Under the pieces are notes generated by a model that saw nothing but the letters and a program-made list of their open reading frames with translations, did not search any database and was not told the origin of the DNA. This document shows, in pieces, positions 1-34,711 of a stretch of DNA of 34,711 bases. Positions within the stretch are counted from its first letter, which is position 1. Every line of letters begins with the position of its first letter. The position numbers were made by a program, and so were the translations under genes. Source of the stretch: Candidatus Moraniibacteriota bacterium (GTDB lineage: Bacteria; Patescibacteriota; Minisyncoccia; Moranbacterales; UBA1568); NCBI GenBank assembly GCA_037142915.1, contig JBAWZR010000003.1, positions 1 to 34,711 of the forward strand. Reading direction: 5' to 3'.

Positions 1-1
1 T

Positions 2-1555
2 ATGTCCCACAATCACCTCATCGAAGAACTGAAGAAACAGATCGAAAATTTCCAGAGTGTGGCGAAGCGCGAGGAGATCGGCACCGTGCTCGAAGTGGGC
101 GACGGGGTGGCGCGGGCGGCCGGTCTGGCCAATGTGATGTCATCGGAAATGGTCGCTTTTGAAACCGCGAGTGGCGATGAAGTTTTTGGCGTCGCTCTGA
201 ATATCGAAGAGGAGCAAGTGGGTGTGATGATCTTGGGCGATGCACGCCAGGTGAAGGAGGGAAGTGTAGTCAAGTCGACTGGGCGATTGCTCTCGATGCC
301 GGTGGGTGAGAACGTGATTGGTCGCGTGGTGAACGCACTCGGAACGGCGATTGATGGACGAGGTACGCTCGCCGTCAAGGATTTCCTCCCGATGGAAAAA
401 GTCGCTCCCGGTGTGATGACACGGCAGAGCGTGCACCAACCGCTGCAGACCGGTATCAAGGCGATCGATGCGCTCATCCCGATTGGTCGTGGTCAACGTG
501 AACTCATCATTGGCGATCGCCAGACCGGCAAGACGGCTATTGCCATCGATACGATTATCAATCAAAAGCCTGCCCAAAACGCTTCGCGTAGTGATGCGGG
601 CGGGGGTGCAAGTGACGTTATTTGTATTTATGTCGCCATTGGACAGAAGGAATCCAAAGTGGCACGTATCGTCGCCGAACTCGAGAAGGCTGGTGCGATG
701 GAATACACGAGCGTGGTGGTGGCGGGTGTGTCCGAGCCGGCGGCGTTGTCGTTCATCGCGCCCTATGCCGGGTGTACGTTGGCGGAATATTTTCTCGCGC
801 AGGGCAAAGATGTGCTCGTGGTCTATGATGATCTCTCCAAGCACGCGGCGGCGTATCGTCAGATTTCGCTCATCCTCCGTCGGCCGCCGGGTCGTGAGGC
901 TTTCCCGGGCGATGTGTTTTATCTCCACTCGCGTTTACTGGAGCGGAGTGCCAAGTTGAATGCCGAGAACGGCGGCGGTTCGATCACGGCGCTCCCGATC
1001 ATCGAGACACAAGCAGGCGATGTCTCGGCCTATATTCCGACCAATGTTATTTCGATCACCGATGGGCAGATCTATCTCGAATCAGATTTGTTTTACAAGG
1101 GTATCCGACCAGCGTTGAATGTCGGGCTCTCGGTATCGCGGGTGGGTGGTAGTGCGCAGATCAAAGCGATGAAGCAGGTGGCAGGCACACTGCGGCTCGA
1201 CCTGGCGCAATTCCGTGAACTGGAAGCCTTCGCGTCATTTGGTTCCGACCTCGATGAGAAGACGCGCCAGCAGTTGGAGCGTGGTCGCCGTGGTATCGAA
1301 GTGCTGAAACAAAATCAATACGCACCGCTCTCCGTCGAGCACGAAGTGGCCATTCTCTATGCGCTGACACGCGGTCTTCTTGATACGGTTCCGGTAGAGA
1401 AAATCACCGACTGGGAAGTGTGCTTCCACAAGTATCTCGATACGCAAGCGACCCAAGTTCTCGAAAAAATCCGCACCGAAAAAATCTTAAGTCCAGAAGT
1501 GGAGGAAATGTTGAAGAAAAGTGTTGAGAATTTCCAAAAGACGTTTGCTGTATAA
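2..1555 (+). CDS. atpA: F1Fo ATP synthase subunit alpha (with about 12-aa palindromic insertion)
   Basis: GDRQTGKT Walker [25 protein letters not shown] and [12 protein letters not shown] motifs. Confidence 0.99.
569..604. repeat. In-frame palindromic insertion in atpA ([12 protein letters not shown])
   Basis: cctgccc/gggcggg outer stem plus cgcttcgc/gtgatgcg inner stem; exactly 12 codons between INQK and [15 protein letters not shown]. Confidence 0.7.
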
Positions 1556-1572
1556 TTTTAGTAACTGAATTT

Positions 1573-1658
1573 TGTCATCCCGCACTTGATGCGGGATCCA
1601 GGCTGTATTGAAATTAAACGCAATCGAACCTGGATCCCGGGTCAAGCCCGGGATGACA
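1573..1658. repeat. TGTCAT-tagged REP doublet (REPIN-like) between atpA and atpG
   Basis: tgtcatcccgcacttgatgcgggatccagg (1573-1602) and its inverted partner cctggatcccgggtcaagcccgggatgaca (1629-1658); each half is itself palindromic. Confidence 0.9.
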
Positions 1659-1673
1659 TACAAAAGGTCAACT

Positions 1674-2570
1674 ATGCCATCGACGAAAGAAATGAAAAGC
1701 CGAATCAAGGGAGTGAAGTCCACCGGGAAAATCACCCGGGCGATGGAGATGATTTCGGCTGTCAAAATGCGCAAGGCAGTAGCACAAGCCCTGGCGATGC
1801 GACCCTATGCCGAGAACGCGCTTGGGATATTCGAGCAGCTCACGGAGAAATTGTCGGGCGAAGTACACCCGCTCTTGACGGTACGCCCGATCACGCGAGA
1901 GCTCTATGTTGTGATTGGTAGTCATCGCGGTTTATGCGGGGCCTTCAATACGCAGATTGGTCGGAAACTACGAGCGTTGTTGGTCGAAGATGCGCAGGCG
2001 AATCGTGAGCCAGTGTTCGTGGCGGTGGGGCGCAAGGCCGAGATGATTACCCGACGGCAAGCAGGGACAATCTTGGCTTCGTTTCCTGAAGCGGTACTTA
2101 CACCGACGATTGAAAATGTCCGACCAATTGCCAGGCTGATTCAAGAGGAATTTACGAGTGGGCGAATTGATCGGGTGGTAGTGGTATATACGCACTTCAT
2201 GTCAGCCTTGCGTCAGGATGTGAAAGTCTGGGCGTTGCTCCCAGCAGCAGTGAAAGACACCGAAAAAGCTTTTGCTTCACACGCACAGGCGGAGCAGCAA
2301 GGAGTGAATGCTGAGTATATTATAGAGCCGGAAGCGGAGAAAGTTTTGAATCGATTGATCCCGCACCTGATCGAGATCGAATTGTTGGACGCGATCCTGG
2401 AATCGAATGCGAGTCAGGAGGCGGCGCGAATGGTGGCGATGCGCAATGCGAGTGATGCCGCTCGGGATATGGTGGAGGATCTCACTCTTGCGTACAACCA
2501 ACTCCGCCAGGCCAAGGTCACGCAGGAAATAGCTGAACTCTCGGCTGGTATGGCCGCGGTCAGTGGGTAA
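1674..2570 (+). CDS. atpG: F1Fo ATP synthase subunit gamma
   Basis: KITRAMEMIS, RGLCGAFN, ARMVAMRNASD and YNQLRQAKVTQEIAEL motifs; start moved to ATG 1674 because the upstream ORF extension is REP sequence. Confidence 0.98.
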   Translation: MPSTKEMKSRIKGVKSTGKITRAMEMISAVKMRKAVAQALAMRPYAENALGIFEQLTEKLSGEVHPLLTVRPITRELYVVIGSHRGLCGAFNTQIGRKLRALLVEDAQANREPVFVAVGRKAEMITRRQAGTILASFPEAVLTPTIENVRPIARLIQEEFTSGRIDRVVVVYTHFMSALRQDVKVWALLPAAVKDTEKAFASHAQAEQQGVNAEYIIEPEAEKVLNRLIPHLIEIELLDAILESNASQEAARMVAMRNASDAARDMVEDLTLAYNQLRQAKVTQEIAELSAGMAAVSG

Positions 2571-2573
2571 ATG

Positions 2574-2624
2574 AAAAGCCTTCCAATGTGTTACGATACT
2601 TATACGTAACAGGGATTGAAAGGC
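2574..2624 (-). terminator. Intrinsic terminator of the antisense orphan gene
   Basis: On the minus strand: gcctttcaat..tgttacg / cgtaaca..attggaaggc hairpin followed by TTTT; one pair is G-U only on this strand. Confidence 0.7.
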
Positions 2625-2693
2625 GATCGGGATTTCACGGCATGCTTCGGGATTTAAGAATTTTTTCTTTGAGTCTCGAATGTGGAGTGAAAA

Positions 2694-2957
2694 TTAGATG
2701 CTTGTTCGGGCGAAGGTTTGTATCTCGATTCTTTTCAGGTCAAAGGTTATGCAATCGAGTTCCTTTCGAAATTTGATGCGAGCTTGGGACTTTATCTTGG
2801 CGATGACTGTCTTGCTAAATTTACACAGAGGCTTCCATGTTTCAATGGAGACAGTGCAAGCTTCAAATTTTTGAACTTTTTTGCTGGTTCTATTGTTGTA
2901 GAGAGTACAGCGTAAAAGCACATAAAACTTTGTGGTAACGGTCGTTTTATCGGCCAT
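2694..2957 (-). CDS. 87-aa basic hypothetical protein, antisense within the atp operon
   Basis: ORF with AGAAGAGG SD, a consensus promoter upstream and a terminator downstream. Confidence 0.7.
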   Translation of the reverse strand: MADKTTVTTKFYVLLRCTLYNNRTSKKVQKFEACTVSIETWKPLCKFSKTVIAKIKSQARIKFRKELDCITFDLKRIEIQTFARTSI

Positions 2958-3041
2958 GGTATTTTCCTCTTCTAATTTATTGTTATTGTTAAAGATTATA
3001 GGGATAGCTCTAGAAAGAACTGATGAACCCTATAACTTTAC

Positions 3042-3070
3042 ATTATACTCTCTAAATAACTATTTGTCAA
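3042..3070 (-). promoter_or_regulatory. Perfect sigma70 consensus promoter TTGACA-N17-TATAAT (minus strand)
   Basis: Reverse complement reads ttgaca aatagttatttagagag tataat. Confidence 0.85.
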
Positions 3071-3082
3071 TCATAAGCATAA

Positions 3083-4486
<1,404 letters not shown>

Positions 4487-4489
4487 GGT

Positions 4490-4930
4490 ATGAAAAAACT
4501 GACATTGAAAATCATTACCCAAGAAAAAATAGTCCTTGAGCGAGAAATCGTTCAGGCGACTTTACCGATTGAGGATGGCGAAGTGACAGTTTTGGCCGAT
4601 CATATTCCTCTCATTGGTTCTCTTCATGCGGGGGAGATTAAACTGAAGGATACCGGAGGCAAGGAAGAACTCCTTGCTGTGTCCGGTGGATTTGTAGAGT
4701 TTCATGATAATACTTTGACTTTGCTCGCTGATACGGCCGAACGGGCTGAGGAGATTGATATCGAACGAGCCGAGGCAGGAAAGAAACGTGCCGAGGAAGT
4801 GATGCAGAGCAAGGCAGACCTGTCTGAAGAGGAATACGCTCGCATTGCCGCACTGCTCGAGAAAGAATTGTCGCGGCTTCGTGTCGCTAAGAAACACTAT
4901 ACTAAAGGTGGTCTGCACATTGAATCATAA
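4490..4930 (+). CDS. atpC: F1Fo ATP synthase subunit epsilon
   Basis: GEVTVLADHIPLI, AVSGGFVEF and LADTAERAEEIDIERA motifs; follows atpD. Confidence 0.96.
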   Translation: MKKLTLKIITQEKIVLEREIVQATLPIEDGEVTVLADHIPLIGSLHAGEIKLKDTGGKEELLAVSGGFVEFHDNTLTLLADTAERAEEIDIERAEAGKKRAEEVMQSKADLSEEEYARIAALLEKELSRLRVAKKHYTKGGLHIES

Positions 4931-4933
4931 AAG

Positions 4934-4942
4934 TGTTATACT
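4934..4942 (+). promoter_or_regulatory. Extended -10 element TGTTATACT
   Basis: TGnTATACT about 30 nt upstream of the ATG at 4973. Confidence 0.55.
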
Positions 4943-4972
4943 AAAAACAGACAATATTCTTAATCAAATTTT

Positions 4973-6001
4973 ATGAATCGAGATCTTTTGGCGAAGACGG
5001 GGAAAGTAATCCTGTTTTTGTTGTGCGTCGTTATTCTCGTGGTGGTGTATGCATCGGTAGTGATAGGTCGTTGGTCATCGAATTCCTCTTTGTCATCGAT
5101 GATGGATCGTGGTGAAACTGGTATTGGCACCGGAATGATGGATGTTTCTCAGCAATTAGGAAGTCCCTTGGCTAAATCATCGGTGGCTGTGGGCATGCCA
5201 AACCCAGGTATGATGAATTCCGACCAAGTGAATGTGAGTAATGCAGGAAGCTTGTCGGCTCCGGAGAGTTTGAGAACATCGACTGATACGCCAGTTTCGA
5301 TTGATCAAAAAGTCATCAAGACCGGCAGTCTCTCCTTGCGCGTCGATAATGCCGATTGGAGTGTGGGTGAGATCACTAAGACCGTGAATGGCTTGAGTGG
5401 CTCAGTAGCATCGTCGAATTTTTCTAACAATGGTCGCGGAGCGAAAAGTGGGGTAATTACCGTGCGGGTTCCGGCGGTGAAATTTGATGAAGCTTTTACG
5501 AAGTTGAAGCAATTGGGTGGGACGGTCGTGAGTGAAGCGGTCTCGGGACAGGATGTCACGGAGCAGATGATTGATATCGAAGCGCGCATCAAGAATAAAC
5601 AGGCGGAAGAGGAGGCTTATGCAAATATTTTGAAAGTTCAGACGCAAAAAGTCGCGGATATCCTCGAAGTGACCCGGGCCTTGAGTCAGGTGCGGGGTGA
5701 GATTGAGTCGCTCCAGGGTCAGTTGAAATATCTTAACTCGCAGGCGGATATGTCGACAATTGATATCTCTTTGTCTGAAGAACCGCAGATTGGTAAAGTG
5801 GATACGACTTGGCGGCCGTTGCAGGTAGTGAAGACTTCGATCAATACACTCCTGCAAAATCTCCAAGGTCTGGTAGACTTCCTCATTCGCTTCGTCATCG
5901 TAGCGTTGCCAATCTTGCTCATTGTCTTCGGACTGCTCGGCTGGCTCCTCTGGTGGGCGGTCAAAAAGTTGGCTCGACTTTTGAATGGCAATCAGCAGTA
6001 A
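4973..6001 (+). CDS. DUF4349-like membrane protein
   Basis: N-terminal TM segment; KVIKTGSLSLRV, ITVRVPA, QDVTEQ..D.EARIKN and EIESLQGQLKYL motifs; C-terminal TM segment. Confidence 0.85.
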   Translation: MNRDLLAKTGKVILFLLCVVILVVVYASVVIGRWSSNSSLSSMMDRGETGIGTGMMDVSQQLGSPLAKSSVAVGMPNPGMMNSDQVNVSNAGSLSAPESLRTSTDTPVSIDQKVIKTGSLSLRVDNADWSVGEITKTVNGLSGSVASSNFSNNGRGAKSGVITVRVPAVKFDEAFTKLKQLGGTVVSEAVSGQDVTEQMIDIEARIKNKQAEEEAYANILKVQTQKVADILEVTRALSQVRGEIESLQGQLKYLNSQADMSTIDISLSEEPQIGKVDTTWRPLQVVKTSINTLLQNLQGLVDFLIRFVIVALPILLIVFGLLGWLLWWAVKKLARLLNGNQQ

Positions 6002-6128
6002 GACCTGATGTTTTGTGAGTAACAAAAAGCTGGTGGCGTCTGTCATCAGTTTTTTGTCATTTTATTCAAATTTTGTCAAGATTGAAGAAAAGCCTCGCTG
6101 GGCGTAGAATGAGGCTATATTTGGTGTT

Positions 6129-6196
6129 TGTCATGCTGAACTTGTTTCAGCATCTTGAAACACAAACGCAGATCCCGAAACGAGTTCGGGATGACA
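6129..6196. repeat. TGTCAT-tagged REP doublet upstream of leuS
   Basis: tgtcatgctgaacttgtttcagcatct (6129-6155) ... agatcccgaaacgagttcgggatgaca (6170-6196). Confidence 0.85.
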
Positions 6197-6222
6197 TAAT
6201 AAGTTTATTATCTATTCCATTT

Positions 6223-8814
6223 ATGAAAACCTCGCGCTATAATCCGAAGAAAATCGAAGCCAAATGGCAGAAGTACTGGCTGAAAAACGAAACCTATCGC
6301 GCCGACCTCGATTCGAGTCGGAAGAAGTTTTACGCATTGGTGGAATTTCCGTTTCCCTCGGGGGATGGTCTGCATACTGGGCATATCCGCGGCTATACAG
6401 CGATGGACATCATCGCGCGCAAACGGCGACTCGAGGGCTACAATGTACTCTTTCCGATCGGGTGGGATGCATTTGGTCTGCCGACGGAGAACTATGCCAT
6501 CAAAACCGGACTGCACCCGGCCAAGGTCACGAAACAAAACACCGATACTTTCCGCAAGCAGCTTCGATCAGTTGGGTTGGCTTTCGATTGGTCACGCGAG
6601 ATCAATACGACCGACCCGGAATACTATCGGTGGACACAGTGGATTTTCCTGCAACTCTTCAAGAAAGGTCTGGCTTACAAGGCTAAAATGGAAATCAATT
6701 GGTGTCCGAGCTGCAAAATCGGCCTCGCCAACGAGGAGGCTCAGGGTGGCGTGTGCGAGCGGTGCGGCGGCCCGATCGAGAAACGGGAGAAGGAGCAATG
6801 GATGCTCGCTATCACCAAGTACGCCGACCGCCTCGACCAAGATCTCGACACTGTGGATTATTGGGAGAAGATCAAAATCCAACAACGCAATTGGATCGGC
6901 CGGAGCGAAGGAATGATCGTAAAGTTTTCTGTCATTGCGAGCGAAGCGCGGCAATCTCCTAATGATGAGGGGATTGCCACGGTCTCCGCCAGTGGGCGGA
7001 TCCCTCGCAATGACAGTTTCTTAGAAGTCTTCACCACGCGGGTCGATACGATTTATGGCTGTACGTATGTGGTGGTCGCACCGGAGCATGAGATTCTCAA
7101 GAATAAAGAATTGGGAATTACCAATCAAGCAGAAATTCAAAAATATATAGACACAGTCAAAAAAATCACTGAGCAAGACCGGCTGGATGCGACCAAAGAA
7201 AAAACCGGCGTGAAGATTGAGGGTATCGAGGCAATTAATCCTTTCGCGGGCGAATCTGTGCCGATCTTTGTGGCGGATTATGTCCTCGGCAATTACGGTA
7301 CCGGCGCGGTGATGGCCGTCCCTGCGCACGACGAACGAGATCTCGCCTTCGCAAAGAAGTATGAGTTGCCGATAAAAATTTCCATTCAAGGAAATAATTT
7401 TAATGACGAAGGATGTTTTACAGAAGATGGTGTACTTGTAAATTCTGGTGAGTTTTCAGACTTGAAATCAGAAGAAGCTCGAGAGAAAATGGTCGCGTGG
7501 TTGGAGGAACGAGACCTAGGAAAAAAGCAGGTCAATTTCAAATTACGCGATTGGGTGTTTTCTCGTCAGCGTTATTGGGGCGAGCCGATTCCGATGGTTT
7601 TCTGTCCCTCCTGTGCTAAGGCTACGGCGGGCGAGGAAAATTCTGGTTGGGTGCCGTTGCCGGAGAGTGAGTTGCCACTTAAGCTGCCGAAAGTGAAAAG
7701 TTATATCCCGACTGATACGGGCGAATCTCCACTGGCCGTGATGAAAAAATGGGTGAACACGAAGTGCCCCGTATGCGGGGGTAAGGCGACGCGCGAGACG
7801 GACACGATGCCCAACTGGGCGGGATCATCGTGGTATTATTTGCGTTATACCGACCCGAAAAATGCTGAAGCGTTGGCAAGTCAAGAAGCACTGAAATATT
7901 GGATGGGATGTCGTACTGAATCTTCTCCGGCTCGCCCCGCGGCGCAGCTTTGCGGGGTAGATTGGTATAACGGTGGGATGGAACACACGACTTTGCATTT
8001 ACTGTACTCGCGATTCTGGCACAAGTTCCTTTTTGACATTGGCGTGGTGCCGACGAGCGAGCCATATATGAAACGCACGAGTCATGGGTTGATCCTCGCC
8101 GAGGGTGGTGTGAAAATGAGCAAGTCCAAGGGTAACGTGGTTAATCCGGATAGCGTGGTACGAGACTTCGGCGCCGATACGCTCCGCGTGTACGAGATGT
8201 TTATGGGGCCGTTCGACCAGCCGGTAGCATGGAGTATGGAGAGTATTTCCGGTTCGCGACGGTTTCTCGAGAAGGTGTGGAAATTGCAGGGAAAAGTAGT
8301 TGATGGCGCTCCCCTCGGACAGCTTGCCCGTCCGGTAGGCGGGGGGAGCGAGAAATGCGAAATGCTATTACACCAAACAATTAAGAAAGTCTCTGAAGAT
8401 ATAGAAGCGATGCGATTTAACACGGCCATCAGTAGTCTCATGATTCTCGTGAATGAATGGGAGAAAGAAGAAATGGTTGAGAGAGAAATGTATGAAAAAT
8501 TTTTAATTCTCTTGAGTCCGTTCGCGCCACATATCGCAGAAGAGTTGTGGCAAGTACTGGGCAATGAAGATTCTCTTTTTACCGCGCAGTGGCCGGTAGC
8601 TAATGAGAACTATCTCGTGCAAAAAACAGCAAAAATTATCGTACAGGTGAACGGAAAATTGCGAGCGAGTTTTGATATGCCGACGGATGCCAACGAGACA
8701 GATGTGAGAGCGCAAGCCGAAGCGGATGGGCGAGTAGCGATGTATCTCACAGATAAAACCATCCGCAAAGTTATTTTTGTCCCGAATCGATTGATTAATT
8801 TTGTGGTTGGTTGA
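6223..8814 (+). CDS. leuS: Leucine--tRNA ligase with multiple palindromic in-frame insertions
   Basis: FPFPSGDGLHTGH (HIGH variant), GWDAFGLP, GTGAVMAVPAHDERD, DWVFSRQRYWG and KMSKS motifs; start at ATG 6223 because the upstream extension is REP sequence. Confidence 0.99.
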   Translation: MKTSRYNPKKIEAKWQKYWLKNETYRADLDSSRKKFYALVEFPFPSGDGLHTGHIRGYTAMDIIARKRRLEGYNVLFPIGWDAFGLPTENYAIKTGLHPAKVTKQNTDTFRKQLRSVGLAFDWSREINTTDPEYYRWTQWIFLQLFKKGLAYKAKMEINWCPSCKIGLANEEAQGGVCERCGGPIEKREKEQWMLAITKYADRLDQDLDTVDYWEKIKIQQRNWIGRSEGMIVKFSVIASEARQSPNDEGIATVSASGRIPRNDSFLEVFTTRVDTIYGCTYVVVAPEHEILKNKELGITNQAEIQKYIDTVKKITEQDRLDATKEKTGVKIEGIEAINPFAGESVPIFVADYVLGNYGTGAVMAVPAHDERDLAFAKKYELPIKISIQGNNFNDEGCFTEDGVLVNSGEFSDLKSEEAREKMVAWLEERDLGKKQVNFKLRDWVFSRQRYWGEPIPMVFCPSCAKATAGEENSGWVPLPESELPLKLPKVKSYIPTDTGESPLAVMKKWVNTKCPVCGGKATRETDTMPNWAGSSWYYLRYTDPKNAEALASQEALKYWMGCRTESSPARPAAQLCGVDWYNGGMEHTTLHLLYSRFWHKFLFDIGVVPTSEPYMKRTSHGLILAEGGVKMSKSKGNVVNPDSVVRDFGADTLRVYEMFMGPFDQPVAWSMESISGSRRFLEKVWKLQGKVVDGAPLGQLARPVGGGSEKCEMLLHQTIKKVSEDIEAMRFNTAISSLMILVNEWEKEEMVEREMYEKFLILLSPFAPHIAEELWQVLGNEDSLFTAQWPVANENYLVQKTAKIIVQVNGKLRASFDMPTDANETDVRAQAEADGRVAMYLTDKTIRKVIFVPNRLINFVVG
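6929..7016. repeat. TGTCAT-tagged REP doublet inserted in frame in leuS
   Basis: ctgtcattgcgag/ctcgcaatgacag 13-bp outer stem, gcggcaatctcct/aggggattgccac inner stem, nested tccgcc-agtg-ggcgga. Confidence 0.9.
7935..7957. repeat. GC-rich palindrome within a leuS insertion
   Basis: ccccgcgg...ttgcgggg stem inside the extra peptide GCRTESSPARPAAQLCG. Confidence 0.55.
8307..8350. repeat. GC-rich palindrome within a leuS linker
   Basis: cgctcccctc/ggggggagcg 10-bp stem (one G-U); encodes APLGQLARPVGGGS. Confidence 0.65.
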
Positions 8815-8830
8815 GGGTTTGGATTTTGTA

Positions 8831-9240
8831 TTGTGTCATTCTCGCGAAGGCGGGAATCCAGGTACCACAAAACCAAGAGATAAAGAAGGTAAATTGAAAT
8901 GATATGAAAACCTGTTGCGTCTATATTCTTGCCAGTGAAAGAAATGGAACGCTCTACATTGGAGTTACATCGGATCTTCTCAGGAGAATATGGGAACATA
9001 AGAACAAAGCAACAAAAGGTTTTACTGAAACATATGGTGTGGATAAATTGGTATATTTCGAGCAGACGCAAGATATAATGAGTGCCATTCAAAGAGAAAA
9101 ACAATTGAAGAAATGGAATCGAGCATGGAAGATAAGGTTAATTGAAAAGAAGAATTCGAAGTGGAACGATCTTTATCTCGATTTAATAGAGAAGTGAATA
9201 TTGTGGAACCTGGATTCCCGCCTTCGCGGGAATGACACAA
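8831..9240 (+). mobile_element. Putative 410-bp element: GIY-YIG gene between 40-bp inverted REP-type ends
   Basis: 8831-8870 versus the reverse complement of 9201-9240: 38/40 identical; each end contains a palindrome. Confidence 0.7.
8904..9197 (+). CDS. Small stand-alone GIY-YIG nuclease family protein
   Basis: VYILAS..GTLYIGVTSDLLRRIWEHK...LVYFE...AIQREKQLKKWNRAWK motif pattern. Confidence 0.93.
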   Translation: MKTCCVYILASERNGTLYIGVTSDLLRRIWEHKNKATKGFTETYGVDKLVYFEQTQDIMSAIQREKQLKKWNRAWKIRLIEKKNSKWNDLYLDLIEK

Positions 9241-9284
9241 ATGCAAAGACAAGACTGACATAAATGAGGTAATAGATAAAATTT

Positions 9285-9956
9285 ATGCAAGGAGTGATAC
9301 TGGCGGCCGGACGTGGCACGCGAATGGAAAACCTAACGGATGAGGTGCCGAAGCCGATGCTCCCCGTGCATGGGAAGCCGATTTTGGCACACAAACTCGA
9401 GCATCTACCGGAGGAGATAGACGAGGTGATCTTTATCGTGGGATACAGGGCGGAAGTGATTCAAAATTATTTCGGTGAGGAGTGGGGCGGGCGGAAAATC
9501 CGGTATGCGTTTCAAGAAGAATTAAATGGAACAGCGGGTGCGATCCACCTTGTGAAGGATCTTGTGCGAGGGAATTTCCTCGTAATGATGGGCGATGACT
9601 TTTATGCGAAGGATGACTTGGAACGATTGATACAGTATCCGTTGGCAATTCTCAGTATCCACTTTGATGACGCATCAGCCTTCGGAATCCTGGCCAAGGA
9701 TGCAAATGATAATTTACTCGAAGTGGTGGAGCGACCGCACGGATTTGCGAGTGGCATGGTAAATACGGGTGCGTATATGTTGACGCCGGAATTTTTCAAG
9801 TATCCGCCGGTAAAAATATCCGAGACGGAATATGGTTTGCCTCAGACATTGGCCATGATGGCCAAAGAAACACCGGTGAAAGTAGTGGAGGCGACTCGGT
9901 GGTGTCCGATTGGCCGGTCGAATGATCTCACCACCGCAGAGCAATTCATTTTTTAA
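9285..9956 (+). CDS. Sugar-phosphate nucleotidyltransferase (GlmU N-terminal-like)
   Basis: VILAAGRGTRM..LT..VPKPMLPV, QEELNGTAGA, VMMGDD and VERP motifs; adjacent to glmS. Confidence 0.9.
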   Translation: MQGVILAAGRGTRMENLTDEVPKPMLPVHGKPILAHKLEHLPEEIDEVIFIVGYRAEVIQNYFGEEWGGRKIRYAFQEELNGTAGAIHLVKDLVRGNFLVMMGDDFYAKDDLERLIQYPLAILSIHFDDASAFGILAKDANDNLLEVVERPHGFASGMVNTGAYMLTPEFFKYPPVKISETEYGLPQTLAMMAKETPVKVVEATRWCPIGRSNDLTTAEQFIF

Positions 9957-9967
9957 CACATACCATT

Positions 9968-11800
9968 ATGTGTGGAATAGTTGGCTATATTGGAAAAAAG
10001 AATGCGACCGAGTTTTTGATTAGCGGTTTGCGGCGGTTGGAGTACCGCGGGTATGATAGTGCTGGCATCGCTCTTCAAGAAAAAGGAAAACTAAAAATCG
10101 TCAAAGCGGCTGGCAAGGTGGCGGAATTGGAAGTGAAAATTGTCGGGAATGATTTTATAGCAACGGTCGGGATCGCACATACACGGTGGGCGACACATGG
10201 CCAACCAACAGAGAAAAACGCGCATCCGCACAGTGATTGCAAAGGTATGATCAGCCTTGTGCACAATGGTATCGTGGAAAATTACCAGGATTTAAAAACG
10301 AAGCTACTTGAGAAAGGACACAAGTTTCGTTCGGAGACTGATAGCGAAGTGATCACGCACTTGATCGAAGAAGCAATGAAGGTTAGTGTGGATTTCGAGA
10401 CTGCGTTCCTTGTCGCACTCAAACAAATTAAGGGTACGTATGGCTTGGCGGTACTCTATGCTGGTGAACCGGAGAAATTGTTCGCGGCACGGATGGGCAG
10501 TCCGTTGGTCGTTGGTGTCGGGAAGGATGAATATATGATCGCGTCGGATGTGTCGGCGATGGTTGGACATATTGATCGTGTCGTGTATCTTGAGGACGGA
10601 GAGAACGTTGTGATTGATGGGTTGGGGTATCAAGTGAAGACACTTAGCAAACATCTCCTGAAAAAAGAAGAGATGAAGCTTGAATGGTCAGAAGATCAGG
10701 CGCGTAAGGATGGTTATGCGCATTTTATGCTGAAGGAGATTTTTGAACAACCGAAAAGTTTTGAAGATGCCTTGCGCGGACGATTGCTCGTGAAGGATGG
10801 TATGGCGAAGTTGGGCGGCTTGCAATCTGTTGAACAACGATTGCGTATGATAAATCGAATTATCATCATCGCGTGCGGGACATCATATCACGCTGGGTTA
10901 GTGGGGGAGTATATGCTGGAGGAATATGCTGGTATTCCGGTTGAGGTAGAGTTCGCTTCGGAGTTTCGGTATCGTAAATTGTTGTTGGATGAAAAGACCG
11001 CAGTGCTCGCACTTTCGCAATCGGGTGAGACAGCTGACACACTGGCGGCAATTCGTGAGGCGAAGCATAAAGGCGCTTTGACATTGGGAATCGTAAATGT
11101 GGTGGGTTCGAGTATCGCGCGCGAGACGGATGCGGGGATTTACAATCATGCCGGACCGGAAGTGAGCGTTGCTTCGACCAAGGCTTTCACTTCGCAGTTG
11201 GCGATACTTGTTTTGCTGACGATGTATCTCGGTAGACAACGAGGTATGTCGCTCGTGATGGGTCAGTGCATCGCCCGAGAGGCACAGCGCATTCCCGCTC
11301 TTATGACCGAGGTATTGAAGCAGGCTGCCACTATCAAAAAAATCGCCAAGAAATATCAGCATGCGCAGAATTTCCTCTATCTGGGGCGAAAATATAATTT
11401 TCCGATTGCGTATGAGGGCGCTCTTAAGATTAAAGAGATTGCGTATGTCGGAGCGCAGGGGTATCCGACCGGTGAGATGAAACACGGGCCGATTGCTCTC
11501 ATTGATTCGGAAGCGGTCTGTGTTTTTGTCGCTCCCAAGGATAGCGTGTATGAGAAGAGCGAGAGCGGTCTCGAGGAGATCAAGGCACGCGGTGGCAAGG
11601 TGATTGCTATCACCACCAAGGGGAATACGGTGCTCGACAAGAAGGCGAACGAAGTACTCTTTATCCCGAAGACATTGGAATTGCTCACGCCATTGCTCAC
11701 TATTATTCCGCTGCAATTGTTGGCGTATCATATGAGTGTGGCGAAGGGGTATGATGTCGATAAACCGCGCAACCTCGCCAAGAGTGTCACGGTGGAATAG
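9968..11800 (+). CDS. glmS: Glutamine--fructose-6-phosphate transaminase
   Basis: MCGIVG, LEYRGYDSAG, HTRWATHG, SQSGETADT and PRNLAKSVTVE motifs. Confidence 0.99.
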   Translation: MCGIVGYIGKKNATEFLISGLRRLEYRGYDSAGIALQEKGKLKIVKAAGKVAELEVKIVGNDFIATVGIAHTRWATHGQPTEKNAHPHSDCKGMISLVHNGIVENYQDLKTKLLEKGHKFRSETDSEVITHLIEEAMKVSVDFETAFLVALKQIKGTYGLAVLYAGEPEKLFAARMGSPLVVGVGKDEYMIASDVSAMVGHIDRVVYLEDGENVVIDGLGYQVKTLSKHLLKKEEMKLEWSEDQARKDGYAHFMLKEIFEQPKSFEDALRGRLLVKDGMAKLGGLQSVEQRLRMINRIIIIACGTSYHAGLVGEYMLEEYAGIPVEVEFASEFRYRKLLLDEKTAVLALSQSGETADTLAAIREAKHKGALTLGIVNVVGSSIARETDAGIYNHAGPEVSVASTKAFTSQLAILVLLTMYLGRQRGMSLVMGQCIAREAQRIPALMTEVLKQAATIKKIAKKYQHAQNFLYLGRKYNFPIAYEGALKIKEIAYVGAQGYPTGEMKHGPIALIDSEAVCVFVAPKDSVYEKSESGLEEIKARGGKVIAITTKGNTVLDKKANEVLFIPKTLELLTPLLTIIPLQLLAYHMSVAKGYDVDKPRNLAKSVTVE

Positions 11801-11894
11801 CTTGACAAGAAATTATAGATGTGCTTTTATGGATTTACTAGGTAAGCAGTTGTTATCCTAGTTTTTAGTAACTTTTCAATTGAAGGGGGCTACC

Positions 11895-12593
11895 ATGCCA
11901 CATAATAACAAAGAAATAGCAGTTCAGTACCAGTACCCGCAGTTGTGTAAAATAGTCAATCAAATAAAAAATGATTTAAATGTTTTACCTATAGCGTTCA
12001 ACGCTTTTGGAATTTCCAGGATAGCAGGTCAAGACGAGTACGCCTTGGTCATTCTGAAGTACGCCGTACAGGAAGCATTGACTATCGGCGAAACATTAGC
12101 ATTGTTTGCTGAAGCCTATGAAGAAGTTCAGGAAAATCCAGAAGGCGACGACCACGAGATTATCAGAACGCTTTGTAAGGGGCGACCTGATTATCTCATA
12201 TCTAAGGGAATATTCTTCGGCGAGATGAAAGAAAAGCAATTTATTGCAGTCACCCTCGAAGAATATGACCAATCACCTTTTAATTTTTTCCAGGAAGAAT
12301 ATCAACCTGGAAACAGGCATATATATTTTGTCGATAAAACAGATCTGGGCACAATAACGCAAAACGTCATGTTATTGGGGCAATCTCTTTTTGAGTTTGA
12401 AGCGTGTCCGCGAGACGCTCTGCCTCTGACTCCTGGCTTAACTCATCGACTTTATTTCCCGGATAAAAAAGTTCTTTCCTACAGTCTTTTGAGTAATGAA
12501 GAAAAAAAAGAAACAAAAAAAAGATTGTATCAATTACTGTTGAGATGTTCTGATTATGTTGCGCAAATTAACGCGTTGATCAATTTGGTTTAA
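11895..12593 (+). CDS. AT-rich hypothetical protein
   Basis: Long ORF; GAAGGGGG SD before ATG 11895; TTGACA at 11802; no family recognised. Confidence 0.75.
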   Translation: MPHNNKEIAVQYQYPQLCKIVNQIKNDLNVLPIAFNAFGISRIAGQDEYALVILKYAVQEALTIGETLALFAEAYEEVQENPEGDDHEIIRTLCKGRPDYLISKGIFFGEMKEKQFIAVTLEEYDQSPFNFFQEEYQPGNRHIYFVDKTDLGTITQNVMLLGQSLFEFEACPRDALPLTPGLTHRLYFPDKKVLSYSLLSNEEKKETKKRLYQLLLRCSDYVAQINALINLV

Positions 12594-12610
12594 AAACTCG
12601 ATAAGAGTAT

Positions 12611-12645
12611 AATAGCGCTATCCACCAGGGGATTAGCGCTATTTT
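12611..12645 (+). terminator. Intrinsic terminator
   Basis: aatagcgcta/tagcgctatt stem ending in a short T run. Confidence 0.65.
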
Positions 12646-12714
12646 CAATTTATATTGTAACCGAGATATAACGAGGAGGAAGTTCGGTATTTTGTTGTTT
12701 TTAGACACCGTTTT

Positions 12715-12814
12715 ATTTAATAGAGACGTGAATATTGTGGAACCTAGATTCCCGTCCGCCGCGGCGGACGGGAATGATGAAATTACAAAGACAGGTCTGA
12801 CACAGATGCAGTAA
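12715..12814 (+). repeat. Diverged direct copy of 9181-9272 (GIY-YIG 3' end, right REP end and leader)
   Basis: First 40 nt are 38/40 identical to 9181-9220; loop ccttcg is replaced by tccgccgcggcgga; similarity continues downstream. Confidence 0.85.
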
Positions 12815-12828
12815 CAAATAATAATTCT

Positions 12829-13863
12829 ATGAAACCGAAGAAAATTGTCACGATTGGCGGAGGGACGGGGAGTTTTGTTTTGTTGTCGGGTCTGAAAAAA
12901 TACCCGGTGGATATTTCGGCGATCGTCTCGATGGCGGATGATGGTGGTTCGGCGGGTGTTTTGCGTGATGAGTTGGGCGTATTGCCGCCGGGCGATGTGC
13001 GCCAATGTCTCGTCGCTTTGTCGGAGTCGAGCGAGAAGATGCGCGAACTAATGAACTACCGTTTTGAGGACGGTCGTCTGCAGGGGCAGAGTTTTGGCAA
13101 TATGCTCGTGAGCGCCTTGGAAAAAATTTGTGGTGGGATGGCATCTGGACTCGAAGAGGCGGCGAAGATCTTGAAAGTTTATGGGCGCGTGTTGCCCGTT
13201 ACTGAAGATGATATGCGCCTCGTGATCGAGTTGGAGAATGGCCATGTGCTCTACGGCGAAGATCAATTGGATTCCAACCAGGAACTTCGTCAGCAGGGAA
13301 TTATGCTCAAAAAAATCGCGTTGCAATCGCGGGTTCGAGCCAATTCCCAAGCAATAGACGCGTTGAAAGGTGCCGATGTGATTATTTTGGGACCGGGCGA
13401 TCAGTTCGGCAGTTTGATACCCAACCTCCTCGTCAAGGAAATCGCGCAGACTATCAAAACCGCCAAGGCGCAGGTGGTCTATGTAGCGAATTTGACGAAC
13501 AAGAAGGGTCTTACGACCGGATGGACGGCGTGTGAATATGTCGCCTCTCTGGAAAAATATATCGGCAAGGGCCGAATCGACGTTGTTATCTGGAATACCC
13601 GACGGATTCCCAAAGCACTCATCGAAAAATATGAAGAGCAGGAAGGCGATCATGCTATCGTAGAGGCAGGCGATGAGCAGACGAAAACATATAAGTTGTG
13701 CAAGGCCGATGTGGCCAATGTCCGCGAAGTCATTCGCCGTAAGGGTGATGCGATTGCCTCCACACGTTCTTTCATTCGTCATGACTCGGACAAATTGGCG
13801 CGTGCGATTATGTTCGTACTTGATTTCAATGAGAACCGGAAGATTATCCGGGAGATCGTGTAG
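12829..13863 (+). CDS. yvcK: YvcK/GlmR family (UPF0052) protein
   Basis: VTIGGGTG, MADDGGSAGVLRDELGVLPPGDVRQCL and RHDSDKLA motifs. Confidence 0.93.
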   Translation: MKPKKIVTIGGGTGSFVLLSGLKKYPVDISAIVSMADDGGSAGVLRDELGVLPPGDVRQCLVALSESSEKMRELMNYRFEDGRLQGQSFGNMLVSALEKICGGMASGLEEAAKILKVYGRVLPVTEDDMRLVIELENGHVLYGEDQLDSNQELRQQGIMLKKIALQSRVRANSQAIDALKGADVIILGPGDQFGSLIPNLLVKEIAQTIKTAKAQVVYVANLTNKKGLTTGWTACEYVASLEKYIGKGRIDVVIWNTRRIPKALIEKYEEQEGDHAIVEAGDEQTKTYKLCKADVANVREVIRRKGDAIASTRSFIRHDSDKLARAIMFVLDFNENRKIIREIV

Positions 13864-13872
13864 CTGCAATGA

Positions 13873-13901
13873 TTGACATTTTTTTATTAGCGTGTTACTC
13901 T
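13873..13901 (+). promoter_or_regulatory. Sigma70 promoter TTGACA-N17-TACTCT with TG extension
   Basis: ttgaca, a 17-nt spacer ending in tgt, then tactct; upstream of the GGAGG SD and ATG 13972. Confidence 0.65.
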
Positions 13902-13971
13902 TAAAGCAGAATCGATTGGGGTTCTGTTTTTTTAACAATATAAACTTAATATAAAATTTTGGAGGTACCAA

Positions 13972-15864
13972 ATGAAAACGCTAGCATTCGTAAAAATGGC
14001 GATATTTCTTATATTTCTTAGCGCTTTAACCTTACCAATCAGTAATGTGAATGCCACAATTTGCCGACAGCCGCATCAACTGCCACTACTGACGGGCTGG
14101 ACGAAAAGTTTTGGCCCAAACCTAAAAGGTGTAGATGTGAGGGATGATGTTTACAATGATTATTTAATTGCCGATCAAGACTATCATAATGGTCTGTCAT
14201 CGGCGTTTTATAACAACTTCACTCCGGCGGTAGATCATTACCCTGGGATGGGTTACGACCTATCCACGATCTCGAACGATCAGGTGATTTCTATTCTCAC
14301 CAAAGAGTGTGAAAAAACAGGCGTTCCTTTTCGTTTGATTCAACCGGGAATAAATCTGGGTTCAAGAGCTGATTTGTTGGATATGTTAGCGAAAAATATT
14401 CAAGAAACTCAAGAAACCGGAATTATTTTTCACGGGCTGCTCGTTATCGGTCAATACCGGATGACATTCATACTGCCTCCGGGGTGGGATCCTCAAAAAT
14501 CATACCCCTTGATGCTTGATAGCTCTTATGGATTAAATGCTGAGATGTTTTGGCAAAGAGGTATGGTAATGCTTGACACGATCTCAAAACTCTCCGCCGA
14601 AAATGGGCGCGGAGCAATCGGGATTGTATTCCAGGAAGGTGTGCTCGCAAGTCGCTCAATGAGCAATAAACTCTACGAAGACTTGAATACTATAATGAGA
14701 GTGGCCATTCCTGCACTTGGAGTGAATCCGGACAGCATAATGGCCTTAGGTGGTTCGCGAGGAGCAATTTTTGCTCTTTATGCAGCAAGCCATCCGGCTA
14801 TTGAGTTTAGGGTGCGGTTTGTTTATGCCCGTAACCCGGCAAATGACATAGAACTTGTGGCGTCGCTTGCGGGTCCGACTTTTCCTTATCTGTGGTACGC
14901 ACAGGTATGGTCTGTCGGGGACTATGCTTCATTGACTAATAACTGGCGGTCTCCGGATGGTTTGACTGGTGAAGAGGCTCATGCCGCGGTACTTACGGGG
15001 ACATCTGACCCTTCGCTATTGTGGAATGAATTCAGTTTGAGTGGGCCTGTCAAAATCAACAATCTGCTTGATAGAGGAACTGAAGTGTTTTTGAATTTTT
15101 CCACGCACGATAGTATCACTCCGGATTACGACAAGTGGCTTTTGTGGAAGGCTTATTCAACATTTGGCATACCGATTGAAACGCGGATAGAGTATTTGAT
15201 TGGACACAACTCAAACGCTCCCAATGAAAGAGATATAATTTTTTTGGTAGCTAAAAAGTTGTCCAATGAAATTGATGGCGCGGTGCGAGTGCCACTCGTC
15301 AATGAAGGTAGAGTAACGCCTTATATTCTCAGTGAAAGTGGATCTGTTGCTGCTCCTTATGTCGCTGCCATAGCCACGAATACACTGCCTCTGGCACTGA
15401 CATTGCCGATAGATACGCTTGGGGATGATACCACATCGTATGTAGTTGGACTTGGAGTGCCAGGAAAGATGTATCGGTTGACATTCTTTCGTGACGATGG
15501 ACATCTTTCAATAGTTGAGTTCCAGCTCGACAAAAACGGAACTTGGTTGTGGAACCCGGGTCCGAATGTTACGGCAGGGCAATATGAGTTGGTAAAGATT
15601 GAGGAGATGAGCGGGTGGGGACAACCGTTCCGCACGATTCAGACATTACGCAGCTCGCTGCCGATGTCGGGAAATGCCGTTGTCAAAATAGTGCATGGTG
15701 TAGGTATTCGACAGTATGGGATAGATGTCACCAGTATGATCATACGTGAGCTGTACGGGGAAGACGATGAATTTCATCTGTACAATGGGAATGTTCCTGT
15801 TATGGGCACTAATGGTGTAGTGGAAATTATACCACTAGCCAATTCCTGCAAGAGCATCTGTTAA
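13972..15864 (+). CDS. Secreted protein with probable alpha/beta-hydrolase domain
   Basis: Signal peptide; LPPGWDPQKSYPL; G-x-S-x-G elbow (ALGGSRGA); candidate Asp (THDSI) and His (IGHN). Confidence 0.7.
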   Translation: MKTLAFVKMAIFLIFLSALTLPISNVNATICRQPHQLPLLTGWTKSFGPNLKGVDVRDDVYNDYLIADQDYHNGLSSAFYNNFTPAVDHYPGMGYDLSTISNDQVISILTKECEKTGVPFRLIQPGINLGSRADLLDMLAKNIQETQETGIIFHGLLVIGQYRMTFILPPGWDPQKSYPLMLDSSYGLNAEMFWQRGMVMLDTISKLSAENGRGAIGIVFQEGVLASRSMSNKLYEDLNTIMRVAIPALGVNPDSIMALGGSRGAIFALYAASHPAIEFRVRFVYARNPANDIELVASLAGPTFPYLWYAQVWSVGDYASLTNNWRSPDGLTGEEAHAAVLTGTSDPSLLWNEFSLSGPVKINNLLDRGTEVFLNFSTHDSITPDYDKWLLWKAYSTFGIPIETRIEYLIGHNSNAPNERDIIFLVAKKLSNEIDGAVRVPLVNEGRVTPYILSESGSVAAPYVAAIATNTLPLALTLPIDTLGDDTTSYVVGLGVPGKMYRLTFFRDDGHLSIVEFQLDKNGTWLWNPGPNVTAGQYELVKIEEMSGWGQPFRTIQTLRSSLPMSGNAVVKIVHGVGIRQYGIDVTSMIIRELYGEDDEFHLYNGNVPVMGTNGVVEIIPLANSCKSIC

Positions 15865-15898
15865 TATAATAGAGAGGTTAGCATGACATTAAAAAAGG

Positions 15899-15943
15899 AA
15901 GCCTGATTAAATTGAACAATATTTCATTTCATCAGGCTTTTTT
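15899..15943 (+). terminator. Intrinsic terminator
   Basis: aagcctgat/atcaggctt stem with T tract. Confidence 0.7.
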
Positions 15944-16103
15944 ATTTCCAAAAACTTCAGATTGAAGGCTACTGAAAAAAGTACCCTATAATAAGGGGTG
16001 GACTATACAGAAGGTTGCCTTTTTGGGGGAAATAGTTTAGAATCCAAGACAGAGGGAAATGGAAGGAAATCTTTCATTTTATTTTTGCAATAAATGTACA
16101 CCT

Positions 16104-16724
16104 ATGACAAAGACACTTGACCCGATCAAGCAGGAGCAGACTTTGGTGATTTTGAAGCCCGATGCTGTGCAACGATCGCTCATTGGAGAGATCGTCAAGC
16201 GGTATGAGCGCTCCGGATTGAAGTTGGTGGCGATGAAAATGGTGATTCCAACAGCCGATATGGCATCCGCTCACTATATGACCGGCGGGGAAGAATGGCT
16301 CGAGAATGTCGGCAAGAAAGCCGCGGCCGCTTATGAACGCAAAGGTCAAAAGTCTCCGTATGCGACATTCCGTGAGAATGGGATGGCGATACTCACGGCG
16401 AATGCCAAATATCTCTCGGCCGGACCAGTGGTCGCGATGGTGCTCGAGGGTCATCAATCGGTGGCGATCGCTCGCAAGATTACCGGTGGTACCGAACCGC
16501 TCGGAAGCGATGTCGGTACGATTCGGGGTGACCTCACTATTGATTCGTATCAATTGGCCGACACTGATGCACGTTCGATTCGCAATTTGATTCACGCATC
16601 CGGTGCGCCGGAGGAGGCTCAGAAGGAAATTCCGATTTGGTTCGCTTCCAATGAACTCCTCTCTTATCGTCATATTCAAGAGGCGATTCTCTATGATGTA
16701 AATCTCGATGGTATCGTGGAATAA
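16104..16724 (+). CDS. ndk: Nucleoside-diphosphate kinase
   Basis: EQTLVILKPDAVQR, GPVVAMVLEG, GTIRGD and RNLIHAS motifs. Confidence 0.96.
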   Translation: MTKTLDPIKQEQTLVILKPDAVQRSLIGEIVKRYERSGLKLVAMKMVIPTADMASAHYMTGGEEWLENVGKKAAAAYERKGQKSPYATFRENGMAILTANAKYLSAGPVVAMVLEGHQSVAIARKITGGTEPLGSDVGTIRGDLTIDSYQLADTDARSIRNLIHASGAPEEAQKEIPIWFASNELLSYRHIQEAILYDVNLDGIVE

Positions 16725-16879
16725 CGAGTTGTCTGAGTTTTTCTTGAAAGTTTTAAAAAACAACTCTTATTGTTTCTATCACATAGTAATAGTGTAGAAG
16801 GGTTGTTTCAAGAGCTTTCAAATAAAAGTGTACAGTTTTTTTGAAAGTGATATTTTTTTCTCAGAAGAGGAATGCAAAA

Positions 16880-17251
16880 ATGTCTAGAAGAACAAAAAAT
16901 GAGGCACTCTGTCGGAATTGCATAGAGGCAAATGTGCTGGAAAAGAAAGAAATAACATGTTCAAACATGGATAGTTTACAAGGAGATAATCCGGTAGCGG
17001 TTTCAATGGTTTTTCAGGAAACACCCTGTGAGAAAAACCAAAAACAGTGCCCATTTAAGTGTAAAAATTCTTTTGCGAGGACGTTTCTCAATAGTCTGCG
17101 CGACAGAATCAATAGCGTGAGGATCGTGCCTTGTAAAACAGAAATCAGAGGCTTTTATCCAAGGAAAAACATAACACCTGGTAGGCCTAAAAAAAGGGTG
17201 GCTGTAGAAAAACAAGGAAGATTCATTGGCCATGTGCCAGTGAGATTCTGA
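16880..17251 (+). CDS. Basic Cys-rich hypothetical protein (123 aa)
   Basis: AGAAGAGG SD before ATG 16880; CRNC...C...C..CPFKC pattern; hairpin downstream. Confidence 0.6.
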   Translation: MSRRTKNEALCRNCIEANVLEKKEITCSNMDSLQGDNPVAVSMVFQETPCEKNQKQCPFKCKNSFARTFLNSLRDRINSVRIVPCKTEIRGFYPRKNITPGRPKKRVAVEKQGRFIGHVPVRF

Positions 17252-17259
17252 TTCCAACG

Positions 17260-17319
17260 GGGAGCGGATGATTGTATTCAAATAAAATGAATAGTAATCT
17301 CCGCTCCCAAAATTTTTTT
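17260..17319 (+). terminator. Long hairpin, probable terminator
   Basis: gggagcgga/tccgctccc stem plus tattca/tgaata inner stem, then a T run. Confidence 0.6.
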
Positions 17320-17341
17320 AAGATTGATAGTGATAGTGTAT

Positions 17342-17412
17342 CGGGCTGTAGTATACCGGTAGTACGCGTCCATGGGGTGGATGTAGACCGGGTTCAATTC
17401 CCGGCAGCCCGA
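17342..17412 (+). tRNA. tRNA-Pro(GGG), CCA not encoded
   Basis: Acceptor cgggctg/cagcccg + A73; anticodon arm cgtcc-atGGGgt-ggatg; T arm ccggg-ttcaatt-cccgg. Confidence 0.93.
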
Positions 17413-17429
17413 CTAGTAAGTGAAGAATA

Positions 17430-19871
17430 TCACTTCACATCGAAGTGCTGGACACCTGCGGGTGTGGAGAAAAATACCTGGTTGTTGGTAGTATCAAAAA
17501 CGAGGTCGGTCGCTTGACGGAGATTCGGCGTGGCATATTGGTGCTGAATATGTCCGGCTGTATCGAACATGATGATGCGTCCGAATGATCGGTCGAGCAC
17601 GATGTAAGGAGTGGTGTCGTTACCTCCCACTATACGATCGAAGTGAATGGAGCTAGCGGAGTTTTCGAAAGTGACGGTGGTATTTCGCTTTCCCTTGGTG
17701 TAGATGAACAATTGTTGTCCATTGGGGATGAGGATATTGGTATTGACGGCGAACGAGGTGGGTGTCTGAAAGGCCGGTGCTTCATGGAGCCATGAGACCG
17801 GTGTACCGAAGCCTCCATCGGCGCGCGGGTAACGGAGGATTGCTTGGGTCGATGTGTCGAAAGTATAGAGGTAGGTCGAATACCCAGCAAAGGCGCTGAT
17901 GTCTTTGGGATTTTTGAATGAGAGATTGTTGTTGCTGAATGCGTGATTGGCAGGTGTAAATGAAATCACGGAACCGGTGTCGGTAAGAAGGACAATCATT
18001 TGGATATCGGAGAGATAGGCTGCTTGGAGGATAGTGCCATTTCCGTTGGGCAGCACATAAGAATTTGTTTCAAGAGTTTCAGTATTCAGAATGGAGATTT
18101 CTTGTACGCCGATCGTCATGAGGAGAGGGTCTTTCCATGCGAAAATGTTTTTCGTATCGGGGTGCTGCCATACAGAAGTTGGTTCGATAGTTGAGAGATT
18201 CGTTTCGACTGGGGCCGGCGGCGGAGTATTGATGACTGGTTGCTCGGGTGTGACTACCGGTGTGTAACTACTCCTCCAAGACAGCCAGCTACCAATGACA
18301 AGCAGTAGAATCGCCAATGTGAGAATGATGGCTTTCTGTTTGGAAGTAAGTTTGCGCCAGAAAGTGAGGAAGGCCTGCTGTGCCATGCGAACGATCTGCA
18401 ATAAGAATAAAGCGATTTTTCGGAGTAAGGGGAGGAGTTTTTCGGTGAAGATTACCCGGACAGTGTCGAAGAATTGTTGGATCCGGCTCCGATCCTTATT
18501 CTGAATCTGATTTTCACTGGGGCTATCGATTGGGTTTTCCATTTCAGGTTTTTTCCAGCTCCATTGCGAGGCAGGACGCTCATTTTCTTCTGCGAGGGAT
18601 GTTCGCGTTTCTTTATATTCGGTAGAAGTTTCGATTATGATGTTGTTCGTCGCGATAATTTCATTCGTGGTAACTTCGTATGATTGCGTGTATTGTTCTG
18701 AAGGAGTTTCTTTTTGATGGCGCGCGGGAATTTTTTTGAATTGTTGTTGTGTGAAGCGAGCAGCTATTTGAGAAAAGTGGCGCGTCAATTGCCAAAGTGT
18801 TTGAAAAAAGAGTCGGCTGGAATGGAGTAACGCTATCCAATTTTGACGGAGGAAAAACCAAAACTTTCGGAGAACGACACGGAGCCATTCGAAAAATTCT
18901 TGCGTGATAAAATGGATCTGTTCCTGGTATTTTTGGCGTGGAGGAAGTTCTCGTATGGTTTCGCCTTGGACATAGATGTGCCCGGTCGTGCCGTCGGTGT
19001 ATTCATTGGACTGTGATGTTTCTTGATTACCAGTGAGGATGCTCGGTGCCTGAGCTCTGGCTTCTTGGGTTTTGTTGCGGAATGCGCTTTGGCTGAAAAC
19101 ATTATTGATGGAAGTTTCCTTGGGAGTATTTCGCATGAGGACTTGCTTGGTTTTGGGGACAGGAGTGATTTCTTTGAAAGAAAGGATGAAGAGTCCAGCG
19201 AGCGGAGACTGATTGATGAGAGCGGTATGAATGAATTGAGAGAGTTTGTCGGCGGGAAAATGTTTACTCGCGCGTTCGATATCCTCGGAACTCAGTAGGG
19301 TGAAGAGTTCGGGCGAGGCGAAAAAAAGGAGATCTTGCTGTTGGAGGCGTCCGGTAGAAACCTCGATGAATGTTTTGAGTGGATGGAGCGATGCTTCTTC
19401 GGGTGCGAGGCCTTCGCTTATATTACTCAAGATACCGTTGCGGAGAAGGGCGACCGTGCCGTCACCAGTGACGGAAAAGTGGAGCATACCTTTGTCGATG
19501 ATACCGATGGCAGCGTGAAGTGTGCCAAGCCATTCAGTATTACCTTGCTTGATGAGCTCGGCGAGTGCACGGTTGATCTTGTGGAGGGTTGCCTCGAGAC
19601 TCTCGACGACGGTGCGTCGCGGTTGGCTGAAGTATTCTTTTTTGATGACGGAGACGAGGAAATTGACGATATAGGCGGAGGATTCGCTTCGGTCGCCAAT
19701 TTCAAAAACCCCGAGAATAGTCCCGAGGGATTCTTGACTGGCGTTCTCCGGAGCGTAACGGAAAGTTTTCAAGAATGGCTGCAAATCACCAGTTTCTGCT
19801 ATGACTATTTCGTTGTAGGTGGGTTCAAGAATAGTAATAGCTGGAGGTTTTCCTTTTCGTTGAGTGGTCAT
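17430..19871 (-). CDS. Membrane protein: degenerate PP2C-like N-terminal domain, linker, TM segment, C-terminal beta-propeller-like domain
   Basis: 813-aa ORF; LHFSVTGDGTVALLRNG and GRLQQQDLLFFAS are PP2C-like; TM AIILTLAILLLVIGSWL; LYTFD and IVLDRSFGRI blade-like repeats; TGGTATACT -10 at 19884-19892. Confidence 0.7.
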   Translation of the reverse strand: MTTQRKGKPPAITILEPTYNEIVIAETGDLQPFLKTFRYAPENASQESLGTILGVFEIGDRSESSAYIVNFLVSVIKKEYFSQPRRTVVESLEATLHKINRALAELIKQGNTEWLGTLHAAIGIIDKGMLHFSVTGDGTVALLRNGILSNISEGLAPEEASLHPLKTFIEVSTGRLQQQDLLFFASPELFTLLSSEDIERASKHFPADKLSQFIHTALINQSPLAGLFILSFKEITPVPKTKQVLMRNTPKETSINNVFSQSAFRNKTQEARAQAPSILTGNQETSQSNEYTDGTTGHIYVQGETIRELPPRQKYQEQIHFITQEFFEWLRVVLRKFWFFLRQNWIALLHSSRLFFQTLWQLTRHFSQIAARFTQQQFKKIPARHQKETPSEQYTQSYEVTTNEIIATNNIIIETSTEYKETRTSLAEENERPASQWSWKKPEMENPIDSPSENQIQNKDRSRIQQFFDTVRVIFTEKLLPLLRKIALFLLQIVRMAQQAFLTFWRKLTSKQKAIILTLAILLLVIGSWLSWRSSYTPVVTPEQPVINTPPPAPVETNLSTIEPTSVWQHPDTKNIFAWKDPLLMTIGVQEISILNTETLETNSYVLPNGNGTILQAAYLSDIQMIVLLTDTGSVISFTPANHAFSNNNLSFKNPKDISAFAGYSTYLYTFDTSTQAILRYPRADGGFGTPVSWLHEAPAFQTPTSFAVNTNILIPNGQQLFIYTKGKRNTTVTFENSASSIHFDRIVGGNDTTPYIVLDRSFGRIIMFDTAGHIQHQYATPNLRQATDLVFDTTNNQVFFSTPAGVQHFDVK

Positions 19872-19984
19872 AGTCGTGCCTTTAGTATACCATATTTTTC
19901 TGAAACTGGAATTTTTTGAGATTTTTAGCGACGGGAGTATAATTGTAGGGTGAAAAAGTATGATTTTATTGTTATTTATAGCCT

Positions 19985-21319
19985 ATGAAAGATTTGCGAA
20001 TTGAACATCAAGAAGAACTCACGGGTATATCAGAAGCCGTCGTGAGAGAGCGGGGGAGTAAATTGCAGGCGTATACCGGACAGTTGCAGGATGTGATACA
20101 AAAAAGTGATTGGCAGTCAGATGAGGCGTCACTTCTTCTGCCAGATACGGACACTACATTAGTTCAAGCGATGGTCGCCAAGAAAAAAACACCGAACTTG
20201 AAATATATCGTCGTGATTGGTATTGGCGGGTCGAATTTAGGTGCGTATGCCGTGTATCAGGCTTTATATGGGAGTGAGGATGCGTTCGTTGTCGATCGTT
20301 TTCCGAAATTGGTGTTTGCTGATACGGTTTCGACGACGCTCCTTCATCGGTTGGCAGAAATTTTGCAACAAGTGCAGTTACCCGAAGAAATCTTGATCGT
20401 GTTGATTAGCAAGTCTGGTACGACAACCGAAACAGTTTCCAATGCTGACATTCTTTTTGAGCCACTCCTTGTTCGTTTTGGCGCAACTTTTATTGAGAGA
20501 ATAGTTGTCATTACCGATGAAGGATCAAAACTGCATACTCTTTCTCAGGAAAAACATATAGATACGTTGTTCGTGCCGGCGAAAGTCGGTGGGCGGTTTT
20601 CAGTGTTCTCGCCGATCGGGCTGTTCCCGTTGGGTATGGCGGGTGTGGATATCAAAGCGTTGCTCTCGGGAGCCAAAGCCGTGCGTGACGCGTTTCTGGC
20701 GGCGGAGGATGTTTTGGAAAACAAATCTTTAGTGTCAGCCGTGTTGCAGAAGTTGTGGCAGGAAAAAGGCTATACGATCCACAATTCTTTCTTTTTCAAT
20801 CCGGAATTGGAGATGGTTGGTAAGTGGTATCGGCAGTTGACAGGCGAGAGCCTCGGCAAGTCACACGATCGTCAGGGAAGCCTGGTAAATGCAGGCATTA
20901 CGCCGATGGTCTCGATCGGGTCGACAGATCTGCACTCGATGGTGCAACTGTACTTTGGTGGACCGAGGGATAAATTTACGAGTTTTGTGTTTGCGCCGAA
21001 TGCAGAGAGTCCCCGGGTGTCTTCAAATGGGTTATTGTCTGGTTTGGTAATGGGTATTGAGGGGAAGTCGGCAGACGATATCTTGCAAGCGATCTATGAG
21101 GCGGTAAAAATTTCATATCGTCAGCACGAGCTTCCATATATGGAGGTTTCACTCCCGGAAATTTCCGCTTTCACGTTGGGACAATACCTGCAGTTTCGGA
21201 TGTTAGAGATGATGTATCTGGCGCAACTGTTCAATGTCAATGCGTTTGACCAACCGAATGTGGAGGATTACAAATCAGAAATGAGAAAAGCCCTCAATTC
21301 GAGTAAAGCGTCTGAATAA
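19985..21319 (+). CDS. pgi: Glucose-6-phosphate isomerase
   Basis: IGIGGSNLG, ISKSGTTTET, VGGRFSVFS, QLTGESLGK, DLHS and FDQPNVEDYK motifs. Confidence 0.96.
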   Translation: MKDLRIEHQEELTGISEAVVRERGSKLQAYTGQLQDVIQKSDWQSDEASLLLPDTDTTLVQAMVAKKKTPNLKYIVVIGIGGSNLGAYAVYQALYGSEDAFVVDRFPKLVFADTVSTTLLHRLAEILQQVQLPEEILIVLISKSGTTTETVSNADILFEPLLVRFGATFIERIVVITDEGSKLHTLSQEKHIDTLFVPAKVGGRFSVFSPIGLFPLGMAGVDIKALLSGAKAVRDAFLAAEDVLENKSLVSAVLQKLWQEKGYTIHNSFFFNPELEMVGKWYRQLTGESLGKSHDRQGSLVNAGITPMVSIGSTDLHSMVQLYFGGPRDKFTSFVFAPNAESPRVSSNGLLSGLVMGIEGKSADDILQAIYEAVKISYRQHELPYMEVSLPEISAFTLGQYLQFRMLEMMYLAQLFNVNAFDQPNVEDYKSEMRKALNSSKASE

Positions 21320-21477
21320 CCCTGTCTGTATGATATGGAGAAAAAATCAATTTTCCCTATTTCGATAGGTGGGTTTCAATTTTTCGCTTCCTGTCCTGAA
21401 GGCTTCTCGAGAACATTGTATCACTTTTGGGTGATGATGCAAGTGTGAAAATTCGCGGTGATTACTGTAAAAAAATT

Positions 21478-22308
21478 ATGGAGATACTACGTGATAAGAA
21501 TATCGGTATATTTGATTCTGGTTTCGGTGGGTTGAATATCATGCGCGGGATTGTGCGAGCGTTGCCGGAGTACGATTTCGTCTATTTGGGGGATACAGCA
21601 CGCACTCCGTATGGGACGCGCTCTCAGGAGACGATTTATGAATTTACCCGGCAAGCAGTAGACTTTCTTTTCAGTAAAAACTGCGCTCTTATAATTTTTG
21701 CCTGCAATACCGCGTCGAGTGATGCTCTTCGATTGATACAGCAGAAATATATCCCGAAGCGATATCCGGATGGGAAAGCTCTTGGTGTGCTTATCCCGAT
21801 AGCGGAAGTCGCGGTATCAAAAACGAGCAACAAGCGAATCGGTGTTGTGGCCACCGAGAGTACCGTGTCTTCGGGAGCTTTTATCCGGGAAATTTCCAAG
21901 CTTGATCCTGAAATCCAGGTATTTCAAAATGCCTGCCCGTTGCTCGTCCCGCTTATCGAATCCGGTGAGATTGATTCCGAGGTGACAGAGATGATGCTGA
22001 GAAAATATCTGGCGTCCTTGCTCAAGCAGGATATTGATACTTTGATTTTAGGGTGCACGCATTATGGTCTTTTGGAGAACAAGATCAAAAAAATCACTGG
22101 TGAGAGCGTGACAGTTATCTCAGAGCCAGGAATTGTTGCCGAGAAACTGGCCGATTATTTGGAGCGTCACCCGGAAGTGGAAGAACGACTGAGTAAAAAA
22201 AATAAGAGAACTTTTTATTCCACCGATCTGACGAAGAAATTTGAAATACTTGGGAGCAAATTTTTCGGGAAAAAATTAGAGGTTGAAAAGGCGAATTTGG
22301 AACAATAA
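21478..22308 (+). CDS. murI: Glutamate racemase
   Basis: IGIFDSGFGG, ACNTAS and LGCTHY motifs. Confidence 0.97.
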   Translation: MEILRDKNIGIFDSGFGGLNIMRGIVRALPEYDFVYLGDTARTPYGTRSQETIYEFTRQAVDFLFSKNCALIIFACNTASSDALRLIQQKYIPKRYPDGKALGVLIPIAEVAVSKTSNKRIGVVATESTVSSGAFIREISKLDPEIQVFQNACPLLVPLIESGEIDSEVTEMMLRKYLASLLKQDIDTLILGCTHYGLLENKIKKITGESVTVISEPGIVAEKLADYLERHPEVEERLSKKNKRTFYSTDLTKKFEILGSKFFGKKLEVEKANLEQ

Positions 22309-22430
22309 AAGACCCTGATGGTCAGTGCAGAGGGCTGAATTCAAGAATTGAGAGCCCCTTTTCGAGTATGGCAATGTTTGGTATACTCGAAGAAGAGGTT
22401 TTTATTTCATTGACCGGTATTTTTACTGTT

Positions 22431-22541
22431 ATGTCTTCTAAACGATACTATCGGCGGGTTCGGGTGGTGTGGATCGTCATTTCAAGTTTGGTGGTGCTTT
22501 CGATGATTCTCTTTCTTATTGTCCCTTTTTTTGGATATTAA
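22431..22541 (+). CDS. 36-aa single-TM small protein (not in ORF track)
   Basis: MSSKRYYRRVRVVWIVISSLVVLSMILFLIVPFFGY; basic N-terminus plus hydrophobic helix; stop is 3 nt before the next ATG. Confidence 0.65.
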   Translation: MSSKRYYRRVRVVWIVISSLVVLSMILFLIVPFFGY

Positions 22542-22544
22542 AGT

Positions 22545-22946
22545 ATGTTTCGTCGGCTGTTGCTTGGGATTTTTTTGATTTTAGTGACGACGGTTTTGGT
22601 GTGGCTCGGGTATCAGACCTACCAGGAATTCCGTCGTGGGCAAGCGGTGGATCGAGAGATACTCCAGCTGAAGGAAGAGAGTAATCGGATTCGCCAGGAG
22701 AATACTTCATTGAAAAACAATATCGAGTATCTCAAGACAGATGATTTTCAGAAGAGGGAAGCAAAAGGCGAGCTTAATTATCAGGAAAATGGGGAGCGTG
22801 TCGTCGTGTTTCAACCAGGAACCAACACCACTTCCAATCCTTCATCTTCCGGGAATAAGGTCTCTTTTTCAGAAAATAAAAACGAAACTCCGTCGGTGAT
22901 TTTCCGAAAACCGAATTATCAGATCTGGTGGGAGCAATTCTTCTAA
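22545..22946 (+). CDS. Septum formation initiator (FtsB/DivIC-like)
   Basis: TM segment, coiled coil, then REAKGELNYQENGERVVV. Confidence 0.8.
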   Translation: MFRRLLLGIFLILVTTVLVWLGYQTYQEFRRGQAVDREILQLKEESNRIRQENTSLKNNIEYLKTDDFQKREAKGELNYQENGERVVVFQPGTNTTSNPSSSGNKVSFSENKNETPSVIFRKPNYQIWWEQFF

Positions 22947-22958
22947 TCTTTTTGGTAT

Positions 22959-24005
22959 ATGATGCAGCGATTGAAAGATTTTTTTTCTCGAGGTAAGACG
23001 TGGCTTTGGTTTTTCCTTAGTCTGGTCTTGTTCGTATGTATCGGTCTTGTGGTGAGCGTATATGCTTTTCCATCGACCAACTTTTCCCAGAAGGTAAGTA
23101 CGGCCGTCAGTCTCCCGGTGGTTTTTCTGACTCCGCAACAATTCATCACTTCTCGTGAGTGGGAGCGGAATACACTTTCGACTATCCGTCTGTATGCCGA
23201 GAAAAAAGATACCCTGCTCAAGGCGGGGTTGAGTATCGATTTCAGCGGAGCAGATGGACAGAAGTTGCTCTCGGCGAAACGAAAGGAGATTTTGAATAAG
23301 ATGTTGGAAGATCGACTCGTTGAGAAGCTGGCCACCGATAGGGGATTGAGTGTTTCCGCTGCTGATCTGACCAATAATGTTGATGTGGTATTGCAGAAAA
23401 ACGGCAATGATCAGAAATTTCGCCAGCAACTTTCTACTGATTATGGTTGGACGCTGGATGATTTCAAACAGATCGTCGTCCGGCCGACTCTCCTCGGTGA
23501 GGCATTGGAGAAGTTTTTCAATCAGCAGAAACAAGACAATGGAAAAGCAAAGCAAACCATGCTCGAAGCACAGAAACAGCTCGGTGGCGGAATGTCATTC
23601 GCCGATGTAACAACTCATTATTCCGAGGGTGCGACAGCGAGAAATGGCGGCGATCTGGGATGGCTTCCGATCGAAGCGGTCACGCCGGAGATAGCGACAT
23701 TTGTCAAAGACCAACCGCTCCATGTGGCGACTGGCATCATCGAGAGCACTCTGGGATTTCATATCGTTATGGTAGATGAGCGTCAAGAAAAAAACAATTC
23801 AATCTTGGTACATTTACGCCAGATTTTCGTTCACAAGCAGACCTATGCCGAATGGCTTCAAGAACAGAAGACACAAATAAAGCCATTGATACTGCTTCGG
23901 GGATATCAGTGGAATGCCGATATGGGACGGATTGAGTTCAGCGATCCTGATATGCGTCATTTTGAGGAAAATGTTCGACAAGAGGCTTCAGGGATGATTC
24001 TTTAG
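22959..24005 (+). CDS. PrsA/SurA-type peptidylprolyl isomerase (foldase)
   Basis: N-terminal anchor, SurA-like helical region, parvulin motif SFADV..YSEG.TA.NGGDLGW...IIESTLGFHIV. Confidence 0.85.
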   Translation: MMQRLKDFFSRGKTWLWFFLSLVLFVCIGLVVSVYAFPSTNFSQKVSTAVSLPVVFLTPQQFITSREWERNTLSTIRLYAEKKDTLLKAGLSIDFSGADGQKLLSAKRKEILNKMLEDRLVEKLATDRGLSVSAADLTNNVDVVLQKNGNDQKFRQQLSTDYGWTLDDFKQIVVRPTLLGEALEKFFNQQKQDNGKAKQTMLEAQKQLGGGMSFADVTTHYSEGATARNGGDLGWLPIEAVTPEIATFVKDQPLHVATGIIESTLGFHIVMVDERQEKNNSILVHLRQIFVHKQTYAEWLQEQKTQIKPLILLRGYQWNADMGRIEFSDPDMRHFEENVRQEASGMIL

Positions 24006-24027
24006 AGTTGCTATTCCGTACAGTCGT

Positions 24028-24777
24028 ATGCTTTTCCATCTATCGGTTTTTTTCAATACACTTTTATTCGCCTTCGGGTTGATGGTGACACTGAAATACG
24101 GTGACAGTGTTTTTTTCTATGCTTGGGCGGCAGTTTTTTTATTGCTGGTCACATTGCGGGCAGTGCACTCTTTTGCGAGTGACTCATGGCGTTCATATAT
24201 TTTGCCGGTGATTCTGACGCTTTCGAGTGTATCATTGATGGCTTTTATCAGCACGCTTCTCGAACGGGAAATTTTTCTGGTTCTTGTTGTTTTTTCCTAT
24301 TATACGCTGTTGCTTGGTTTGTATCGATTGTCGAGGGTTCAAGGCGATCTCTCGGCACGCGCTCTGGTCGCGATGAACGCTATGATTGCATCGTTCTTTT
24401 TCCTGAGCGTTTTGTATGGATTCTATATCAATTTCACTGTGCCATTGTGGGTGTTTATGGTTTTGTATGGTTTTGGATCGTTTGGCGTCTTGTTTCAGTA
24501 TCTCCATATTTTGACGCCGGATACGAAACGTGTTTCGCTCTATAGTCTGGTGGGCGCCCTGACGCTGGCTGAGTTGGCATGGATGGTGAATTTTTGGCCG
24601 TTCGGTTATCTGACGAGCGGTATAGTGGTGTTGATGTTCTTCTTCGTTTTGTTCGATTTGGCGCAAAACGATATCCTTGGGACGCTCTCCAAGAAGCGCG
24701 TCCTGACGCACACCGCGATATTTTTCGGTCTGCTTGTGATTGTCTTGTGGAGTTCTCGTTGGCTTCCGGTAGCGTAA
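24028..24777 (+). CDS. Polytopic membrane protein of unknown function
   Basis: 249 aa, many hydrophobic helices, ELAWMVNFWPFGY. Confidence 0.8.
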   Translation: MLFHLSVFFNTLLFAFGLMVTLKYGDSVFFYAWAAVFLLLVTLRAVHSFASDSWRSYILPVILTLSSVSLMAFISTLLEREIFLVLVVFSYYTLLLGLYRLSRVQGDLSARALVAMNAMIASFFFLSVLYGFYINFTVPLWVFMVLYGFGSFGVLFQYLHILTPDTKRVSLYSLVGALTLAELAWMVNFWPFGYLTSGIVVLMFFFVLFDLAQNDILGTLSKKRVLTHTAIFFGLLVIVLWSSRWLPVA

Positions 24778-24795
24778 CTTTACTCTCAATTCCAT

Positions 24796-26847
24796 ATGCG
24801 GGAAAAAAAATCATCGACCGGCGTTTTGACATTGGCAGCATTGGGCATCGTATATGGCGACCTCGGTACTTCGCCATTATATGCTTTTAACGAAGTCTTT
24901 TTTGGTAGTGGGCGTTTGCCGACGACACCTCTGATGGCGATTGGTGTAGCAAGTCTCATTTTTTGGATGCTTCTTCTTATCGTCGGTATCAAGTATGCAG
25001 TGTTCGTCCTGCGAGCGGATCACCAGGGTGACGGTGGGGTATTTGCTTTGTTTGGAATCTTGCAACAATTCAAAGGACGCCGCATCACTATCTTTTCTTT
25101 CCTCCTCATGTTTTCGGCCGGATTGCTTTTAGGTGAGGGAATCATTACGCCGGCAATCTCGGTTTTGTCTGCAGTTGAGGGATTAAAAATTCTTGCACCA
25201 GGTCTGGCGTCGTGGGTTATTCCGTTGACGATTGGTGTCTTGATATTTATTTTTTTCCTGCAAAAGAGAGGTACGAAACGCATAGGAAAGATTTATGGAC
25301 CGATTATGCTCGTATGGTTTGGTGCGTTGGCATTTCTTGGTATTCGACAATTGGTCTTGGTACCGGAAATCATCGCTGCGATATTCAATCCGTATTCGGC
25401 CTGGGTTGTTTTATACTCAGTGGACTTTCATCATCTCTTACTCATGTTTGGCGCGGTGTTTCTTGTGTTAACAGGGAGCGAGGCGTTGTATGCGGACTTG
25501 GGACATCTCGGGCGCCGGCCGATCCGTATCGGTTGGTTCACAATTGTTTTTCCATCGCTCTTGCTCAATTATGCCGGGCAGGCTGCCTTTCTCGTCCGTG
25601 GGCAAGCGGTGCAGGGTGGGAATGTTTTTTATAGTCTGGTGCCGGAGGGTTGGCTTCCCGCGATGATTATCTTGGCGACGATGGCGACATTTATCGCGAG
25701 TGTCGCGTTGTTGTTCGGGGCATATTCACTGGCGGCGCAGGCGATCGCCTTGAAGCTCCTGCCGCGGATGCGAGTGGTGCATACGAATCGTGAGACGGAG
25801 GGGCAGATTTATCTTCCTGCCGTTAATTGGACGCTGTTCGTTGGGAGTGCTCTTCTGGTGCTGGGTTTTGGTTCTGCGACGCGATTAGCATCAGCGTATG
25901 GTTTTGCAGTTTCGGGGGTAATGTTGATCACTTCGCTTTCGATGTTGTTCGTGGCAAGTCGGCATTGGCAATGGTCTCGATTTGGGTCGGGGATTGTTTT
26001 CGGCGCCTTTGTGCTCATCGATATATGGTTCATGTGTGCGAATTTGATGAAGTTTCCAGAGGGTGGTTGGATACCGTTTTTGTTGGGATTAATCGTGTTT
26101 GGTATCATCGCAACCTGGCGTTGGGGTCGTCAACTTTTACGCACTGCCTATGATGCTTATGTGTCTGACCGAAGTATCCAGTGGTTTTTGGATATGAAGC
26201 GGCGTATCGAAATGGCCGGCGGAATATTGCGGGATGAGCGCGTTCGGAATATGGCAGAGAATGATCGCGCGGTTGTTTTCATTATCTCTAGAGCCTTGGT
26301 CAACAAAGAGAGTCGTATCCCCGTTAAATTGCGTGTGCACCTGAAGCGCTGTGGGACTGTTCCCAAAAATATCATTTTTCTCAACATTCAACAGGAAAAG
26401 GTGCCGTATCTGAAACGCCATATCCAGATCATTGATTTCGGACAGAGTGTGTATGCGGTGCACGCGGTTTTCGGGTTTATGGAAAACCCTAATGCGACCG
26501 CCGTATTGCGGGAACTCTATCACAAGCATCATATTTTCGGGGAGAAGTTTCGTCGGTGTACGATCGAGACAAGTGAGGATGAATTTTTAATTGACCGTGA
26601 TGTGAAATGGCCGCAACGATGGATGGCACAGATATTTCGTATTTTGCTACAGTGGGCGGTGCCGGCGTATCGATATTTCGGTTTGTCCGGTGATGCGTCC
26701 GCGGGTTTGTCCAAGACCGTCGTGCCGGTGCATCTCTCCGCGCAGGGGATTCGGGTTGAGATTCCTGAATTCTCGTTGCTCGGTCGGCGCGATATGATTG
26801 ACCCGGATACGCTTCAACCGACCAATATCCATTTTTCGAAGGTGTAA
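24796..26847 (+). CDS. kup: KUP/HAK/KT potassium transporter
   Basis: ALGIVYGDLGTSPLYA, TPAISVLSAVEG, EALYADLGH and GQIYLPAVNW motifs. Confidence 0.96.
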   Translation: MREKKSSTGVLTLAALGIVYGDLGTSPLYAFNEVFFGSGRLPTTPLMAIGVASLIFWMLLLIVGIKYAVFVLRADHQGDGGVFALFGILQQFKGRRITIFSFLLMFSAGLLLGEGIITPAISVLSAVEGLKILAPGLASWVIPLTIGVLIFIFFLQKRGTKRIGKIYGPIMLVWFGALAFLGIRQLVLVPEIIAAIFNPYSAWVVLYSVDFHHLLLMFGAVFLVLTGSEALYADLGHLGRRPIRIGWFTIVFPSLLLNYAGQAAFLVRGQAVQGGNVFYSLVPEGWLPAMIILATMATFIASVALLFGAYSLAAQAIALKLLPRMRVVHTNRETEGQIYLPAVNWTLFVGSALLVLGFGSATRLASAYGFAVSGVMLITSLSMLFVASRHWQWSRFGSGIVFGAFVLIDIWFMCANLMKFPEGGWIPFLLGLIVFGIIATWRWGRQLLRTAYDAYVSDRSIQWFLDMKRRIEMAGGILRDERVRNMAENDRAVVFIISRALVNKESRIPVKLRVHLKRCGTVPKNIIFLNIQQEKVPYLKRHIQIIDFGQSVYAVHAVFGFMENPNATAVLRELYHKHHIFGEKFRRCTIETSEDEFLIDRDVKWPQRWMAQIFRILLQWAVPAYRYFGLSGDASAGLSKTVVPVHLSAQGIRVEIPEFSLLGRRDMIDPDTLQPTNIHFSKV

Positions 26848-26880
26848 AAACCAAGGCTCAGACAAGCCGGAGTTCAGCCC

Positions 26881-26909
26881 TTGCTTTTTCTTTCGTTTTG
26901 GGGTATACT
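26881..26909 (+). promoter_or_regulatory. Sigma70 promoter TTGCTT-N17-TATACT for the RRM gene
   Basis: ttgctt tttctttcgttttgggg tatact. Confidence 0.7.
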
Positions 26910-27042
26910 GGATTCGTGATAAGTTTTTCTCAGAGTTTTCAACCAAGTGCGCGGAGCCAAGGCGTTTGAGCCATAAGCAGAGTGCGGAGGTACACGACAA
27001 AAGAGAAAGGTCGGCTTACACGGTAATTAGAGTGTTAGTACA

Positions 27043-27357
27043 ATGAATATGGCTCAAAAGCTTTATGTCGGAGGTTTGCCTTATCAGACAACCGAAGACG
27101 AATTGCGCGACGCTTTTGCACAGGCTGGTTCAGTGACATCTTCAATGATCATCACTGACCGGATGAGCGGACGATCCAAGGGTTTCGGTTTTATCGAAAT
27201 GGCCACGGATAAAGAAGCTCTGGCTGCGATTGATATGTGGAACGGCAAGGAATTCAACGGCCGTCGCCTCACTGTCAACGAAGCTCGTCCTCGTGAAGAG
27301 CGTGCACCGCGTCAGTACTCGGACAATGGCGGCAGCAATAACCAGTCCAACTGGTAA
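27043..27357 (+). CDS. RRM (RNP-1) RNA-binding protein
   Basis: KLYVGGL (RNP2), SKGFGFIEM (RNP1) and LTVNEARPRE; start could be 27049. Confidence 0.96.
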   Translation: MNMAQKLYVGGLPYQTTEDELRDAFAQAGSVTSSMIITDRMSGRSKGFGFIEMATDKEALAAIDMWNGKEFNGRRLTVNEARPREERAPRQYSDNGGSNNQSNW

Positions 27358-27384
27358 TTCTGCATCATTGAAAGATTACTTTCA

Positions 27385-27416
27385 AAAAACACCATCCTGC
27401 AAAGGGTGGTGTTTTT
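27385..27416. terminator. Bidirectional intrinsic terminator
   Basis: aaaaacaccatcc/gggtggtgttttt between convergent genes. Confidence 0.8.
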
Positions 27417-27456
27417 ATGTGCGAAGTTTTGAAGTTGTATTCGCATTTCCCCGCAG

Positions 27457-27486
27457 TGTCATCCCGCACTTGATGCGGGATCCAGG
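27457..27486 (+). repeat. Solo TGTCAT-tagged REP identical to 1573-1602
   Basis: tgtcatcccgcacttgatgcgggatccagg, 30/30 identical. Confidence 0.9.
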
Positions 27487-27506
27487 TTGCAGTTGTAATT
27501 CTTTCA

Positions 27507-27544
27507 ACCTCACCCCAGCCCTCTCCTCATCTCAGGAGAGGGGG
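27507..27544. repeat. Second-type REP-like hairpin (acctcaccccagccctctcc...ggagaggg)
   Basis: ccctctcct/aggagaggg stem with a C-rich 5' tail. Confidence 0.55.
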
Positions 27545-27556
27545 AAATACAAAATC

Positions 27557-27985
27557 TTATTTCCCCAAAGAAGTCATAATATCCCGCCGGTGTTCTTCTT
27601 CCTGCATCAGGATGCCTTCGAGGGTTTGGCGGATGCCATACTCGCCCAATTCGTCGGCGTTCTTGACGAGGGCTTTGTAGATCGAGATGGCTAATTCTTC
27701 ACCGGCGAGATCCTGTTCGAGCATCGTGGTCGAATTTTCAGAGACTTCGCGCTTCTCGACATCGATGGTCGGCACACCACCCAGATCATTGATGACCGTG
27801 GCGACGAGTACCGCGTGTGCCATTTCTTCATTGGCGTGAATGACGAGCTCCTTGGCGATGGCGGCATACTGCGCGCCGGTGATGGTGGCTGCGTGTTGAA
27901 CATACTGCACTGCCGCGGCGTATTCCCATTCGAGGGCCTTATTGAGATCGGCGATAAACTGTTCTTTCGTGGTAGACATAGGCAT
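27557..27985 (-). CDS. Ferritin-like/bacterioferritin family protein
   Basis: LNKALEWEYAA..QY, EEMAHA, LAGE..AI..Y and EEEH di-iron motifs. Confidence 0.9.
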   Translation of the reverse strand: MPMSTTKEQFIADLNKALEWEYAAAVQYVQHAATITGAQYAAIAKELVIHANEEMAHAVLVATVINDLGGVPTIDVEKREVSENSTTMLEQDLAGEELAISIYKALVKNADELGEYGIRQTLEGILMQEEEHRRDIMTSLGK

Positions 27986-28008
27986 AATGATTACGGGTTA
28001 GTATACAC

Positions 28009-28073
28009 AGTATAGCACAAGGAGGGGTGCTTGACTTTTTATAAAACAAAACATAAAAAGAATATGCTATACT
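28009..28073. promoter_or_regulatory. Divergent pair of identical extended -10 boxes TGCTATACT
   Basis: Minus strand 28009-28017 and plus strand 28065-28073. Confidence 0.6.
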
Positions 28074-28096
28074 GAAAATAGAATACAAAAATATCT

Positions 28097-29359
28097 ATGG
28101 CCTTGTTCGGAAAACTTTTTCAGGGAAAAGACAGTCATTTTTTGGCACTCGATATCGGTACCGAAGTCGTGAAGGCTTTGGTGTTTCAAATTGACCAAGA
28201 GGCGAGCAAAGCGATCGTCGTTGGGACTTCGCGTGTACGCCAGAAGCTGGGCAATATGGAGAGCGGTGCGGTGGCGGATATCGCCGGTGTCATCGAGACT
28301 TCGCGGGCAGCGATCACGGAGGCGTGCGCGCAGGCGAATATTCCGTCGGTACACAAGAGCATCGTCGGTATCGCCGGCGAATTGGTGAAGGGGACGACGA
28401 CGACCGTACATTATAATAGAGTGAATCGCGATCTGAGTATCGGTTTACCAGAATTAAAAACGATCGTACAAAAGGTGCAGGAGAAAGCCCTCGAACGCAT
28501 CCAGCAGGAATTGGCGGCGGAAACAGGACAATCGGAAATCGATATTCAACTTATCAACGCGATGATAGTCGATGTGCGTATCGACGGCTATCGGGTGCGC
28601 AATCCTCTGAATTTCAAGGGTGGTGATGTATCAATGGGCGTGTTCAATGCCTATGCGCCTACGTTGCATCTCGAGGCGTTGCGGACGATCGCTTCGGATT
28701 TGCATTTGGAACTCTTGACGATCGCGGCCGAACCGTATGCGGTGGCGCGTTCGATCGAGGTGGATGACGCTCTGGATTTCAGTGCGATTTTTATCGATAT
28801 CGGTGGCGGGACGACGGATATTGCCGTGGTGCGACATGGAGGATTGGAGGGCACGAAAATGTTTGCGCTTGGTGGTCGTGCTTTTACCAAACGCCTGGCG
28901 CAGGAGTTGGGTGTTTCATTTGATGAGGCAGAAAATATCAAATTGCAATACGCGTGGGGCAAAGTCAGCCCTGAGGACACCGAGCGAATGAACGCTTTTT
29001 TTGCCGAGGATTGCAATCTGTGGCTCTCGGGCGTGGAGTTTGCTTTGGCAGAGTTTTCGACGAATGATTTATTGCCGACGAAAGTTTTCCTCTGTGGCGG
29101 TGGTTCTGGTCTCCCTGGGATCAAGACGGCTCTGCAATCGGTCGAGTGGAGTTCTCATTTGCCTTTTGCCAAACCGCCAGTGATCGGGTTTCTCCAGCCT
29201 AAGGACATCACGGGCGTCGTTGATATGACCGAGACGCTGTGTAACTCTCAGGATATCACGCCGATGGGATTGGCGAATCTTTTGGTACATTTCGAGAACG
29301 AGGAAAAATTGCTTGCGACGATGTTACGGAAAACTGTGGAAAATATCCAACATCATTAA
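28097..29359 (+). CDS. FtsA-like actin-fold ATPase
   Basis: LALDIGTEVVKA, AEPYAVA, IDIGGGTTDIA, EAENIK and LCGGGSGLPGI motifs. Confidence 0.88.
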   Translation: MALFGKLFQGKDSHFLALDIGTEVVKALVFQIDQEASKAIVVGTSRVRQKLGNMESGAVADIAGVIETSRAAITEACAQANIPSVHKSIVGIAGELVKGTTTTVHYNRVNRDLSIGLPELKTIVQKVQEKALERIQQELAAETGQSEIDIQLINAMIVDVRIDGYRVRNPLNFKGGDVSMGVFNAYAPTLHLEALRTIASDLHLELLTIAAEPYAVARSIEVDDALDFSAIFIDIGGGTTDIAVVRHGGLEGTKMFALGGRAFTKRLAQELGVSFDEAENIKLQYAWGKVSPEDTERMNAFFAEDCNLWLSGVEFALAEFSTNDLLPTKVFLCGGGSGLPGIKTALQSVEWSSHLPFAKPPVIGFLQPKDITGVVDMTETLCNSQDITPMGLANLLVHFENEEKLLATMLRKTVENIQHH

Positions 29360-29364
29360 AATTT

Positions 29365-31479
29365 ATGCGCCAAGTATTTTATATAGAATCAGATGAGGAG
29401 ATACTTTCCGTGGTCGATCGGCTGCGGGTTTCTCGTGCCGATGAAACTGTTTTTGTATTTCCGCAGGGAGCTCTGGTTTTGCGGAGCATTGTTAATCTCT
29501 ACCTATTCGATCGAGAAGCAAAAAAACGAGGGAAACGAGTGACGATCGTGACACAGGACGAGATGGGGACGACGATGGCAGAAAAGGTCGGCATCCCCGT
29601 GCAAAATCAACTGGAAAAAAACGAGGATGATGTTTCTGGTGGTACGATACTCCAACGGGAAACGGAGCAACAGTGGGTTTATCCGCGCGCCGAAGCGATC
29701 GCTCCATCAAATACACCTTCTCGTATAGTGGGTACCGAGGATTTTTTTGGGAGTCAACAATTAGCACCAGATATACCTCCGCCAGCAACTATTTCATATC
29801 CCGTTTCTCCTCGACCGGAACCATTACCCACTCCAGCGATTCCTCGAGAAACTCTTTCGGCGCCTCTGGCACAAAATTTTTCTCGACCAGCGGGAATACA
29901 AACTGACAGTGTACGGAGGGTTGAGGTGAGGGATCGTAGTCCTCAATATCTCACCGCTTTGAATTCACAGCTGCAGGCAGAGGCGGATCGTCCGTCGCCA
30001 CCACCGATGCCGATATCAATCCCGACACCACTTCCATTAACTTTGCCGACCCAAGATCAGCGCGCTTTCCAATCGCCTACGCCCGCGACAGTTACGCCAC
30101 AGGAACAGAGCTTAGCTCGACCGGAAATTCATTTCACCCCATCAAACTTCGTGAAAGAAGCTCGGGTGTCGCAAATCCCGCAAGCTGTTTCTGGTTTTTT
30201 TGCTCCGCCAGTGAATAACTCTTCTATTCCCCAAGAGCCGACCCCCCCGAAAGTTCCCGAGAAAAAAATAGTAAAGACTGCATTTGAAGCCGGTGAATTA
30301 TCCAACAAGCCTTCGCCGGTGCGGTGGGGGAGATGGCTCGCCTTTTCATTACTTGTGTTGGTGGTGATTGGTTTGGGTACGAGTGCTTGGATATTGCTGC
30401 CGCATGTGGATATCGCCGTGACATTCAAGACGACGACCGCACAGACGGATGCCCGTTTTGCTGCTGGTAGCCCGGGATTGCCGAGTGGTCAATCACAGCA
30501 GATTCCTGTCCGTTTGATCGAAGTGGACAAAACGGTTTCCCAATCATTTCCTGCTACCGGATCGGGTGCAAAGGCTGATGGTCGAGTGCATGGACAAGTG
30601 ACTCTTTCTAATATGTACAGTGCCGATCCACAAACCCTCATTGCCACCACTCGAATTCTCTCTCCGACCGGAAAACTTTTTCGCTTGAAAGACACAGTAG
30701 TCGTTCCTGGAATGCACAGTGGTCAAGCAGGGACGATTGACACAGAAGTGGTGGCTGATCAAACTGGCTCGGAGTATGCTATTCCTGCCGGTAGTTTTAC
30801 GATTCCCGGTCTTGATGGTACACCGAAAAAGGATAAGTTTACAGTCGTGTCACATCAGGCCTTTGTGAATGGGATGACGAGTTCTGGCGCATTAGCTACC
30901 GTTTCTTCGGCAGATATCGTCAAGGCAAAACAGGCGGTCGAGAAGGCATTACGGGACGAAATCGAATCGGATGTGCGTCATCAGTTGAATAGCGGAGAAC
31001 AAATTCTCCCTGAGACCACAGAGTTGACGACTGTATCAGCCGGATCCGCTCCGTTGGTCGGTGTCGTGACGGATACATTTCAATATACGTGGCAGGCACA
31101 CGCGCGGATACTGGCTTTCTCCGAGGACTCTGTGAGATCGATGATTCGGGATCAGTTCCTCGCTCAGTCGAAGAACCAGACCAATATCACGCTTGATACG
31201 AGTGCTATGACGATTGAATACGGTCAGCCGCAGGCAGATTTGAACAAACAAACCATACAGCTGAATGTGCATGCCAAAGCGGTACTCCAGCCAGCTGTCA
31301 GTATCGACTCATTGAAGCAAGACTTTCTTGGCAAATCAAGTGGGAGTCTCGAGGCAGTAGTGGCTCGCCATCCCGAGATCGCCAATGTGGAGGTGGATTT
31401 TGGGCGGACATCGTTCTGGAAGACGATCCCATCCCGTCCCGGCCAAGTCACCCTCACGCTCAAGTATTTGGGAGAGTGA
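29365..31479 (+). CDS. Bitopic membrane protein, Pro-rich linker, extracellular domain resembling baseplate J-like proteins
   Basis: YIESDEEILSVVDRL N-terminus, Pro-rich region, TM segment, then G.VTLSN..QTLIATTRI...VVADQTGSEYAI..G.FTIPG. Confidence 0.7.
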   Translation: MRQVFYIESDEEILSVVDRLRVSRADETVFVFPQGALVLRSIVNLYLFDREAKKRGKRVTIVTQDEMGTTMAEKVGIPVQNQLEKNEDDVSGGTILQRETEQQWVYPRAEAIAPSNTPSRIVGTEDFFGSQQLAPDIPPPATISYPVSPRPEPLPTPAIPRETLSAPLAQNFSRPAGIQTDSVRRVEVRDRSPQYLTALNSQLQAEADRPSPPPMPISIPTPLPLTLPTQDQRAFQSPTPATVTPQEQSLARPEIHFTPSNFVKEARVSQIPQAVSGFFAPPVNNSSIPQEPTPPKVPEKKIVKTAFEAGELSNKPSPVRWGRWLAFSLLVLVVIGLGTSAWILLPHVDIAVTFKTTTAQTDARFAAGSPGLPSGQSQQIPVRLIEVDKTVSQSFPATGSGAKADGRVHGQVTLSNMYSADPQTLIATTRILSPTGKLFRLKDTVVVPGMHSGQAGTIDTEVVADQTGSEYAIPAGSFTIPGLDGTPKKDKFTVVSHQAFVNGMTSSGALATVSSADIVKAKQAVEKALRDEIESDVRHQLNSGEQILPETTELTTVSAGSAPLVGVVTDTFQYTWQAHARILAFSEDSVRSMIRDQFLAQSKNQTNITLDTSAMTIEYGQPQADLNKQTIQLNVHAKAVLQPAVSIDSLKQDFLGKSSGSLEAVVARHPEIANVEVDFGRTSFWKTIPSRPGQVTLTLKYLGE

Positions 31480-31486
31480 ATTGTAA

Positions 31487-31516
31487 TTGACAATCGGGTT
31501 ACCGGCAAGATACAAT
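31487..31516 (+). promoter_or_regulatory. Sigma70 promoter TTGACA-N18-TACAAT
   Basis: Located upstream of ATG 31554. Confidence 0.55.
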
Positions 31517-31553
31517 AGGTATGAATTAGACTGTAAAGAATAATAGAAATCGT

Positions 31554-31916
31554 ATGGATAAAGAAACGAAAGAATTTATAAAAGAAGAAATCGATAACTT
31601 GGCTCGAATCGTTGCCAAAGGTTTTGAGTACGCACACCAAGATCTGCAGAATGTTCGTACAGAACTTAAAACTGATATCCAAACACTCGAGGGAAAATTT
31701 ATTGAACTTGATGAAAAAGTTTCCGGACTTGATGAAAAAGTTTCCGGACTTGATGAAAAGTTGGAAACGGTCAAGATGACTGTCGAGCGTATCGATGACC
31801 GAACGCAGCGTCAGGTGGATGCAGTTTTTGGTGATATTCATATAACCAAAGATGATGTGGAGGAAGTTAAAACGGAAGTGACGCAGATCAAGGCTCATAT
31901 CGGCATGCCGGCGTAA
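31554..31916 (+). CDS. Small coiled-coil hypothetical protein
   Basis: IDNLARIVAKGF followed by heptad repeats. Confidence 0.8.
   Translation: MDKETKEFIKEEIDNLARIVAKGFEYAHQDLQNVRTELKTDIQTLEGKFIELDEKVSGLDEKVSGLDEKLETVKMTVERIDDRTQRQVDAVFGDIHITKDDVEEVKTEVTQIKAHIGMPA
31706..31759 (+). repeat. 21-bp tandem repeat, about 2.6 copies (LDEKVSG heptad)
   Basis: acttgatgaaaaagtttccgg x2 plus acttgatgaaaa. Confidence 0.9.
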
Positions 31917-31980
31917 AAGATGTTAATGTGCACAAAAAATACCCAACCAATTATGCTTCAAACAAAAACCAATGAAATCC

Positions 31981-31994
31981 AGAGAGAGAGAGAG
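31981..31994 (+). repeat. (AG)7 microsatellite at the 5' end of the surface-protein gene
   Basis: agagagagagagag. Confidence 0.9.
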
Positions 31995-32056
31995 TTAAAA
32001 GCGCTCAAAAATTAAAACCCACTACTTTTTTCAACTTTCGCTGGGAGACATTTTTT

Positions 32057-34711
32057 GTGACTCCTCGCCCTGAGTCCCGACGCGTCGGGATTTTCGTGGT
32101 TCTGGTTTTTTGTTTCGGCTTGGGATTGGGAGCGCAGGCAGATGCGGCCACTTATTATGTCGCCAATGCTGGCGATGATGCCTGCGATGGCACATCTCAA
32201 ACGATTGGTTCGTCTGGTGCTTGCGCCTGGAAGACCATCGCTCACGTCAATGCTCAGACTTTCGTCGGTGATGATCAAATTCTGTTTAACAAAGGCGATA
32301 CCTGGCGAGAGCAACTCACCGTGCCATCCTCCGGTACCTCGGGACATCCGATTACTTTCGGCGCGTATGGGAATAACGGGAATCCGAGGCCGGTGATTAA
32401 TGGATCAGACGTGGTTACGGGATGGTCTCTGGATAGTGCGCCGATATTACAGCAAATCAATGGAAATGGGTCTACAACAGACTTTGTAAATTTATTTGCT
32501 ACTGGAGTAACAAAAGGAGCTTTCTACTTTATTGCAGGATCTTCGTATTCTTTAAAGCAACTTTCCGTGCAGATGAAGCTGAATAATGGAACTCCATACC
32601 ATAATCCCATTACGGTAACAATAAATAGCGATGATGGTACTACTCACGCACCATCGACTACACTAGGCACTTCCGATGCCTATCAGCCAACGGTTGCAGG
32701 TTCTGATACTTTTTATACATGGAATTTTACAACGGGGATAGCTCTTTCAAATGGGGTTGGTTATTGGATGGTTTTAAATGGAACGGCTGATAATTCAAAT
32801 AGAGCGCTTATTTCAACAGGAACGAATGGAGGAGTAAATAGTCCATATGGTGTATATACTTACAATGGTTCTTGGATCGCATGGCCCGGTCAATCAACAA
32901 GAACTGCTTATATGCAATTATATTCTCCGGTACCGGCTAATATTTATCAGGCGAGCGTATCAGCGCAACCAAAAGCCGTATGGATTGACGGAGTATCGCT
33001 TGGGCCTCCCGTCTCCTCCCTTTCCAATCTTACTACACAAAATCAATGGTACTGGAGCGGAGGTGTTCTCTATATATATTCCACGACAGATCCTTCCGTT
33101 GGACATTCCATAGAAGCAGCGCAGAGAAGTTATTCTGTTTATATAAACCAGGTAAATTATGTAATTTTGGATGGTTTTGAATTAAAAAATGCGAATGACC
33201 GCACTGTTTATTTGAGAAATTGTACCAATGCAACACTTCAGAACTTAAAGATTCACGATGCTGTAAATCAAGGTATTATTGCCGGCATTGGAGGAGGAAA
33301 TCACACCATTCAAAATTCTGAGATATATAATTCAGCTCTCAATGGAGCTTTTGGCACGGGGAGTGCGATACAAATACAGACCACAACCTTGCCATCGTTA
33401 ATTCAAAATAACTATATTCATGATATTGGCATAAGTTCGGTAGCAGGTAATCATGCTATTTATAGTGAAAGCGGAGGAAATACTATTCGGTTTAATCGTT
33501 TCAAAAATATAATAAGTTCAACAGGAATAAAAGTTTCTGAAGCTGGTACCTTGATTTATGATAACTTGTTTGACAGTATACCAAATGGTGGTCTCTATAT
33601 TGACCCGTTTTCCAATATAAAAGTGTATAACAATACATTCTATAATACAGGAACGGCGTCTCCTTATGCCTCGGTATTATTTATTGGAGATGGTATAGCG
33701 ACCGGTGTGGAAGTAAAAAATAACATTGTCTATGTTCCAGACACGGTTCCGTATTCTGTCGGTATAATTGTTCAAACAAATGCGACAGGGTTCACGTCGG
33801 ACAATAATGATGTATATGGAGCTTGGTATGGAGAGTGGTTGGGTACTGCTTATAATAGTTTGGCGAGTTGGAATAGTGCAACAGGACAGGATGCTCATTC
33901 GAGTAACGCTGACCCAAAATTTACTATAACCGGATCCGATTTCACCCTCCAACCCACATCACCAGCCATCAACGCCGGTACCAATGTCGGTCTCACCACT
34001 GACTACGCCGGGAACCCTGTTCCGAGCGGACCACTGCCCGATATGGGTGCGTACGAATTCCAAGATACCACTGCTCCCACTACGACCGCCTCACCAGTCC
34101 AAGGCACCTACACCACGACCCAATCCGTCACCCTCACCTGCAATGACGGCTCCGGTGTCGGCTGCGACAAGACCTACTACACTACCGACGGTACCGACCC
34201 CACCACCAGCTCCACCCAGTACTCCGGAGCCATCAGCATCCCGTCCACCACCACGCTCAAGTTTTTCTCGACTGACCTGAACGCCAATCCGGAAACATTC
34301 CAGACCAAGACCTACACTATTGATGCGCTTGCCCCCACCGGAGAATCCTTCACTATCAATAGCGGTGCCACCGCAACAAATGTAACTTCCGTTACCCTCA
34401 ACATCACCTGTCCGACCGATACCTGGACACCGGTGCAGATGGCCTATGGCAATACTGCCACTCCCACCAACTGGACGAACTGCGTCACTTCACAATCCCA
34501 CACCCTGGTATCGGGTGATGGGGTAAAGACTGTGTACATCAGATTCAAAGACGGAGGAGGGAATACCACCAGTGATCTCACCCAAAACATCACGCTCGAT
34601 ACCACCAGTCCGACCAGTACACTTTCCGCCCCCACCGATGGTTCGACCGTCTACGGCACGACCACCTCAAGCTCTATCACCGTCACCGTTTCCAATGTTG
34701 CCGCTTCATCA
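32057..34711 (+). CDS. Large secreted/surface protein: parallel beta-helix, choice-of-anchor Q-like, chitobiase/Fn3-associated and Ig-like domains (3' truncated by window; not in ORF track)
   Basis: Hand-translated frame is open from 31976 to the window end. Signal ..GIFVVLVFCFGLGLGAQADA|ATYYV; AWKTIAHVN; ILFNKGDTWRE; PITFGAYG; VYNNTFYN; DFTLQPTSPAINAG..PDMGAYE; YYTTDGTDPT. Start is uncertain: GTG 32057, or ATG 31953/31972 after a repeat shift. Confidence 0.88.
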   Translation, partial: MTPRPESRRVGIFVVLVFCFGLGLGAQADAATYYVANAGDDACDGTSQTIGSSGACAWKTIAHVNAQTFVGDDQILFNKGDTWREQLTVPSSGTSGHPITFGAYGNNGNPRPVINGSDVVTGWSLDSAPILQQINGNGSTTDFVNLFATGVTKGAFYFIAGSSYSLKQLSVQMKLNNGTPYHNPITVTINSDDGTTHAPSTTLGTSDAYQPTVAGSDTFYTWNFTTGIALSNGVGYWMVLNGTADNSNRALISTGTNGGVNSPYGVYTYNGSWIAWPGQSTRTAYMQLYSPVPANIYQASVSAQPKAVWIDGVSLGPPVSSLSNLTTQNQWYWSGGVLYIYSTTDPSVGHSIEAAQRSYSVYINQVNYVILDGFELKNANDRTVYLRNCTNATLQNLKIHDAVNQGIIAGIGGGNHTIQNSEIYNSALNGAFGTGSAIQIQTTTLPSLIQNNYIHDIGISSVAGNHAIYSESGGNTIRFNRFKNIISSTGIKVSEAGTLIYDNLFDSIPNGGLYIDPFSNIKVYNNTFYNTGTASPYASVLFIGDGIATGVEVKNNIVYVPDTVPYSVGIIVQTNATGFTSDNNDVYGAWYGEWLGTAYNSLASWNSATGQDAHSSNADPKFTITGSDFTLQPTSPAINAGTNVGLTTDYAGNPVPSGPLPDMGAYEFQDTTAPTTTASPVQGTYTTTQSVTLTCNDGSGVGCDKTYYTTDGTDPTTSSTQYSGAISIPSTTTLKFFSTDLNANPETFQTKTYTIDALAPTGESFTINSGATATNVTSVTLNITCPTDTWTPVQMAYGNTATPTNWTNCVTSQSHTLVSGDGVKTVYIRFKDGGGNTTSDLTQNITLDTTSPTSTLSAPTDGSTVYGTTTSSSITVTVSNVAASS

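What the first reader, a model, noticed from the sequence alone, without database searches (positions are those of the whole stretch)
8831..9240. GIY-YIG nuclease bracketed by 40-bp inverted REP ends: candidate driver of a dispersed TGTCAT repeat family
Seen: a lone 97-aa GIY-YIG gene lies between 8831-8870 and 9201-9240, which are 38/40 inverted repeats. Each has the form TGTCATTCyCGCGAAGGCGGGAATCCAGG. The same TGTCAT-[hairpin]-ATC grammar occurs without cargo at 1573-1658, 6129-6196, 6929-7016, about 12735-12777 and 27457-27486. Known: RAYT transposase genes are flanked by their cognate REPs and maintain REPIN doublets. As far as I recall, no mobiliser is established for the C/TGTC-tagged REP superfamily. 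Inference: this is the analogous autonomous unit, with a GIY-YIG nickase in place of an HUH transposase, and the doublets are its non-autonomous derivatives.
Basis: partly seen in the sequence, partly recalled or inferred. Interest (0 to 1): 0.85.

Follow-up and report, generated by a model that had tools for sequence, protein, structure and literature searches.

The report
Ssn nuclease gene with hairpin repeats
This is a small DNA-cutting enzyme gene bracketed by the hairpin repeats it most likely recognises, a pairing already described in 2025 as the Ssn family and seen here in a tiny-genome lake bacterium.

Summary
Window 8834-9237 is a 404-bp unit: a 97-aa single-domain GIY-YIG gene (8904-9197) between two inverted hairpin repeats (40-nt arms, 38 of 40 complementary).

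The idea is largely already published. Chenal et al. 2025 (PMC11893778) described the Ssn family: about 94-aa GIY-YIG nucleases flanked by NTS/SRM hairpins, which they bind as single-stranded DNA and cut a few nucleotides upstream.

Both window repeats fit that paper's search motif and match the Neisseria NTS consensus at 27 of 28 positions. I therefore file this as a new member of a known kind, in a Patescibacteria-type genome of 0.99 Mb.

New here:
- A second gene unit lies on contig C52.
- There are 63 motif hits against 3-7 in controls.
- Gene-less doublets fall into discrete sizes, 80-95 bp and 152-154 bp, and some pairs are 94-97% identical.
- One doublet sits where a related genome has the gene-bearing unit.
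- One relative has an empty leuS junction.
- A doublet lies in frame inside leuS.

In the sampled genomes, close homologues are flanked by inverted hairpins in 13 of 15 and 61 of 78 loci.

That the nuclease mobilises the repeats is still an inference. I found no target duplication and no excision joint.

The parts
8834..9237 (+). Whole gene-bearing unit (404 bp): hairpin, ssn-like gene, inverted hairpin.
   Evidence: It is one of two '+ then -' motif pairs of this size class, 404 and 411 bp. The inverted repeat is shown.
8834..8861 (+). Left NTS/SRM hairpin: TGTC head, 8-bp stem with one mismatch, GAAG loop, CCAG tail.
   Evidence: It matches the published SRM search motif. DNA fold -5.6 kcal/mol. 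It is part of inverted-repeat arm 8831-8870.
8904..9197 (+). 97-aa single-domain GIY-YIG nuclease gene, Ssn-like.
   Evidence: PF01541 at E 1.8e-17. Y18, R28, H32, E65 and N72 are invariant and Y7 is nearly invariant in alignment A1. At least 7992 homologues reach E <= 1e-10.
9210..9237 (-). Right NTS/SRM hairpin, inverted; perfect 8-bp stem.
   Evidence: It matches the published SRM motif. DNA fold -9.0 kcal/mol, z -3.05. It is part of arm 9201-9240.
1573..1658 (.). 86-bp gene-less doublet of the 5-nt-loop hairpin family, with two different hairpins head to head.
   Evidence: It is 97% identical to the doublet at C31:9679-9764 and 95% to C15:16351-16437. It folds as one long hairpin at -30.1 kcal/mol, z -8.3.
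6129..6196 (.). 68-bp doublet of a third hairpin variant, 27 nt upstream of the probable leuS start at 6223.
6929..7016 (.). 88-bp doublet inside the leuS reading frame, translated in frame.
   Evidence: It lies in a length-variable loop of LeuS in the alignment of 14 sequences. Fold -32.2 kcal/mol, z -7.4.
12715..12786 (+). Relic of a third gene unit: the last codons of the nuclease gene plus a degenerate right hairpin with no TGTC head. Similarity to 9238-9290 continues to 12834.
   Evidence: 77% identity to window 9181-9290, E 3.6e-16; alignment A2; sequence read.
27457..27485 (+). Single hairpin of the 5-nt-loop family.

Best explanation
The 404-bp unit at 8834-9237 belongs to the published Ssn system. 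A 97-aa single-domain GIY-YIG endonuclease gene is bracketed by two inverted copies of its cognate hairpin repeat. That repeat is the NTS/SRM type, which is the TGTC variant of the CGTC-tagged REP superfamily.

By analogy with the characterised Neisseria and Wolbachia enzymes, the protein should bind the hairpin only when the DNA is single-stranded. It should cut that strand a few nucleotides 5' of the TGTC head. This step is inferred, not tested here.

Shown here: the same hairpin family is dispersed through this 0.99-Mb Patescibacteria-type genome. It occurs as singletons, as doublets of 80-95 bp and 152-154 bp, and as two gene-bearing units. The doublets are copied as whole units.

Inferred, at about 0.4-0.5: the nuclease is the agent, or one agent, that spreads the doublets and its own unit within and between genomes. 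The chemistry of any such movement is unknown.
For: Identity of the protein:
- PF01541 at E 1.8e-17, single domain, 97 aa.
- Y7, Y18 and E65 sit one position away from the Y6, Y17 and E64 that the paper mutated in the 94-aa Neisseria enzyme.

Identity of the repeats:
- Both flanking repeats fit the paper's SRM motif. They match its NTS consensus at 27 of 28 positions.

Association between gene and repeats:
- Both paralogues in this genome are flanked.
- In 40 loci from relatives, 13 of 15 close homologues (E <= 1e-20) have a '+' hairpin upstream and a '-' hairpin downstream within 200 bp. Only 1 of 25 distant GIY-YIG genes does. Any hit on reversed flanks: 2 of 15 and 3 of 25.
- In 78 loci from 16 named phyla, 61 are flanked on both sides and 77 on at least one. 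The reversed-sequence control gives 1 and 5.
- Among 40 relatives, 8 of 9 genomes with a close homologue carry 3 or more family-A repeats, against 3 of 31 without one.

Signs of movement:
- Discrete doublet size classes.
- The seven 152-154-bp doublets align over their whole length.
- Small doublets at unrelated loci are 94-97% identical.
- G012 has leuS directly followed by the next gene, with no unit between them.
- In G005 a gene unit lies 27 bp from the stop of an M16-peptidase-like gene. In this genome a 152-bp doublet lies 24 bp from the stop of the orthologue.
- Homologues are 59-69% identical across 16 named phyla.
Against: Membership:
- I could not compare the protein directly with the characterised Neisseria SsnA or with CDD cd10448. 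Neither is reachable with these tools.
- NCBIfam has no model over its cut-off. The only related solved structure is a weak UPF0213 match at E 0.017.

Mobilisation:
- The two gene units are only 72% identical, so they are not recent copies.
- The flanks upstream of TGTC carry at most 0.63 bit per position, and no target duplication is visible.
- The 152-154-bp doublets share only their terminal 35-39 nt with the gene units. Interior matches have E 0.006-0.35.
- With inverted ends, the published strand-specific cut falls once on each strand, which does not by itself excise anything. GIY-YIG enzymes are hydrolytic, and none is known to join DNA (recalled).
- Three relatives without a close homologue still carry 5-8 family-A repeats: G004, G021 and G024.

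The E <= 1e-20 threshold was chosen after seeing the data, and related genomes are not independent samples.
Confidence: 0.85

Rival explanations
1. Domesticated host function. The nuclease and its hairpins serve the cell, for example by restricting incoming single-stranded DNA that carries the repeat, as shown for natural transformation in Neisseria. The repeats near the gene would then be binding or regulatory sites, and the nuclease would not copy them. This is not exclusive of a mobile origin.
For: In N. meningitidis the enzyme modulates integration of transforming DNA that carries the repeat (paper abstract and Discussion). The two gene units here are old (72% identity) and intact, which fits retention by selection. 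The termini of the 152-154-bp doublets are near-identical while the interiors are 61-84% identical, which fits constraint on a protein-binding site.
Against: This does not explain several observations:
- whole doublets 94-97% identical at unrelated loci;
- discrete doublet sizes;
- the scatter of 59-69%-identical proteins over 16 phyla;
- a doublet inside an essential gene.

Nothing in this genome was tested for DNA uptake.
Confidence: 0.3
2. Homing into existing doublets. The gene is a passenger that targets doublets already present: it cuts the hairpin and is copied into the spacer by repair. Gene-less doublets would then be empty target sites that spread by another route, not derivatives of the gene unit.
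For: A gene unit in G005 and a gene-less doublet in this genome occupy the same position next to orthologous genes. That fits 'filled versus empty' as well as it fits deletion. The doublet interiors are unrelated to the gene-unit interiors apart from a short word at the same offset.
Against: The window's own site is fully empty in G012, with no doublet there. The published enzyme did not cut double-stranded DNA. It lacks the DNA-binding extension of classical GIY-YIG homing enzymes. Only one same-site comparison is available, at about 70% nucleotide identity.
Confidence: 0.12
3. Coincidence. This would be an ordinary, vertically inherited small nuclease gene that happens to lie between two copies of an abundant repeat.
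For: The repeats are abundant (63 motif hits in 0.99 Mb), so some genes will lie between two of them by chance.
Against: Both paralogues are flanked. So are 13 of 15 and 61 of 78 homologues elsewhere, against 1 of 25 distant GIY-YIG genes and 1 of 78 reversed controls. Each unit's two ends carry matching stem variants. The site is empty in G012.
Confidence: 0.01

Closest known systems
Ssn family of site-specific single-stranded DNA nucleases with NTS/SRM hairpin repeats (Chenal et al., Nat Commun 2025, PMC11893778). I read the abstract, Results sections 6-8 and 10, the Discussion and Methods section 17. The supplements were closed.
   Same: A single-domain GIY-YIG protein of about 94-97 aa. 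The gene lies between inverted hairpins. The repeats fit the published SRM motif and match the NTS consensus at 27 of 28 positions. The repeats are dispersed in the genome, and the family is spread across phyla.
   Different: The host is a Patescibacteria-type genome; that word does not occur in the paper's main text. The head is TGTC rather than CGTC. Discrete doublet classes, a same-site pairing of gene unit and doublet, and a doublet inside leuS are not described in the parts I read. No biochemistry exists for this protein.
CGTC-tagged REP superfamily, including Rickettsia RPE-4/-6 and Neisseria dRS3 (Di Nocera et al. 2013, PMC3733652; passages seen through 'find').
   Same: An unpaired C/TGTC head, an 8-bp stem that starts with AT, a 4- or 5-nt loop and a CCA tail. 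Head-to-head dimers predominate. Small doublets pair two different hairpins. Copies occur inside genes.
   Different: That paper found no dedicated enzyme for these repeats. Here, and in the 2025 paper, a GIY-YIG gene is the flanked partner.
RAYT/REPIN systems (Bertels and Rainey 2011, Nunvar 2010; search listings only, otherwise recalled).
   Same: It works alike in layout. A nuclease gene is flanked by its own hairpin repeats, and inverted doublets are copied as units.
   Different: The enzyme has a different fold and chemistry: a hydrolytic GIY-YIG rather than an HUH tyrosine transposase with a covalent intermediate. The repeats carry a GTAG head rather than C/TGTC. RAYTs are described as single-copy and vertically inherited, whereas this gene has two copies here and is scattered across phyla.
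IS200/IS605 'peel and paste' elements (as cited in the 2025 paper's Discussion; otherwise recalled).
   Same: Subterminal hairpins are recognised in single-stranded DNA, and there is no target duplication.
   Different: In those elements both ends are cut on the same strand by an enzyme that also rejoins DNA. Here the two motifs lie on opposite strands, and no joining activity is known.
GIY-YIG homing endonucleases such as I-TevI (recalled).
   Same: The same catalytic domain, and a selfish-gene logic is conceivable.
   Different: There is no separate DNA-binding domain, the gene is not in an intron, and the published relatives do not cut duplex DNA.

Membership tests
Ssn nuclease family (Chenal et al. 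2025) | Single-domain GIY-YIG protein of about 94-100 aa with no extra DNA-binding domain. | tested here: met
   97 aa. PF01541 covers residues 4-77, and no other domain exceeds its cut-off except an overlapping T5orf172 match.
Ssn nuclease family (Chenal et al. 2025) | Catalytic tyrosines and the metal-binding glutamate (Y6, Y17, E64 in the Neisseria enzyme). | tested here: met
   Y7, Y18 and E65 are present. Y18 and E65 are invariant and Y7 is nearly invariant in 13 sequences.
Ssn nuclease family (Chenal et al. 2025) | Gene flanked by SRM hairpins on both sides. | tested here: met
   The published SRM motif matches at 8834-8861 (+) and 9210-9237 (-). The C52 paralogue is flanked as well.
Ssn nuclease family (Chenal et al. 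2025) | Sequence homology to N. meningitidis SsnA (tblastn E < 1e-10) or assignment to CDD cd10448. | not testable with these tools
   No tool gave the Neisseria sequence or CDD models. Indirectly, homologues 59-69% identical in Betaproteobacteria and others carry the CGTC form of the same NTS.
Ssn nuclease family (Chenal et al. 2025) | Binds the hairpin as single-stranded DNA only, and cuts a few nucleotides upstream. | not testable with these tools
   This needs purified protein and oligonucleotides.
CGTC-tagged REP superfamily (Di Nocera et al. 2013) | Unpaired C/TGTC head, 8-9-bp stem starting with AT, 4-5-nt loop, CCA tail. | tested here: met
   58 of the 59 listed TGTC-headed hairpins start the stem with A, 56 of them with AT, and 55 have an 8-bp stem with a loop of 4 to 6 nt. 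The 4 others are one 10-bp stem with a 3-nt loop and three off-type copies (C15 15257, C25 3102, C3 6129). 46 of the 59 continue with CCAG and 51 with CCA or CTA.
CGTC-tagged REP superfamily (Di Nocera et al. 2013) | Mostly head-to-head dimers. | tested here: met
   18 '+ then -' pairs lie within 500 bp among the 63 motif hits.
RAYT/REPIN system | HUH tyrosine (Y1) transposase gene flanked by GTAG-headed REPs. | tested here: not met
   The protein is GIY-YIG and the repeats have a TGTC head. It resembles this system in layout only.
Insertion sequence / MITE pair | Terminal inverted repeats shared by the gene-bearing and gene-less forms. | tested here: met
   The terminal 35-39 nt are shared at 90-100% identity.
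Insertion sequence / MITE pair | Target-site duplication or a defined target. | tested here: not met
   No direct repeats appear at the 9 unit boundaries examined. The upstream flanks carry at most 0.63 bit per position.
Insertion sequence / MITE pair | Near-identical copies at unrelated loci, indicating recent movement. | tested here: inconclusive
   The gene units are 72% identical. The 152-154-bp doublets are 77-90% identical. The small doublets reach 97%.
Insertion sequence / MITE pair | Empty site in a relative. | tested here: inconclusive
   G012 has leuS and the next gene 4 nt apart with no unit. However, that genome is only 64-70% identical in DNA, so the exact boundaries cannot be read.

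The most novel reading that the evidence does not exclude
The hairpin-gene-hairpin units would be active selfish elements of a new prokaryotic class, in which a hydrolytic GIY-YIG single-stranded-DNA nuclease, not a transposase, starts the copying. The 80-95-bp and 152-154-bp doublets would be their non-autonomous riders. This would give the long-orphaned CGTC repeats (Rickettsia RPEs, Neisseria dRS3) their mobiliser. It would also explain how they enter coding regions in frame and cross phylum boundaries.
Probability: 0.35. Interest if true: 0.8.

Novelty: new member of a known kind. Interest (0 to 1): 0.35.

Why it matters
That pairing is now one of the few known site-specific single-stranded DNA nuclease systems.

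This instance adds little to the biochemistry. It does give comparative hints on the question the 2025 paper left open, namely whether the nuclease spreads the repeats:
- Doublets are copied as whole units.
- A doublet stands where a relative has the gene unit.
- One orthologous site is empty.
- A doublet is tolerated inside an essential gene of a very small genome.

If mobilisation were shown, the origin of the CGTC repeat superfamily, unexplained since 2013, would be settled.

Tried and rejected
Public reads. Four lake and freshwater runs hold the region, but only as assembled contigs, and two of them may be the source of this DNA. Contigs break at the repeats. The joints near 8861-8870 to 9201-9210 carry other letters between their sides or have short sides, so they most likely come from doublets elsewhere or in other organisms. 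No joint skips the whole unit from about 8833 to 9238. This gives no verdict on excision. One contig in X1 joins 6896 to 7022 (skipping 125 nt, letters between not known); I could not interpret it.

Direct comparison with the characterised Neisseria or Wolbachia enzymes. No tool gave those sequences, and the 14 control genomes do not include Neisseria. The protein atlas gave only GIY-YIG clusters, commonest in Pseudomonadota.

Doublets as simple internal deletions of the gene unit. Beyond the 35-39-nt termini, only 9-12-nt words match, at E 0.006-0.35.

Doublet interiors as inverted duplications of one end. Interior halves match at 19-23 of 39-40 positions, the same as shuffles with means of 20-24.

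Strict hairpin scan. It missed imperfect and nested hairpins that I then saw by eye. I replaced it with a relaxed scan that has a reversed-sequence control.

Phylum tree. With 95 columns and 81 rows, 46 of 78 inner branches are unresolved. It needs 27 label changes against a minimum of 15 and a shuffle mean of 33. The scatter fits horizontal transfer but the tree is too weak to prove it. The 80 rows were also the ones most like the query.

NCBIfam and PDB sequence searches added nothing beyond GIY-YIG.

Literature searches. Among the papers listed by these searches I saw none other than the 2025 one that links a GIY-YIG protein to these repeats, and none that describes such a protein as a transposase or mobiliser. 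In one search none of the 25 listed papers, of 55 found, held the terms 'GIY-YIG transposase' or 'GIY-YIG transposon'. Subscription journals are mostly outside that library. The supplements of both key papers were closed and may list Patescibacteria or intragenic copies.

Full report
WHAT IS THERE

The window is contig C3 of an assembly of 985,028 bases in 88 contigs, 47.5% G+C. The closest named protein matches are from Patescibacteria and Moraniibacteriota.

At 8904-9197 (+) lies a 97-aa ORF that matches Pfam GIY-YIG at E 1.8e-17. It sits between leuS (ending at 8814) and a nucleotidyl-transferase gene (starting at 9285).

The arms 8831-8870 and 9201-9240 are 40 nt long and 95% complementary. 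Each arm has a TGTC head, an 8-bp stem beginning with AT, a GAAG loop and a CCAGG tail.

THE GENOME-WIDE PICTURE

A tblastn search of the genome finds a second copy on C52 (6865-7152, -; 72% identity over 96 aa). It also finds a distant GIY-YIG gene on C75.
- The C52 copy is flanked in the same way. Its stem differs from the window's at paired positions on both arms, so each unit carries its own matching pair.
- Among 564 perfect hairpins (stem of at least 7, loop 3-8), TGTC is the commonest flanking 4-mer with 59 cases. Next is CTGG with 53, the complement of the tail. The next unrelated 4-mer has 24.
- The 59 split into 20 with the 4-nt loop of the gene's own repeats and 39 with longer loops.
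- The search motif published for these repeats gives 63 hits, against 4 on the reversed genome and 3-7 in five shuffles.
- Pairs in '+ then -' order fall into three size classes: nine of 80-95 bp, seven of 152-154 bp, and the two gene units of 404 and 411 bp.

WHAT IS ALREADY KNOWN

Di Nocera et al. 2013 (PMC3733652; passages seen) defined a superfamily of palindromic repeats with a CGTC head. The head is 'changed to TGTC' in many copies. Stems are 8-9 bp and start with AT, loops are 4 or 5 nt, and the tail is CCA. The copies are mostly head-to-head dimers. The family includes Rickettsia RPE-4 and RPE-6 and Neisseria dRS3. That paper concluded that these repeats 'apparently lack a dedicated transposase'. 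The window's repeats fit this description point by point.

Chenal et al. 2025 (PMC11893778) then made four findings:
- About half of the dRS3 copies are a longer oriented element, the NTS.
- A 94-aa single-domain GIY-YIG protein, SsnA, is the one gene family whose homologues are flanked by such repeats. With a degenerate motif, 71% have at least one repeat and 42% have repeats on both sides.
- The purified Neisseria and Wolbachia enzymes bind the hairpin only as single-stranded DNA. [quoted passage not shown] Both window repeats match that paper's motif, and they match its NTS consensus at 27 of 28 positions. The window protein has tyrosines and a glutamate one position away from the residues mutated in that paper.

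The literature searches are described under Tried and rejected. Among the papers they listed I saw no later one on mobility and none describing a GIY-YIG protein as a transposase.

MY OWN TEST OF THE ASSOCIATION

In 40 related genomes (same family or order, unnamed), 9 have a close homologue (E <= 1e-20).
- Of these 9, 8 carry three or more repeats of the gene's own type, against 3 of the other 31.
- The Fisher test gives 1.8e-5. However, the genomes are kin and I chose the threshold after seeing the data.

I examined 40 loci from these relatives, fetched.
- 13 of 15 close homologues have a '+' hairpin upstream and a '-' hairpin downstream within 200 bp.
- Only 1 of 25 distant GIY-YIG genes does.
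- On reversed flanks, any hit appeared in 2 of 15 and 3 of 25.
- The two misses among the close ones have a repeat just outside the 200-bp limit, or a variant head.

A scan of one genome per species returned the 80 loci most like the query, at 59-69% identity. The organisms are named to 16 phyla, with 13 rows unnamed to phylum.
- Of the 78 loci with at least 150 nt on both sides, 61 are flanked in inverted orientation and 77 have at least one repeat.
- The reversed controls give 1 and 5.
- The stricter published motif gives 26 and 57.
- Most of these repeats are the same NTS type, with CGTC in Betaproteobacteria and TGTC in several other groups.

SIGNS THAT THE UNITS MOVE

1. The seven 152-154-bp doublets align over their whole length: 77-90% overall and 61-84% in the interior. 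Their termini are nearly identical. They share the terminal 35-39 nt with the gene units.

2. Small doublets pair two different hairpins. They reach 94-97% identity between unrelated contigs, for example window 1573-1658 and C31:9679-9764. Whole doublets have therefore been copied recently.

3. In G012, a genome of the same family, the leuS stop and the start of the nucleotidyl-transferase gene are 4 nt apart. In the window they are 470 nt apart.

4. In G005 (another genus) a gene unit 80% identical in protein lies 27 bp from the stop of an M16-peptidase-like gene. In this genome a 152-bp gene-less doublet lies 24 bp from the stop of the orthologue (63% identical), and the right-hand junctions align.

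5. The doublet at 6929-7016 is read in frame within leuS, in a loop whose length varies among 14 aligned LeuS sequences. At least three relatives carry extra in-frame stretches at the same or other LeuS positions. In at least one of them (G029) the stretch looks repeat-encoded.

6. At 12715-12786 the last codons of a third nuclease gene and a decayed right hairpin survive.

WHAT SPEAKS AGAINST MOVEMENT, OR IS MISSING

- The two gene units are old copies, only 72% identical.
- There is no target duplication, and no conserved flank beyond a G/T preference at position -1.
- The doublet interiors are not derived from the gene-unit interiors in any way I could show.
- Metagenome contigs break at the repeats and give no empty-site joint.
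- The published cut is strand-specific. With inverted ends, each strand is therefore cut once at its own 5' boundary, which does not release the unit. An additional step would be needed, such as replication from the nick, fold-back of the doublet or host repair. The doublets do fold as long hairpins, at -30 and -32 kcal/mol with z -8.3 and -7.4. This part is inference.

VERDICT

The feature is real and well above chance. It is best filed as a new member of the published Ssn/NTS-SRM system, in a Patescibacteria-type genome. I put membership at about 0.85-0.9. The direct comparison with the characterised enzymes could not be run.

The comparative hints above favour it, but no event was caught and no chemistry is known. 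A host function like the control of transforming DNA in Neisseria remains a live, non-exclusive alternative.

Noticed in passing
G000 contig C75:2001-2326 (locus L069); loci L039, L040, L046, L053, L054, L055, L059, L060, L062 in relatives: A second, distant class of small GIY-YIG genes (35-47% identical to the window protein) is not flanked by hairpins but sits next to tRNA genes.
- In 10 of the 12 loci examined, the gene ends 12-128 nt upstream of a tRNA gene in the same orientation. L039 and L055 overlap and cover one place.
- 11 of the 25 distant-class loci contain a tRNA gene.
- In 4 of those 10 loci a partial copy of the tRNA's 5' part lies upstream of the nuclease gene. The C75 copy is 30 nt and exact, next to tRNA-Glu.

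This looks like a separate tRNA-associated mobile gene.
   Followed up: partly
window 6929-7016; loci L018, L021, L023: LeuS carries an in-frame, repeat-encoded stretch in this genome. Three relatives carry extra in-frame stretches at the same or other LeuS positions; in G029 the stretch looks repeat-encoded, with peptide words typical of translated hairpins. This resembles the in-frame Rickettsia palindromic elements.
   Followed up: partly
window 9238-9290 and 12787-12834: About 48 nt to the right of the right hairpin are conserved between the intact unit and the relic. In both places this stretch runs up to the start codon of the next gene. Either the copied unit extends beyond the hairpin in this lineage, or it carries a start region for the downstream gene.
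   Followed up: no
window 57-66 nt inside each unit end (for example 8890-8899): A short word (AAATTGAA-like) recurs at the same offset from the TGTC head, in the gene units and in both halves of the 152-154-bp doublets. It may be a subterminal site or a promoter element. The matches are not significant on their own.
   Followed up: no
loci L071-L150: Proteins 59-69% identical to the window's occur in organisms named to 16 phyla. LeuS of genomes in the window's own family, by contrast, is only 47-71% identical over the tested 200 residues. This points to frequent transfer between phyla.
   Followed up: partly
window 6896-7022, run X1: One metagenome contig joins 6896 to 7022, skipping 125 nt around the leuS doublet (letters between not known, depth 5.5). 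It may be a leuS allele or a relative without the doublet.
   Followed up: no
loci L029, L048, L098, L113, L148: Some flanking hairpins carry a second hairpin nested in their loop, with shared words such as CCTGCC...GGCAGG across unrelated genomes. This suggests repeats inserted into repeats.
   Followed up: no
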